57,321 nucleotides of DNA. Source: Verrucomicrobiales bacterium (lineage in GTDB: Bacteria; Verrucomicrobiota; Verrucomicrobiia; Limisphaerales; SXTU01). This document shows, piece by piece, positions 1-57,321 of this stretch (its first letter is position 1; every line of letters begins with the position of its first letter). Position numbers and translations under genes: made by a program. Below the pieces are notes generated by a model. It saw nothing but the letters and a program-made list of their open reading frames with translations, was not told the origin of the DNA and did no database searches. The DNA is taken from NCBI GenBank assembly GCA_005791875.1, contig SXTU01000167.1, positions 1 to 57,321 on the forward strand. Direction: 5' to 3'.

Positions 1-743
1 ATGAGCGGGTGGCCCGTCACGTAGCCGATCGCGTAGCGCGCGATGAGTCCCCAGCGCACGCGCGGGAAGATGCAGATGTCGAGCAACCCATCGTCGAGCT
101 TGGCGTCGGGGAAGACCGGCAGGCTGCCGCCATAGAAGCGCCCGTTGCCCACGAGCACCAGTTCGCCTGTCGCGCTTTGCCCGTCGGCTTCAACGGTGAT
201 CAGCGGATGCGGCCCACGCATCGCCTTCATCCCCGCGAGCACGTAGGCGAATTGCGCGATGCGCTTCTTCATCTGCCAGTCCACGAGGCTGATGGCTTGT
301 GCGTCGAGTCCCGCGCCGGCCATCTGCGCAAAGTAACGGCGCTGCGTTCCTGCTGCGCCGATCTGCTCCGCAAACGGCGCGTCAATCCTCTGCTCACTGC
401 CACGAAGAATCGTCTGCCATGCCGCGCGCAGCCGCAGCGGCAGCCCCAACTCACGCGCAAAGACATTGACCGTCCCGAGCGGTAGCACGGCGAGGCGCGC
501 GCGGGCGAAGCCGTCCGGCGCATCAGCGATACCGTTGAGCACCTCATTCACCGTGCCGTCACCGCCGGCAGCCACGAGCGTGTCAAAACCCTCGCGGACC
601 GCTTCCGCCGCGAGCCGGCGTCCGTCGCCGGGGGCCATTGTGGGTTTGAGCACGACGTCGCCGCCGAACTCGTCGAGATGCCGACGGAAGCTACGGGCTT
701 TGCCGCCGCGTGCAGTGGGGTTGAAGATGACGCAAGCACGCAT
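1..743 (-). CDS. Diacylglycerol/lipid kinase family protein (YegS/DgkB-like), 3' end runs off the window
   Basis: Manual translation from ATG 743 gives MRACVIFNPTARGGKA...LVAAGGDGTVNEVLNG, the NP and GGDG motifs of DAGK enzymes. It is absent from the ORF track because there is no stop in the window. Confidence 0.9.
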   Translation of the reverse strand, partial: MRACVIFNPTARGGKARSFRRHLDEFGGDVVLKPTMAPGDGRRLAAEAVREGFDTLVAAGGDGTVNEVLNGIADAPDGFARARLAVLPLGTVNVFARELGLPLRLRAAWQTILRGSEQRIDAPFAEQIGAAGTQRRYFAQMAGAGLDAQAISLVDWQMKKRIAQFAYVLAGMKAMRGPHPLITVEADGQSATGELVLVGNGRFYGGSLPVFPDAKLDDGLLDICIFPRVRWGLIARYAIGYVTGHPL

Positions 744-861
744 GACTCATCCGGAGCGCCCGCTTCCAAGCCGGCTTTGCGCAGTCGAACGAGCATGACA
801 GCGGTTTGGCCAGCCAACTGAAGGCATGTGAAATCGTGGTGTCAAAGCCACAAAAAGAAAG

Positions 862-1101
862 TCATGCCATTTCCCGATGGCAGTCGGTGGAATGTGAACT
901 GAACGCCATGGCGCGCGCCTTCTCCCTTCCTCGGAGGAGGGGAGAAGGTGGCCGGAGGCCGGATGAGGGGTGGGGCCGCCAACGCCGACGCGCGTAACCC
1001 CTCACCCCAACCCGCTCCCCTCCTCCGAGGAAGGGAGAGGGAGCCAGCGTGCGTCGTGGACGGCCAGCTATTCGACGGAATGTCATTCTGAATTGGTATC
1101 A
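862..1101. mobile_element. 240-bp MITE-like palindromic element, copy 1
   Basis: Imperfect terminal inverted repeats of about 30 bp (tcatgccatttcccgatggcagtcggtggaat / attcgacggaatgtcattctgaattggtatca) around a hairpin core at 918-1042. Related copies lie at 34488-34727 and about 54141-54344. Confidence 0.75.
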
Positions 1102-1148
1102 GTCCCGGTCAGGCCGCATCGTAAGCCGGCTGCAAGCCGGCGCTCCGG

Positions 1149-2498
1149 TCACGACTTCAGGCCGGTGCGGCTGCGCTTGCCGCGCTTCGCCTTCTTTGCA
1201 GTTCCGTTGCGTTGAACTGCTTGCTCCGCTCGCGCCTGCTGCCGCGAGCAGAACTGTTCAAACGCTCCGCCGAAAAGGTCTTGCACATCGCGCTGGATTT
1301 CCGCATGGGTCGGCTCCCAACCGGTGGCGGCGAGGTCCGTGTATTTCTCCGCCAGCACGCGGGCGATGATGTGGCGCGAGTGGTCCCACTTGTAAACGAT
1401 CTGGTCCAGCACGCGCGCGTCCGAGTGCTGCGGCGTGACGGACAGGCCGATGAGCTCAAGGCGCATCCGGGTCATCTCCTCGATGAGATACGGGATGTTC
1501 GTGAACCACCAGCAGCCGAAGAGGTGCAGGTTGCGGAATTTCCGCGCGGCGACGCAGAGCGAATACTGGTTCTCGCGGGCGAGCGCGGTGATGAGGAACT
1601 GGTTGTCCGGGTGCGCGGCGATGAGGCTCTCGTAGGTGCCGGTGTCGCACTGGCCCACGCCGTCGCCGGCGAGCTTGAGCTGCGGATTTACGGCGCGTTT
1701 CACACCGGGCATCATTGCGAATGGCAGACCGAACTCGCGGCAGTGCGGCAGCACGGCGGTCTCCATGAGGCGTGCGCAGGCGTTGTCGCCGGGATAGGTG
1801 AAGTCCGGCGGTAGCGACACCATGAGGTATTGCGCGTTGATGCGGCGCGTCCAGTCCGCGAGGAAACGGCGGACCTCGCTGGCGGTCTTCTCGGAAAGCT
1901 CGGGTGTCACTTCGTAGCCCCAGTCGCGCAGGCGCGGGGCGGCGGTGTCGTGCCAGGACAGCAGCAGCGGATCAATGCGCAGCGCGGCGGTAAAGCGCTC
2001 GTCCCGCCGAAACCCGCGCTCCCAGACCACGCGCTCTACGTCGTCGAATGGCGAGTTCGTCATGCAGATCCGGCTCACGCCCGCCACGTCCATGCAGTGC
2101 GTGGTGTAGTCGGCGACGTTCCACTTCGCGAACCACTTGCGCAGCGAGGGCAGGTCGCGCTTCTTCACGTCGAGGCCGAGGCGGTTCAACGTGGTGAGCA
2201 CACCTCGGCAGGCCTCGGAGATGGGCGAGTGCTCGATGAAGAGCGCGTTCCAGATCGCATCCGCCTGCTCGCGCTTGGACATGGCCCAGAACTTCTCGTA
2301 GGTCAGGTCGAACTGCCGAAACCCCTCGGCGACGAGGTAGTGATAGACGAGAAGGTCGTCTATGCCCCACAGCAGCAACTCGCCGAACGCGGGGTCGTAG
2401 AGATGCGTGTGGATGTCATAGACCGGCGTGGTGAGGACAGCCTTCTCGACTTGGGCGGCGAGCGCGGCGCGGCGTTTGGCGGTGACGGGTTGAGTCAT
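1149..2498 (-). CDS. uxaC: Glucuronate (uronate) isomerase, Bh0493-like
   Basis: DIHTH metal motif, GCWWF and QHSDAR motifs, 449 aa. Confidence 0.85.
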   Translation of the reverse strand: MTQPVTAKRRAALAAQVEKAVLTTPVYDIHTHLYDPAFGELLLWGIDDLLVYHYLVAEGFRQFDLTYEKFWAMSKREQADAIWNALFIEHSPISEACRGVLTTLNRLGLDVKKRDLPSLRKWFAKWNVADYTTHCMDVAGVSRICMTNSPFDDVERVVWERGFRRDERFTAALRIDPLLLSWHDTAAPRLRDWGYEVTPELSEKTASEVRRFLADWTRRINAQYLMVSLPPDFTYPGDNACARLMETAVLPHCREFGLPFAMMPGVKRAVNPQLKLAGDGVGQCDTGTYESLIAAHPDNQFLITALARENQYSLCVAARKFRNLHLFGCWWFTNIPYLIEEMTRMRLELIGLSVTPQHSDARVLDQIVYKWDHSRHIIARVLAEKYTDLAATGWEPTHAEIQRDVQDLFGGAFEQFCSRQQARAEQAVQRNGTAKKAKRGKRSRTGLKS

Positions 2499-2551
2499 CG
2501 GGATGGGAGATTAAGCGGGATTTTCAACTCCCGGCCATGAAAAGTTGCGAG

Positions 2552-2620
2552 CTGCAGCGGCGGTCTGCGACCGCCGTCCGGCATGCGCTCCAGAACGGCG
2601 CTCACAGAGCGCCGCTACAG
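2552..2620. repeat. GTAG-type REP doublet (REPIN-like), family B
   Basis: ctgcagcggcggtctgcgaccgccg ... cggcgctcacagagcgccgctacag; related to 12680-12742. Confidence 0.7.
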
Positions 2621-2621
2621 G

Positions 2622-3554
2622 TCACTTCCCAGCCCGGTTCGCCAGGAACCACTCGTAGGTGCTGTGGATGCCGTCGGCAAGCGGGATGCGCGCCTGCCAG
2701 CCGAGGGCGTTGATGCGGGAGACATCGAGCAACTTGCGCGGCGTGCCGTCGGGCATCGTGCGGTCCCAGACGATTTCGCCCGCGTAACCGACAATGCCTC
2801 GAATCAACTCGGCCAGCTCGCGGATGGTCACGTCCCCGCCCACGCCCACGTTGATGAGCTGGTCGGACTCGTAGCGGTCCATGAGCGCGGCGCACGCCTC
2901 GGCGAAGTCATCGGCGTGGAGGAATTCGCGGCGCGGTGTGCCAGTGCCCCAGAGCGCGACGGCAGGAGCGTTCGCCACTTTCGCCTCGTGGAACTTGCGC
3001 AGGAGCGCGGGCAGGACATGGCATTTGTCCAGGTCGAAGGTGTCGTTCGGCCCGTAGAGATTCGTGGGCATCGCGCTGATGAAGTTGCGACCGTATTGGC
3101 GGCGATAGTAGGCGCAGAGCTTCAGGCCGGCGATCTTGGCGAGCGCGTAACCCTCGTTCGTCGTCTCCAGCGCGCTGGTGAGCAAGGCGTCTTCGCGCAT
3201 CGGCTGCGGCGCGTGCTTCGGATACACGCACGAGCTGCCGAGGAAGAGGAGCTTCGTCACGTCGAACTCGGCGGCGGCCTCGATGACGTTGTTCTGGATG
3301 CGCAGGTTGTCGAGGAGGAACTCGACCTGGAAGGTGGCGTTGGCCTTGATGCCGCCGACCCGTGCCGCCGCGAGGATGACGTGCGTGGGCCGCTCCTGAC
3401 GGAAGAACGTGCGCACGGCGACGGTGTCCTTCAGCTCGAGCTCTGCGTGCGTGCGGGTGATGACGCGCCAGCCCGGCAACCGCGAGTAGAGCCGCAAGAG
3501 CGCGCTGCCCGCGAGGCCGCGATGCCCGGCGATGTAAATAGTTTGGTCAGCCAT
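2622..3554 (-). CDS. fcl: GDP-L-fucose synthase
   Basis: AGHRGLAGSA Rossmann motif, AAARVGGI, LGSSCVYP, YALAK and DGTPRK. Confidence 0.95.
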   Translation of the reverse strand: MADQTIYIAGHRGLAGSALLRLYSRLPGWRVITRTHAELELKDTVAVRTFFRQERPTHVILAAARVGGIKANATFQVEFLLDNLRIQNNVIEAAAEFDVTKLLFLGSSCVYPKHAPQPMREDALLTSALETTNEGYALAKIAGLKLCAYYRRQYGRNFISAMPTNLYGPNDTFDLDKCHVLPALLRKFHEAKVANAPAVALWGTGTPRREFLHADDFAEACAALMDRYESDQLINVGVGGDVTIRELAELIRGIVGYAGEIVWDRTMPDGTPRKLLDVSRINALGWQARIPLADGIHSTYEWFLANRAGK

Positions 3555-3710
3555 TACGCGCGCCAGCCCGGCGGCAACCGTCAGGAAGCGCGAGTTCTTC
3601 TAAGTCCCGTGCCGGGGCAAGTAAAGCGCATTGACAGTAAAGCGCATTGAAACACGCCGGGCGCGGGAAATTGCCTTGCGCATTTCCGGCCCGGCTCTGA
3701 ATTTCACCGC

Positions 3711-4217
3711 GTGCGAACGGTAGTTTATCCCGGCAGTTTCGATCCACTCACCAACGGCCATCTCGATGTCATCGAGCGGGCGGCGCGGCTGTTTGACCGT
3801 GTCATTGTGGCGGTGGCGCAGAACACGGAGAAGCACCCGCTCTTCACGCCGGAGGAGCGGTGCGCGCTCGTGGTCGGGGCTACGCGGCGGCTGCGCAACG
3901 TCGAGACGCGCGCCTTCGACGGGCTGCTGGTGGACTACGTGCGCGGGTGCGGCGCGCAGGCGGTCATCCGCGGGCTGCGGGCGGTGTCGGACTTTGAGTT
4001 CGAGTTCCAGATGGCGCTGATGAACCGCAAGCTCGACGAGCGCGTGGAGACCATTTTCATGATGCCCAAGGACACCTACACGTTCCTCAGCTCGCGGCTG
4101 GTGAAGGAAATCGCCCGGCTGGGCGGCGACGTGCGGGACTTCGTGCCGGGGAATGTGGGCAAGGCCCTCGCGGGCAAGAATGGCGTGCGGCAGACAGCCT
4201 TGCCGAAACGAAAGTGA
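3711..4217 (+). CDS. coaD: Phosphopantetheine adenylyltransferase
   Basis: YPGSFDPLTNGHLD, IRGLRAVSDFEFE, SSRLVKE. Confidence 0.97.
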   Translation: MRTVVYPGSFDPLTNGHLDVIERAARLFDRVIVAVAQNTEKHPLFTPEERCALVVGATRRLRNVETRAFDGLLVDYVRGCGAQAVIRGLRAVSDFEFEFQMALMNRKLDERVETIFMMPKDTYTFLSSRLVKEIARLGGDVRDFVPGNVGKALAGKNGVRQTALPKRK

Positions 4218-4221
4218 CACC

Positions 4222-4710
4222 ATGCCTCTTCTGGTAAACCTCCAACACCTGCAAACCGAACCGCTGGAAATTTCCGGCGAACTGCCCGTCGCCGAGCTGG
4301 ACTTGGGCGGGGACGACAGCGTCGTCCACCTGACCCACCCGCTCTCGTATGACCTGACGGCGACCGACCTGGACGACGCGGTGCTGGTGCAGGGCGAGCT
4401 GCGGCTGCCGGTGGATTGCGAGTGCGTGCGGTGCCTGAAGAAGTTCACGCTGGAGGTGGAGGTGCCTGATTTCGCCGTGCATCTGCCCCTGGCAGGCGAG
4501 GACGCGGTGGGTCTCGTGGAGGATTGCGTGGACTTGACACCATTTTTGCGCGAAGACATTCTGCTCACGCTTCCGCAGCATCCGCTGTGCAAGCCTGACT
4601 GTCGCGGTCTGTCGCAGTTCGCGGCCGGCGGCGCGTCGGGCCAAACCTCCCAGACGAACGCAGGCGCGTCGGCGTGGGCCGCGTTGAACAAACTGAAACT
4701 GAAAGACTAA
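4222..4710 (+). CDS. yceD: YceD/DUF177 protein
   Basis: CVRCL and LCKPDCRGL motifs; lies directly upstream of rpmF; ATG 4222 preferred. Confidence 0.9.
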   Translation: MPLLVNLQHLQTEPLEISGELPVAELDLGGDDSVVHLTHPLSYDLTATDLDDAVLVQGELRLPVDCECVRCLKKFTLEVEVPDFAVHLPLAGEDAVGLVEDCVDLTPFLREDILLTLPQHPLCKPDCRGLSQFAAGGASGQTSQTNAGASAWAALNKLKLKD

Positions 4711-4714
4711 GACT

Positions 4715-4903
4715 ATGGGCGTCCCAAAGCGTAAACCTTCGAAGAGCCGGCAGCGCATGCGGCGCGCCTACAACAGCGTGATGAAGCTGCCGCAGTTGGG
4801 CGTGTGCCCGCAGTGCGCCGCGCCCGCCCAGCCCCACCGGGTCTGTCCGGCCTGCGGCTTCTACAAGGGCCGGCAGATCCTGACCATCACGGCGGGGATG
4901 TAA
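4715..4903 (+). CDS. rpmF: 50S ribosomal protein L32 (zinc-binding C+ form)
   Basis: MGVPKRKPSKSR, CPQC...HRVCPACGFYKG. Confidence 0.97.
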   Translation: MGVPKRKPSKSRQRMRRAYNSVMKLPQLGVCPQCAAPAQPHRVCPACGFYKGRQILTITAGM

Positions 4904-4912
4904 TTTCCGGCG

Positions 4913-4949
4913 AAGGGCGCGGCGGACCTCCGACGCGCCCTTTGCTTTT
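4913..4949 (+). terminator. Intrinsic terminator after rpmF
   Basis: aagggcgcg...cgcgccctt stem followed by tgctttt. Confidence 0.6.
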
Positions 4950-4991
4950 CTCAGACTGGCGTTCCGGTTTCCGGGCGGCCTACTCTCCGAT

Positions 4992-6038
4992 ATGCGCATC
5001 GCAGTGGATGTCATGGGCGGCGACCACGGGTGTGGCGTCATCATTGACGGCGCGAAGCTGGCGCTGGCCGAGAACCGCAAGCTGACCGAGCTGCACCTCG
5101 TCGGCAACCAAGAGGAAATCACCGCCCACCTCCGCAAAGTCCAGCTCGACACCGACCCGCGCGTCCACGTCCTCCACGCCACGCAAGTCCTCACGATGGA
5201 GGACAAGCCCGTGGACGCGGTGCGCAAGAAGAAGGATTGCTCCGTCGTCCGTGCCATCGAGCTGGTCCGCGACGGCAAGGCGGACGCGGTCGTTTCCCCC
5301 GGCAACACCGGCGGCATCCTCGCGGCGGGAATGTTCCGGCTGCGCACCTTGCCCGGCATCAGCCGCGCGGCCATCGCGACGGTCATGCCCGAGCCGGAGA
5401 ACGAGTTCGTCCTGCTCGACGCAGGCGCGAACACGGAGTGCAAGCCCTGGCACCTCGCGGAGTTCGCCATCATGGGCAGCATCTACTCGCGCGAAATCCT
5501 GCGGAAGCCCAGCCCGCGCGTGGGCGTGCTCTCCAACGGCACGGAGGAGACGAAGGGCAACGGACTCACGCAGGCCGCCGTCCTGCTCTGCCGGAAGCTC
5601 GACCTGAACTTCCTCGGCTACGTCGAGGGCCATGATCTCTTCGCCAACCGCGTGGACGTTGTTGTCTGCGACGGCTTCGTGGGGAACATCGTCCTCAAGA
5701 CCTGCGAGAGCCTCGCGCGCGGGATGTTCGCCATGCTCAAGTGCGAGCTGACCGCCAACCCGAAGCGCAAGCTCGGCGCGTTGCTGGCCAAGAACGCCTT
5801 CCGCAGCATCAAGCGCCGCACCGACTCGGAGAACTATGGCGGCGCGCCGCTGCTGGGCTTGAACGGCGTCGTCTTCAAGGCCCACGCCTCCGCGAAGGAG
5901 CGCTCCATCCTCAACGCCATCCGTTACGCGACCGAGACGCTGGAGTTCAACGTGAACCAGGCCATCGCTCGCGAGGCGGCCAAGGCCGAGCCGTTGCTGG
6001 AGGAGGCGCGGAAGGCGGGCGGCACTGAGCAGGCCTAG
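4992..6038 (+). CDS. plsX: Phosphate acyltransferase PlsX
   Basis: IAVDVMGGDH, SPGNTG, LDAGAN, DGFVGN, GGAPLLG. Confidence 0.97.
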   Translation: MRIAVDVMGGDHGCGVIIDGAKLALAENRKLTELHLVGNQEEITAHLRKVQLDTDPRVHVLHATQVLTMEDKPVDAVRKKKDCSVVRAIELVRDGKADAVVSPGNTGGILAAGMFRLRTLPGISRAAIATVMPEPENEFVLLDAGANTECKPWHLAEFAIMGSIYSREILRKPSPRVGVLSNGTEETKGNGLTQAAVLLCRKLDLNFLGYVEGHDLFANRVDVVVCDGFVGNIVLKTCESLARGMFAMLKCELTANPKRKLGALLAKNAFRSIKRRTDSENYGGAPLLGLNGVVFKAHASAKERSILNAIRYATETLEFNVNQAIAREAAKAEPLLEEARKAGGTEQA

Positions 6039-6117
6039 CCTGAGGAGTCTCAGTCACTCGTTCCGGAAATGATCCGCCTTCGGCCGCCGGAGAGTAAATC
6101 GATCCTCGCGCGCACCA

Positions 6118-6777
6118 CTACCGCCGCAGGAATTTCGGCAGCCACTCGAAGAAGCCATCGGGGTAGCGCTCACGATTGAGCACCTGATAGAGGCGCACGG
6201 CGGAGTCGAAGGGCAGCGCCACGACCGCCAGGTAGTCCAGCCAGATGAGCGGGCCGATCAGCCGCTGGCCGAGGCCGGAGCCGAAGAAAAAGAGGCTGAT
6301 CAGCTCCATCACGAAGAACAGGTAGGCGAACAGGCAGGTGATGAGCGAGATGCGCAGCGGGTTGATGCCGTGCGGCTCGAGCACGTTCTCCTTGAACGAC
6401 GCGGGGAAGAATCCCAGCAGCGGATAGAAGAGACGCCAGTTGGTTTTGTGGCCGCCGGAGGGCTTGATCTTCTTGAATGCCCCGTCCCGCAGCGCCACGT
6501 AATCCTCGTCATACACGATCACGAACTTGGGCCGGATTCCACCGAAGTTCGGCCACGGCGACAGCTCATAACGGATCGGGCGCTCCTCGTCGCCGAGCAG
6601 CTTGCGCGAGAGGTAGTAGCGGTTCTCCTCGAACTCGATGGCCGGGCGCGACGACTCGCGGCTCTTCCACTCCGGCATCTCCTTGGCCGCGCACACGACG
6701 ATCTTCTCGCCGAAATACAGCACGATGTCCGGGCCGACTTCGACTCCGGAGGGCGGGCGGTTGTGGCTTTCTGACAT
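6118..6777 (-). CDS. Hypothetical membrane protein
   Basis: Coding-like GC3 bias and 2-3 C-terminal hydrophobic segments; ATG 6777 preferred. Confidence 0.7.
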   Translation of the reverse strand: MSESHNRPPSGVEVGPDIVLYFGEKIVVCAAKEMPEWKSRESSRPAIEFEENRYYLSRKLLGDEERPIRYELSPWPNFGGIRPKFVIVYDEDYVALRDGAFKKIKPSGGHKTNWRLFYPLLGFFPASFKENVLEPHGINPLRISLITCLFAYLFFVMELISLFFFGSGLGQRLIGPLIWLDYLAVVALPFDSAVRLYQVLNRERYPDGFFEWLPKFLRR

Positions 6778-6948
6778 GAGGCGAGGCGGCGCGGATTCCG
6801 TGCGGGTCGACAGTGGCCACATTCTTCGGTGGGCAGGGCGGTTCCGTCAAGCCGGGCGGACAACCATCAGCCAACAGCGAACAGCGTTCAGCAGTGAGCA
6901 GATGTCCCCGGGTTTCCTGCCGGGCGCGGAACTGCTATCTGTCTCCGC

Positions 6949-7953
6949 ATGACCGAAGCAGAAACGACTTGGGACACGCTCGACTGGCCGGCGCTGGAAC
7001 GGCTGCGCGCGGGTTTCCTCTCCGGCACGGGCGAGGCGGGCGCGTATTGGCAGTCGCGCGCGGACCTCGCGAACTACGACCTCACATTCGCCCAGCGCAT
7101 CGCGTGGAAATGGGACGCCGTGCTGGGCGAGATGAAGCTGCGCGGGTGGACACCGCCGCCGGGCGAGGTGCTGGACTGGGGCTGCGGCAGCGGCGTCGCA
7201 GGCCGTTGTGTGCTGCGGGAGTTTGACGTGAAGAACGTCACTGCGCTCCGGCTCTTTGATCGTTCCGCGCTGGCGATGGAGTTCGCCGCCGCGCGGGCGA
7301 AGGCGGTCTTTCCGCAACTCGCAGTGGACTCCGGCGTGCCGGAGACCGGGCGCATCGGCCTGCTGGTGTTAAGCCATGTGCTCAACGAACTGCCTGACGT
7401 GCAGCGCGATTCTCTTGTGCAGCTCGCCCGTCGCGCAGAGGCCGTGCTGTGGGTGGAGCCGGGGACACACGCGGACAGCCGCGCGCTGATCGCGATGCGC
7501 GAGCGGCTCCGCGATGACTTCGACCTGATCGCGCCCTGCACGCATCAGGCCGCGTGCGGGCTGCTCACCGCCGGCAACGAGCGGCACTGGTGCCACAACT
7601 TCGCCACGCCTCCCGCCGGCGTCTTGGCGGACGGAGACTGGGTGCGGTTCGGCCAGCGGATGGGAATTGATATGCGGAGCCTGCCCTACAGTTTTCTCGC
7701 GCTGGAGCGGAAGGGACTGCGGACTGCCGTGGAGAAATTCGCTGGCTGGTCACGCGTGGTCGGAGCGCCCCGCGTCTATAAGGGCTTTGCAAAGCTCTTC
7801 AGTTGCCAGGCCGACGGCGTGCGCGACCTGACGCTCCAGAAGCGCGACGCGCCGGCTGTCTTCAAGCGGCTGCGGCACGAGGAGCCGGTGCTGGTGGTGA
7901 AGTGCGCCGTGGCCGGCGAGCGCGTGGAGGCGGTGGAAGCGACGCTGCCGTGA
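6949..7953 (+). CDS. Rsm22-family SAM-dependent methyltransferase
   Basis: LDWGCGSG SAM motif, VEPGT, APCTHQAACGL...WCH Cys cluster. Confidence 0.8.
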   Translation: MTEAETTWDTLDWPALERLRAGFLSGTGEAGAYWQSRADLANYDLTFAQRIAWKWDAVLGEMKLRGWTPPPGEVLDWGCGSGVAGRCVLREFDVKNVTALRLFDRSALAMEFAAARAKAVFPQLAVDSGVPETGRIGLLVLSHVLNELPDVQRDSLVQLARRAEAVLWVEPGTHADSRALIAMRERLRDDFDLIAPCTHQAACGLLTAGNERHWCHNFATPPAGVLADGDWVRFGQRMGIDMRSLPYSFLALERKGLRTAVEKFAGWSRVVGAPRVYKGFAKLFSCQADGVRDLTLQKRDAPAVFKRLRHEEPVLVVKCAVAGERVEAVEATLP

Positions 7954-7981
7954 ACGCCGAGCCGGGGACCGGCGCTTTTAA

Positions 7982-9343
<1,362 letters not shown>

Positions 9344-9415
9344 ACGGGCGGGACGGTAGCGGAAAGCTCTGAATGCGGCAGGGAAAACTGTGGGCGGGCG
9401 ACTCGGAGGAGTTGT

Positions 9416-9536
9416 CTCACGCAAAGGCCGCGAAGGACGCAAAGAGGAGCCAAGCGGTGTGGAGTGTTGGCAAACGCCGCCAGACTTGCGCCGGAAAGAA
9501 TTTCCTCCTTTACGGCCTTCGCGCCCTTTGCGTGAG
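9416..9536. repeat. Inverted repeat built from 9-mer (cgcaaagga-like) units
   Basis: ctcacgcaaaggccgcgaaggacgcaaag ... ctttacggccttcgcgccctttgcgtgag; second copy at 29934-30073. Confidence 0.8.
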
Positions 9537-9538
9537 GC

Positions 9539-10246
9539 TCAGGCTTCGGTTTCGCCCTCGGCCATCCGTGGCCGTTCGCCGAAGAGCGCGGTGCCGAGAC
9601 GGACAAGGGTCGCGCCTTCCTCGATGGCGATCTCGAAGTCGCCGCTCATCCCCATGCTGAGTTGCGGGAGCGGCGCGCCGAGGAGTTCTTCGCACTCGCC
9701 CTTCAGCTCGCGCAGCCGGCGGAAGACCGGGCGCGCCCGCTCCGGCGTCGGGCTGTAGGGGGCGATGGTCATGAGGCCGTGGATTTCAAGGCGCGGCAGT
9801 TTGTTGAGTTCAAGCAACTCGTCGAGCATCGCGGCCGGCGCGTAGCCGAACTTGCTGGCTTCGCCGGCCACGTTGACCTCGAGGAGGACGGGCATCGTCT
9901 TCGCCGCCTTATCGCACTGCCTGTTCAACTCCTGCGCGAGCGCGAGGCTGTCCACGCTCTGGATCATGCTGAAGAGCGCGACGGCATCGCGGCACTTGTT
10001 CGACTGGAGGTGGCCGATCATCTGCCAGCGGGCGCGGCTTGGGCAGGGTGGGATTTTCAACTTCGCTTCCTGGACGCGGCTCTCGCCGAAGCAGGTCAAA
10101 CCCGCGTTCAGAGCGGTGCGGACAGCCTCAGGCGACTGGTTCTTGCTTGCGGCCATGAGCGTGACGGACGCGGGGTCGCGGCCCGCGCGGGCGCAGGCGG
10201 TGGCGATGCGTTCGCGGAGGGCAAAGAGGTTGGAGGCGATGTCCAC
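9539..10246 (-). CDS. yggS: YggS/PLPBP pyridoxal phosphate homeostasis protein
   Basis: AASK, FGESRVQEA, IGHLQSNK, LSMGMSGDF, VRLGTALFG; GTG 10246 preferred. Confidence 0.95.
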   Translation of the reverse strand: MDIASNLFALRERIATACARAGRDPASVTLMAASKNQSPEAVRTALNAGLTCFGESRVQEAKLKIPPCPSRARWQMIGHLQSNKCRDAVALFSMIQSVDSLALAQELNRQCDKAAKTMPVLLEVNVAGEASKFGYAPAAMLDELLELNKLPRLEIHGLMTIAPYSPTPERARPVFRRLRELKGECEELLGAPLPQLSMGMSGDFEIAIEEGATLVRLGTALFGERPRMAEGETEA

Positions 10247-10300
10247 AGACGAAACGTGGCGGCGCAAGCGCGGTGGAGAAAGTGGCCAGTCTTGAAAATC

Positions 10301-10430
10301 CTTCTCTCTTCGCCGAGCGAGGGGAGAAGGTGGTCGCAGGTCGGATGAAGGGTGCAGCCACCAACGCCGAGCAAGACAACAACCCCTCACCCCGGCCCTC
10401 TCCCCTTGCTCCGCAAAGGGAGAGGGAGAA
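10301..10430. repeat. Core-only copy of the 240-bp element hairpin family
   Basis: ggggagaaggtggtcgcaggtcggatgaaggg ... cccctcaccccggccctctcccc...gggagaggga. Confidence 0.75.
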
Positions 10431-10439
10431 AACTCGATG

Positions 10440-11171
10440 CTACTTCAGTTCCTTGATGCGGAGGTTCTTGAACTGAACCGTCATTGGCGGGCCGACGTGA
10501 ATTTGCAGGGCGAGGATGCCTTCCTTGGCGGCCTTCGCGCCGCCCTCATCGGTCACGTCCACAGTCTTCATGCCGTTGATGAAGTGCTGGAGGTGATTAC
10601 CCTTGGCGATGACGACGTAGTCGTTCCAATCCTCGTTTTTGATGCTGGTCTGGATGTCCTCGGACTTGCCGGTGCTACCGGTGACCTCGACCTTGGCCTT
10701 GCCCTCCGCATCCTTGACGGTGGTCTTCTCGCCGCGCTTCGCGAGGATGCCGCGCCCCTGCTCCTCATAGAGAATACCGCTGTAGGTTTTGCCCGCCTCG
10801 AAGTCCGCCTGATAGCCGCCGACCACCGGACCCCAATCGCCATGGCGCAGCACCTTGCTGCGATACTGGATGCCGGAGTTGCCGTTGACGATGCGGTAGC
10901 TGAGGCGCAGCTCAAAATCCTTGGTGTTGAGTTCCTTGTTCACGAGGAACGTGTTGTGCGTGATGGCACCCTTCTTCGGGTCCTTCTCGCTGGGAGGGGT
11001 GATGCCGGTGATCGCGCCGTCCTTCACGGACCAGAGCTTGGGGTTGCCTTCCCAGCCGGTGAGGTCCTTGCCGTTGAAGATGGATTTGAACCCGGCCTCA
11101 TCGGCGGCAAGGGCGGGAAGCAAGAGCAGCGCGCTGGTGGCGAGCGTGACGAGGGCGGAGGCGATTTTCAT
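10440..11171 (-). CDS. DUF1080 (3-keto-disaccharide hydrolase-like) secreted protein
   Basis: Signal peptide, FNGKDLTGW, NSGIQYR, GYQAD, LQIH, FKNLRIKEL. Confidence 0.9.
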   Translation of the reverse strand: MKIASALVTLATSALLLLPALAADEAGFKSIFNGKDLTGWEGNPKLWSVKDGAITGITPPSEKDPKKGAITHNTFLVNKELNTKDFELRLSYRIVNGNSGIQYRSKVLRHGDWGPVVGGYQADFEAGKTYSGILYEEQGRGILAKRGEKTTVKDAEGKAKVEVTGSTGKSEDIQTSIKNEDWNDYVVIAKGNHLQHFINGMKTVDVTDEGGAKAAKEGILALQIHVGPPMTVQFKNLRIKELK

Positions 11172-11427
11172 AGTGTGAACGGTGGTTGCGACAATTCGGT
11201 TGCGCCGCGAATTCAGCGGGCACGGGCGGCGGCTGTCAACGGTGAACCCAGCACACGGCGGGAAACCAAGGGCACCCGCAGCCGACTGCCACAGGCGGTC
11301 GCAAAGCCAAAATCAGTTCTTGCGTCACGCGTGAGCGCGTGGCTAACCTCCCGCTCCTTTTTGATAAGGACCGCGGCGCAGCGTGCCCATAAAGAGGCGC
11401 GACGCAGCGGCGAAAACAAATCGTTTT

Positions 11428-11715
11428 ATGCCAGTCAGAATCCGTTTGAAGCGAGTCGGCGCGCGCAATTCGCCGGCGTTCCGTGTGGTCGTGGCCGATG
11501 GCCGCAGCCCGCGCGACGGCAAGTTCATCGAGGAGATCGGCAGCTACCTGCCCTGCAAGAAGGACGACAACTTCAAGTTGAACCTCGAACGCGCCGATTA
11601 CTGGGTCAGCAAGGGCGCGCAGCCCAGCGACACCGTGGCGAGCTTCATGCGCAAGGCCCGCCGCGCCGCCAACGCCGCCGCGCCCGCGCCCGCACCAGCC
11701 GCCGTCTCCAAGTAA
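11428..11715 (+). CDS. rpsP: 30S ribosomal protein S16
   Basis: VRIRLKRVG, RVVVADGRSPRDGKFIEEIG, GAQPSDTV. Confidence 0.97.
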   Translation: MPVRIRLKRVGARNSPAFRVVVADGRSPRDGKFIEEIGSYLPCKKDDNFKLNLERADYWVSKGAQPSDTVASFMRKARRAANAAAPAPAPAAVSK

Positions 11716-11722
11716 TCTCGCC

Positions 11723-11956
11723 ATGCAGGCCTTCCTCGAATACGTCGTGAAGGGCCTCGTGGACCGGCCCGACGCGGTGACGGTCACGCCCGTCGAACAG
11801 GGCGGACAAACGATGTTCGAGCTGCGCCTGCACCCGACCGACGTGGGCAAGATCATCGGCAAGCAGGGCGCAACCATTCAGGCCATTCGCGCGCTGACAC
11901 AGGTCGGCGCGGCCAAGCGCGGCATCCGCTGCGCCGTGGAGATCATCGAAGACTGA
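11723..11956 (+). CDS. khpA: KH-domain RNA-binding protein KhpA
   Basis: [12 protein letters not shown] loop; follows rpsP. Confidence 0.9.
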
Positions 11957-11999
11957 CCGGCGGAGGCCGGAGCGCGACCGGGACCGCGCCACACCGAGC

Positions 12000-12677
12000 A
12001 TGAAGATTGACGTGCTCACCTTGTTCCCGGGGATGTTCGCGGGTCCGCTGGACGAAAGCATCGTCAAGCGGGCGCGCGACGCAGGCAAGCTGGACCTGCG
12101 CATCCACAATCTGCGGGACTACACGCACGACCGGCACCGCACGGTGGACGACCGTCCATTCGGCGGCGGACCGGGAATGCTGTTGAAGCCCGAGCCGCTC
12201 TTTGAAGCAGTTGAGCAACTGAAGACCGCGACGACGCGGGTGATCCTGCTCGGCCCGGCCGGCCGGAAGTTCACCCAGGCCATCGCACGCGAGCTGGCGG
12301 GTCAGGAGCATCTGCTCCTCATCTCCGGCAGCTACGAGGGTTACGACGAGCGCATCCGCACCGCGCTGGTGCATGATGAGTTGTCCATCGGCGACTACGT
12401 GCTGACCAATGGCGCGCTGCCGGCGATGATCATCGTGGACTGCGTGACGCGCCTGCTGCCCGGCGTGCTGGGCGACGACGAAAGCGCGACGGACGAGTCC
12501 TTCAGCCACGGGCTGCTGGAGTATCCGCACTACACGCGGCCGGCGGAGTTCCGGGGAATGAAAGTTCCCGACGTGCTCCTCTCCGGCAACCACGCGGAGA
12601 TTGAGAAGTGGCGGCGCGAGCAGGCGATGCAGCGCACGCGCGAACGGCGGCCCGATTTGCTCGACGGCCAGAAATGA
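12000..12677 (+). CDS. trmD: tRNA (guanine37-N1)-methyltransferase
   Basis: [36 protein letters not shown]. Confidence 0.97.
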
Positions 12678-12679
12678 AA

Positions 12680-12742
12680 CTGTAGCGGCGGTCTGTGACC
12701 GCCCTCGGAACGAACCAAAACCGGCGGTGAGACCCCGCCGCC
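12680..12742. repeat. GTAG-type REP doublet, family B, right arm degenerate
   Basis: ctgtagcggcggtctgtgaccgcc ... cggcggtgagaccccgccg. Confidence 0.65.
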
Positions 12743-12758
12743 AAAACCAAAACAATTT

Positions 12759-13148
12759 ATGAACCAGGCACTACTCGACAAGATTCACGGCGAACAGCTC
12801 CGCAAGGAGCCGGCGATCTTCAACGTGGGCGACACCGTCAAGGTCCACACAAAGGTCATCGAAGGCGAAAAGGAGCGCATCCAGATCTTCAGCGGCGTCG
12901 TCATCGGCAGGCGCGGGCGCGGGCTGGAGGAGTCCTTCACCGTCCGGCGCATCAGCTACGGCGAGGGCGTGGAACGCGTCTTCCCGGTGAACTCGCCGCG
13001 CGTGGAAAAGGTCGAGATTGAGCGCCACGGCGCCGTCCGCCGCGCCAAGCTCACCTACCTGCGCAAGCGCATCGGCAAAGGCGCGACCGCTGTGAAGGAG
13101 CGCGACACCCGCAAGGCCCCGGCTGCCGCGACGGCCGCTGCCAAGTAA
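12759..13148 (+). CDS. rplS: 50S ribosomal protein L19
   Basis: [41 protein letters not shown]. Confidence 0.97.
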
Positions 13149-13170
13149 GCGGGCGCAACATCATTTCGGC

Positions 13171-13203
13171 GAAGGCGGAACTCAGGTTCCGCCTTTTGCT
13201 TTT
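13171..13203 (+). terminator. Intrinsic terminator after rplS
   Basis: aaggcggaac-tcag-gttccgcctt stem plus T-rich tail. Confidence 0.75.
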
Positions 13204-13204
13204 C

Positions 13205-13279
13205 GTGAGGCGGACACCCTTGTCCGCCATGCAGCCGCGCAGTGAAAAAGCTGACAGGGGACAGGAGTGTCCCCTTTAC
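13205..13279. repeat. 75-bp GTGA-type REP doublet, family C
   Basis: gtgaggcggacacccttgtccgcc ... ggggacaggagtgtcccctttac; homologue at 15603-15677. Confidence 0.75.
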
Positions 13280-13716
13280 ACGCGAGTCGCATCCCGCCGC
13301 CCGTCCGCATACGCGCGGAAGACGGCGGCGATCTCATTTCTCACGCGACGAAAGACAGCGAGCTTCTCCTCCTCCGTGCCGGTGGCGTGAGCCGGGTCTT
13401 CAAACGGCCAGTGGTGGCGGTTCAACTGGCCGGGGAACATCGGGCACGCCTGGTCCGCGTTGCCGCAGACGGTGATGACGGTCTCCACCTTACGGCTGAG
13501 AAAGTCGTTCATGTGCTTCGAGGTGTGTGCGCTGATGTCCACGCCGGCCTCGCGCATGACTTGGATGGCGAGCGGGTGAACGTAGCCGGCAGGCTTCGAG
13601 CCGGCGCTGGCGACTTCGAGCAAGTCCCCGACGAACTGGCGCAGCAGCCCTTCCGCGAGGTGGCTGCGGCAGGAGTTTCCAGTGCAGAGGATGAGAACGA
13701 GGGGTTTTTCGTTCAT
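13276..13716 (-). CDS. arsC: Arsenate reductase, LMW-PTP (thioredoxin-coupled) family
   Basis: CTGNSCRS P-loop, VITVC...ACP, HWPFEDP; ATG 13716. Confidence 0.9.
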
Positions 13717-13733
13717 GGGAGTTTGACCAATCG

Positions 13734-14402
13734 TCAAGTTGCTTTCACCGCGCCACAGCAGCCTTCCACCTGCACGCAGCGGCACGCAGGCACCGCGAGT
13801 TGTGCGCCGATCACCGGGGCCAGCAGGTAAATCCACAAGTGCTCCAGATGCCCGGAGACAACCGCCGGCGCGAGCGAGCGCGCCGGGTTCATCGAGGCTC
13901 CGCAGATCGGCCCCGCGAACAGCGCCTCCAGCGCGATGACTGATCCGATGGCGATGCCTGCCGTCACGCCCTTCTCCTTCGCCCCAGTCGAGACGTTGAG
14001 GATGACAAACATCAGGATGGCCGTGAGCACCACTTCCAGCACGAACGACTGCATCGCCGCACCTGCCGGGACTGTCGCGCCCAGCGTGGCATCCTTCGGA
14101 AAGAGAACGCGCACCAACCCGCTCGCGGCGAACGCGCCGACGCATTGGCTCGCGACGTAAGGCAGCGCCTCGCTCCACGGCATCCGCCCCGCCGCGCAGA
14201 AGCCAAGCGTCACCGCCGGGTTCAAGTGCGCGCCGGAGACTTCGCCCACCGTGTAAATCATCGCCAGCACCACCAGTCCGAACGTCAGCGCGATGCCGAC
14301 GTGCGTGATCGCCCCGTTGCTGGCCTGGTTGATGACGATGGCACCCGTGCCCGCGAACACGAGGGCGAACGTGCCGATGGCTTCCGCAGCGAACTTCTTC
14401 AT
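13734..14402 (-). CDS. MIP-family aquaglyceroporin (AqpS-like)
   Basis: [10 protein letters not shown] and ASMNPARS motifs, hydrophobic helices, adjacent to arsC. Confidence 0.9.
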
Positions 14403-14475
14403 GCGCCACGATGATGGCCGTCGGACGATGAAAACCAAGTGACAATTCCGTGACAGGCCGGAGTGAAATCCGTCC

Positions 14476-15726
14476 TTACCCGATCGCCGTGATCTGGCCG
14501 CAGAGGACGGGGCGTCGCGCACCGGTGGTCGCGGGCAGGTTGCCGGGCAGGCCGTGCCAGCGCCGCCACGCGAGGAGGGCGAAGGCCGCGGCCTCGATGG
14601 ACTGCGTCGGCCAGCCGAGTTCATCGCTGCGCGAGACCTCAACGCGTGGGTTCAGAAAGAGGAGTTCTCGCCGAATCGCGGCACAGAGCGTCGGGTTCGC
14701 CGCGCCGCCGCCGCAGAGGACGGCGCAGTCGGGTGGCGCGGGGAGGTGGAGTTGGTAGTTCAACGCGATCGAGCGGGAAGTCAACAGTGTCAGAGTGGCG
14801 AGCAAGTCGGCGGGGTCGAGTCCAAGCGCTTCCAACTTGGCGAGAACTGGCTTCAAAAACCTCTCGCCGAACAACTCTCGCCCCGTGCTCTTGGGCGGGG
14901 CCTTCTGGAAGTAGGGATGCTTCAGCCAGCTATCCAGCACGTCGTGATGCACTAGCCCCAAGGCGGCAAGCTCTCCATCGCGGTCGCAGCTTTTGCGTGC
15001 GTCCGTGAAGTGCCGCATCGCAAGATCGAGCAGCACGTTCGCGGGGCCGGTGTCGAAGGCGAGCACGCGTGGCGAGTTCCCGCGCCGCCAGTCCAGCGAT
15101 GTCACGTTGCTGATGCCGCCGAGGTTGTTCACGCAAACGTGTGTTCCGCGCCGGGCGAAAACGACTTGGTGAAAGAGTGTGGCGAGTGGCGCACCTTGTC
15201 CTCCCGCCGCGAGGTCGGCGACGCGGAAGTTGCTGATGACCGGGACACACAGGGACTCGGCGAGGTAGGCGGGTTCGCCGAGTTGCAAGGTGGCGGGGCG
15301 CGTGGGATGCGGGTGGTGGAAGATGGTCTGGCCGTGGAGGCCGATGAGTTGGGCGTGGCGGGCGGCGGGATCGCGCTGGGCGGCGGTGGCGTAGAAGCGG
15401 CCGAGGTCGTGGTGAAGCTGGGCGAGTTCCCAGCTCGTGGCCTGACCGCGCACGGCAAGCTGGAGGCGGCGTTGCAGCGGCCTGGGGAAGTTGCAGCTCC
15501 AGAGTTTCAACAGCTTCACGCCATCCGCATCCACATGGCAGAGCGCGCAGTCCACGCCGTCCAGGCTGGTGCCGGACATGATGCTGAGGACGTGGAGCGG
15601 GCGTGGGGCAGACTCTCCTGTCCGCCGTGGCCTGGGTCCGACTTTAGTGGGCTGGGGGACAAGAGTGTCCCCCTCACGGCGGTCCTGCCGAGCAGAGGCT
15701 CGACGCTCCTGACGGTCGTTCTTCAC
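14476..15726 (-). CDS. anmK: Anhydro-N-acetylmuramic acid kinase
   Basis: MSGTSLDGVD, HGQT, GGQGAPL, NLGGISN, FDTGPAN, KSTGRE; start uncertain (GTG 15726 or 15756). Confidence 0.93.
   Translation of the reverse strand: MKNDRQERRASARQDRREGDTLVPQPTKVGPRPRRTGESAPRPLHVLSIMSGTSLDGVDCALCHVDADGVKLLKLWSCNFPRPLQRRLQLAVRGQATSWELAQLHHDLGRFYATAAQRDPAARHAQLIGLHGQTIFHHPHPTRPATLQLGEPAYLAESLCVPVISNFRVADLAAGGQGAPLATLFHQVVFARRGTHVCVNNLGGISNVTSLDWRRGNSPRVLAFDTGPANVLLDLAMRHFTDARKSCDRDGELAALGLVHHDVLDSWLKHPYFQKAPPKSTGRELFGERFLKPVLAKLEALGLDPADLLATLTLLTSRSIALNYQLHLPAPPDCAVLCGGGAANPTLCAAIRRELLFLNPRVEVSRSDELGWPTQSIEAAAFALLAWRRWHGLPGNLPATTGARRPVLCGQITAIG
15603..15677. repeat. 75-bp family C REP doublet inside the anmK 5' coding region
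   Basis: gtggggcagactctcctgtccgcc ... gggggacaagagtgtccccctcac. Confidence 0.75.
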
Positions 15727-15787
15727 TTTGAGACGAGGTTGGTTGATGCTCCGCACACTTTCCCGGGCGAGCGCCCGGCTGGCAATT

Positions 15788-16669
15788 ATGAAGGTTCTCT
15801 TTTTACACGCGCACTTCGACGACTACGAGTTTACGGCCTCCGGGACGTTCGAGCTGTGGCGGCGCAAGCTCGGGGCGGACTTCACGGCGAAGGTCATTGT
15901 CTGCACGGACGGCAAGGCGGGGCATCACTTCCGCACGCGGGAGGAGACGGGCGTGCTGCGGTTGCGCGAGCAGGCGGCGGCGGCGGCGATTGGGGGGTTT
16001 CAGTTCGAGCCGCTGCGCTTGGCGAACGGGCAAATCCCGCGCGAGGCGTGTCTGCGCGTGACGACGGACTTGCTCGCGGCGCTGTGGAAGGCGATCCGCG
16101 ACTTCGAGCCGGATTACCTTTTCTGCCCGCCGGTGGCGACCGACCCGCGCGCGGGCATCCATGTGGACCATGTGGCCGTGGCGACGGCGGTGCGCGAGGT
16201 GGCATACATGATCAACGTGCCGCACGCCTTCACGCCCGAGTATCCGGCGGACGAGACGCAGTCGAGGCAGGTGAAGGTCCCGGTGATCCTGAACACCTAC
16301 GATGGCTACCAGTTCGGTGCGAACGCGCACGACTTCGCGGTGGACGTGGAGGCGGTGTTCGACGCGGTGTGCGACATGACGTGGTGCCACCAGTCGCAAA
16401 TCTCCGAGTGGCTCCCGTGGGTAGGCCGGCACAAGATGGCCGCGCCCAAGGACCGCGAGGAGTGGCAAGCCGTGCTGCGCGCGCGCTTCCTGCGGCAGAA
16501 CCACGAACTCGGCTTCAAGTCGCAGCACGCGTTCGAGATGTTCACCGTGACCGCCTGGGGTGCGGTGCTGACAGCGGAGCAGTTGCTCAACGACTTTCCG
16601 CCCATCACCCCGAAGTATTCGCACGTGAAGAAGCTGCGGCAGCGGCTGGCGCGCTGGGGTGCGAAGTAA
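15788..16669 (+). CDS. PIG-L/LmbE family deacetylase
   Basis: HAHFDD (HPDD variant), TDGKAG, R..E, HVDH, HQSQ. Confidence 0.85.
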   Translation: MKVLFLHAHFDDYEFTASGTFELWRRKLGADFTAKVIVCTDGKAGHHFRTREETGVLRLREQAAAAAIGGFQFEPLRLANGQIPREACLRVTTDLLAALWKAIRDFEPDYLFCPPVATDPRAGIHVDHVAVATAVREVAYMINVPHAFTPEYPADETQSRQVKVPVILNTYDGYQFGANAHDFAVDVEAVFDAVCDMTWCHQSQISEWLPWVGRHKMAAPKDREEWQAVLRARFLRQNHELGFKSQHAFEMFTVTAWGAVLTAEQLLNDFPPITPKYSHVKKLRQRLARWGAK

Positions 16670-16763
16670 TCGCTTCCCGGGCCGGCCGAGCCGCCCGACC
16701 GCGTCAGGGCGCTTCATTTTTAGGTATGCGGGGTGCCGACGATACGGCACACTGCCAAGCTCT

Positions 16764-18221
16764 ATGTCGTTTAACGCACTCAATCTAGACGCCAACATCC
16801 TCCGCGCCATCGCGGACGCCGGCTACACCGAGCCGACGCCCATCCAGACCCAGGCCATTCCGCACATCCTCGCGGGGCATGACATGATTGGCATTGCGCA
16901 GACGGGCACGGGCAAGACCGCGGCGTTCACGCTGCCGCTGCTCACGAAGCTCGCGGCGACCCCCGCCCAGCGGCACGGCACGCGCGTGCTCGTGCTCGCC
17001 CCGACGCGCGAGTTGGTCGTGCAGATTGAAGAGAACATCCGCGCTTACGGTAAATATCTCCCGTTCAAGATGACCACGGTCTTCGGTGGCGTCGGCGAGA
17101 ACGCGCAAATCAGGGCGCTGCAGTCGGGCCTTGAAATCATCGTGGCCACACCGGGCCGGCTCATGGACTTGATGGGGCGGCGTTACTCAGACTTCACCGC
17201 CCTGCAATACCTCGTGCTCGACGAGGCCGACCGGATGCTGGACATGGGTTTTCTCCCCTCCATCCGGCAAATCGTCCGCTCGCTCCCGAAGCAGCGGCAG
17301 ACGCTGCTGTTCTCCGCCACGCTATCGCGGGAAATCGAAGGGCTGACGCACGAGTTCCAGCGCACGCCCAAGCTGGTGCAAATCGGCCGCCGCTCGAATC
17401 CCGCCGAGACGGTGACGCAATGGGCTTACGAAGTGCCGCGCTCGCGGAAGGTCGCGCTGCTGGGGCATCTCCTCAAAGACCCGAACATGAACATGGTGCT
17501 GGTCTTCGTGCGCATGAAGCACTCCGCCGACCGCCTCGCGCGGCAGCTCGAAACCTACGGCATCGTCTGCGCGACGCTGCACTCGAACCGCTCGCAGAAC
17601 CAGCGGCTCAGGGCGTTGCGCGACTTCAAGTCCGGCGTGGTGCGCGTGTTGGTGGCGACGGACATCGCGGCGCGTGGCATCGACGTGGACGGGATTTCGC
17701 ACGTGGTGAACTTCGACTTCCCGATGCACTCGGAGGATTACGTCCACCGCATCGGCCGCACGGGCCGCGCGCAGGCGATTGGCGATGCGATTAGCTTCGT
17801 GACGCCGGAGGACCACGCGGAGTTGCGGTCGCTGGAGCGCTTCATCGGGCGCGGCTTGGTGCGGAAGCAGGCGGAAGGCTTCGACTACACGGACCGGCCG
17901 GAGGTTCGCTCCGCCGGGCCGCAGCAAGGGCAGGGTCAGGGGCGCGGGCAGCAACATCGTTCGCAACAACAGCGACGTCCGCAGCAGCAGCGTTCCCTGC
18001 AGCAGCGCGCGCCGCAGCAACGCGCGCAGCAGTCGGACCACCCGCAGCTTCGCGAAGATAGCTGGCAGAGCGGTTTCATCCCGCGCAAGGGTCCGCGCGG
18101 TGGCGGTGGGCGTCCGCAGGGTGGGAATCGTCCCGGCGGCAACGAGCGGAGTGGCAATCGCCCGGGCGGCAACGAGTCGGGTCCGCGTCCCGGTGGCCGG
18201 CCCTTCGGGCGCGCTTGGTGA
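16764..18221 (+). CDS. DEAD-box RNA helicase (RhlE-like)
   Basis: AQTGTGKT, PTREL, DEAD, SAT, ARGID, HRIGRTGR; Q/G/R-rich tail. Confidence 0.95.
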   Translation: MSFNALNLDANILRAIADAGYTEPTPIQTQAIPHILAGHDMIGIAQTGTGKTAAFTLPLLTKLAATPAQRHGTRVLVLAPTRELVVQIEENIRAYGKYLPFKMTTVFGGVGENAQIRALQSGLEIIVATPGRLMDLMGRRYSDFTALQYLVLDEADRMLDMGFLPSIRQIVRSLPKQRQTLLFSATLSREIEGLTHEFQRTPKLVQIGRRSNPAETVTQWAYEVPRSRKVALLGHLLKDPNMNMVLVFVRMKHSADRLARQLETYGIVCATLHSNRSQNQRLRALRDFKSGVVRVLVATDIAARGIDVDGISHVVNFDFPMHSEDYVHRIGRTGRAQAIGDAISFVTPEDHAELRSLERFIGRGLVRKQAEGFDYTDRPEVRSAGPQQGQGQGRGQQHRSQQQRRPQQQRSLQQRAPQQRAQQSDHPQLREDSWQSGFIPRKGPRGGGGRPQGGNRPGGNERSGNRPGGNESGPRPGGRPFGRAW

Positions 18222-18232
18222 CGCTGAACGAA

Positions 18233-18325
18233 GTAGGACAGCGCGTCCCCGCCTGTCCTTCTGACTTCCAGCCCCGCTCAAGCGGCTGCTTCTGAATGGA
18301 GGTCAGGCAAGATGCGCTGACCTGC
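18233..18325. repeat. GTAG-type REP doublet, family D, degenerate
   Basis: gtaggacagcgcgtccccgcctgtcc ... ggtcaggcaagatgcgctgacctgc. Confidence 0.6.
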
Positions 18326-18472
18326 TTGGTGGCCCCGCAACCCGCGTCCACTCCGCGCCAATTCCCGCGCTGCCTTGCGCCTTGCAATCGCGTCCATCCT
18401 CGGCAGACAGTTTCGCCGTGCGAATTTCATCCGGCGGCAGACCGTCGCGATGAACGCAAACCGAAACACCTT

Positions 18473-19612
18473 ATGGAACTGACACGCACGGCCTACGGCA
18501 CCTGGAGCGGCGGACGCTACATGCACTTCGGCGAGGCCCTCACCGAGGAGCGCTACCTCGCCTGCATCCGCCACGCTTACGCTCAGGGCATCCGCACCTT
18601 CATGACGGCGGACGTTTACAGCAACGGCGAGGCGGACACGATGTTGGGCCGCGCGTTGCAGGGGATTCCCCGCGACAGCTATTGCCTCATCGGCATCATC
18701 GGCCACGACATCTACCCCGGGAAACGCGACGGCGCGAAGGGCTTCCTGCGCTTCACCGACGCGCGGCTGCGCAAGCCCGACCAATTCGCCAGCTACCTCC
18801 GCATGGCCGCCGAGAAGTCGCTCGAACGCATCGGCACCGACCGCTTCGACGCGCTTTATTTGCACAACCCCGACTCAGTCGGCTACAGCAGCGACGCTGC
18901 GTGGAAGGCCTTGGCCGCGCTGAAGGAAGCCAAGCTCACCAGCCGCCTTGGCATCGCGCCCGGGCCGGCGAACGGCTTCTCGCTCGACATCATTCAGTGC
19001 TTCGAGCGCTTCAGCGGGCTCGTGGACGAGGCGATGATTATCCTCGGCCCGATGGAGCCGTGGCCCGGCGGCTATGTCTTGCCGGCCGCGCAAAAGCATG
19101 GCGTGAAACTCATTGCGCGCGTGGTGGATTACGGCGGGTTGTTCCACGACGACGTGAAGCCCGGCCACGAGTTCGGCCACGGCGACCACCGCACGTTCCG
19201 CCCCGCCGGCTGGGTGGAGGCGGGCAACGCCAAGCTCGAACAGATGCGGCGCATCGCGGAGAAATACGGCATCACGCTCCTTCAACTCGCCTGTCTCTGG
19301 ACCCTCAGCCAGACGGCGGTCCACAGCGTCATCCCCACTCACATTCAGGAAGTCGGCGCGAGCAGCAAGGCCATCGAGACCAAGATCGCCGAGCTGGCTG
19401 CGTTGCCCGACCTCAAGCTCACCGCCGACGAGTGCGAGACCATCCGCCGCATCGGCGACAACAAGGGCTGCATGAACCTCAAGGGCGGCCATCCGGAATT
19501 CACCGGCGAGGCACAGCCTGACCAGTGGCCGTTGAATCCCAATCTGGAAGCCGTCGCCAAGCGCTGGGGTGTGGACCCGAAGCGCGACCTGACCTACGCC
19601 CACGCGGCGTGA
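18473..19612 (+). CDS. Aldo/keto reductase
   Basis: YGTW, TADVY, SLERIGTDRFDALYLHNPD. Confidence 0.85.
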   Translation: MELTRTAYGTWSGGRYMHFGEALTEERYLACIRHAYAQGIRTFMTADVYSNGEADTMLGRALQGIPRDSYCLIGIIGHDIYPGKRDGAKGFLRFTDARLRKPDQFASYLRMAAEKSLERIGTDRFDALYLHNPDSVGYSSDAAWKALAALKEAKLTSRLGIAPGPANGFSLDIIQCFERFSGLVDEAMIILGPMEPWPGGYVLPAAQKHGVKLIARVVDYGGLFHDDVKPGHEFGHGDHRTFRPAGWVEAGNAKLEQMRRIAEKYGITLLQLACLWTLSQTAVHSVIPTHIQEVGASSKAIETKIAELAALPDLKLTADECETIRRIGDNKGCMNLKGGHPEFTGEAQPDQWPLNPNLEAVAKRWGVDPKRDLTYAHAA

Positions 19613-19622
19613 GCGCGCCCCA

Positions 19623-19714
19623 GTAGGAGTCGACGTGAGGAGCCTCCGATCGAGTTCCCCGTTCTTAGTTTCGCGCTCCGTGTTCGAAGTGAGACTGCTT
19701 ACGTCGTCTCCTAC
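19623..19714. repeat. GTAG REP doublet, family A
   Basis: gtaggagtcgacgtgaggagcctc ... gagactgcttacgtcgtctcctac; the terminal CTA is the stop of the MBL gene. Confidence 0.8.
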
Positions 19715-20673
19715 GCGGGGAGGCGGAAGGTCTGCCCCACTTCCGCAAGCGCAAGCCTGCCCTTCTCTTTCGCCAGCGATGCCTGCATGCGTTCGATGGG
19801 TTCGTTCATCGGCTCGTCGCTGAGTTTGAAGGTCGCGTGATGCACGGGGATGATGTGCCGCGCGCCCGCCGCGTCCGCCATCTGCAAGGCTTCCTCCGGC
19901 GTGCAATGGCTGCGAATCCACGGGCGATATGCGCCGATGGACATGATGGCCGCGTCGAACGGCCCGCGGCTCCGCAGCGCCGCGAAGCGGTCCGTGTTCG
20001 CCGTGTCGCCGCCGAAGAGCAGCGCGCGGCCTTCGCGGCGGAGGATGTAGCCGCTGTAGCCGCGCTGCGTGTCGGTGCGCCAGCGCGCGCCCCAGTGCTT
20101 CACCTCGATGGCCTCGACGCGCAGCTCGCCCTTCGTCGTGCGCAGCGTGACGTGCTCACCCCACCGCAGTTCATGCGTCTCCGCGAAACGCTTCGGGCCG
20201 AAAATATCCGCCGTGGCATGCGCGGAGACGACGAGCGGCTTGCCCGGCAGCCGGCTCAAGGTCGGCATGTCCATGTGATCCAGATGCGCGTGCGAAAGCA
20301 GCACCACGTCAATTGGCGGCAGCTCGTTCACGCGCAGTGCGGGGGCAATGAAGCGCTTCGGGCCGAGCGTGCCGAGCCCGAGGCCAAGGCCGATGCGGTT
20401 GCCCAGCGCGGGGTCGGTGAGAATGGTGAGGCCGTGGAAGTTGAGCAACACGGTGGTGTGCCCCAGCCACGCGAGGGTGACTGCGTTCGTGTCCCAACTG
20501 GCGGGCGTGGGCTTGTGCGGCGCGGCTGCGATGTCGCGGTCCGCTTCGCGGAAGCGTTCGCGCAGGAAGCGTGCGGCCCAGACGTTCGAGGTGCGCAGCC
20601 ACCACCCGCCGACCGCGACGCCCGCAGCGGTAACGCCTCCGGCAATCAGGATTTTTCGGCGGTTGAAGCGCAC
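19711..20673 (-). CDS. MBL-fold metallohydrolase (NAPE-PLD/RomA-like), Tat-type N-terminus
   Basis: WLGH, TDP, SHAHLDH, GGDT, IGAY, NRRK signal. Confidence 0.88.
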   Translation of the reverse strand: MRFNRRKILIAGGVTAAGVAVGGWWLRTSNVWAARFLRERFREADRDIAAAPHKPTPASWDTNAVTLAWLGHTTVLLNFHGLTILTDPALGNRIGLGLGLGTLGPKRFIAPALRVNELPPIDVVLLSHAHLDHMDMPTLSRLPGKPLVVSAHATADIFGPKRFAETHELRWGEHVTLRTTKGELRVEAIEVKHWGARWRTDTQRGYSGYILRREGRALLFGGDTANTDRFAALRSRGPFDAAIMSIGAYRPWIRSHCTPEEALQMADAAGARHIIPVHHATFKLSDEPMNEPIERMQASLAKEKGRLALAEVGQTFRLPA

Positions 20674-20689
20674 GGCGAGAGCTTCTCGT

Positions 20690-21429
20690 GGGGCGGCACA
20701 GTGTCAAGTGGGCCGGTGTCGGGATTGATGAACGCCACCTTCCAATCACCTTCGGGAAGTGCGATGACCAGCTCCCTGCCAATCGGATCACCGAGGCCGG
20801 TCTCCGTGACCTCGCGGGCGTCGGCGAGGTAGAGCGCATACTCATTACCTTCAACGCCGAGCACCGAGACTACGACGTGCTGGCGAAGATTTTGGAAGGT
20901 CCGAAAGCAACGAAAGATGGCGAGAAGAAAGGAAAGTGACCCGCCTGGTTTCGGAACTCGGTGGCGATGGTGGAGCTGGCGGTTTTTCTATCGCCCCGCT
21001 GGCATTCGGCAATCAACCGTGACCGGATGTCGGTGCAGGGCCGATCGTTCCGCCGATGACAAACTCGGCGGGGGTGAGCGTTTGCTTCAGGTCCCGGCGT
21101 CCCCGGCTCACCGCCACCGCCCAGCGCATGACGCGGCGGATTACCGGCTGCGCCGCAAAGTTGAGGTTCGAAATTGGCTTACAGCCAGTCAGTCCACCTA
21201 CATGGCGCTGGATCCGGAAATGATACGTTGTCTGGCTAAGAGGATTTCAACCAACTTGGCACCGGGCGAGGTGTTAGAAGTCCATGCCGTGGTCTCCCTC
21301 AACGGGCGACCAAGCCAGCCGATGGTGCGCCTCACCGCGGACAGTGGCGGAACTTTCGATGCTTCAGCGGACATGTTGTTTTGTTCAAGTAACTGGGTTG
21401 TGAGGGCCGGTGCCGCTCACGCCGCCTAG
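20690..21429. pseudogene. Low-GC patch of gene remnants, including an HTTM/vitamin-K-carboxylase-like C-terminal fragment on the + strand
   Basis: VRNWLTASQ..MALDPEMI...VHAVVSLNGRPSQPMV resembles the SLNGR segment; no credible N-terminus. Confidence 0.45.
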
Positions 21430-21628
21430 GCTGGGGAGGAAAAGGGCATCCGGCAGGTTGCTGACTTGGTTAGGTTTCTGCCGCCTGAAGGCCGCGCTCT
21501 TCGCCATCGGCTGGTGTCTAACGAGCATGGGGTGCCCGTGTGTGGGATGCGGATGACAAAGGATCTCTGGGGCGAAGTGGCTTTCCTTACCAACTGAATT
21601 ACCGATTGAAACGGGCAGTCATCTAAAC

Positions 21629-24493
21629 GTGTTCCGTGCTGAAAATTCACCGTTCAGTCTCACCGCGCAAAGTTTGTCCGCCGTCATCCTTCTGGCGGCG
21701 ACTTCGCTTACAGCCGCCACTGCCAACAAGCCAGCGGCGACCGGCCCGCTGACGTTTGAGAAGGACATCCGACCCATTCTCAAGGCGAATTGCTTCCATT
21801 GTCACGGTGAGGACGGCAAGACCAAGGGCGGCCTCGACGCGCGCCTCCGCCATCTCCTCGCGAAGGGCGGCGAACACGGCACGGCCATCGTCCCCGGCAA
21901 GCCGGAGAAGAGTTCGCTCTTCACCATGGTCCGCGATGGCGAGATGCCGAAGGGCGAGGGCAAGAAACTCGCGAAAGAGCAGGTTGAAATCATCCGCCAG
22001 TGGATTGCCGGTGGTGCAAAGGTCGCGCGCGCGGAGCCTGCAAAGCCAGGCGCTGCCGATGAGTTCACGCCAGAGGAGCGGGCGCATTGGGCGTTTCAAG
22101 CGGTGAAGAGGCCGCAAGTTCCAAGTGTTCAGTCTTCAGTGTTCAGTGTTCAGTCAGGCAACGGACGCAGCGGCTCCTCACTGAATACTGAACACGGGAA
22201 ACTGAATACTTCCGGCCCTCCCCACGCGATTGACGCCTTCATTGGTCAGAAACTCTCCGCCGCCAAACTCACCTTCTCCCCGCCCGCCGACCGCGCCACG
22301 CTCATCCGCCGCGCGAGCTTTGACCTGCTCGGCCTGCCGCCGTCGCCGGCGGAGGTCGAGGCGTTCGAGAAAGACACTTCGGCCGACGCCTACGAGAAGC
22401 TGCTCGACCGCCTGCTCGCCTCGCCGCACTACGGCGAGCGTTGGGGTCGGCACTGGCTCGACATCGCGGGTTACGCGGACTCCGACGGCTACACGGATGC
22501 CGACACCGAGCGCAAGTGGGCCTGGCAATACCGCGACTACGTCATCCGCTCGCTCAACGCGGACAAGCCGTTCAACCAGTTCATCGTCGAGCAACTCGCG
22601 GGCGACGAGTTGGTGAAGCCGCCGCTGAAGAACATTTCCTCCGCAGACGTGGACAAACTTACCGCCACCGGCTTCCTCCGCATGGCTCCCGACGGCACGG
22701 CGAACGCGGGCGTCGAGCCGAAGGTCGCGCGCAACGCGGTTGTCGCGGACACCATCAAGGTGGTTTCCAGTTCGTTGCTCGGTGTGACGGTCGGTTGCGC
22801 GCAATGCCACAATCACAAGCACGACCCGATTCCGCAGGCGGACTACTACCGGATGCGTGCTGTGTTCGAGCCGGGCTTCGACCTTCGCACCTGGCGCACG
22901 CCCAATGCCCGGCTTGTCTCGCTCATGTCAGACGAAGCGCGCGCGAAGGCCGCCGAGGTGGAGAAGGAGGCGAAGGTCATCGAGGACGCGCGGCTCAAGC
23001 AGCAGGATGAGTTCATCAACGAGGTGCTGGAAAAGGAGTTGCTCAAGCGGCCCGAGGAACTGCGCGCGCCGCTGCGCGAGGCTTACAAAACTGTCGTCGC
23101 CAAACGCACGCCCGCGCAGGTGAAGCTGCTCAAGGAGCACCCGACGGTGATGCAACTCAGCCCCGGCTCGCTCTATCTCTACGAGCAGAAGAAGGCCGAC
23201 GAGCTGAAGAAAAAGACCGACGAGGCGGCGAAGATTCGCGAGAAGAAACCGGCCGAGCAATTCATCCCCGTCTTCAACGAGGTCGTCGCCGCTGGCGCGA
23301 AGGTGGAACCGGCTCCGACGTTCTTGTTCCATCGCGGCGACCCCGACCAGCCGAAGCAAGCGCTCAAGCCCGGTGACTTGAGCATCCTCGCCGCGCTGCG
23401 CCCGGTGGACTTGCCGGAGAAAGACGCCACGCTGCCGACCAGCGGCCGTCGCCTCGCCTACGCCCGCGCGCTCACCGACGGAACGCACCCGCTCACGTCG
23501 CGCGTGCTGGTGAACCGCGTGTGGCTGCACCACTTCGGCCGCGGCATCGTGGCGTCACCCTCCGACTTCGGCACGCTGGGCGAGCGGCCATCGCACCCCG
23601 AGTTGCTCGACTGGCTGGCGAGCGAGTTCGTGGCGCAGGGGTGGAGCTTGAAGAAGTTGCACCGGCTGGTGATGGCGAGCGCGGCTTACAGGCAGGCGTC
23701 TGGGACAAGTAATCTGTATTCAGTATCTAGTGTTCAGTCGGGCAAAGGCGGCTCTTCGGCTTCCGGCAAGAAACTGAAGACTGACTTGCTGAACACTGAA
23801 TACTCCCGCGCCGCCGCCCTCGACCCCGATGTGAAGTTGCTCTGGCGCTACCCCATCCGCCGCCTCGACGCTGAACAGCTTCGCGACGCGCAGCTCTCCG
23901 TGAGTGGCAAGCTCAACCCGAAAGCCGGCGGCGCGCCCGTGCCCATCATGACCGACGAGACCGGCCAAGTCGTCGTGGGGGTGAACACCGACGACACGGC
24001 GGGCCGGCCCAGCGGGAAGTTTGTGGGGCTGAACGGCGAGGAGTTCCGGCGGAGCCTTTACGTGCAGATGCGCCGCAGCAAGCCGCTCGGCCTGATGGAA
24101 ACCTTTGACGCGCCGCGCATGGAGCCGAACTGCGAGCTGCGCAACGCCTCGACCGTCGCGCCGCAATCGCTCGCGCTGATGAACGGCGAGTTCGCGCTCG
24201 CACAGGCAAAGTTCTTCGCAGAACGCGTGGCGAAGGAAGCCGGCGACTCGACCGACGAATCCAAGGTGTCGCGTGCGTGGCAGCTTGCCTTCTGCCGCCG
24301 CCCGAACAGCACGGAGATGAGCGACGCGCTCGCCTTCCTCACGAAGCAGCGCGCCCACTTCACCGCGAACACGCCAAAGTCCGCTCCCACTGGCAAGGGC
24401 AAGGAGCCATTGCCTGCGAACGCCGAAGAGCACGCGCTCACGGGGCTGTGTCAGGCGCTGCTGACTGCGAACCGGTTCCTCTACGTGGAGTGA
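21629..24493 (+). CDS. PSD1 / planctomycete cytochrome c domain protein (DUF1549+DUF1553)
   Basis: [49 protein letters not shown]. Confidence 0.92.
22123..22211. repeat. Inverted heptamer arms (ttcagtg / cactgaa) in frame in the PSD1 gene
   Basis: Encodes [30 protein letters not shown]. Confidence 0.8.
23707..23804. repeat. Second inverted heptamer element in frame in the PSD1 gene
   Basis: Encodes [32 protein letters not shown]. Confidence 0.75.
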
Positions 24494-24563
24494 GGTCGAG
24501 CGTGCGTGCTCGCCGAGGCGCTTGACCTTTCGCGAGACCGCGAGAATTTTCTCCCCACTGCCT

Positions 24564-25439
24564 ATGAAAGCCATGCTGCACCGCCAGCCAGTCGCCCGGG
24601 CTGGGTTTACCCTCATCGAACTGCTGGTGGTTATCGCCATCATCGCCATTCTGGCCGGGATGCTCCTGCCCGCCCTCGGCAAGGCCAAGGAAAAGGCGCA
24701 CCAGACCAAATGTCTAAACGGCAATCGTCAGCTTGGAATGGCTACCGCGATCTACTGTGGCGACAACGACGACAAGTATTTCCGCGGCCGAGACATCAAC
24801 GGGGCGAACGGTGCGGGCGGCGTGGCCACCGCGAACCAGCCCGACGCATGGCATGTCGTGATGGCACCCTACGTCGGAGTCAAGGTCGTGAACGCCCAGA
24901 CCGTGGTTCCGATTTACCTCTGCCCTAAGGACCAGACCTCCGAGCCGGCCGCCGTCTGGGTCGGCTCCAGCTACCGCGCCAACGAACACGTCTTCCGCTA
25001 CGCGCCCACCAGAACCGACGCAACCACGACCGCCGCCATTAACCGCTATCCGACCCCGCTGCGCAGCACTGGCATCAGCCAGCCAGCCTCGATCTTGATG
25101 ATGATCGAAAAGAGCAAGTCGAACATGGCGTATCAGTGGCAGCAGAACAATTTGGAGAACCAGCGGCAGGGGTGAAACACGCCGAACGCGAACGGCAAAT
25201 TCAACTACTCAGGCACCACCCGCCACAAGCACGGCTCCACGACCTACGCGGCAGACGGACACGCAGAGACGCTCCGGCTTCCCCCTTACCTGCCCAACAG
25301 TCCCGTGCCGGCGGACATGGAAGACATGGGCGATGTTCGGGGCAACGTGACCGGCGGAGGAACCGGCGTCGTGAACAACTTCGTCTCCACGCGCGCCAAG
25401 CTCTTCATGCGCGAAGCCCCCTCCTGGCCCGGCTTCTGA
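24564..25439 (+). pseudogene. Prepilin-type N-methylation / H-X9-DG protein interrupted by an in-frame TGA at 25173-25175
   Basis: [25 protein letters not shown]; after the TGA the same frame continues 87 codons with RHKHGSTTYAADGH to TGA 25437-25439. Confidence 0.8.
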
Positions 25440-25453
25440 CCGCGTGACGCGGC

Positions 25454-26371
25454 TCAAGCCAGTTTCTGCCACGCCTTCGACTCGTGGCCGAAGTGGAACT
25501 TTTCCGGGTGCAGCATCTCAGCGAGGATTTCCAGCGACTGGACCAGGCGCGGCCCGGGGCGGTTGAAGTAGGCGCTGCCATCGCACGCGAACACGCGGCG
25601 TTTGCGCACGGCCTTGAGATCACCCCAGCCGGGCTTGTGCAACAGCGAGGCCATCTCGCTCCGCGTGCGCGCAAGGTCGAAGCCGCACGGCATCGCGATG
25701 ATCACGTCCGGGTCGGCGGCACGGAGTTCATCCCAACGGAGCTTGCCCGTGTGCTTCCCGGACTCGCCGAAAAGATTCCTTCCACCCGCAAGCTCGACAA
25801 GCTCCGGCACCCAGTTGCCCGCGCCCATCAGCGGGTCGAGCCATTCGAGGCACGCGACCGACGGGCGTTGAAGCAGGCACGACTTCTCGATCACGTCCAC
25901 GCAGCGGTTCTTGAGCGGGCGCAGCACCTCGCGTCCGTGCTCGGACACGCCGAGCACAGCGGCGACGCGACGCATGTCCTCCCACATGTCCGCGAGCCGG
26001 TGCGGCGTGAGCGAGAGGATTTGCGGAGGCGTGCCGGGCCAGTTGCCCAGAGCCTTCGCCACGTCCGCCTCGCTGACCGCGCACACATCGCACTGCGATT
26101 GAGTGATGATGAGGTCTGGCTTCATCTCCTGCATCAGCCGCGTGTTCAGCCGGTAGATCGAGAGCGACGCGCCAAGGAGGTTGTTGATCTGATCGTCAAT
26201 CTGCCGGCTCGTTGCGTTGGGCAGCAGCTTGGACTCCGTGCAAACCGGCAGGCTCGTCACCTCGACGGGATAATCACACTCGTGCGAGCGCCCCACCAAC
26301 TGACGGCCGCAGCCCAGCGCGCAGACCATCTCGGTCGCGCTTGGCAGCAGGGAAATGATGCGTCGGCTCAT
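25454..26371 (-). CDS. BtuF-like cobalamin/iron substrate-binding family protein
   Basis: RIISLLPSATE, VGRSHECDYP, EWLDP, FNRPGPR; no signal peptide. Confidence 0.85.
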   Translation of the reverse strand: MSRRIISLLPSATEMVCALGCGRQLVGRSHECDYPVEVTSLPVCTESKLLPNATSRQIDDQINNLLGASLSIYRLNTRLMQEMKPDLIITQSQCDVCAVSEADVAKALGNWPGTPPQILSLTPHRLADMWEDMRRVAAVLGVSEHGREVLRPLKNRCVDVIEKSCLLQRPSVACLEWLDPLMGAGNWVPELVELAGGRNLFGESGKHTGKLRWDELRAADPDVIIAMPCGFDLARTRSEMASLLHKPGWGDLKAVRKRRVFACDGSAYFNRPGPRLVQSLEILAEMLHPEKFHFGHESKAWQKLA

Positions 26372-26526
26372 GACTGAATGAGCGTGAGGCTACAAATGCC
26401 CGCCCGCGCTTCCCAGCGGAAAGACAGCGGTGCGCCGGGTCCGGGGCGCGAAGCGCGTCGCGGTGCCCGTGCTGGCGACTCCGCCTGAACGCCGCCGCCC
26501 GCCTCGGCGTCGAGACATCCGTTGCC

Positions 26527-28905
26527 ATGAAACCCTTCCTGCTCGCTCTGTTGCTCCTCACCCTGCGTGCCTCCGCCCTCGACCTCGTTCGTGATGGCAA
26601 GCCCGTTGCCACCATCGTCACCGCTGTCCCGCGCGAAGCCCCGGAGCCTGCGCCCGCAAAAGGCAAAGCTCCCAAGCGCAAAGCCGCAGCCGCCGAGGGC
26701 GACGAGGCCTACGCTGTGCGCGTGCTCGCCGAGTGGGTGAGGAAGATCACCGACGCTGATCTGCCTGTCGCGGACAAGGCCCCCGCAAACGCGCCCGCGA
26801 TCTACGTCGGCCGGGCCGCAATCGCCGCTGGCCTGCAGCTTGATGACATCCTCAGCCCGAGCCACGAGGGCATCCGCATCGTGGCGGATGGGAAGCGCGT
26901 GCTCATCGCCGGCCAGACCGAGGCCGCGACGTTGAAGGCCGTCTGCCGATTCCTCGAAGCGCTGGGCTGCCGCTACTTGATGGACGGCCCGCTGGGCGAA
27001 GTCTTTCCCCGCTCGCCCATGTTGAGCGTTGGCACATTAAACCTCACCGAGAAGCCCGGCCTGCTTTGGCGGAATCCCAAAGGCCCGTCCTGGAACGCGC
27101 GCCTGTGGAAAGCCTGGAACGGCGCGGGCGGCGAGCCGTTCGGCCACTCGCACTCGTGGGGCAGTTACGTCTCGCCCACGCTCTTCGAGACGCACCCGGA
27201 GTTCTTCGCGCTGGGCGCGGACGGGCAACGGAAGAACAACGGCTGGATCTGCACCTCGAACCCCGGCCTGCGCGCGCACTTCGCGTCGAACGTCGTCGCC
27301 GCCATCGAGCGCGGCACGCGGCATCCCTCGCTCTCGCCAACGGACGGCCGCGGCTACTGCCAGTGTCCCGCGTGCAAGGCGCAGGACGACCCGAAAGCCA
27401 TCGAGCCTTCCAGCGGCACGCCCTCCGTCTCGAACCGCTATGTGGATTTCTTCGACGCCGTCGCGCGCCGCGTCGGGCAGACGCATCCCGAGGCTGTGCT
27501 GAGTTTCTACTGCTACGCGGACTACACGCAGCCGCCGACGGTGAAGCGCCAGCTCACGACCAATCTCTGCGCGATGATCGCGCCCATCCGCTACTGCCGC
27601 CTCCATCCCGTCGGCCATCCCGGCTGCACGTCCCGCGAGCAGCAGGTGAAGATGACCGACGGCTGGGCGTCCGTGGCCAAGCGCCTCGGCTACTACAACT
27701 ACATGTATAACCTCGCTGACGGCACGCTCCCGATGTTCAAGTTCAGCGCCTGCCAGAAGGAATTTCCCTACCTCGCCTCGAAAGGTCTTTCCTACATGAC
27801 CATCGAGGTGCTCTCGAACTGGCACATCTACGGCCCGCAGATTTACCTCAGCCTCCGTCTCGCCTACGACCCGCACGCCGACGCCGCCGCGATCATGGAG
27901 GACTACTGGGTGAAGTTCTATGGGCCGAAAGCCGCGCCACACATGAAGGCGTATTGGATGGGCATTGATGCCGCGCAACAGAAACTCAAGACGCACGCCG
28001 GCAGCTTCTTCGGACTCGCGCAAGTCTTCACGCCCGTGTTCCTCCTCGAGAGTGAAGCACTACTTGCCGAGGCCGCAGCAGCAGCGAAGGGCGACGCCAC
28101 TTACGAGCAACGCGTCGCGCTCCACGCTGAGGGCCTGCGCAGCGCGCGCGCCTACCGCACCATCAGCGACGACATGAACCGCGGTGACTTCGCCGCCGCG
28201 CTGCGCGAATACGACACGACTTTCACCCGCATGAAGGGTGTCGCCGCAAAGGGCTGGGCGAATCCCGAATACGCCACTGCCTATCTCGAACGCTTCCTCA
28301 GCAAGCCCGTGCGCTCGGGAGCCGCCGCCACTGCCGCGCCCAACCGCGTGTTGCAGGTCATGCCCGACCGCTGGCGGTTCACGTTCGACGCGACCGACAC
28401 CGGCAACGAGCGCGGCTTCCACCGCGCCAACTTCGCGGACACCGGCTGGCCGCTCGTCGCCACGCGTGACACCACGCTCGACGCGCAGGGCCACGACCAG
28501 AACACGGTCATGTGGTATCGCACGCGCTTCACCGTGCCGCCGAAACACGCCGGCCTCGCACTCTTCTTCGGTGAGGTGGATGGCGCGACCGAGGTCTATG
28601 TGAACGGCAAGAAGATCGAGGTTCCCGCGCTCGCGCCAGCCGCACCCAAGGCCCCGAAGAAAGGTGCGGCCAAATCCCCTCCCCCGCCGACGCCCCCAGC
28701 GCCCGCAGTCGCCGCCACGCCGCCCGCCAAGGCCGCGCGCGAAGGCCTGGGCAAATCCCGCACGCCCTTCGAGGTGGACGTGACCTCTGCCGTGAAGTCC
28801 GGCGAGAACATCCTCGCCCTCCGCGTGGACCACACCCGCATAACCGACCTCTCCCTCGGCGGCATCCTCCGGCCCGTGGTGCTCATCGAGAAACCGAAGC
28901 CATGA
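26527..28905 (+). CDS. DUF4838-like secreted protein with C-terminal galactose-binding-like domain
   Basis: Signal peptide, HPEFFAL, ICTSNP, DGRGYCQCPAC, YADY..PP, WYRTRF, GGILRPV. Confidence 0.75.
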   Translation: MKPFLLALLLLTLRASALDLVRDGKPVATIVTAVPREAPEPAPAKGKAPKRKAAAAEGDEAYAVRVLAEWVRKITDADLPVADKAPANAPAIYVGRAAIAAGLQLDDILSPSHEGIRIVADGKRVLIAGQTEAATLKAVCRFLEALGCRYLMDGPLGEVFPRSPMLSVGTLNLTEKPGLLWRNPKGPSWNARLWKAWNGAGGEPFGHSHSWGSYVSPTLFETHPEFFALGADGQRKNNGWICTSNPGLRAHFASNVVAAIERGTRHPSLSPTDGRGYCQCPACKAQDDPKAIEPSSGTPSVSNRYVDFFDAVARRVGQTHPEAVLSFYCYADYTQPPTVKRQLTTNLCAMIAPIRYCRLHPVGHPGCTSREQQVKMTDGWASVAKRLGYYNYMYNLADGTLPMFKFSACQKEFPYLASKGLSYMTIEVLSNWHIYGPQIYLSLRLAYDPHADAAAIMEDYWVKFYGPKAAPHMKAYWMGIDAAQQKLKTHAGSFFGLAQVFTPVFLLESEALLAEAAAAAKGDATYEQRVALHAEGLRSARAYRTISDDMNRGDFAAALREYDTTFTRMKGVAAKGWANPEYATAYLERFLSKPVRSGAAATAAPNRVLQVMPDRWRFTFDATDTGNERGFHRANFADTGWPLVATRDTTLDAQGHDQNTVMWYRTRFTVPPKHAGLALFFGEVDGATEVYVNGKKIEVPALAPAAPKAPKKGAAKSPPPPTPPAPAVAATPPAKAAREGLGKSRTPFEVDVTSAVKSGENILALRVDHTRITDLSLGGILRPVVLIEKPKP

Positions 28906-29885
28906 CCAACCGGCGCAAATTCCTCGGCGCGGTCTCAACGGGTGTGAGTTCGCTTGCGTTCAACACTCGCGCCTTGGCCGCTGACCCGCCGCGCAAGGCC
29001 CGCATCGCCATCACGTTGGACTTGGAGATGTCGCGCAACTTCCCGATGTGGGAGCAGTCGCATTGGGATTACGAGAAGGGCAACCTCGACGAGGCGACGA
29101 AGCGATATGCAGTCGAGGTCGCGCGGCGCGTGAAGGCGCTCGGGGGCGTGGTGCACTTCTTCCTCGTGGGTCGCGCGCTGGAGCAGGAGAACGTGGACTG
29201 GTTGGAGCAGCTCATCGCGGACGGTCATCGCATCGGCAACCACACTTACGATCACGTGAACGTGAAGGCGACGAAGCCCGAGGAAATCCAATTCCGCTTC
29301 CAGCGCGCGCCGTGGCTCATCGCGGGGAAGGAGCCGGCGGTGGTCATCCGCGAGAACATCGCGCAATGCACAGCGGCGATGAAGTCGCGGCTGGGCATTG
29401 CACCGAATGGCTTTCGCACACCGGGCGGCTTTGGCAATGGGCTGGCCGACGCGCCGCAGGTCCGGCAGATGTTGCGCGAACTCGGCTTCGCGTGGTGCAG
29501 CAGCAAGTATCCGGCACACACGGCTGCGAAGTCCGGCGAGAAGCCGGATGCTGCGGTGGTCGCGGACATCGTGCGCGCGCAGGCGGAAGCGCAGCCGTTC
29601 CGCTATCCCGGCGGGCTGGTGGAAATCCCGATGAGTCCCATCAGCGACATCGGCGCGTTCCGGACGGGGCGGTGGAAGCTGGAGTGGTTTCAGCGCGTGA
29701 CGCGTGCGGCGGTGGAGCACTGCATCGAGCGCGGGCTGGTCTTCGACTTCCTCGCGCACCCGAGCTGCCTCGGCGTGATGGACCCGGAGTGCCGCACGGT
29801 GGAGATGATTTGCGATCTGGTGGCCAAGCACCGCGAGCGAGCGGAGCTGACGGACTTGGAGACGGTGGCGAGGCAAACACCGTAG
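28902..29885 (+). CDS. Polysaccharide deacetylase family protein, Tat-exported
   Basis: NRRKFL, ITLDLE, GNHTYDH, FRTPGG; ATGA overlap with the upstream gene. Confidence 0.85.
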   Translation: MTNRRKFLGAVSTGVSSLAFNTRALAADPPRKARIAITLDLEMSRNFPMWEQSHWDYEKGNLDEATKRYAVEVARRVKALGGVVHFFLVGRALEQENVDWLEQLIADGHRIGNHTYDHVNVKATKPEEIQFRFQRAPWLIAGKEPAVVIRENIAQCTAAMKSRLGIAPNGFRTPGGFGNGLADAPQVRQMLRELGFAWCSSKYPAHTAAKSGEKPDAAVVADIVRAQAEAQPFRYPGGLVEIPMSPISDIGAFRTGRWKLEWFQRVTRAAVEHCIERGLVFDFLAHPSCLGVMDPECRTVEMICDLVAKHRERAELTDLETVARQTP

Positions 29886-30138
29886 CCGCCGAGGTGAGGA
29901 GGCGGATTCGTCTGAACCTTGAAACGGCAGCTGCCTCACGCAAAGGACGCGAAGGACGCAACGCCGGCGGGTTTTTTCCACAAAGCACCGGGCGGCAGCT
30001 TTCACCCCGCAGGTGAAGTGGTCGTTGCTTCAAAAGTCTTTTCCTTTGCGCCCTTCGCGTCCTTTGCGTGAGGTTCAACTGCGGAATCTAGGATGAAGTG
30101 TCGCAGGGTCCGCCTCGCCTCCTCACCTCGGCGGCTAC
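29882..30138. repeat. Family A GTAG REP doublet with a 9-mer inverted element (29934-30073) nested inside
   Basis: gtagccgccgaggtgaggaggcg ... cgcctcctcacctcggcggctac, perfect 23-bp arms. Confidence 0.85.
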
Positions 30139-31382
30139 GCGCGGAACTTCGGAAACAAATCCCCCTTCGGCCAGTCCTTCACCGCATCAGCGGCGCGGTG
30201 GAGCGCAGGATCAATTTTGCCATCGGCCTTGCGGTCCTTGCTGCGCTGGTTGAAGAGCATCACCCAGCTCAGGCCGTCCCAGCGGCGCACGAGCATCGTG
30301 TAGGTGCCGGGCAGGCTGCCGGAGTGCCAGTAGTTCGCCTTGCCCGGCTGCGCGACGATGGGGCGCGTCAGCCAGCCGCAGCAGTAGTAAGTCCCTATAA
30401 GCGGACCTTCCTCGGTGCGCGCGACACTCGCGGGCGGCGGGGCGTGCAGCTCGCGCCAGGTCGCGGGCTTCAGGAGCGGGCACTTCTCCGGGTCCTGCAT
30501 CGCGGTGGAAAATCGCGCGAGGTCCACCGCGCTCGCGAGCCAAGCGCCGTGCGCGTCCATGGCTTCGAGGTTGAACGCGCCGTAAGGCCACGGGACTTTG
30601 GGCGGCAGGCCGGGGAAGACGCTCTCGGCTGTCTCCGACTCGGGCATGTAGTAGCGGACTTCGCCCGGAGCGCGTCCAGCTTCGAGCGAGCGGCCCAGAC
30701 GCATGGACTTGATGCCGGCGGGCGCGAGGACAACTTCCTTCACGTAGTCCTCGTAGGATTTCCCCGTGAGCTTCTCGATGACGCGGCCCAGCACGCAGTA
30801 GCCGAAGTTCGAGTAGGCGTAGCGCGTGCCGGGATCGAAATCCAGCGGCTGGCCCATCATGTAGCGGATGACCGCGCCCGGCCCGGCGGGCGCGGACTCG
30901 CCGACGGCGGTGGCGATGACCTTGGGGCGGAACATCGGGTCGTAGGTCTTGTCGCGATCCCAGCCGCCGGTGTGCTGCAGGCATTGGCGGATGGTGACGG
31001 TGCGCAGTCGCGGGTCGGGCTTCCCGTCAGGCAATGAATTGAGCGCGATGAAGTCGAACGCTCGGTCGTCGAGCTTGAGCTTCGCCTGCTTGACGAGCTT
31101 GAGCACGGCGACGGCGGTCACGGGCTTGGAGATGCGGAAGATCGAGGTCGGCTCGACGCGTTGCTGGCGCTCCTTGTCCGCCCATCCGTAGCCGCGCGCA
31201 TGGACGAGCCGGCCGTCCTTCACCACCGCGAGAGTGCCGCGGGGGATTTTTCGGGCCGCCATGAAGCCCGCCACCTTCTGGTCGAAGCTGTTCAGCGCTT
31301 GCTCCGGCTCGGCGGCAAGGCACCGTCAGCCCGACACAATGGCCGCCATCGTGCAGTTGGCCACGAAGTGACGGCGGTGCAT
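30135..31382 (-). pseudogene. Beta-lactamase-family serine hydrolase, probably inactivated
   Basis: MHRRHF... Tat signal with in-frame TGA at 31326-31328; SxxK motif reduced to FRISKP; YSNFGY and HSGS retained. Confidence 0.75.
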
Positions 31383-31486
31383 GCCAGTGGTTTCCGCGAA
31401 GCAGCGCCCGGACGGAAGGGAGTAAAAGCTTGGCTTTGCCCGGTGTGTCTGGCAATTGAAAGCCACATTTTAATTCCCCACCGCCT

Positions 31487-32464
31487 ATGACTTGGTATTA
31501 CGCCCTCGGCCTGCAGCAGCAGGGACCCGTCTCCGATGACCAGTTGCAGGGCCTCGTCAAGGATGGCGTCGTCACCGGCGACACGCTCGTCTGGCGCGAG
31601 GGCATGGCCAACTGGCTGCCTTACCGTGCGGTCGCCCCGCCGGGCAGTCTCCCGACAGCAGTGGGGTCTAGCGATCCCGTCGCGCCCGCACCGACGGCCG
31701 CAGGACAGTCAGCGGGAGCCACGTTTAATCAACGTAAGTCGGAGGCTGAATTTTTTCAGACTGACTACACAGTCTCCATTGGCCAGGCGTGGTCACGCGC
31801 GTGGAAAACGTTCAGCAGCAAGGCTGGTTTGATGATTGGTGGCGGGCTGCTGCTGCTGCTGGTCAGCCTGGTCGGGGGGGCTATTCCATTCGTCAGCCTG
31901 ATTATTGCTGGTCCGCTGGGCGGCGGACTTTATTGGCTCTACCTGCGTTGTGTGCGTGGCGAGGAAGCGAGTGTGGGCGATGGATTCGCCGGATTTGGCC
32001 CGCGCTTCCTGCAGCTCATGCTGGGGCATATCGTGCCTCTATCGCTGACCATGCTCTCGCTGGTTCCGGGCATTCTGATTCTCGTGGTGGGCGGGTTGAC
32101 CAGTGCGGCGGCAAAGCGAGGCGATCTGCAAGCCATTGGAGGCGGCATACTCATCGCGGGTGGCCTGCTCTGCCTGGCTGGCCTGGTGGTCTGTGTTTAT
32201 TTTGGCGTGTCATGGTCTATGACCTTGCTGTTGATCATGGACAAGCGCCTCGATTTCTGGCGGGCCATGGGCTTCAGCCGCAAGCGGGTGGGGCAGCATT
32301 TCTTCCGCGTGCTGATTTTTTTCGTGATGACTTCGTTGGTTTCTATCGTTGGGGTTCTGGCGCTCGGAGTGGGATTGCTGGTCAGCGTGCCGGTGGCGCT
32401 GGGCATGATCGCCTGCCTCTATGAGGACATGTTTCGTGAGTTCGACCCCGTGCCGCACGGTTGA
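31487..32464 (+). CDS. GYF_2 (DUF4339) domain membrane protein
   Basis: WYY...QQQGPVS...TLVWREGMANW followed by several transmembrane helices. Confidence 0.85.
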   Translation: MTWYYALGLQQQGPVSDDQLQGLVKDGVVTGDTLVWREGMANWLPYRAVAPPGSLPTAVGSSDPVAPAPTAAGQSAGATFNQRKSEAEFFQTDYTVSIGQAWSRAWKTFSSKAGLMIGGGLLLLLVSLVGGAIPFVSLIIAGPLGGGLYWLYLRCVRGEEASVGDGFAGFGPRFLQLMLGHIVPLSLTMLSLVPGILILVVGGLTSAAAKRGDLQAIGGGILIAGGLLCLAGLVVCVYFGVSWSMTLLLIMDKRLDFWRAMGFSRKRVGQHFFRVLIFFVMTSLVSIVGVLALGVGLLVSVPVALGMIACLYEDMFREFDPVPHG

Positions 32465-32473
32465 TTGCCTGTC

Positions 32474-33169
32474 ATGCCGCTGCTGGAAATCAGCCATCTG
32501 AAAAAATCCTACGCCACGCCCGAGGGTGGTGTTCACGTCGTTGTGGACGTGCCGGAGTTTAAGCTGGATCCGCAGGTGCAGGTGGCGTTGAGCGGCGAGA
32601 GCGGCTCGGGCAAGACGACCTTCCTCAATCTCATCGCCGGCATCCTCGCCCCCGACACCGGCTCCATCAAACTCAACGGCCTCGAACTCGGCGGCTTGCA
32701 CGAGTCGTCGCGCGACCGCGTCCGCGCGACGACGATCGGCTACATCTTCCAGACCTTTAACCTGCTCCAGGGCTACACCGCGCTGGAGAACGTGCTGCTC
32801 GGCATGAGCTTCGGCCCCGGCGCGGACCGCGAGTTCGCGAAGTCCTTGCTCCAGCGTGTGGGGCTGGACGGCAAGCTGAACCATCTGCCGCGCCAGCTCT
32901 CCACCGGCCAGCAGCAACGCGTCGCCGTCGCGCGTGCGTTGGCAAACCGGCCCAAGCTAGTCCTCGCCGACGAACCGACCGGCAACCTCGACCACACCAA
33001 CGCAGGCGAGTCGCTCAAACTCATCCGCGAAGCCTGCCGCGAAAACGGCGCGGCACTCCTCCTCGTTAGCCACGACCGCGAGGTGCTGGGGCAGTTCGAG
33101 TTGGTTCAAGAGCTGGGAAAACTGAACCGGGCGGCGAGGGAATGCGCACCAAGGCCCAATTCCAAATGA
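32474..33169 (+). CDS. ABC transporter ATP-binding protein (LolD/MacB-like)
   Basis: [29 protein letters not shown]. Confidence 0.93.
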
Positions 33170-33287
33170 CCAAAGAATGCCCAATGCCCAATGTCCGCCA
33201 CGGCCTCGCGGTGACGTCGGTGGCGGGGCCTTGGTCATTGAGCCTTGGTCATTCATTGGTCATTGTCCATTGGTCATTGGTCATTCC
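33139..33287. repeat. Inverted heptamer arms (aatgacc/aatgccc versus ggtcatt)
   Basis: Spans the ATPase stop codon and ends 3 nt before the permease ATG. Confidence 0.8.
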
Positions 33288-33290
33288 CCC

Positions 33291-34490
33291 ATGACACTTC
33301 CGCTCATCGTCGCCAAATCGCTTCGGCAGCACCTGCTCTCCACGGTGGTGACCGCAGCGTCCATCGCGCTCGCGGGTGGCCTGCTCATGGCGGTCTGGGT
33401 GGTGAAGACGCAGTCCAACGACGCGTTCACGAAGCAGAACGCGGGCTTCGACGCCGTGCTCGGCGCGCGCAGCGCCAAGCTCCAACTCGTGCTCAACGCC
33501 ATCTTCCACCTCGAAGCCTCTCCGGGGAATCTGCCGTGGACCGATTACGAAGACATCGCGAAGAGCGCCGCCGTCGCGCTCGCGCTGCCCATCGCCGTCG
33601 GCGACAACTACCACGGCTACCGGCTCGTCGGCACGACCACGAATCTCTTTGCCGTCGAGCACGCGCCGGGACGGAAGTATCGTGTCGCAGAAGGAGAGCC
33701 GTTCGCAGCCGGTTACATGGAAGCCGTGCTCGGCAGCTTCGCGGCACGGCAGTTGAAGCTGAAGGTCGGGGACAAGTTTCAGCCTTACCACGGCCTGAAC
33801 TTCGACCCGAACCAACAGCACGAGGAGCAATACGTCGTCACCGGCATACTCGAACCCTCGAACACACCCGCCGACCGCGTCATCTGGATCCCGCTCGAAG
33901 GCGTGCAACACATGAAGGGCCACGACGCCAAGGCCGCCACCGAGATCAGCGCCGTGCTCGTGAAGCTCAAGAACCCCATCGCCGGGCGCGGGCTGGAGCT
34001 GATGTATAACAAGCAGGGCAACCGGCTGACCTTCGCATGGCCCATCGCGCAGGTGGTCGCCGAGCTGTTCGGCAAGATCGCGTGGTTCGACAAGGTGCTG
34101 GAACTCGTCGCGTGGCTCGTCGCCGCCGTGGCGACCGGCTCCGTGCTCGCGAGCATCTACAACTCGATGAACGAGCGTCGCCGCGACATCGCCATCCTGC
34201 GGGCGCTCGGCGCACGGGCGCACACGATCTTCCTCGCCGTCGTGCTGGAGTGCGCGGCCATCGCGGTGCTGGGCATGGTCGCGGCGTTCGCGGTGTATCT
34301 GGGCATCACCGGCGTGGCGGCGGGCATCATCCGCGCGGAGACCGGCGTGGTCCTCAACGCCTTCGCGTGGCACCCGATTCTGGCCTGGGCACCGGCGGCG
34401 ATGATCGGCCTGAGCGCGCTGGCCGGCGTGATTCCGGCGGTGAAGGCGTATCGGACCAACGTGGCGGAGAACTTGGTGCCGGTGTCGTGA
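33291..34490 (+). CDS. ABC transporter permease (FtsX/MacB family)
   Basis: N-terminal TM, periplasmic domain, ERRRDIAILRALGA, C-terminal TMs. Confidence 0.9.
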   Translation: MTLPLIVAKSLRQHLLSTVVTAASIALAGGLLMAVWVVKTQSNDAFTKQNAGFDAVLGARSAKLQLVLNAIFHLEASPGNLPWTDYEDIAKSAAVALALPIAVGDNYHGYRLVGTTTNLFAVEHAPGRKYRVAEGEPFAAGYMEAVLGSFAARQLKLKVGDKFQPYHGLNFDPNQQHEEQYVVTGILEPSNTPADRVIWIPLEGVQHMKGHDAKAATEISAVLVKLKNPIAGRGLELMYNKQGNRLTFAWPIAQVVAELFGKIAWFDKVLELVAWLVAAVATGSVLASIYNSMNERRRDIAILRALGARAHTIFLAVVLECAAIAVLGMVAAFAVYLGITGVAAGIIRAETGVVLNAFAWHPILAWAPAAMIGLSALAGVIPAVKAYRTNVAENLVPVS

Positions 34491-34727
34491 ACCCATCTCG
34501 TAACGAGATTCAGTGAGCCGGCTCCGGAACCACGACGCGCTATGTCTCCCTCTCCCTTCATCGGATGAGGGGAGAGGGCCGGGGTGAGGGCTTACGCGCG
34601 TCGGCGTAGGTGGCCCCGCCCCTCATCCGGCCTGCGGCCACCTTCTCCCCTCCTCCGAGGAAGGGAGAAGGCTCGCTCCGTGGCCCTCGCTTGGCATTCC
34701 ACCGCACGCCGTCGGGGATTGGCATGA
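34488..34727. mobile_element. 240-bp MITE-like element, copy 2 (inverted)
   Basis: Similar to the reverse complement of 862-1101, same length; begins at the permease TGA. Confidence 0.75.
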
Positions 34728-34751
34728 GTCGCGCGGCCACCAGCTCTTCAT

Positions 34752-35330
34752 TCAAACACCCAGGTCCGCCCCGCCTTCTTCAGTGGCGGGCTTGATGCCG
34801 AGCTTCTCCCAGCCCTCGCGCCCGAGGTCGTTCAACGTCGCGCGGTTCCGTTCGTAGATGCTCTCCGCGGCGGGGAAGGCGTCCACCGCTTGGGCGATGC
34901 TGGCCTCACGCAGCAGGTGCAGTGTGGGATGCGGCGCGCGGTTGGTGAGGTTGCCGAGGTCGTCCGGTTCAGCGTCGGCGAACTGGTAGTCCGGGTGAAA
35001 ACTCGCCACTTGGATCACGCCGGTGAAGCCGGCCTTACGCACGGCCGCCTCGGTGCGCGGGAGGAAAGTCTGGAACGCAAAGAACTCCTGCAACACCTGA
35101 GGATGGATGAGCAGGGTGTTGTCTGTCACGTCCGCCGGAGTGGCCGCGAGGTGACTCAACTCCGCGCGCAAGTCCGCGAGCAACTGCTCCTCCGTCCTCG
35201 CCTGGCTCACGACGTAACGCACCTGCCCGCGCCGCTCCACCGCCTTGGCAAACGGACAAAGGTTCAGCCCGATAACCGCGCGCTCCACCCAATGCCGGGT
35301 GGCGGCGATGATGGCCGCGTCCTGGCTCAC
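34752..35330 (-). CDS. DUF1415 family protein
   Basis: VIGLNLCPFA, QVASFHPDYQF, TNRAPHPTLHLLRE; GTG overlaps the upstream TGA. Confidence 0.9.
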   Translation of the reverse strand: MSQDAAIIAATRHWVERAVIGLNLCPFAKAVERRGQVRYVVSQARTEEQLLADLRAELSHLAATPADVTDNTLLIHPQVLQEFFAFQTFLPRTEAAVRKAGFTGVIQVASFHPDYQFADAEPDDLGNLTNRAPHPTLHLLREASIAQAVDAFPAAESIYERNRATLNDLGREGWEKLGIKPATEEGGADLGV

Positions 35331-36553
35331 GGGCGCATCCACTTGATGAACCAATCCACCGCCGCCTGCCGCGCCTCGACCGTGACCTTGTGCCCGGTCT
35401 GCGGCTGGAGGATGACTTGCAGCTTCGGCTCCGCATCGGCTGCGCGGTAAGCGGTGCGCGCGGTGGCGAGGCACTCGTTCACGCCCGGCATGGGTGTGCG
35501 CGGGTCGGTGTCGCCGTTGATGACCAGCAGCGGGCGCGGCGCGATGAGCGGGAGCATCGCCGGGCCGTCGAACTCGCCGTAGATGCCGGGCACCACGCGG
35601 TCGTAGAAGCGGCGGACAAACGCGGCGTTGACGGTTTCCCCCTCGTCCTTTGCGGCGGCGTCGATGGCGGGCTTGAACGTCTCCACGCGCGAGCGCCAGC
35701 TCTCGTTGTCCAGCGCCCACTTGAAACTCTGCACGCCGATGCACGGCACAACGACCGCGATGCGCGGGTCGGCGGCGGCGGCGAGGTAGCCTTCCATCCC
35801 GCCCTTCGAGAAGCCGATGAGCCCGATGCGCGCGGCGTCCACGTCGTCGCGCGTGCCGAGGTAGTCCACGAGCCGCATCACGTCCCACGCCGTGTCGTAG
35901 AGAAAGGGAAGTTTCTTGCTGCCAAACCACGCGTTGAGAATCGCCTCGTGATACTCGGCGGAACCGCTGCCCGCCTTGGTGCGCGCGCCGTGGTGCCGTC
36001 CATCAATCGCCACCGCGAGGAAGCCGCGCTTGGCGAGGTCAGTCAGCAGCGAGAGCTGGCTCTCTTTGTTCGCCCCAGTGCCGTGCAGGACGATGACAAC
36101 GGGCCGGCGGCCTTGGGTCTCAGCGCGCTTTAGCAGCAAGCCCGGCACGCGGACTCCGGCTTCGGCGGCGAAGGAAAAGTGCGTCGCGCGCAAGCCGTTC
36201 GTCCCGGCGGGCGGCTTGACCTCAACAGCCAGCTCGACGCGCGGGCGGTCGAGGAGCTTGAGGAAGGCGGCACGGGTGTCGGCGGGCTCGGCGGCGCTGG
36301 TTGAAGCCAGCACAGCACAGCACAGTGCCAACAAAAGGGAGAAAGGGTCGAACGGCTTGCCCTCCGCAATTAGACGCTGAATGTGTCGCTTTACGGACTT
36401 TGCTGCGAACTCCCCCACGGCTCGTTCCTGCTGTTCCTCTTCTTCATCAGGTGCCAACGCTTTGGGCCACTGCTCGGGAGTGAGGGGAGGATTCGGGGGC
36501 AACTCTGCGTCGAGCACGAGGGGATACTGCCAGATGCCTTCGCGGCTTGTCAT
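35327..36553 (-). CDS. Alpha/beta hydrolase (dienelactone/acetylxylan esterase-like) with a foreign-looking N-terminal extension
   Basis: VLHG, GFSKGG nucleophile elbow, PRPLLVING, GH; the signal-peptide-like stretch begins only about 72 residues in. Confidence 0.75.
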   Translation of the reverse strand: MTSREGIWQYPLVLDAELPPNPPLTPEQWPKALAPDEEEEQQERAVGEFAAKSVKRHIQRLIAEGKPFDPFSLLLALCCAVLASTSAAEPADTRAAFLKLLDRPRVELAVEVKPPAGTNGLRATHFSFAAEAGVRVPGLLLKRAETQGRRPVVIVLHGTGANKESQLSLLTDLAKRGFLAVAIDGRHHGARTKAGSGSAEYHEAILNAWFGSKKLPFLYDTAWDVMRLVDYLGTRDDVDAARIGLIGFSKGGMEGYLAAAADPRIAVVVPCIGVQSFKWALDNESWRSRVETFKPAIDAAAKDEGETVNAAFVRRFYDRVVPGIYGEFDGPAMLPLIAPRPLLVINGDTDPRTPMPGVNECLATARTAYRAADAEPKLQVILQPQTGHKVTVEARQAAVDWFIKWMRP

Positions 36554-36577
36554 GCCGTAATCACGCCGTCCCACACC

Positions 36578-36811
36578 TCACTTGCCACGCTTTGGATACA
36601 ATGCCAAGAGGTCAACTTGCAGCGCTTCCGCAAGCACGACGAGTTCCCCATCCGTCACGCAACGCAGTTGAGCTTCAATCTTGGAAAGTGTCCCTCGGCT
36701 CAAATCCAAACCACGCACCGAACACCTGGCGGCAAACATCTCCTGCGTCAGGTCCTGCTGATAACGCAGTTTCCTGATTTGAGGCCCGACGATGTTCTTG
36801 GGCGCAGCCAT
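36578..36811 (-). CDS. XRE-family HTH regulator
   Basis: IRKLRYQQDLTQEMFAAR...LSKIE. Confidence 0.8.
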   Translation of the reverse strand: MAAPKNIVGPQIRKLRYQQDLTQEMFAARCSVRGLDLSRGTLSKIEAQLRCVTDGELVVLAEALQVDLLALYPKRGK

Positions 36812-36946
36812 GCTCCGAAAACGGAGCTTGACTGTGTTCGTGTCCTGCGTGCGAATTGCTCTGTTTTCAGAGCAGGTTGCTTTCTGCCCAACGGTTCGTC
36901 GGGTCCATGCGGTCCGTGAAACACCAAATAAGAACGGAGAATCAAA

Positions 36947-37393
36947 ATGAAGAGCATTAAGACATTCGCATCAATACTGGCCGCATCCTTGGCTGTGGGG
37001 TGCGCGTCGACGAACTTCATCGAGTATCGCGGCCCCGACTTGGTGCAAGGGACCGGCGGAACCGTGAGAACCGTTGACGGGATAGAATTTTGGGAGAACG
37101 GCAACCCAAACCGAAAAGTCAAAATCTTAGGTGTAATTGATGACAAGCGAGCAGACGGACTCTTCTCTAAATCGTCTCGTGACTCGGCACTGGCCAAAAC
37201 GGCCAAGTCGAAGGGCGGAGACGCCGTGGTCTTGATGGATAGTAATCGACAAGCTGAGGGCTTCAGTGGAAGAGGCACGGTTTATTCCCCTCAACGAGGT
37301 CCCAATCGAGGAAGCACGGCATCCTTCAAACACGGAGGCAGCGTTGTTTACAGTGTTTCAACCAAGGTGATGGTTGTGAAATACACAGACTAA
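36947..37393 (+). CDS. Hypothetical lipoprotein
   Basis: Lipobox LAVGC, AKSKGGDAVV segment, low GC, GGAG RBS. Confidence 0.75.
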   Translation: MKSIKTFASILAASLAVGCASTNFIEYRGPDLVQGTGGTVRTVDGIEFWENGNPNRKVKILGVIDDKRADGLFSKSSRDSALAKTAKSKGGDAVVLMDSNRQAEGFSGRGTVYSPQRGPNRGSTASFKHGGSVVYSVSTKVMVVKYTD

Positions 37394-37443
37394 ATTTCGC
37401 GCGGACTCTCTGCCTGAAGGGCCATGTGCAGCAATGCGCTCTC

Positions 37444-38889
37444 TCATCCGGTAATCCTCCGGTAAATCTCGCCCTCGTTCATCGTCGCGCGCTCGGGGCG
37501 GCCCTTGTAGCTGTAAACCAGGTTCTCGTGGTTGATGCCGAGCAGGTGGAGGATCGTCGCGTGCAGGTCGTGGACGTGCATCCGGTCCTCGACCGCGTGC
37601 AGGCCGAACTCGTCCGTGGTGCCGATGGTTTGGCCGCCTTTCACGCCGCCGCCAGCCATCCACATCGTGAAGCCGGTCGGGTTGTGGTCGCGGCCGTCGC
37701 CCTTTTCGCTCATCGGCGTGCGGCCAAACTCGCCGCCCCAGATGACGAGCGTCGAGTCGAGCAGGCCGCGCGATTTCAAATCTTTCAACAGGCCGGCCAC
37801 GGGCTGGTCCGTCTCGCGGAAGCGGTCACCGTGGTTCTTCTCGATGCCGCTGTGCGCGTCCCACTTGCTGCCCGCGCCGCTGTAGAGCTGCACGAAACGC
37901 ACGCCGCGCTCGACGAGCCGACGAGAGAGCAGGCACATGCGGCCGAACGGCGCGGCGACCGAGTCATCCATACCGTAGAGCTTCTTCGTCGCCTCGGTTT
38001 CCTTCGCGAGGTCCACGGTCTCGGGGGCCTCCGCCTGCATGCGGAAGGCGAGTTCGTAGGCGGCGATGCGGGCGTCGAGCTCCGACTGCTGCGGGCGCGC
38101 GGCGGCGTGCTGGCGGTTGACGGTGTTGAGGAAGTCGAGCTTGGCGCGCTGCTGCTCGTCGCTGACGCCTTCGGGCGTATTGAGGTTCGCGATGGGTTCG
38201 TTGCCAGGCAGGATGCGCGTGCCCTGATACACGGCGGGCATGAAGCCGGCGCCCCAATTGCGCGGGCCGTTCACGACGGTGCCGTTGTTGTCCTGCATCG
38301 CCACGAAAGCCGGGAGATTCTGGTTCAGCGTGCCCAGGCCGTAGCTCACCCACGCGCCGAGGGAGGGCCGGCCCGCGAGGATGGAGCCGGTGTTCATCTG
38401 GCAGACGCCGTTGGAGTGGACGATGCCGTTGGCCCAACAGGACCGCAGCACGGCGATGTCGTCGGCGGACTCGGCGACGTGCTTGCACCAGTCGGAAATC
38501 CAGAGGCCGCTCTGGCCGTATTGCTTCCACTGGCGCTGGTCGGGGAAAATGGGCGAGTTGTATTCGCCCATCGCGGTGATGAGGCCCTTGGTGAAGCTGG
38601 GCGGCAACGGCTTGCCGGCGTGCCTCTTCAAGGACTCTTTCGGGTCGAAGGTGTCGAGATGGCTCGGCCCGCCCTCCATGAAGAGGAAGATGACGCTCTT
38701 GGCCTTCGCCGCGTAATGACCGAGCCGGGGCGCGAGGGGCGAGTTGACGGGAGCCGTCGGCGCGGCGGTGAGCGGGTTCTCCGCAAGCAGCGAACTCAGC
38801 GCCACCGCGCCAAACCCCCCGCCGGTCTTGGTGAGGAAGTCGCGGCGGGAAAACGCCCAATCAACTTGGTTGCAGCCGTATTTCTTCAT
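37444..38889 (-). CDS. DUF1501 protein (Tat)
   Basis: SRRDFL, FMEGGPSHLDTFDPK, WDAH, GEFGRTP, GRDH. Confidence 0.93.
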   Translation of the reverse strand: MKKYGCNQVDWAFSRRDFLTKTGGGFGAVALSSLLAENPLTAAPTAPVNSPLAPRLGHYAAKAKSVIFLFMEGGPSHLDTFDPKESLKRHAGKPLPPSFTKGLITAMGEYNSPIFPDQRQWKQYGQSGLWISDWCKHVAESADDIAVLRSCWANGIVHSNGVCQMNTGSILAGRPSLGAWVSYGLGTLNQNLPAFVAMQDNNGTVVNGPRNWGAGFMPAVYQGTRILPGNEPIANLNTPEGVSDEQQRAKLDFLNTVNRQHAAARPQQSELDARIAAYELAFRMQAEAPETVDLAKETEATKKLYGMDDSVAAPFGRMCLLSRRLVERGVRFVQLYSGAGSKWDAHSGIEKNHGDRFRETDQPVAGLLKDLKSRGLLDSTLVIWGGEFGRTPMSEKGDGRDHNPTGFTMWMAGGGVKGGQTIGTTDEFGLHAVEDRMHVHDLHATILHLLGINHENLVYSYKGRPERATMNEGEIYRRITG

Positions 38890-38894
38890 GGCAC

Positions 38895-42197
<3,303 letters not shown>

Positions 42198-42280
42198 CGC
42201 GTGGTTTTGACGGTGGCCAGTATGCACCGGATTCGCTGAGTGTCAGCAGCAGTTTCGGGCTGAATGCCCGGCGACATCGT

Positions 42281-43150
42281 TTATGTAAGCGGCAGTTCAG
42301 CACTCCCAGCCGACGGAGGCGCGGCAACTGTCGCTGGCTGCACTGGCAGCGGGGCCTTGGGCGCGTCGAGCAAGACCAGCGCGGGCCGCAGCATCTGGCC
42401 TTGGAACGTGTAGCCGGTGGCCACGGTCTCGAAAATCTTCGCGTCGTCGGGGATGTCCTTGCGCCCGTCCGCCCTCTGGTGCTGGCCGGGTTCGAAGCCA
42501 TCGCCCGCCGCCGGCGCGAACGCGACCAGGCCGATGCGTCGCGCGGCATCGCGGCAGGCGTTCTGGAAGTGCGCGAGCTGCTCGATAAGGGTTTGCTGGC
42601 CGGAGTGCTGGGCCGCGCGTTGGAGCGCATAGACGTGGTCCAGCACTCGCACGAGCACGTGGAGCCAGTCGGTCTCGGAGCGCTTGAGCTTCTCGACTTC
42701 GAGCCGGAGCGTGGCCTTCTCGGAGTCGTTGGCCTTCTTCATGAAGTCGGCGAAGCGCAGCGCCTCCTGCGACATCTCCTCGGAAACCTGCTTCGCGGAC
42801 TCGATGGCCTTGGCGTTGTGCTCCTGCACGTTCTGCCACTGAGCGGTGGCTATGGTGATCTGCGTGGCGACCTTCTCGAGGTTTTGAATCTGGTGCGCCG
42901 CAGACTGAAGCTTGTCCAGCTCGTCGAGCTTGGTGGCGTTTTGCGCGTCGTTGTAGAAGGGAAGAATGGCAACCCACGCCGCGCCGCCGACGGCGGCCAG
43001 GGCCAGCACCGCCATCCAGATGTTGATGGGCTTGTCGCTCTTTTCAACGATCCACCAAGCCGCGTAGTCCAAGGCCGCCGCGCTCACCAGACACACGACG
43101 AATGAAAGCGACGGCCAGCGGGCCAGACGTGTTTCCGATCGGTCACTCAT
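42281..43150 (-). CDS. Membrane-anchored coiled-coil protein with C-terminal GrpE-like domain
   Basis: Two N-terminal hydrophobic helices, heptad region, GDGFEPGQHQ...ETVATGYTFQGQMLRPALV. Confidence 0.75.
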   Translation of the reverse strand: MSDRSETRLARWPSLSFVVCLVSAAALDYAAWWIVEKSDKPINIWMAVLALAAVGGAAWVAILPFYNDAQNATKLDELDKLQSAAHQIQNLEKVATQITIATAQWQNVQEHNAKAIESAKQVSEEMSQEALRFADFMKKANDSEKATLRLEVEKLKRSETDWLHVLVRVLDHVYALQRAAQHSGQQTLIEQLAHFQNACRDAARRIGLVAFAPAAGDGFEPGQHQRADGRKDIPDDAKIFETVATGYTFQGQMLRPALVLLDAPKAPLPVQPATVAAPPSAGSAELPLT

Positions 43151-43272
43151 GGCGGCGAAGGGTAGGGCGAACGCGCAAAGTTCAAAGGGCAAAGTTCTCC
43201 GCGTGCCGCACGGTCTTCCGGTTTCTCCGCGCTTGTGCCGCCCGTGCTGGTTGCATAGCTTTTCGCCCTGTG

Positions 43273-43662
43273 ATGACCATCTTGCTGGCCGAAGACGAGC
43301 CGCAGACAGCCCATCTCATTGAGTTCAAACTCAAGCAGGCGGGCTTCAAGGTCGTCCACGCCAACGACGGCGAGAAAGCCCTCGCGCTCGTCGGTCCCAC
43401 GCAACCCGCGCTGGTCCTGCTCGACGGCCTGATGCCTGTGATGGACGGCTTCGAGGTGCTCCGCCGTCTCAAGGAAGACCCCCGCACCCGCCAAATCCCT
43501 GTAATCATGCTCACTGCCCGCGCGCGCGACAAAGACATCGTCACCGGCCTCGAACTCGGTGCGGCGGACTACATGATCAAGCCCTTCAGCCCGTCCGAGC
43601 TCATCGCCCGCGTGCGCAAGGTTCTCGGGCCAACGGCGGCTCCACGCCCCGTTGACGAGTAG
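43273..43662 (+). CDS. Single-domain response regulator
   Basis: LAEDE, LLDGLMPVMDG, MLTA, DYMIKPF. Confidence 0.92.
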   Translation: MTILLAEDEPQTAHLIEFKLKQAGFKVVHANDGEKALALVGPTQPALVLLDGLMPVMDGFEVLRRLKEDPRTRQIPVIMLTARARDKDIVTGLELGAADYMIKPFSPSELIARVRKVLGPTAAPRPVDE

Positions 43663-43717
43663 GAGAATTTGGTTTGTCGTGCACTGGTCCGATTGGTTCA
43701 CTCGGTCACGTCACGCC

Positions 43718-44207
43718 ATGAAGCATCTCCACCTTCGCCAGCTCGCCACATTCACCGTTGCATTGTTGCTCGGCGCCTGCACCGCTACCCGCTCGCCGGA
43801 CACTCTGGAAATTTTCCTCGCTGATGTGCGCTTCACCGACGCGACCGCGTTTGAGACCGCCGGCGTCTTCGTCATCTGCGTGCAAAACCAGTCGCCCGAG
43901 GCGCTGCAATGCAACGGCGCGGTCCACAAGGTCACGCTCAACGGCATCCGCGTCGGCAGCGGCGTCCAGAAGGAAAGACTCGCGCTGGAGCGGCTCTCGG
44001 ACGGCAAGCAGACCGTGACCGTGCGCTTCGCGCAACCTCGCGCTCGCCCGCCTCCTGCACGACCTCACTCAAACCAAACGCGTGAACTGGCAGCTCGAAA
44101 GCACGCTCTTCCTGCAAGCAGGCACGCGGACTTGGACCGCGAAGTCGTCGCGCACGGGAGCGCTGGACCTGAAGGAGTTTCAAACGCCGCGACCGACTGC
44201 CCATTGA
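43718..44207 (+). pseudogene. LEA type 2 (WHy) lipoprotein with a frameshift near 44027-44030
   Basis: Lipobox LLGAC; the shifted frame gives RNLALARLL...VNWQLESTLFL...GALDL, ending at TGA 44205-44207. Confidence 0.7.
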
Positions 44208-44212
44208 ACGCG

Positions 44213-44309
44213 ATGAGGGAGAGCGAGATTAGGATTAGGGTTAAGAGCAGGAACCGGGACGGCCTGTCTTCTCCTAATCTTAATCCTGCTCGTCCCATCT
44301 CTGCCTCAT
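44213..44309. repeat. Inverted hexamer-arm element (gattag / ctaatc)
   Basis: gagattaggattagggttaagagcagga ... tcctaatcttaatcctgctc. Confidence 0.75.
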
Positions 44310-45093
44310 GACCATCTGGGACCTCCATGTCCACATGTCCGGCGTCTCCGGCGCGACGCCCGCCGAGCGCATGGCGCAGCTCATCGCCATCGCCGACCGC
44401 ATGGGCATTGAACGGCTATGCGTTTACATGGGCGTTCCATGGTCGCGCGACCCGAAGCCGGAAACCTTTCGCAAAGAGAACGACCAAGTCCTCGAAGCCA
44501 TTGGCAAGTTTCCCGACCGCACCTTCGGCTTCGTCTATCTCAACCCGAAACACGTCGAGGCCAGCCTCGCCGAGTTGGACCGCTGCGTCGCGCGCGGGCC
44601 GATGGTCGGCGTGAAGCTCTGGGTGGCGAAGGAATGCCGCGCCGCCGAACTCGACCCCATCATCAAACGCGCCGCCGAGCTGCAAGCCGTCATTTTCCAG
44701 CACACCTGGCTTAAGGTCACCGGCAACGACCCCGGCGAGTCCACGCCCTTCGACCTCGTGGAACTCGCCGCACGCCAGCCGAGCACACCCATCATCTGCG
44801 GCCACACCGGCGGCGATTGGGAGCGCGGCATCCGCACCATCCGCGCGAGCAAAAATCTCTACGCCGACCTCGCCGGCTCCGACCCCGTCGCGGGCTACAC
44901 CGAGATGGCCGTGCGCGAACTCGGTGCCGAGCGCGTCATCTACGGCAGCGACGCCGGCGGCCGCAGCTTCGCCTCGCAGCTTGGCAAAGTCCTCGGCGCG
45001 CAAATCCCCGATGCCGCCAAGCTGCTCATCCTCAGCGGCAACTTGAAGCGGTTGCTCGCCCCCATCCTCCAACGAAAAGGCCTCAAGGCATGA
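44308..45093 (+). CDS. Amidohydrolase family protein
   Basis: DLHVH, GVKL, QH, CGHTGG, YGSD. Confidence 0.88.
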   Translation: MTIWDLHVHMSGVSGATPAERMAQLIAIADRMGIERLCVYMGVPWSRDPKPETFRKENDQVLEAIGKFPDRTFGFVYLNPKHVEASLAELDRCVARGPMVGVKLWVAKECRAAELDPIIKRAAELQAVIFQHTWLKVTGNDPGESTPFDLVELAARQPSTPIICGHTGGDWERGIRTIRASKNLYADLAGSDPVAGYTEMAVRELGAERVIYGSDAGGRSFASQLGKVLGAQIPDAAKLLILSGNLKRLLAPILQRKGLKA

Positions 45094-45479
45094 ACCCACA
45101 ATACCCACCGAAGTCGTCTTTCGCGCAGCCGCTCCTCCTGTGCCTGCTCGCCATCCTCAGCCTGCAAGCCGCTGAGCCGAAGAACATCAGCGCGATCCAG
45201 TCGTTGAAACCCGTTCCGGGCCGCGAGCAGGTCCAGATCAACTGCATCCCCTGCCACTCGACCGCCATCATCACCGCTACGCACGCCACGCGCGAGCGCT
45301 GGGACGAACTCATCACCACGATGCAGCAGAAGCACGGCCTCTGGCCGCTCGTGCCGACCATCCGCAAGCAGCTCCTCGACTACCTCACCGCCACCCAGCC
45401 ACCCTCCGACCCCAGCCTCGACGCCGGCAAGCAAACGCCTTGGGCCCTGCCGCTCTACCGTCCGAATCCGTTGTGGTGA
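45090..45479 (+). CDS. Small monoheme cytochrome c (SorB-like)
   Basis: Signal peptide, CIPCH, W...ITTMQQKHGLW, LDYL; ATGA overlap. Confidence 0.75.
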   Translation: MNPQYPPKSSFAQPLLLCLLAILSLQAAEPKNISAIQSLKPVPGREQVQINCIPCHSTAIITATHATRERWDELITTMQQKHGLWPLVPTIRKQLLDYLTATQPPSDPSLDAGKQTPWALPLYRPNPLW

Positions 45480-45484
45480 CCGCC

Positions 45485-46909
45485 ATGGAACCATCTCCGC
45501 TCTACCTCAACGGCGAGTTCGTCACCACGGTTCAAGCCCTCCCCGTTCGCAACCCAGCCACCGGCGAGACCCTCGCGCAGATGTCCACTTGCGGTCGCGA
45601 CCAGGTGGCGCAGGCATTGGCGGATGCGCACGCGGCGTTTCAGTCGTGGCGCAATGTCGTCGGCAAGACGCGCGCGGATTTCCTGCTGAAGATTGCCAGC
45701 GAGGTCGAGCGGCGGAAGGATGAGTTCGCCCGCACCATCACGCTCGAAAACGGCAAGCCGCTCCCGCAGAGCGCGGGCGAGGTGGCGATGACGATTGACC
45801 ACCTGCGCTGGTTCGCCGAGGAGGCACGGCGCGGTTACGGGCGCATCGTCCCGCCGCAGGCGGAGGGCAAGCGCCATCTCGTCATCAAGACGCCCATCGG
45901 TGTGGTCGCCGCCATCAGCCCGTGGAATTTTCCGCTCGTGCTCGCCGTGCGGAAAGTCGCAGCGGCACTCGCGGCAGGTTGCACCGTGGTGCTCAAGCCT
46001 GCCAGCGCCACACCGCTGTGCGCGGTGCTGTTTGCCGAGTGCGTCCACGCGGCGCGTTTGCCCAAGGGCGTGTTCCAACTCGTGGCCGGTTCGGCGGGCG
46101 AGATCGCGGCGGAATTTCTGGAAAACCCGCTTTGCCGCAAGATCACCTTCACCGGCTCGACCGAGGTGGGGAAGAATCTCATCGCCGGAGCCGCCGCACA
46201 GGTGAAGCCGCTCTCGCTCGAACTCGGCGGCCACTCACCCGTGCTCGTCTTCGACGACGCCGACCTCGCGAAAGCCCTCGAGGGCACGATGATTGCGAAG
46301 TATCGCAACACCGGGCAGTCGTGCATTGCGGCCAACCGCATCTACATCCAGCGCGGCATCGCGGAGCAGTTCATCCCGGCGTTCGTCGAGCGCGTGAAGG
46401 CGCTCAAGGCCGGCAACGGCCTCGAACCGGGCGTGGACATCGGCCCGCTCATCAACCCCGCCGCCGTGGACCTCGCGCTCCAGCACATCGCCGACGCGCA
46501 GGCCAAGAGCGCGAAGCTGCTCTGCGGCGGCAAGCGTCACGGCGACGCAGGCAGCGCGTTCCTTGAACCGACCGTGCTCACCAGCGTGCCCGGCGAATCG
46601 TGCGGCATGTGCGACGAGACCTTCGCGCCCGTCGCCTACGTGAACGTCTTCGACACCGAGGCCGAGGCCATCGCACGCGCGAACGACTCCACCTACGGCC
46701 TCGCCGCCTACGCCTTCACGCGCGACCTGAGCCGCGCCTTCCGCCTGATGGAGTCGCTGGAGGCTGGAATGATTGGCATCAACGACGGCGTGCCGACGAC
46801 GAGCAACGCGCCCTTCGGCGGCGTGAAGCAAAGCGGCTGGGGCCGCGAGCTGGGCACCGAGGGCCTCGACGCGTTCCTCGACACGAAGCACGTGAGCCTC
46901 GTCGTCTAG
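45485..46909 (+). CDS. gabD: NAD(P)-dependent succinate-semialdehyde dehydrogenase family
   Basis: PWNFP, FTGSTEVG, LELGG, GQSC, ETFAP, PFGGVKQSGWGRE. Confidence 0.85.
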   Translation: MEPSPLYLNGEFVTTVQALPVRNPATGETLAQMSTCGRDQVAQALADAHAAFQSWRNVVGKTRADFLLKIASEVERRKDEFARTITLENGKPLPQSAGEVAMTIDHLRWFAEEARRGYGRIVPPQAEGKRHLVIKTPIGVVAAISPWNFPLVLAVRKVAAALAAGCTVVLKPASATPLCAVLFAECVHAARLPKGVFQLVAGSAGEIAAEFLENPLCRKITFTGSTEVGKNLIAGAAAQVKPLSLELGGHSPVLVFDDADLAKALEGTMIAKYRNTGQSCIAANRIYIQRGIAEQFIPAFVERVKALKAGNGLEPGVDIGPLINPAAVDLALQHIADAQAKSAKLLCGGKRHGDAGSAFLEPTVLTSVPGESCGMCDETFAPVAYVNVFDTEAEAIARANDSTYGLAAYAFTRDLSRAFRLMESLEAGMIGINDGVPTTSNAPFGGVKQSGWGRELGTEGLDAFLDTKHVSLVV

Positions 46910-46921
46910 CAGCTTTCATCT

Positions 46922-47896
46922 ATGCAACCCACGACACTCACCTCCGAACTCCTTGCCAGCGGCAGCGTCATCCGCGAGCCCGTCGGCAAGGACAAAGGTT
47001 ACTGGGTCGGTTGCCCCGGCGCGTTCTACGACGAGGCGGAGCGCGCGTGGTATCTCACCTACCGCATCCGCCGCCCGCGCGGTGTGCAGCCGGATCGCGG
47101 CGGCGAAGTGCGCATCGCGCGCAGCCCCGACCTCAAGCAGTGGGACGACGTGTTGCGTGTCACGAAGGACCAATACGGCTCCGAGTCCATCGAGCGGAGC
47201 GCGCTGCATCGGGGGCGCGACGGCTCTTGGCGCTACTTCACCAGCTACGTGGACCCGGCGGATGGCCGCTGGTGCACGGCTGTGATGAAGGCGGCGAAGG
47301 TCGAGCACCTCAACCCTGCGCAACGCCAAGTCATCTTCACCGCCCCGCCGCTTGGCCTCGAAGGCGTGAAGGATCCGTGGGTGATCGAAGTGGACGGCGT
47401 TTACCATCTCTTCCTCAGCATCGCGCTGCCCACGCCGCGCACGAACGCCACCTCGCACGGCACGCTCGACATCTTCAATACCGGCGAGTGTGTCTCCGCC
47501 ACGGGCCTCGCGACTTCGCGCGACCTGGACAAGTGGGAGTGGCAGGGCGTCGTCCTCAAGCCGGATGCGACGGGCTGGGACAAGTATTGCCGGCGTATCA
47601 ACAGTGTGGCGCGCGTCGGCGACCGCTGGCTAGCCTTCTACGACGGCAGCGCGAGCGAGGCGGAGAACTACGAGGAGCGGTGCGCGCTCGCGGTGTCGAC
47701 CGACCTGCGCGATTGGCGCTCCGTCTTGCCAGCTGGACCGTTCGTCACCAGCCCGTTCGCGTCCGGCTCGGCGCGCTACTTCGACGCGAAATTCGCCAAC
47801 GGCCAGTGGCACCTGTTCTACGAGTTTGCGCGGAAGGACGGGGCGCATGACATGAGGCTGCTCGTGTTGGATGCGAGCACGCTGCCCACGGCATGA
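46922..47896 (+). CDS. Putative five-bladed beta-propeller glycosidase-like protein
   Basis: SPDLKQW, SRDLDKW and STDLRDW repeats, VKDPWV. Confidence 0.6.
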   Translation: MQPTTLTSELLASGSVIREPVGKDKGYWVGCPGAFYDEAERAWYLTYRIRRPRGVQPDRGGEVRIARSPDLKQWDDVLRVTKDQYGSESIERSALHRGRDGSWRYFTSYVDPADGRWCTAVMKAAKVEHLNPAQRQVIFTAPPLGLEGVKDPWVIEVDGVYHLFLSIALPTPRTNATSHGTLDIFNTGECVSATGLATSRDLDKWEWQGVVLKPDATGWDKYCRRINSVARVGDRWLAFYDGSASEAENYEERCALAVSTDLRDWRSVLPAGPFVTSPFASGSARYFDAKFANGQWHLFYEFARKDGAHDMRLLVLDASTLPTA

Positions 47897-48780
47897 TTCC
47901 TGACTACCTCGCTGTTCCCGCCGCCGAACTCGGCAAGGGCACGCCCGTCCAAGTCCGCATCCTCGGCGACATGGCGAGCCTCGCGGAGGATTTCGCGCGG
48001 ACGCTTCTGGCAGAGATTCGCGCTGCGCATGCAGCGGGCCGCGGCGGGACCTTCATCGTGCCAGTGGGACCGGTGGACCAGTTTTCCATCCTCGCACGGA
48101 TGGTGAACGAGGAACGGCTGTCCCTGCGCGACGTGGTGTTCATCAACATGGACGAGTATCTCACGGACGAGGACGAGTGGGTGCCGACGGATCATCCGTT
48201 GAGCTTTCGTGGCTACATGGAGCGGGCGTTCTACGGGCTGCTCGACCCCAAGCTCAGGCCGCCGCCAGAGCACCGCGTCTTCCCCGACCCACGTGATTGC
48301 GAGGCGGTGCAGCGGCTGATTGAGGCACGCGGCGGGGTGGACGTGACCTTTGGCGGTATCGGCATCAACGGGCACATCGCCTTCAACGAGCCGCCCGAAG
48401 GAAACGCGGAATGCGGAACGCGGAATGCGGAATCGAGTCAGAGACTCCTCACGTCGTTTCCTACGGTGGAGGAGTTCGCCGCCCTCCCCACGCGCGTGCT
48501 TTTGCTCGCCCGCGAGACCCGGACAATTAACTCGGTGACAGTCGGCGGCGGCATCGAGGTCGTGCCGCGTCGCTGCGTGACAGTGGGGATGAGGGAGATG
48601 CTCGCGTCCCGGAAGCTGCGGTTCTACTGCAACCGCCCGTGGCAGAGTGCGGTAGTGCGTCGTGTCTTGCACGGGCCGGTCACGCCGGCTTGTCCGGCCT
48701 CGCTGCTGCGATTGCATTCCGACGCGGTGCTGACAGTCGCGGATTACGTGGCGGAGCCGCCGGACATCCGGCTGCGGTGA
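47893..48780 (+). CDS. Glucosamine-6-phosphate isomerase/deaminase family
   Basis: PVGP, INMDEY, GGIGINGHIAFNEP, VTVGM, PASLL. Confidence 0.85.
   Translation: MIPDYLAVPAAELGKGTPVQVRILGDMASLAEDFARTLLAEIRAAHAAGRGGTFIVPVGPVDQFSILARMVNEERLSLRDVVFINMDEYLTDEDEWVPTDHPLSFRGYMERAFYGLLDPKLRPPPEHRVFPDPRDCEAVQRLIEARGGVDVTFGGIGINGHIAFNEPPEGNAECGTRNAESSQRLLTSFPTVEEFAALPTRVLLLARETRTINSVTVGGGIEVVPRRCVTVGMREMLASRKLRFYCNRPWQSAVVRRVLHGPVTPACPASLLRLHSDAVLTVADYVAEPPDIRLR
48403..48464. repeat. (aaYgcgg)x4 heptamer plus a family A REP right arm, in frame
   Basis: Encodes NAECGTRNAESSQRLLTSFPT. Confidence 0.8.
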
Positions 48781-48796
48781 GCTTTCCCGCGGGCAC

Positions 48797-50014
48797 TCAA
48801 GCCACCTTCCGCTTCGCCATGTTCGCCAGCAGCTTCTCCGCGCAGGCCTTAGCGAACTCTGGCGCGTTGATGACGCAGTCCATCTCCACCAACTCAATGT
48901 CCTTGCGCAGGAATGTTCTCATCGTGGTGAAGAGGATGCGGTCAGCAATAGGGTCGTGAAACTTCTGGCCGGGCGCGCTGATGACGCTGATCGCCTTGCG
49001 CGGCAGGAGCACCGTCACGGGCGCGATTGAAAGGTTGACTTTTTCGGCGAGGATGCGACCCAAGTCGGCGCTTTCCTCGGGCGTCGTGCGCATGAGCGTC
49101 ACCTGCGGGTTGTGCTGGTAGAAGGTGCGGCCTGCGAACTTCGCCGGCACCGTCTCCGGCGCGCCAAAGTTCACCATGTCGAGGCAGCCGGGCGTCACGA
49201 TGGCGGGCACGCCGTGGCGCGCCGCCGCCTCGCAACGCGTCGGGCCAGCCCCGAGCACGCCGCCGACCAGCTCATCCGCCCACTCCGTCGTCGTGATGTC
49301 GAGCACGCCGGCGACGAGGCCGGACTCGATGAGCGACTCCATTGCGCGGCCTCCTGTGCCCGTCGCGTGGAAGACGAGGACTTCGTAGCCGGCGGCCTCG
49401 ATGATCTTCTTCGCGGCCTGCACGCAGTCGGTCGTGTTGCCGAACATGCTCGCGACGACAAGCGGCTTGTCCTCGCCGGGTTGCGGCACGCTCTCGACCA
49501 TGCCGCAGATCGCGCCAGCCGCGCGCGTGAGAATCTGGCGCGAGATGCGGTTGATGCCGGCGACATCCACGACGGCGGGGAACATGACAATGTCCTTCAC
49601 ACCGACGTATTGCGCCGTGTTGCCGGATGCGAGCGTGGAGACCATGACCTTGGGGAAGCCGATGGGCAACGCGCGCATCGCGGCGGTGCCAATCGCCGTG
49701 CCGCCGCCGCCCCCGAGCGAGATCACGCCGTCAATGCGCTGCTCCTCCGCGAGCTTGCTCAACACCATGGGCGCGCCCTTCGACATCGCGGCGACCGCTT
49801 CGCCCCGGTCTTTGCGTGTGAGCAACGCCGCGAGGTCCACGCCGGCCGCCGCAGCGACCTCCAACCGCGTCACGTCGGGCTTGAGCTTGGGCGCGTCGAG
49901 CGTGCCCGTGTCAATGACGAGCACGTGATGGCCGCGTTGCTTGATGAGGTTCGCCACGAAGGCATGTTCTTCGCCCTTCGTGTCCATTGTGCCAAGCACT
50001 GCGATGGTCGCCAT
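48797..50014 (-). CDS. Tm-1-like ATP-binding domain protein (UPF0261)
   Basis: GTMDTKGEE, GGGGGT, GFPKVMVST, SMFGNTT, FHATGTGG, DMVNFG. Confidence 0.92.
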   Translation of the reverse strand: MATIAVLGTMDTKGEEHAFVANLIKQRGHHVLVIDTGTLDAPKLKPDVTRLEVAAAAGVDLAALLTRKDRGEAVAAMSKGAPMVLSKLAEEQRIDGVISLGGGGGTAIGTAAMRALPIGFPKVMVSTLASGNTAQYVGVKDIVMFPAVVDVAGINRISRQILTRAAGAICGMVESVPQPGEDKPLVVASMFGNTTDCVQAAKKIIEAAGYEVLVFHATGTGGRAMESLIESGLVAGVLDITTTEWADELVGGVLGAGPTRCEAAARHGVPAIVTPGCLDMVNFGAPETVPAKFAGRTFYQHNPQVTLMRTTPEESADLGRILAEKVNLSIAPVTVLLPRKAISVISAPGQKFHDPIADRILFTTMRTFLRKDIELVEMDCVINAPEFAKACAEKLLANMAKRKVA

Positions 50015-50102
50015 AGGTGTGGCCGAAGGGTAACGCCTTCCCTTTGGCGCGCGAACTTTTCCTTTCGACCCGCACTTGCTTCCGGCATAACGCCTGCATT
50101 GC

Positions 50103-53100
50103 ATGAAGCCCCAGCGTCTCTCCCTGCTCCTGCTTTTGCTTGCGCTCGCCGCGCCCGCCTCTGCTGCCGAAGCCCCGAAACTCTTCACCGAGGGCGTGCG
50201 CACGGCCGACCCGCTCTCGCCCGAAGAGCAGCGCCTGAAGTTTCACCTCCCCGACGGCTTCAAGATTCAGCTCGTCGCCGCGGAACCAGACCTCCGCAAG
50301 CCGATGAACATGGCCTTCGACTCGGCGGGCCGTCTCTGGGTCACGGAATCGCGCGAATACCCCTTTGCTGCGACCAACGCCGCCCTCGCCCGCGACACCA
50401 TCCGCATCTTCTCGGACTTCGACGACAATGGTCGCGCCCGCAAGGTCACGACCTTCGCCACCAACCTGAACATCCCCATCGGCGTTTACCCCTTCCGTTC
50501 TCCCAGTAGCCGCCGAGGTAAGGAGGCGGACCCGGCGCAGAACAATCCGAACCGCCTCCTCACCTCGGCGGCTACGAATTTGACTTGGAAGTGCATCGCG
50601 TGGTCCATCCCCAACATCTGGCTCTTCGAGGACACGGACGGCGATGGCGTCGCCGACAAGCAGGAGAAGCTCTACGGCCCGTTTGACTTCACCCGCGACA
50701 CGCACGGGAACCAAGCCAGCTTCCGGCGCGGCCTCGACGGCTGGATTTACGCCACCCACGGCTTCAACAACCAATCCCGCGTGTCCGGCACGGACGGCCA
50801 CGAAATCTCCCTCCCCTCCGGCAACGTCTATCGCTTCCGCCTCGACGGCTCGCGCATCGAGCACTGGACCCACGGGCAGGTCAACCCCTTCGGCCTCACC
50901 TTCGACCCGCTGGGGAACCTCTACTCCGCCGACTGCCACAGCTCGCCCATCTACCAACTCCTGCGCGGCGCGCACTACCCGAGCTTCGGCCGCCCGCACG
51001 ACGGCCTCGGCTTCGGCCCCACGACCATCCAGCACACGCACCACAGCACTGCCATCTGCGGCATCACGCACATCAGCGACCCGTCGTGGCCCGCCGAGTT
51101 TCAGGGCAACCTTTTCATCGGCAACGTGATGACCAGCCGCATCAATCGCGACCAACTCGAATGGCGCGGCAGCACCAGCGTGGGGAAAGAGATGCCCGAC
51201 TTCCTCAGCACGGACGACCCGTGGTTCCGCCCCGTGGATTTGCAATTCGGTCCCGACGGCGCGCTGTGGGTGGCGGACTTCTACAACCGCATCATCGGCC
51301 ACTACGAAGTCCCGTTGCTCCACCCCGCCCGCGACCGCGAGCGCGGCCGCATCTGGCGGATAGTTCCCCCCGGAGGAGCCGACGTGCGGAAGCTCAAACT
51401 AGTTCGGGACGAGAAGTCAGAGACTCCTCACGTCCTCCCCTACAGCCGCGACGCCCTGCTCAATGAATTCCTCGGGCAGAACCCGACCCGCCGCGCCCTG
51501 GCCCGCGAGGAACTCGCCCTGCTCCCCAACGCCAACGACCACGGCCTCATCACCCAGGCCGCGCAAGGCCTCTGGCACTTCCGCCAGGCAGACGACCGCG
51601 AGGGCTTGATGACCTCCTGCCTCTGGCTGTTGCAGCGCGACGGCAAGCTCGATGACAAAACCCTGCTCGGCGCGCTGCAAGACCGCGATGAACCCATCCG
51701 CGTCCACGCGCTGCGCATCCTTGCCGAGCGCGGCCTGCGCACCGCCGCCCGCTCCTCCCTTGCCCCCAGCGGGGGAGAGGGCCGGGGTGAGGGGGCACGA
51801 GGCTCTGTCGGCACCGGCCTGCCAACCAACGCCTCTTCTCCCTCGCCCCCAACGGGGGAGAGGGCCGGGGTGAGGAGGCAGGCTGCCGACAACTCGAAAT
51901 CCCCCTCTCCCGCCGTGGCCCCGCCCCCTCACCCTCAATCCCTCTCCCCCGTTGGGGGCGAGGGAGGTCTGCTGGTCGCCGTTCGGGCGGCCCTCGCCGA
52001 CCCGTCCGCCCACGTCCAGCGCGCCGCTGCGGACGCCCTCGCCGCGAACCCGCACGCCGACAACCTCGCCCCGCTCCTCGCCTTGCAGAAACGCGTCCCC
52101 GCCCAGGACACTCACCTCGCCCACGTCGTGCGCCTCGCCCTCCGCGAACAGCTCCGCCTGCCCGGCGCATTCATGAAGCTGTCCGGCGAGACAATCCCGC
52201 TCGCCGACGCCCGCGCCTTCGCCGCCGTCGCCACGAGTCTTACTAACGCCGAGGCCGCCGCATTCCTCGTCCGCCATGTCGAGACCCACAGCGAGCCTGC
52301 TGATGTCCTGGCCCGCTACGTCACACACGCCGCCCGCTACGCGCCGGACGCGGACTTGCCGAAACTGGCCGCGCTGGGCCGCCAGCAGTTTGCCGCCGAC
52401 CTCGACACGCAGGCCACGCTGTTCAAAGCCATGTTCGACGGACAAGCCGCCCGCCGTGCCGGCGACTTCCAGTCGCCGTCCGCACCGTCCAGCACGTCCA
52501 ACGCCCTCCGCCCCGACCTCCTTGCCTGGGGCACGGACCTCGCCAGCCAGCTTCTCGCCCCCGCCGCTAACGCAGCGACCTGGACCTACGTGCCCTTGAA
52601 CCCCGCCCAGCCCGGTCGCAACCCCTTCGCCTTCGAGGAGCGCACCAGCGCCGACGGTCAGAAGACCCGCCTCATGTCCAGCCTCCCGCACGGCGAAACT
52701 TTGACCGGTGTGCTGCGCTCGCCGGTGTTTGTGCTGCCGAAGCAACTCTCTTTCTACCTCTGCGGCCACGACGGCGTCCCGCAACAGCCCGCCGGGAAGA
52801 AAAACTTCGTGCGCCTGCGGCTGGCAACTTCTTCTCCCTCTCCCTCATTGGGGGAGAGGGCCGGGGTGAGGGGGCAGAGCGTGCCTGTGCCGAAGAACAC
52901 ACCCTCACCAACGCCTCCGCCGCCCCCTCACCCTCAATCCCTCTCGCTCACTGGGGACGAGGGAGGTCAGAGCGGTCGCGTCCTCCGCGAGGCCTTCCCG
53001 CCGCTTAACGACACCGCCCGCCTCGTCACATGGGACCTCGCCGAGTTCGCCGGCCAGCGCGGAATCCTCGAAGTCACCGACGGCGACAACGGCGATGCCT

Positions 53101-54125
53101 ATGCCTGGCTGGCCTTCGGGCGGTTCGACCCGGCGCTGCCCGAGCTGGCCTTGAACGACACGCAGGGGATCGCCGCCCGGCAGCAGGCCGGCGCGGACCT
53201 CGCGCGGTCGCTCGGGGTCGCGTCGCTGGAGCCTGCCGTGGCGAAGCTGTTCGTCGAGACGAAGGACACGCCCGTGCGCGCCGCCGCCGGGCGCGCGTGG
53301 TTCGCGCTGAACGCCCCCGCCGCGATGCCGCAGCTCGCCGCGCTCGTGCGCGATGCCGCGCAGCCCGAGCCCTTGCGCGGCGAACTCGCGGCGCAACTCG
53401 CCGAGTCTGCGGACGCGCGCGGCCTCGCCGTGGTCGTGTCCGCGCTGACGAATGCGCCGACGCGCTTGCAGCGCCGCTTCGCCACCGCGCTCGCCAGCAC
53501 AGCGCCGGGAACCGAGCAGCTTCTCGCCGCAGCAGAGGCGGGTCGCGTCCCGGCGCGGATCTTGCAGGACCGCACCTTGACAGACCGTCTCCGCGCCAGC
53601 TCCGCGCGCGATGCGAGGGTGCGCTTGGCCGCGCTAGTGAAGAACCTTCCTCCTGCCGACGCGCAGTTGCAGAAGTTGATTGAAGCCAAGCGCAACAACT
53701 TCGATGCGAAGCAGGCCAGCGCCGTGCGCGGGGTGGAAGTTTTCACGAAGGCGTGCGCGCTGTGCCATCAACTGGAGGGCAAGGGCGCGCTCGTGGGGCC
53801 GCAGCTCGACGGCATCGGCGGGCGCGGCGTGGAACGGCTGCTCGAAGACATCCTCGACCCGAACCGCAACGTGGACACGGCGTTCCGCGCGACGGTCTTT
53901 GTGCTCCGGGACGGCGAGAGCGTGAGCGGCCTCTTCCGCCGCGAGGAAGGCGCGACGCTCGTGTATGCGCTGGCGAACGGCCAGGAGGCCCGCGTGCCCA
54001 AGGCGGACGTGAAGGAACGCCGCGAGACGGAGACATCGTTGATGCCGTCGAATTTCCACGAGGCGCTCACGGCGGTGGAGCTCAATGATTTGCTGGCGTT
54101 CCTGCTGGGCAAGACGGGGAAGTGA
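50103..54125 (+). CDS. PVC-type heme-binding CxxCH protein (propeller + HEAT + cytochrome c)
   Basis: LPDGFKIQLVAAEP, DTDGDGVAD, FRPVD...GPDGAL, RGRIWR, CALCH, GPQLDG, SLMP. Confidence 0.92.
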   Translation: MKPQRLSLLLLLLALAAPASAAEAPKLFTEGVRTADPLSPEEQRLKFHLPDGFKIQLVAAEPDLRKPMNMAFDSAGRLWVTESREYPFAATNAALARDTIRIFSDFDDNGRARKVTTFATNLNIPIGVYPFRSPSSRRGKEADPAQNNPNRLLTSAATNLTWKCIAWSIPNIWLFEDTDGDGVADKQEKLYGPFDFTRDTHGNQASFRRGLDGWIYATHGFNNQSRVSGTDGHEISLPSGNVYRFRLDGSRIEHWTHGQVNPFGLTFDPLGNLYSADCHSSPIYQLLRGAHYPSFGRPHDGLGFGPTTIQHTHHSTAICGITHISDPSWPAEFQGNLFIGNVMTSRINRDQLEWRGSTSVGKEMPDFLSTDDPWFRPVDLQFGPDGALWVADFYNRIIGHYEVPLLHPARDRERGRIWRIVPPGGADVRKLKLVRDEKSETPHVLPYSRDALLNEFLGQNPTRRALAREELALLPNANDHGLITQAAQGLWHFRQADDREGLMTSCLWLLQRDGKLDDKTLLGALQDRDEPIRVHALRILAERGLRTAARSSLAPSGGEGRGEGARGSVGTGLPTNASSPSPPTGERAGVRRQAADNSKSPSPAVAPPPHPQSLSPVGGEGGLLVAVRAALADPSAHVQRAAADALAANPHADNLAPLLALQKRVPAQDTHLAHVVRLALREQLRLPGAFMKLSGETIPLADARAFAAVATSLTNAEAAAFLVRHVETHSEPADVLARYVTHAARYAPDADLPKLAALGRQQFAADLDTQATLFKAMFDGQAARRAGDFQSPSAPSSTSNALRPDLLAWGTDLASQLLAPAANAATWTYVPLNPAQPGRNPFAFEERTSADGQKTRLMSSLPHGETLTGVLRSPVFVLPKQLSFYLCGHDGVPQQPAGKKNFVRLRLATSSPSPSLGERAGVRGQSVPVPKNTPSPTPPPPPHPQSLSLTGDEGGQSGRVLREAFPPLNDTARLVTWDLAEFAGQRGILEVTDGDNGDAYAWLAFGRFDPALPELALNDTQGIAARQQAGADLARSLGVASLEPAVAKLFVETKDTPVRAAAGRAWFALNAPAAMPQLAALVRDAAQPEPLRGELAAQLAESADARGLAVVVSALTNAPTRLQRRFATALASTAPGTEQLLAAAEAGRVPARILQDRTLTDRLRASSARDARVRLAALVKNLPPADAQLQKLIEAKRNNFDAKQASAVRGVEVFTKACALCHQLEGKGALVGPQLDGIGGRGVERLLEDILDPNRNVDTAFRATVFVLRDGESVSGLFRREEGATLVYALANGQEARVPKADVKERRETETSLMPSNFHEALTAVELNDLLAFLLGKTGK
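50506..50575. repeat. Family A GTAG REP doublet in frame
   Basis: gtagccgccgaggtaaggaggcgg ... ccgcctcctcacctcggcggctac; arms near-identical to 29882-30138. Confidence 0.9.
51372..51443. repeat. Family A REP doublet (72 bp) in frame
   Basis: ggaggagccgacgtgcggaagctc ... gagactcctcacgtcctcccctac; similar to 19623-19714. Confidence 0.75.
51752..51967. repeat. Hairpin elements of the ggggagagggccggggtgaggg family, in frame
   Basis: Two left arms and one right arm encoding about 72 aa (SSLAPSGGEGRGEG...PPPHPQSLSPVGGEGG). Confidence 0.85.
52829..52966. repeat. Second in-frame copy of the same hairpin element
   Basis: Encodes SSPSPSLGERAGVRG...PPPHPQSLSLTGDEGG, in the same frame as 51833-51967. 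Confidence 0.85.
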
Positions 54126-54140
54126 GCAAGCAGCCCGACT

Positions 54141-54344
54141 TCACGACGCGGTGGCACGCTCTCCTTCTCTCTTCCTCGGAGGAGGGGAGAAGGTGGCCGC
54201 AGGCCGGATGAGGGGTGAGGCCGCCAGCGCCGACGCACGTAACCCCTCACCCCAACCCTCTCCCCTCCTCCGAGGAAGGGAGAGGGAGAAGGTGCGCATC
54301 GTGGTCTCGGCTGCTTTACGAAGTCTCATTCCGGAATCGCATCA
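54141..54344. mobile_element. 240-bp element, copy 3, left end missing
   Basis: Core 54161-54290 nearly identical to 918-1042; right end gaatcgcatca contains the BatA gene stop. Confidence 0.75.
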
Positions 54345-56357
54345 GACCACATCCACCAGCTCGCGTCCGCGTCCGGCAGACACGTCGAGCGGGTCGGCGG
54401 TGGCGGGCTTCTTGTTGGGCAGCACTAGCCACGCTTCGAGGAAGAGGAGGGCGAGCATGCCGATGAGGAAGAGGCGCCAGATTTCCCCCTGCAAGGCGTC
54501 GCTGCGCGCGGTGCGTTCTTGGAGGAGTTGCAACGGCAGTGTGCCGAGGAGGTTCTTCGCGGCGGCGGGTTCTAGGAGGGAGCGGTCGTCTTCGGCGCTC
54601 GGGCGGTTGACGGCGAGGAGGCGTTCGCCGGCGCGATAGATGCCGGCGTTGAAGGCGATGTTCTTGCCGGTGGAGCCGTCGGCGGAGGTCCATTGCTTCA
54701 CGCGGTCGAGGGTGCTGAGTTCGCCGCACGCGATCATGGTCTCCTGGTTCAACCGGCGCGCGCCTGTTTGCAGGAGGCGTTGCAACATCGGCACGAGGAC
54801 GGGGCCGTCGCCGAGGGTGGACCAATCATCGTGCGGGACGGTGGCGCAGAAGAAGAACTGGCCCTTGCCCAGCGCGCGGCGGGTGAGCAGCGGCGAGCCG
54901 TCGGCGAACGAAGCGAGCGCGGTGGGTTCGCCTGTGATGAGTTGGCGGCGCGCGATGTCGAGGTCGGCGAGCGGGAGGCTCAGGCCTTCGTCGGTCTTCG
55001 CGAGCGGGCCTTCCTGCTGCTCCCACTTGGCGACCTTGAACGGCTTGTCGGCGGACGCGGGCTGCGCGTCGGCCCAGCCGAGGCCGAGGAATTTCCCCGT
55101 GTCCACGCGGCCGGGCGGAAGGAAGAGCACGGCGCCGCCCTCCTCGATGAAGCCGCGCAGGCGTTTCTCGCCGGCGGCGTCGGGCAGCGGCGCGTGCCAG
55201 ATGAGGAGCGTGGCGTCGGAGCCAGTGCGCTCGGCGAAGGCGGCGGGCGTGAGCACCTCGGCGGGCTGGCGCGTGGCGGGGGAAAGCGCGGCGAGTTGGG
55301 CGTTGCGAATGAGCGCGGGCTGGTCGCTCACGACGGTGGCGCGGAGCGCGGAGTCGGAGCCGAAGACGAAGTAAGCAGCGTTGTCGCGGGCGTTGGCGTC
55401 GGCGGGAAGTTCGAGCGCGCCCCAGCCAAGACCCTTCGCCGCGCCGAGGTCCACCTTGTGCCGCCAACGCAGCGCTGCGCCGTCCATGTCGAGTTCGGTC
55501 TGCGACTTGACGCCGTTCAGAGTGAGCGCGAGCGGGAAGCGTGCGGGGCTGCTGCCGGCGGGGGCGTTGCGGGCGAGGTCGAGCGCGAGGTTCAGCTCCG
55601 CGCCGTCCGGGCGGGCGCGACGAAAGACCTCGGCGAGCGTGGCGGAGGTGTTCGGTTCGCGGTCGTCATCGAAGGCGAGGAGGCGCACGCGGATGCCTTG
55701 GGGGAGCTTGCCGAGCTGGGCGGTGACGCTTTTCCAGCGCTCGTCGTCGGGCAGCCAGTTGCTGCGCTGAAGGTCCGAGGCAAGCCAGAGTTCGGCGGCC
55801 CCGGCGCGGTTCTCGACGAGCCAGTTGTGCGCGAGTTGAAGCAGGGTTGGCAAATCCGCGGCGGTGTCGGTGGGGCCGGTGAGCGTGGGTTCGAGGAGGG
55901 ATTTTGCGTTCGCGAGTTGCTGCGGGATGCGCGTGGCGGAGTCGAGCAGGACGAGGTGGGACTTGTCCTGAAATTCGCGCGCGGCCTCGGCGAGGAGTTT
56001 CACGGCTTGCTCGCGCTTGGTCACGGTCTGCCCGGCGAGGCGCGATTCCATGCTGGCCGAGCGGTCGAGCACGATGACGATGACATCGGGCGCGGGCGAG
56101 AGCGTCCAGCCGAGCCAGCCGCCGGCGAGCGGGCGCGCGATGAAGAGCACGAGCGCGAGAACGGCGAGCGTGCGGAAGAGCAGGACGAGCCACTGGCGGA
56201 GCTTGGCGTGGCTGGTGGAGGCGCGCGTGGCCTGGAGCAGGAACATCATCGCCGCCCACGGCTGCGGCTTGTGGCGCAGGCGGTTGATGAGGTGGATGAT
56301 GACCGGCACCAAGACCAGCGGCAGGCCCCAGAGGAGGAAGGGTTGGAGGAAGGTCAT
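54342..56357 (-). CDS. BatA/VWA domain membrane protein
   Basis: MTFLQP...VPVIIHL, WAAMMFL, ARP, LDRSASM, ASD, C-terminal TM. Confidence 0.88.
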   Translation of the reverse strand: MTFLQPFLLWGLPLVLVPVIIHLINRLRHKPQPWAAMMFLLQATRASTSHAKLRQWLVLLFRTLAVLALVLFIARPLAGGWLGWTLSPAPDVIVIVLDRSASMESRLAGQTVTKREQAVKLLAEAAREFQDKSHLVLLDSATRIPQQLANAKSLLEPTLTGPTDTAADLPTLLQLAHNWLVENRAGAAELWLASDLQRSNWLPDDERWKSVTAQLGKLPQGIRVRLLAFDDDREPNTSATLAEVFRRARPDGAELNLALDLARNAPAGSSPARFPLALTLNGVKSQTELDMDGAALRWRHKVDLGAAKGLGWGALELPADANARDNAAYFVFGSDSALRATVVSDQPALIRNAQLAALSPATRQPAEVLTPAAFAERTGSDATLLIWHAPLPDAAGEKRLRGFIEEGGAVLFLPPGRVDTGKFLGLGWADAQPASADKPFKVAKWEQQEGPLAKTDEGLSLPLADLDIARRQLITGEPTALASFADGSPLLTRRALGKGQFFFCATVPHDDWSTLGDGPVLVPMLQRLLQTGARRLNQETMIACGELSTLDRVKQWTSADGSTGKNIAFNAGIYRAGERLLAVNRPSAEDDRSLLEPAAAKNLLGTLPLQLLQERTARSDALQGEIWRLFLIGMLALLFLEAWLVLPNKKPATADPLDVSAGRGRELVDVV

Positions 56358-56369
56358 CGCTCGGTGCGC

Positions 56370-57281
56370 TCAGTGTGCGCCGACTTGTTGCGCACGCTCG
56401 TTGAGGAAGTCGGCCAGCACTTTGCCGGGTTCCTGGTCGGTGACGACTTCGCGGTAGTCGGCGTTGAATTCGAGGCAGGCCTGGCGGAGGCGGGCGCGGT
56501 GGGCGTCGAAGGCGCGGAGGTATTCGTCGCGCACCATCGCCGGCTCCGTCACGAGGCTGAAGGGGCTTTCCAAATCCTGGAAGCGCAGCGGGCGGTCGAA
56601 CTTGAACTCCATCTCCATCCGGTCCAGCAGGTGGAACACGGCGAGGTCGTGCTTCTGGAACCGCAGGTGTTGCAGGCAGCCGAGCAACGGCTCCAGCTCG
56701 CAGAAGAAGTCGGAGAACACGATGACCAATGCGCGACGGCGGATTTTCTCGGCGAGGTCGTGGAGCGCGCGGAGGATGGTGGTGGGGCCGCGCGGTTCGA
56801 GGATTTCGAGGGCGTTGAGGATTTCCTGGAGGTGCGCGGGGTTGCGCCGGGGCGGGAGTTCGGGCGTGGCGTTCTCGCCCACGCAGTAGAGGCCGGCGGC
56901 GTCGCCTTGCTGGACGGCGAGGTAGGCGAGCGTGCCGGCAAGCTGGCGGGCGAAGGCGAACTTGCTCGGGCCGGACTTGCCCGCGAAGGCCATCGAGGCG
57001 CTGGCGTCGAGGATGAGGCAGCAGCGGAGGTTCGTGTCCGCCTCGAACTCCTTCATGTAGTAGCGGTCAGTGCGACCCAACACGCGCCAGTCGAGGCGGC
57101 GGAGGTCGTCGCCTGGCACGTAGCTGCGATATTCGGCGAACTCGACGCTGGAGCCGCGGTGCGGGCTTTTGTGGTGGCCGGAGACGCTGCCCTCCATCGC
57201 GAAGCGCGACACCAGCGGCAGGTGCGCGAGCTGCGCGAGCACCTGCGGGTCGAGGAAGGAGTGGGGCTTCTCCTCAGCCAC
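56370..57281 (-). CDS. DUF58 protein (MoxR-associated VWA)
   Basis: GSSVEFAEYRSYVPGDDLRRLDW, LDASASM, FSDF. Confidence 0.93.
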   Translation of the reverse strand: MAEEKPHSFLDPQVLAQLAHLPLVSRFAMEGSVSGHHKSPHRGSSVEFAEYRSYVPGDDLRRLDWRVLGRTDRYYMKEFEADTNLRCCLILDASASMAFAGKSGPSKFAFARQLAGTLAYLAVQQGDAAGLYCVGENATPELPPRRNPAHLQEILNALEILEPRGPTTILRALHDLAEKIRRRALVIVFSDFFCELEPLLGCLQHLRFQKHDLAVFHLLDRMEMEFKFDRPLRFQDLESPFSLVTEPAMVRDEYLRAFDAHRARLRQACLEFNADYREVVTDQEPGKVLADFLNERAQQVGAH

Positions 57282-57321
57282 GTTTTACTTCCTTCCCTCG
57301 CAATTCCCCCAGCAGCCGCTC
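57274..57321 (-). CDS. 3' end of the upstream gene, probably a MoxR AAA+ ATPase
   Basis: ERLLGELRGKEVKRG-stop overlapping the DUF58 start; identity inferred only from the usual MoxR-DUF58-BatA order. Confidence 0.35.
   Translation of the reverse strand, partial: ERLLGELRGKEVKRG

What the first reader, a model, noticed from the sequence alone, without database searches (positions are those of the whole stretch)
50103..54125. One intact gene carries about five in-frame palindromic-element insertions from three families
Seen: the CxxCH gene contains REP doublets at 50506-50575 and 51372-51443, hairpin elements at 51752-51967 and 52829-52966, and a cggcgac-ttcca-gtcgccg hairpin at 52460-52478. 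Together they add very roughly 170 residues without a stop. The 50506 arms are almost identical to the intergenic element at 29882-30138, and the TAG of its GTAG falls out of frame. Known: REPs and REPINs are typically extragenic, and coding insertions are best known from Rickettsia palindromic elements. Inference: this lineage repeatedly recruits several selfish repeat families into protein loops, which would be a multi-family source of new peptide sequence. Removal at the RNA or protein level is an untested alternative.
Basis: partly seen in the sequence, partly recalled or inferred. Interest (0 to 1): 0.88.

Follow-up and report, generated by a model that had tools for sequence, protein, structure and literature searches.

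The report
Mobile palindromic repeats inside one gene
An intact, selectively constrained gene of a freshwater Verrucomicrobiota bacterium really does carry five in-frame insertions of selfish palindromic repeats in its surface loops, but such passenger insertions were already described in this phylum and the added peptides look neutral.

Summary
The 1340-aa ORF (50103-54125, +) is a PVC-type heme-binding CxxCH protein: a PQQ-dehydrogenase-like propeller, a HEAT solenoid, a beta domain and cytochrome c. It carries:
- a near-perfect GTAG REPIN (50506-50575);
- a decayed REPIN (51377-51443);
- one and a half copies of a roughly 140-nt MITE-like element (51749-51967);
- one whole copy of that element (52828-52968);
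- a 42-nt REP hairpin unit (52455-52496).

Each family has tens to hundreds of copies in the genome, mostly outside genes. Against 71 family representatives, every segment of 14 aa or more that is specific to this protein is one of these elements (167 aa in total). In the AlphaFold model they fall in the only low-confidence stretches, between secondary-structure elements.

Congeners lack, share or replace the inserts at the same loops. One loop holds different REPIN subfamilies in sister species.

The backbone is under purifying selection (dN/dS 0.15). Element spacers drift about neutrally (0.72). Element arms stay at the family consensus (dS 0.16 against 0.62), which is conservation at the DNA level, not the protein level.

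My best reading is tolerated passenger insertions in permissive loops with ongoing turnover, not recruitment. Intragenic GTAG REPs, including multi-family and double inserts, were reported for the verrucomicrobium Opitutus terrae in 2013. This is therefore a striking new member of a known kind. Translation of the inserts is untested.

The parts
50103..54125 (+). Host gene: a PVC-type heme-binding CxxCH protein of 1340 aa. It has a signal peptide, a six-bladed sGDH-like propeller (DUF7133), a HEAT/ARM solenoid, a beta domain, a second solenoid and a C-terminal cytochrome c domain.
   Evidence: ORF. Pfam DUF7133 (E 1e-73, two stretches) plus Cytochrom_C. NCBIfam TIGR02604 at 214 bits and TIGR02603 at 109 bits. 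AF2 model pLDDT 83.7, pTM 0.84. Foldseek finds PQQ glucose dehydrogenases and karyopherins. dN/dS is 0.15 against the G015 orthologue.
50506..50575 (+). E1: a GTAG-type REPIN doublet of subfamily B1, 70 nt long (24-nt arms and a 22-nt spacer). It encodes about SSRRGKEADPAQNNPNRLLTSAAT in a propeller loop.
   Evidence: Inverted repeat I6. The arm is an exact match to the family consensus, which has 11 exact 24-mers in G000. Family listing. Fold. The segment is specific to this protein, aa 134-162. pLDDT is 61-63 in model blocks 121-140.
51377..51443 (+). E2: a decayed REPIN doublet of the B2-like subfamily, in the linker between the propeller and the first helix.
   Evidence: The left arm is an intact GTAG REP in G004, G010 and G016. 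By my own count on the sequences, 17 of 24 arm positions are complementary in the window. Fold z = -2.1. The right arm has 30 relatives in the genome.
51749..51967 (+). E3: a solo arm plus spacer of family A (51749-51832, 84 nt) followed by a whole family-A element (arms 51832-51880 and 51921-51967). It lies between two HEAT helices.
   Evidence: Repeats D1-D3 and I5. G015 has only the whole element, and G004 has a decayed copy. Specific to this protein, aa 554-626. pLDDT is below 50 in model residues 528-595.
52455..52496 (+). E5: a 42-nt unit of REP family C (CGTGCCGGCGACTTCCAGTCGCCGTC...), 14 aa long, between two solenoid helices.
   Evidence: A precise 14-codon gap in the other orthologues. 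Only the window and G004 have the insert. 72 of 75 homologues have the short loop. Family listing. pLDDT is below 50 at model residues 771-776.
52828..52968 (+). E4: one whole family-A MITE-like element of 141 nt (47 aa), in a loop of the beta domain.
   Evidence: Repeats D2 and D3. A 47-codon gap in G004, G011, G013 and the outgroups, and the same element in G015. 63 of 73 homologues have a loop of 5-6 residues here. pLDDT is below 50 at model residues 892-935.
54163..54288 (.). Downstream intergenic 126-nt palindromic element (family D). This is context, not part of the gene.
   Evidence: Inverted repeat I1. There are 61 copies, and 0 of 61 lie deep inside a called gene. Copies are 93-97% alike.
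29882..30138 (.). Intergenic pair of family-B arms with a long spacer.
   Evidence: Arms at 29882-29905 (+) and 30115-30138 (-), with 1-2 mismatches to the E1 arm. Stops in all six frames.

Best explanation
These are passenger insertions of non-autonomous palindromic mobile repeats: GTAG REP/REPINs, a second REP hairpin family and a MITE-like element of about 140 nt. They landed inside a functional gene and survived for three reasons. (a) Each added a multiple of three bases. (b) Each is read in a stop-free frame. (c) Each fell in a surface loop or inter-domain linker that already varies in length across the protein family. The inserts are most likely translated as disordered, Pro/Gly/Ser-rich excursions that the fold tolerates.

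After insertion the spacers drift neutrally. The arms stay close to the genomic family consensus, which I infer reflects gene conversion from the many genomic copies, or repeated replacement or re-insertion. The same loops are re-used across the genus, with gains, losses, expansions and a subfamily swap.

Shown: presence of the elements, family membership, mostly extragenic distribution, indel boundaries, loop location, and selection on the backbone. Inferred: the transposition mechanism (a RAYT-type Y1 transposase for the GTAG REPs), translation of the inserts, and the force that keeps the arms uniform.
For: Family membership and distribution
- All five segments belong to multi-copy families.
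- The families are depleted inside genes. Copies lying deep in a called gene: A 19 of 96, B 10 of 60, C 21 of 82, D 0 of 61, against 1730 of 3000 random points.

Comparison with relatives
- Against 71 representatives, the segments specific to this protein are aa 134-162, 554-626, 789-802 and 909-955, plus one 6-aa stretch that is not a repeat.
- Across 80 homologues the E5 loop has 7 residues in 72 of 75 and the E4 loop has 5-6 residues in 63 of 73.

Structure
- The AF2 segments with pLDDT below 50 are model residues 422-425, 528-595, 771-776 and 892-935 (and 1-4). They correspond to E2, E3, E5 and E4. All lie between secondary-structure elements.

Selection
- Backbone dN/dS is 0.15 (1109 codons). 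Spacers give 0.72 (26 codons). Arms have dS 0.157 against 0.62 for the backbone (62 codons; binomial P = 2e-5).
- In-gene arms match the family consensus at 40-41 of 43 positions, equal to the median of 90 genomic copies. The G004 copy has decayed to 30 of 43.

Same-site turnover
- The E1 site holds B1 arms in the window and B2 arms in G015 and G011, starting at the identical nucleotide.

Why in-frame survival is plausible
- The elements are intrinsically open: E1 in 4 of 6 frames and E5 in 6 of 6.

A candidate transposase and generality
- A Y1_Tnp gene is present at 85 bits.
- Other genes with bona fide Pfam domains, which lie on both sides of the copy in four of the six examined, carry in-frame copies.

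Assembly support
- Independent contigs bridge E1, E2 and E5.
Against: - No direct evidence that the inserts are transcribed through or translated. The one RNA run holds only a 591-nt contig of a relative (97% alike) that covers no insert.
- Low pLDDT in the inserts is partly forced, because the alignment has no rows there.
- My gene calls are a home-made codon-score caller on stop-to-stop ORFs, so the inside/outside counts are approximate.
- The Y1 transposase found is flanked by GTAG hairpins of another sequence, not family B. No transposase was linked to families A or C.
- Conservation of the arms at synonymous sites is not what a purely neutral passenger predicts and needs an extra process.
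- The selection estimates for arms and spacers rest on 62 and 26 codons from a single species pair.
Confidence: 0.82

Rival explanations
1. The hairpins work at the DNA or RNA level inside the coding region. Very stable stem-loops would pause ribosomes between domains to aid co-translational folding or export, tune mRNA decay, or remain substrates of the REP transposase. On this reading selection on the palindrome, not on the peptide, keeps the arms intact.
For: - Arm dS is 0.157 against 0.62 in the backbone, with dN/dS 0.59, so both kinds of site are slowed.
- Hairpins of -52.6, -98.4 and -79.6 kcal/mol have z-scores of -8.8, -8.1 and -5.1.
- The inserts lie at domain or repeat boundaries.
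- The G004 copy of E5 keeps the stem through a paired change, GGCGAC/GTCGCC to GGCGAT/ATCGCC.
Against: - Orthologues under the same backbone constraint do without the inserts or carry unrelated sequence at the same loops.
- The G004 copy of E3 has decayed to 30 of 43.
- The stem variant seen in G004 also exists among genomic copies, so it may come from conversion.
- Gene conversion from hundreds of copies explains arm uniformity without any function.
Confidence: 0.1
2. Exaptation: the lineage recruits repeat-encoded peptides as useful new loops or linkers, so the inserts are kept for what they encode.
For: - The inserts are retained in frame in a gene under purifying selection.
- E3 and E4 are shared with G015 across a backbone dS of about 0.6.
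- Many multi-domain exported proteins of the genome carry such copies.
Against: - Spacer dN/dS is 0.72.
- Arms are conserved at synonymous sites as well.
- Presence and absence are scattered on the backbone tree: E4 needs at least 5 state changes among 12 rows.
- The segments are predicted to be unstructured.
- Different, unrelated elements occupy the same loop in congeners.
Confidence: 0.05
3. Artefact: the metagenome-assembled contig is mis-joined at repeats, or the ORF is a decaying pseudogene that happens to stay open.
For: - The genome is a 314-contig MAG and many contigs end in family-A repeats.
- Logan unitigs break inside the E3 and E4 arms.
Against: - G015 carries E3 and E4, and G004 carries E5, at the same codons in independent assemblies.
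- Contigs of runs X1, X3 and X4 bridge E1, E2 and E5 with 0 differences. The short unitigs 51771-51863 and 51846-51947 tile E3 as in the window.
- Backbone dN/dS is 0.15, and the CxxCH motif and family invariants are intact.
Confidence: 0.02
4. The inserts are removed before the mature protein forms, as introns, by translational bypassing, or as inteins.
For: None found.
Against: - No Pfam match other than DUF7133 and two cytochrome c families, so no intein or Hint family.
- No Rfam family anywhere in the window at gathering thresholds.
- The inserts are 42-219 nt of REP or MITE sequence without intron-like features.
- All lengths are multiples of three and read in stop-free frames, which removal would not require.
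Confidence: 0.01

Closest known systems
Intragenic GTAG/CGTC REPs, highest in Opitutus terrae (Verrucomicrobia): Di Nocera, De Gregorio and Rocco 2013, BMC Genomics 14:522 (PMC3733652; passages read)
   Same: GTAG-tagged palindromes in the PVC superphylum. Several REP families co-exist in one genome. Dimers inside ORFs encode 20-30 aa, and some genes carry two inserts. Different REPs sit at about the same site in the Xanthomonas recB genes. The authors also suggest neutrality in linkers and loops.
   Different: Here one gene carries five inserts from at least three families, including a MITE-like element of about 140 nt. The order differs (relatives are titled Limisphaerales or Pedosphaera). 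The present analysis adds orthologue-resolved boundaries, a structure map, selection estimates and a same-nucleotide subfamily swap. Their list of decorated genes (Additional file 3) could not be seen.
Rickettsia palindromic elements (RPE): Ogata et al. 2000 and 2002, as summarised in the MITE review PMC10969869 and in PMC3184786 (passages read; the original papers were not read)
   Same: Palindromic repeats of about 100-150 bp inserted in frame into unrelated genes, said to be compatible with the fold of the host proteins.
   Different: No sequence relation was tested. The host is free-living and GC-rich, not an obligate intracellular alphaproteobacterium. Here most copies are extragenic, whereas nearly half of the RPEs lie in ORFs.
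REPIN-RAYT systems: Bertels and Rainey 2011 (PMC3116915) and later papers (search listing and abstracts only)
   Same: Inverted REP doublets with a short spacer. There are tens to hundreds of copies, subfamilies with co-varying stems, and a Y1 transposase gene in the genome.
   Different: The only strong Y1_Tnp gene found is flanked by other GTAG hairpins. REPINs are described as extragenic, whereas here some lie in frame within genes.
In-frame MITE fusions (BRE, ERIC, BOX/RUP, Anabaena MITEs): Delihas 2011 (PMC3184786; passages read)
   Same: Small repeats with open frames fused internally to protein genes. About 9 genes carry internal BRE inserts.
   Different: Different element families and hosts. 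No target-site duplication or parent IS could be shown for family A here.

Membership tests
GTAG-type REP / REPIN | Short palindromic unit carrying a terminal GTAG | tested here: met
   E1 arms are GTAGCCGCCGAGGTAAGGAGGCGG and its inverted copy. E2's left arm is an intact GTAG unit in three orthologues.
GTAG-type REP / REPIN | High copy number, mostly extragenic, often just after stop codons | tested here: met
   80 hits at up to 2 mismatches against 0 for the reversed control. 40 of 60 copies lie outside called genes, against 484 of 3000 random points.
GTAG-type REP / REPIN | Inverted doublets with a short spacer | tested here: met
   Most listed copies pair head to head, 43-70 nt apart start to start.
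GTAG-type REP / REPIN | A cognate RAYT (Y1 transposase) flanked by the same REPs | tested here: inconclusive
   PF01797 matches at C232 (85 bits) and C79 (32 bits). The flanking hairpins are GTAGCCGTGGGT... and GGGGACACTCTTGTCCCC, not family B. The genome is 90.7% complete.
MITE (family A, E3/E4) | Terminal inverted repeats around a short non-coding core, in many copies | tested here: met
   Arms of about 45 nt are inverted around a spacer of about 45 nt. 245 core hits in G000.
MITE (family A, E3/E4) | Target-site duplication and a parent IS with matching ends | tested here: inconclusive
   The empty sites in orthologues are too diverged to read a duplication. A parent IS was not searched for.
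Rickettsia palindromic elements | Sequence membership in an RPE family | not tested
   No RPE sequence was available from a tool. The resemblance is in behaviour only.
Intein or intron | Hint/intein domain, or a group I/II intron RNA family | tested here: not met
   The Pfam scan lists only DUF7133 and cytochrome c families. Rfam gives 0 matches in the window.
PVC-type heme-binding CxxCH protein (host gene) | TIGR02604 N-terminal region and TIGR02603 heme-binding domain, both above their cut-offs | tested here: met
   214 bits (cut-off 122) and 109 bits (cut-off 68). CALCH lies at aa 1218.

The most novel reading that the evidence does not exclude
Copies inside coding regions may not be dead passengers but live members of the repeat populations. 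On this reading, particular protein loops act as long-lived landing pads where REPINs and MITE-like elements are repeatedly replaced or converted. One loop then hosts different subfamilies in sister species, the arms stay at consensus while the flanking gene diverges to dS of about 0.6, and alleles may move between species by recombination. A stronger form is that the very stable hairpins at domain boundaries are kept because they pace translation.
Probability: 0.28. Interest if true: 0.6.

Novelty: new member of a known kind. Interest (0 to 1): 0.42.

Why it matters
This gene shows how far a functional bacterial protein can absorb selfish DNA. About 12% of its length (167 of 1340 aa) is repeat-encoded, and the gene is still under purifying selection.

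It offers a natural map of permissive insertion sites in a widespread but uncharacterised PVC protein family.

It also gives a tractable case for asking whether REPIN or MITE copies inside genes are maintained by conversion or re-insertion. The evidence pointing that way is arm conservation at synonymous sites and the same-site subfamily swap.

For annotation, it warns that length outliers in these families come from repeats, not from new domains.

Tried and rejected
1. RNA evidence. One metatranscriptome run (X24) was laid. It gave only a 591-nt contig at 50724-51314 (18 differences, 2 gaps, depth 3) from a relative, plus pieces of about 40 nt on repeat arms. No insert junction is covered, so it says nothing on whether the inserts are retained.

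2. Joints listed as 'opposite strands' or 'skips' were considered as signs of inversion or excision. I rejected this. Their sides are 20-35 nt, they lie in multi-copy, self-palindromic arms, and they carry foreign letters between the two sides.

3. Rfam gave no family at gathering thresholds over the whole window.

4. The PDB sequence search named only the cytochrome c domain and weak designed-repeat hits.

5. I first read the difference between the window and G015 at E1 as compensatory evolution of one copy. I dropped this after searches showed that both arm types are co-existing subfamilies. Exact 22-mers in G000: B1 41, B3 10, B2 36.

6. Treating E2 as an insertion specific to this lineage was rejected. 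It is genus-wide and was not flagged.

7. Target-site duplications could not be read.

8. The Poisson figure for five copies in one gene (expected 0.056, P = 4e-9) assumes that all genes are equally permissive. It is only indicative.

9. G000 and G004 share E5 but are not sisters on the backbone tree (AU p = 0.005). I could not decide between independent insertion, loss, and a recombination tract. The shared flanks favour recombination.

Paper supplements were closed, so Additional file 3 of PMC3733652, which may list homologous decorated genes, was not seen.

Full report
What is there. The window holds one open frame at 50103-54125 (+) of 1340 aa. Its only stop is the terminal one, and a single CALCH motif lies at aa 1218. 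Pfam finds DUF7133 in two stretches and a C-terminal cytochrome c domain. NCBIfam names it a PVC-type heme-binding CxxCH protein: TIGR02604 at 214 bits and TIGR02603 at 109 bits, both above their cut-offs. An AlphaFold2 model of aa 21-1200, built on 72 aligned rows, has mean pLDDT 83.7 and pTM 0.84. Its N-terminal propeller resembles soluble PQQ glucose or aldose dehydrogenases, and its helical parts resemble karyopherin-like solenoids. Relatives carry titles such as Limisphaerales, Pedosphaera sp. and Verrucomicrobiota MAGs. The window is contig C111 of a 314-contig, 4.72-Mb, 64.9% GC assembly that is 90.7% complete.

The repeats are real. The repeat finder recovers four things:
- the E1 doublet, with arms 50506-50529 and 50552-50575, 96% complementary;
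- the three family-A arms of E3;
- the E4 element;
- the relation of both E3 and E4 to a downstream intergenic element.

As RNA, E1, the E3 pair and E4 fold at -52.6, -98.4 and -79.6 kcal/mol, with z-scores of -8.8, -8.1 and -5.1. E2 and E5 are weaker, at z = -2.1 and -2.5. All five segments have relatives across the genome. Pattern searches allowing up to two mismatches give these counts in G000, with zero hits for the reversed controls:
- 80 for the E1 arm;
- 104 for the related B2 arm;
- 245 for the family-A core.

The repeat families.
- Family B is a textbook GTAG REPIN, with 24-nt arms head to head around a spacer that is about 20-25 nt in most listed copies, though some are much longer.
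- Family C is a REP of about 27 nt, CGTGCCGGCGACTT[GC]CAGTCGCCGTC. It has co-varying stem variants, and copies are often inverted doublets placed right after stop codons.
- Family A has arms of about 45 nt, each with its own small hairpin, inverted around a spacer of about 45 nt.

The genome encodes a Y1 (IS200/RAYT-type) transposase at 85 bits. Its flanking GTAG hairpins have a different sequence from family B.

Inside versus outside genes. I called genes with a home-made codon-score caller on stop-to-stop ORFs (3352 calls covering 87% of the genome). With these calls, copies lying deep in a gene with coding-like flanks were:
- family A: 19 of 96;
- family B: 10 of 60;
- family C: 21 of 82;
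- family D: 0 of 61;
- the E2-type arm: 7 of 30;
- random points: 1730 of 3000.

The families therefore avoid genes, but not completely. Forty-three called genes hold at least one such copy, and this gene leads with five. I looked at six of the others. All have bona fide Pfam domains, and in four of them (C253, C125, C222, C213) the domains lie on both sides of the copy. They are a DEAD helicase with DUF3516, two DUF7133-HEAT-cytochrome paralogues, a PSCyt2-PSD1 protein, an MBOAT protein and a UDPGP-like protein.

Orthologues. The protein matched 34 of 41 related genomes, including all 19 congeners. I aligned twenty fetched orthologues and later 80 titled homologues.
- E5 is a precise 14-codon insert beginning exactly at the REP consensus. 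Only the window and G004 have it, and 72 of 75 homologues have a 7-residue loop there.
- E4 is a 47-codon insert shared with G015. 63 of 73 homologues have 5-6 residues there. Four congeners instead carry repeat-rich inserts of 196 to 462 residues at the same point.
- E3 is one whole element in G015. The window has the same element plus an extra 84-nt arm-and-spacer. G004 has a decayed copy.
- E2 is a decayed REPIN shared through the genus, and its left arm is still an intact GTAG unit in G004, G010 and G016.
- The E1 loop is short in distant relatives (4 residues in 18 of 80, and 14-15 in 28 of 80) and is variable in every congener.

Against 71 representatives at 36-61% identity, the segments specific to this protein are aa 134-162, 554-626, 789-802 and 909-955, plus one 6-aa stretch that is not a repeat. 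Together they make 167 aa. The median length of the other proteins is 1179 aa.

Structure map. Apart from the first four residues, the model's stretches with pLDDT below 50 are residues 422-425, 528-595, 771-776 and 892-935. With +20 for gene numbering, these correspond to E2, E3, E5 and E4. E1 falls in blocks with pLDDT 61-63. Each lies between secondary-structure elements:
- E1 between propeller strands;
- E2 in the propeller-to-solenoid linker;
- E3 and E5 between helices;
- E4 between strands of the beta domain.

Low confidence inside the inserts is partly forced by the lack of aligned rows. The placement between structural elements is the informative part.

Selection. Against the G015 orthologue:
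- the backbone (1109 codons) has dN 0.092, dS 0.62 and dN/dS 0.15, so the gene is functional;
- the family-A spacers (26 codons) have dN/dS 0.72, about neutral;
- the arms (62 codons) have dS 0.157, four times lower than the backbone (binomial P = 2e-5), with dN/dS 0.59.

The arms are therefore held at the DNA level, not as peptide. The in-gene left arms match the consensus of 90 genomic copies at 40-41 of 43 positions, which is the genomic median. The G015 arms match at 39 and 41. The G004 copy is down to 30. G004 also has the fewest family-A cores, 58, against 245 in G000 and 449 in G015.

Same-site turnover. At E1 the window has B1 arms, while G015 and G011 have B2 arms (GTAGCAGCCGACGTGAGGAGGC) starting at the identical nucleotide. 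The element is 70 nt in the window and 91 nt in those two, a difference of 21 nt. Both arm types co-exist as subfamilies: exact 22-mers in G000 number 41 for B1, 10 for an intermediate and 36 for B2 (for the other genomes). Other congeners carry a different palindrome built of GGTCAGC-type repeats, an AATCGG microsatellite, or Pro-rich low-complexity sequence in the same loop. On a backbone tree the E4 states need at least five changes among 12 rows and E5 needs two. A G000+G004 clade is rejected (AU p = 0.005). Yet the flanks of E5 are shared by these two genomes, which points to a local recombination tract.

Assembly. Contigs from public runs tile the region. One X1 contig bridges E1 with no differences. 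Contigs of X1, X3 and X4 bridge E2. An X3 contig (51922-52875) bridges E5. Short unitigs tile E3 in the order seen in the window. X1 may be the source sample. X3 and X4 belong to the same study and carry a strain that differs just upstream of E1. Independent assemblies of G015 and G004 share the inserts.

Why in-frame survival is plausible. The elements are GC-rich and largely free of stops: E1 is open in 4 of 6 frames, E5 in 6 of 6, E3 in 3 of 6 and E4 in 2 of 6. The measured net lengths are 42, 84 and 141 nt.

Comparison with what is known. Di Nocera et al. 2013 (PMC3733652, passages read) report:
- GTAG REPs in the PVC superphylum;
- several co-existing families in Opitutus terrae;
- genes with two inserts;
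- REP-encoded stretches of 20-30 aa, and up to 43-82 aa in clusters;
- different REPs at about the same recB site in two Xanthomonas species.

They also suggest that such inserts are neutral in linkers or loops. Reviews describe RPEs and other in-frame MITE fusions. The kind is therefore known. This case adds an extreme example, with five inserts from at least three families making up about 12% of the protein. It also adds orthologue-resolved boundaries, a structure map, and two observations that a simple neutral passenger does not predict: arm conservation at synonymous sites and the same-nucleotide subfamily swap.

Verdict. This is a new member of a known kind of moderate interest, and whether the inserts are translated remains to be shown.

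Noticed in passing
L023, L026, L027, L028 (orthologues in G019, G010, G008, G003), at the site equal to window 52828-52968: Four congeners carry repeat-rich in-frame inserts of 196 to 462 residues at the E4 loop. These include GEGWGEGE-type arm peptides and tandem DDSTRRE-like repeats, and the ORFs stay open (1438-1540 aa).
   Followed up: partly
window 54163-54288 and 60 other places in G000: A 126-nt palindromic element (family D), with copies 93-97% alike, was never found deep inside a called gene (0 of 61). This contrasts with families A, B and C.
   Followed up: partly
G000 contig C232:7743-8087 (locus L041) and C79:2237-2467 (L042): Two Y1 transposase genes. The first encodes 148 aa (85 bits) and is flanked by GTAGCCGTGGGT-type hairpins. 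The second is flanked by GGGGACACTCTTGTCCCC hairpins, which look like a further repeat family.
   Followed up: partly
window 50411-50554, runs X3 and X4: A co-occurring strain differs at 15-16 positions just upstream of E1, and its contigs break inside the E1 spacer. This suggests strain-level variation in the REPIN spacer.
   Followed up: no
window 52430-52540, compared with L025 (G004): Besides the 42-nt insert, about 20 nt on the left and 40 nt on the right are shared by G000 and G004 and differ from all other congeners. This looks like a small recombination tract.
   Followed up: partly
loci L043, L044, L046, L054, L055, L073, L075 and others: Several public MAG records that hold clear orthologues of this Verrucomicrobiota gene are titled Klebsiella sp., Akkermansia muciniphila, Proteobacteria bacterium or Chitinophaga pinensis. 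The titles look wrong.
   Followed up: no
window 49112-51323, both strands: Shadow ORFs of 465-470 aa overlap the real genes in this GC-rich DNA. ORF length alone is a poor guide to genes here.
   Followed up: no
many G000 and G011 contig ends (for example positions 5-25 and 64-84 of contigs): Many contigs begin or end in the family-A core, so the assembly breaks at these repeats and copy numbers are underestimates.
   Followed up: no
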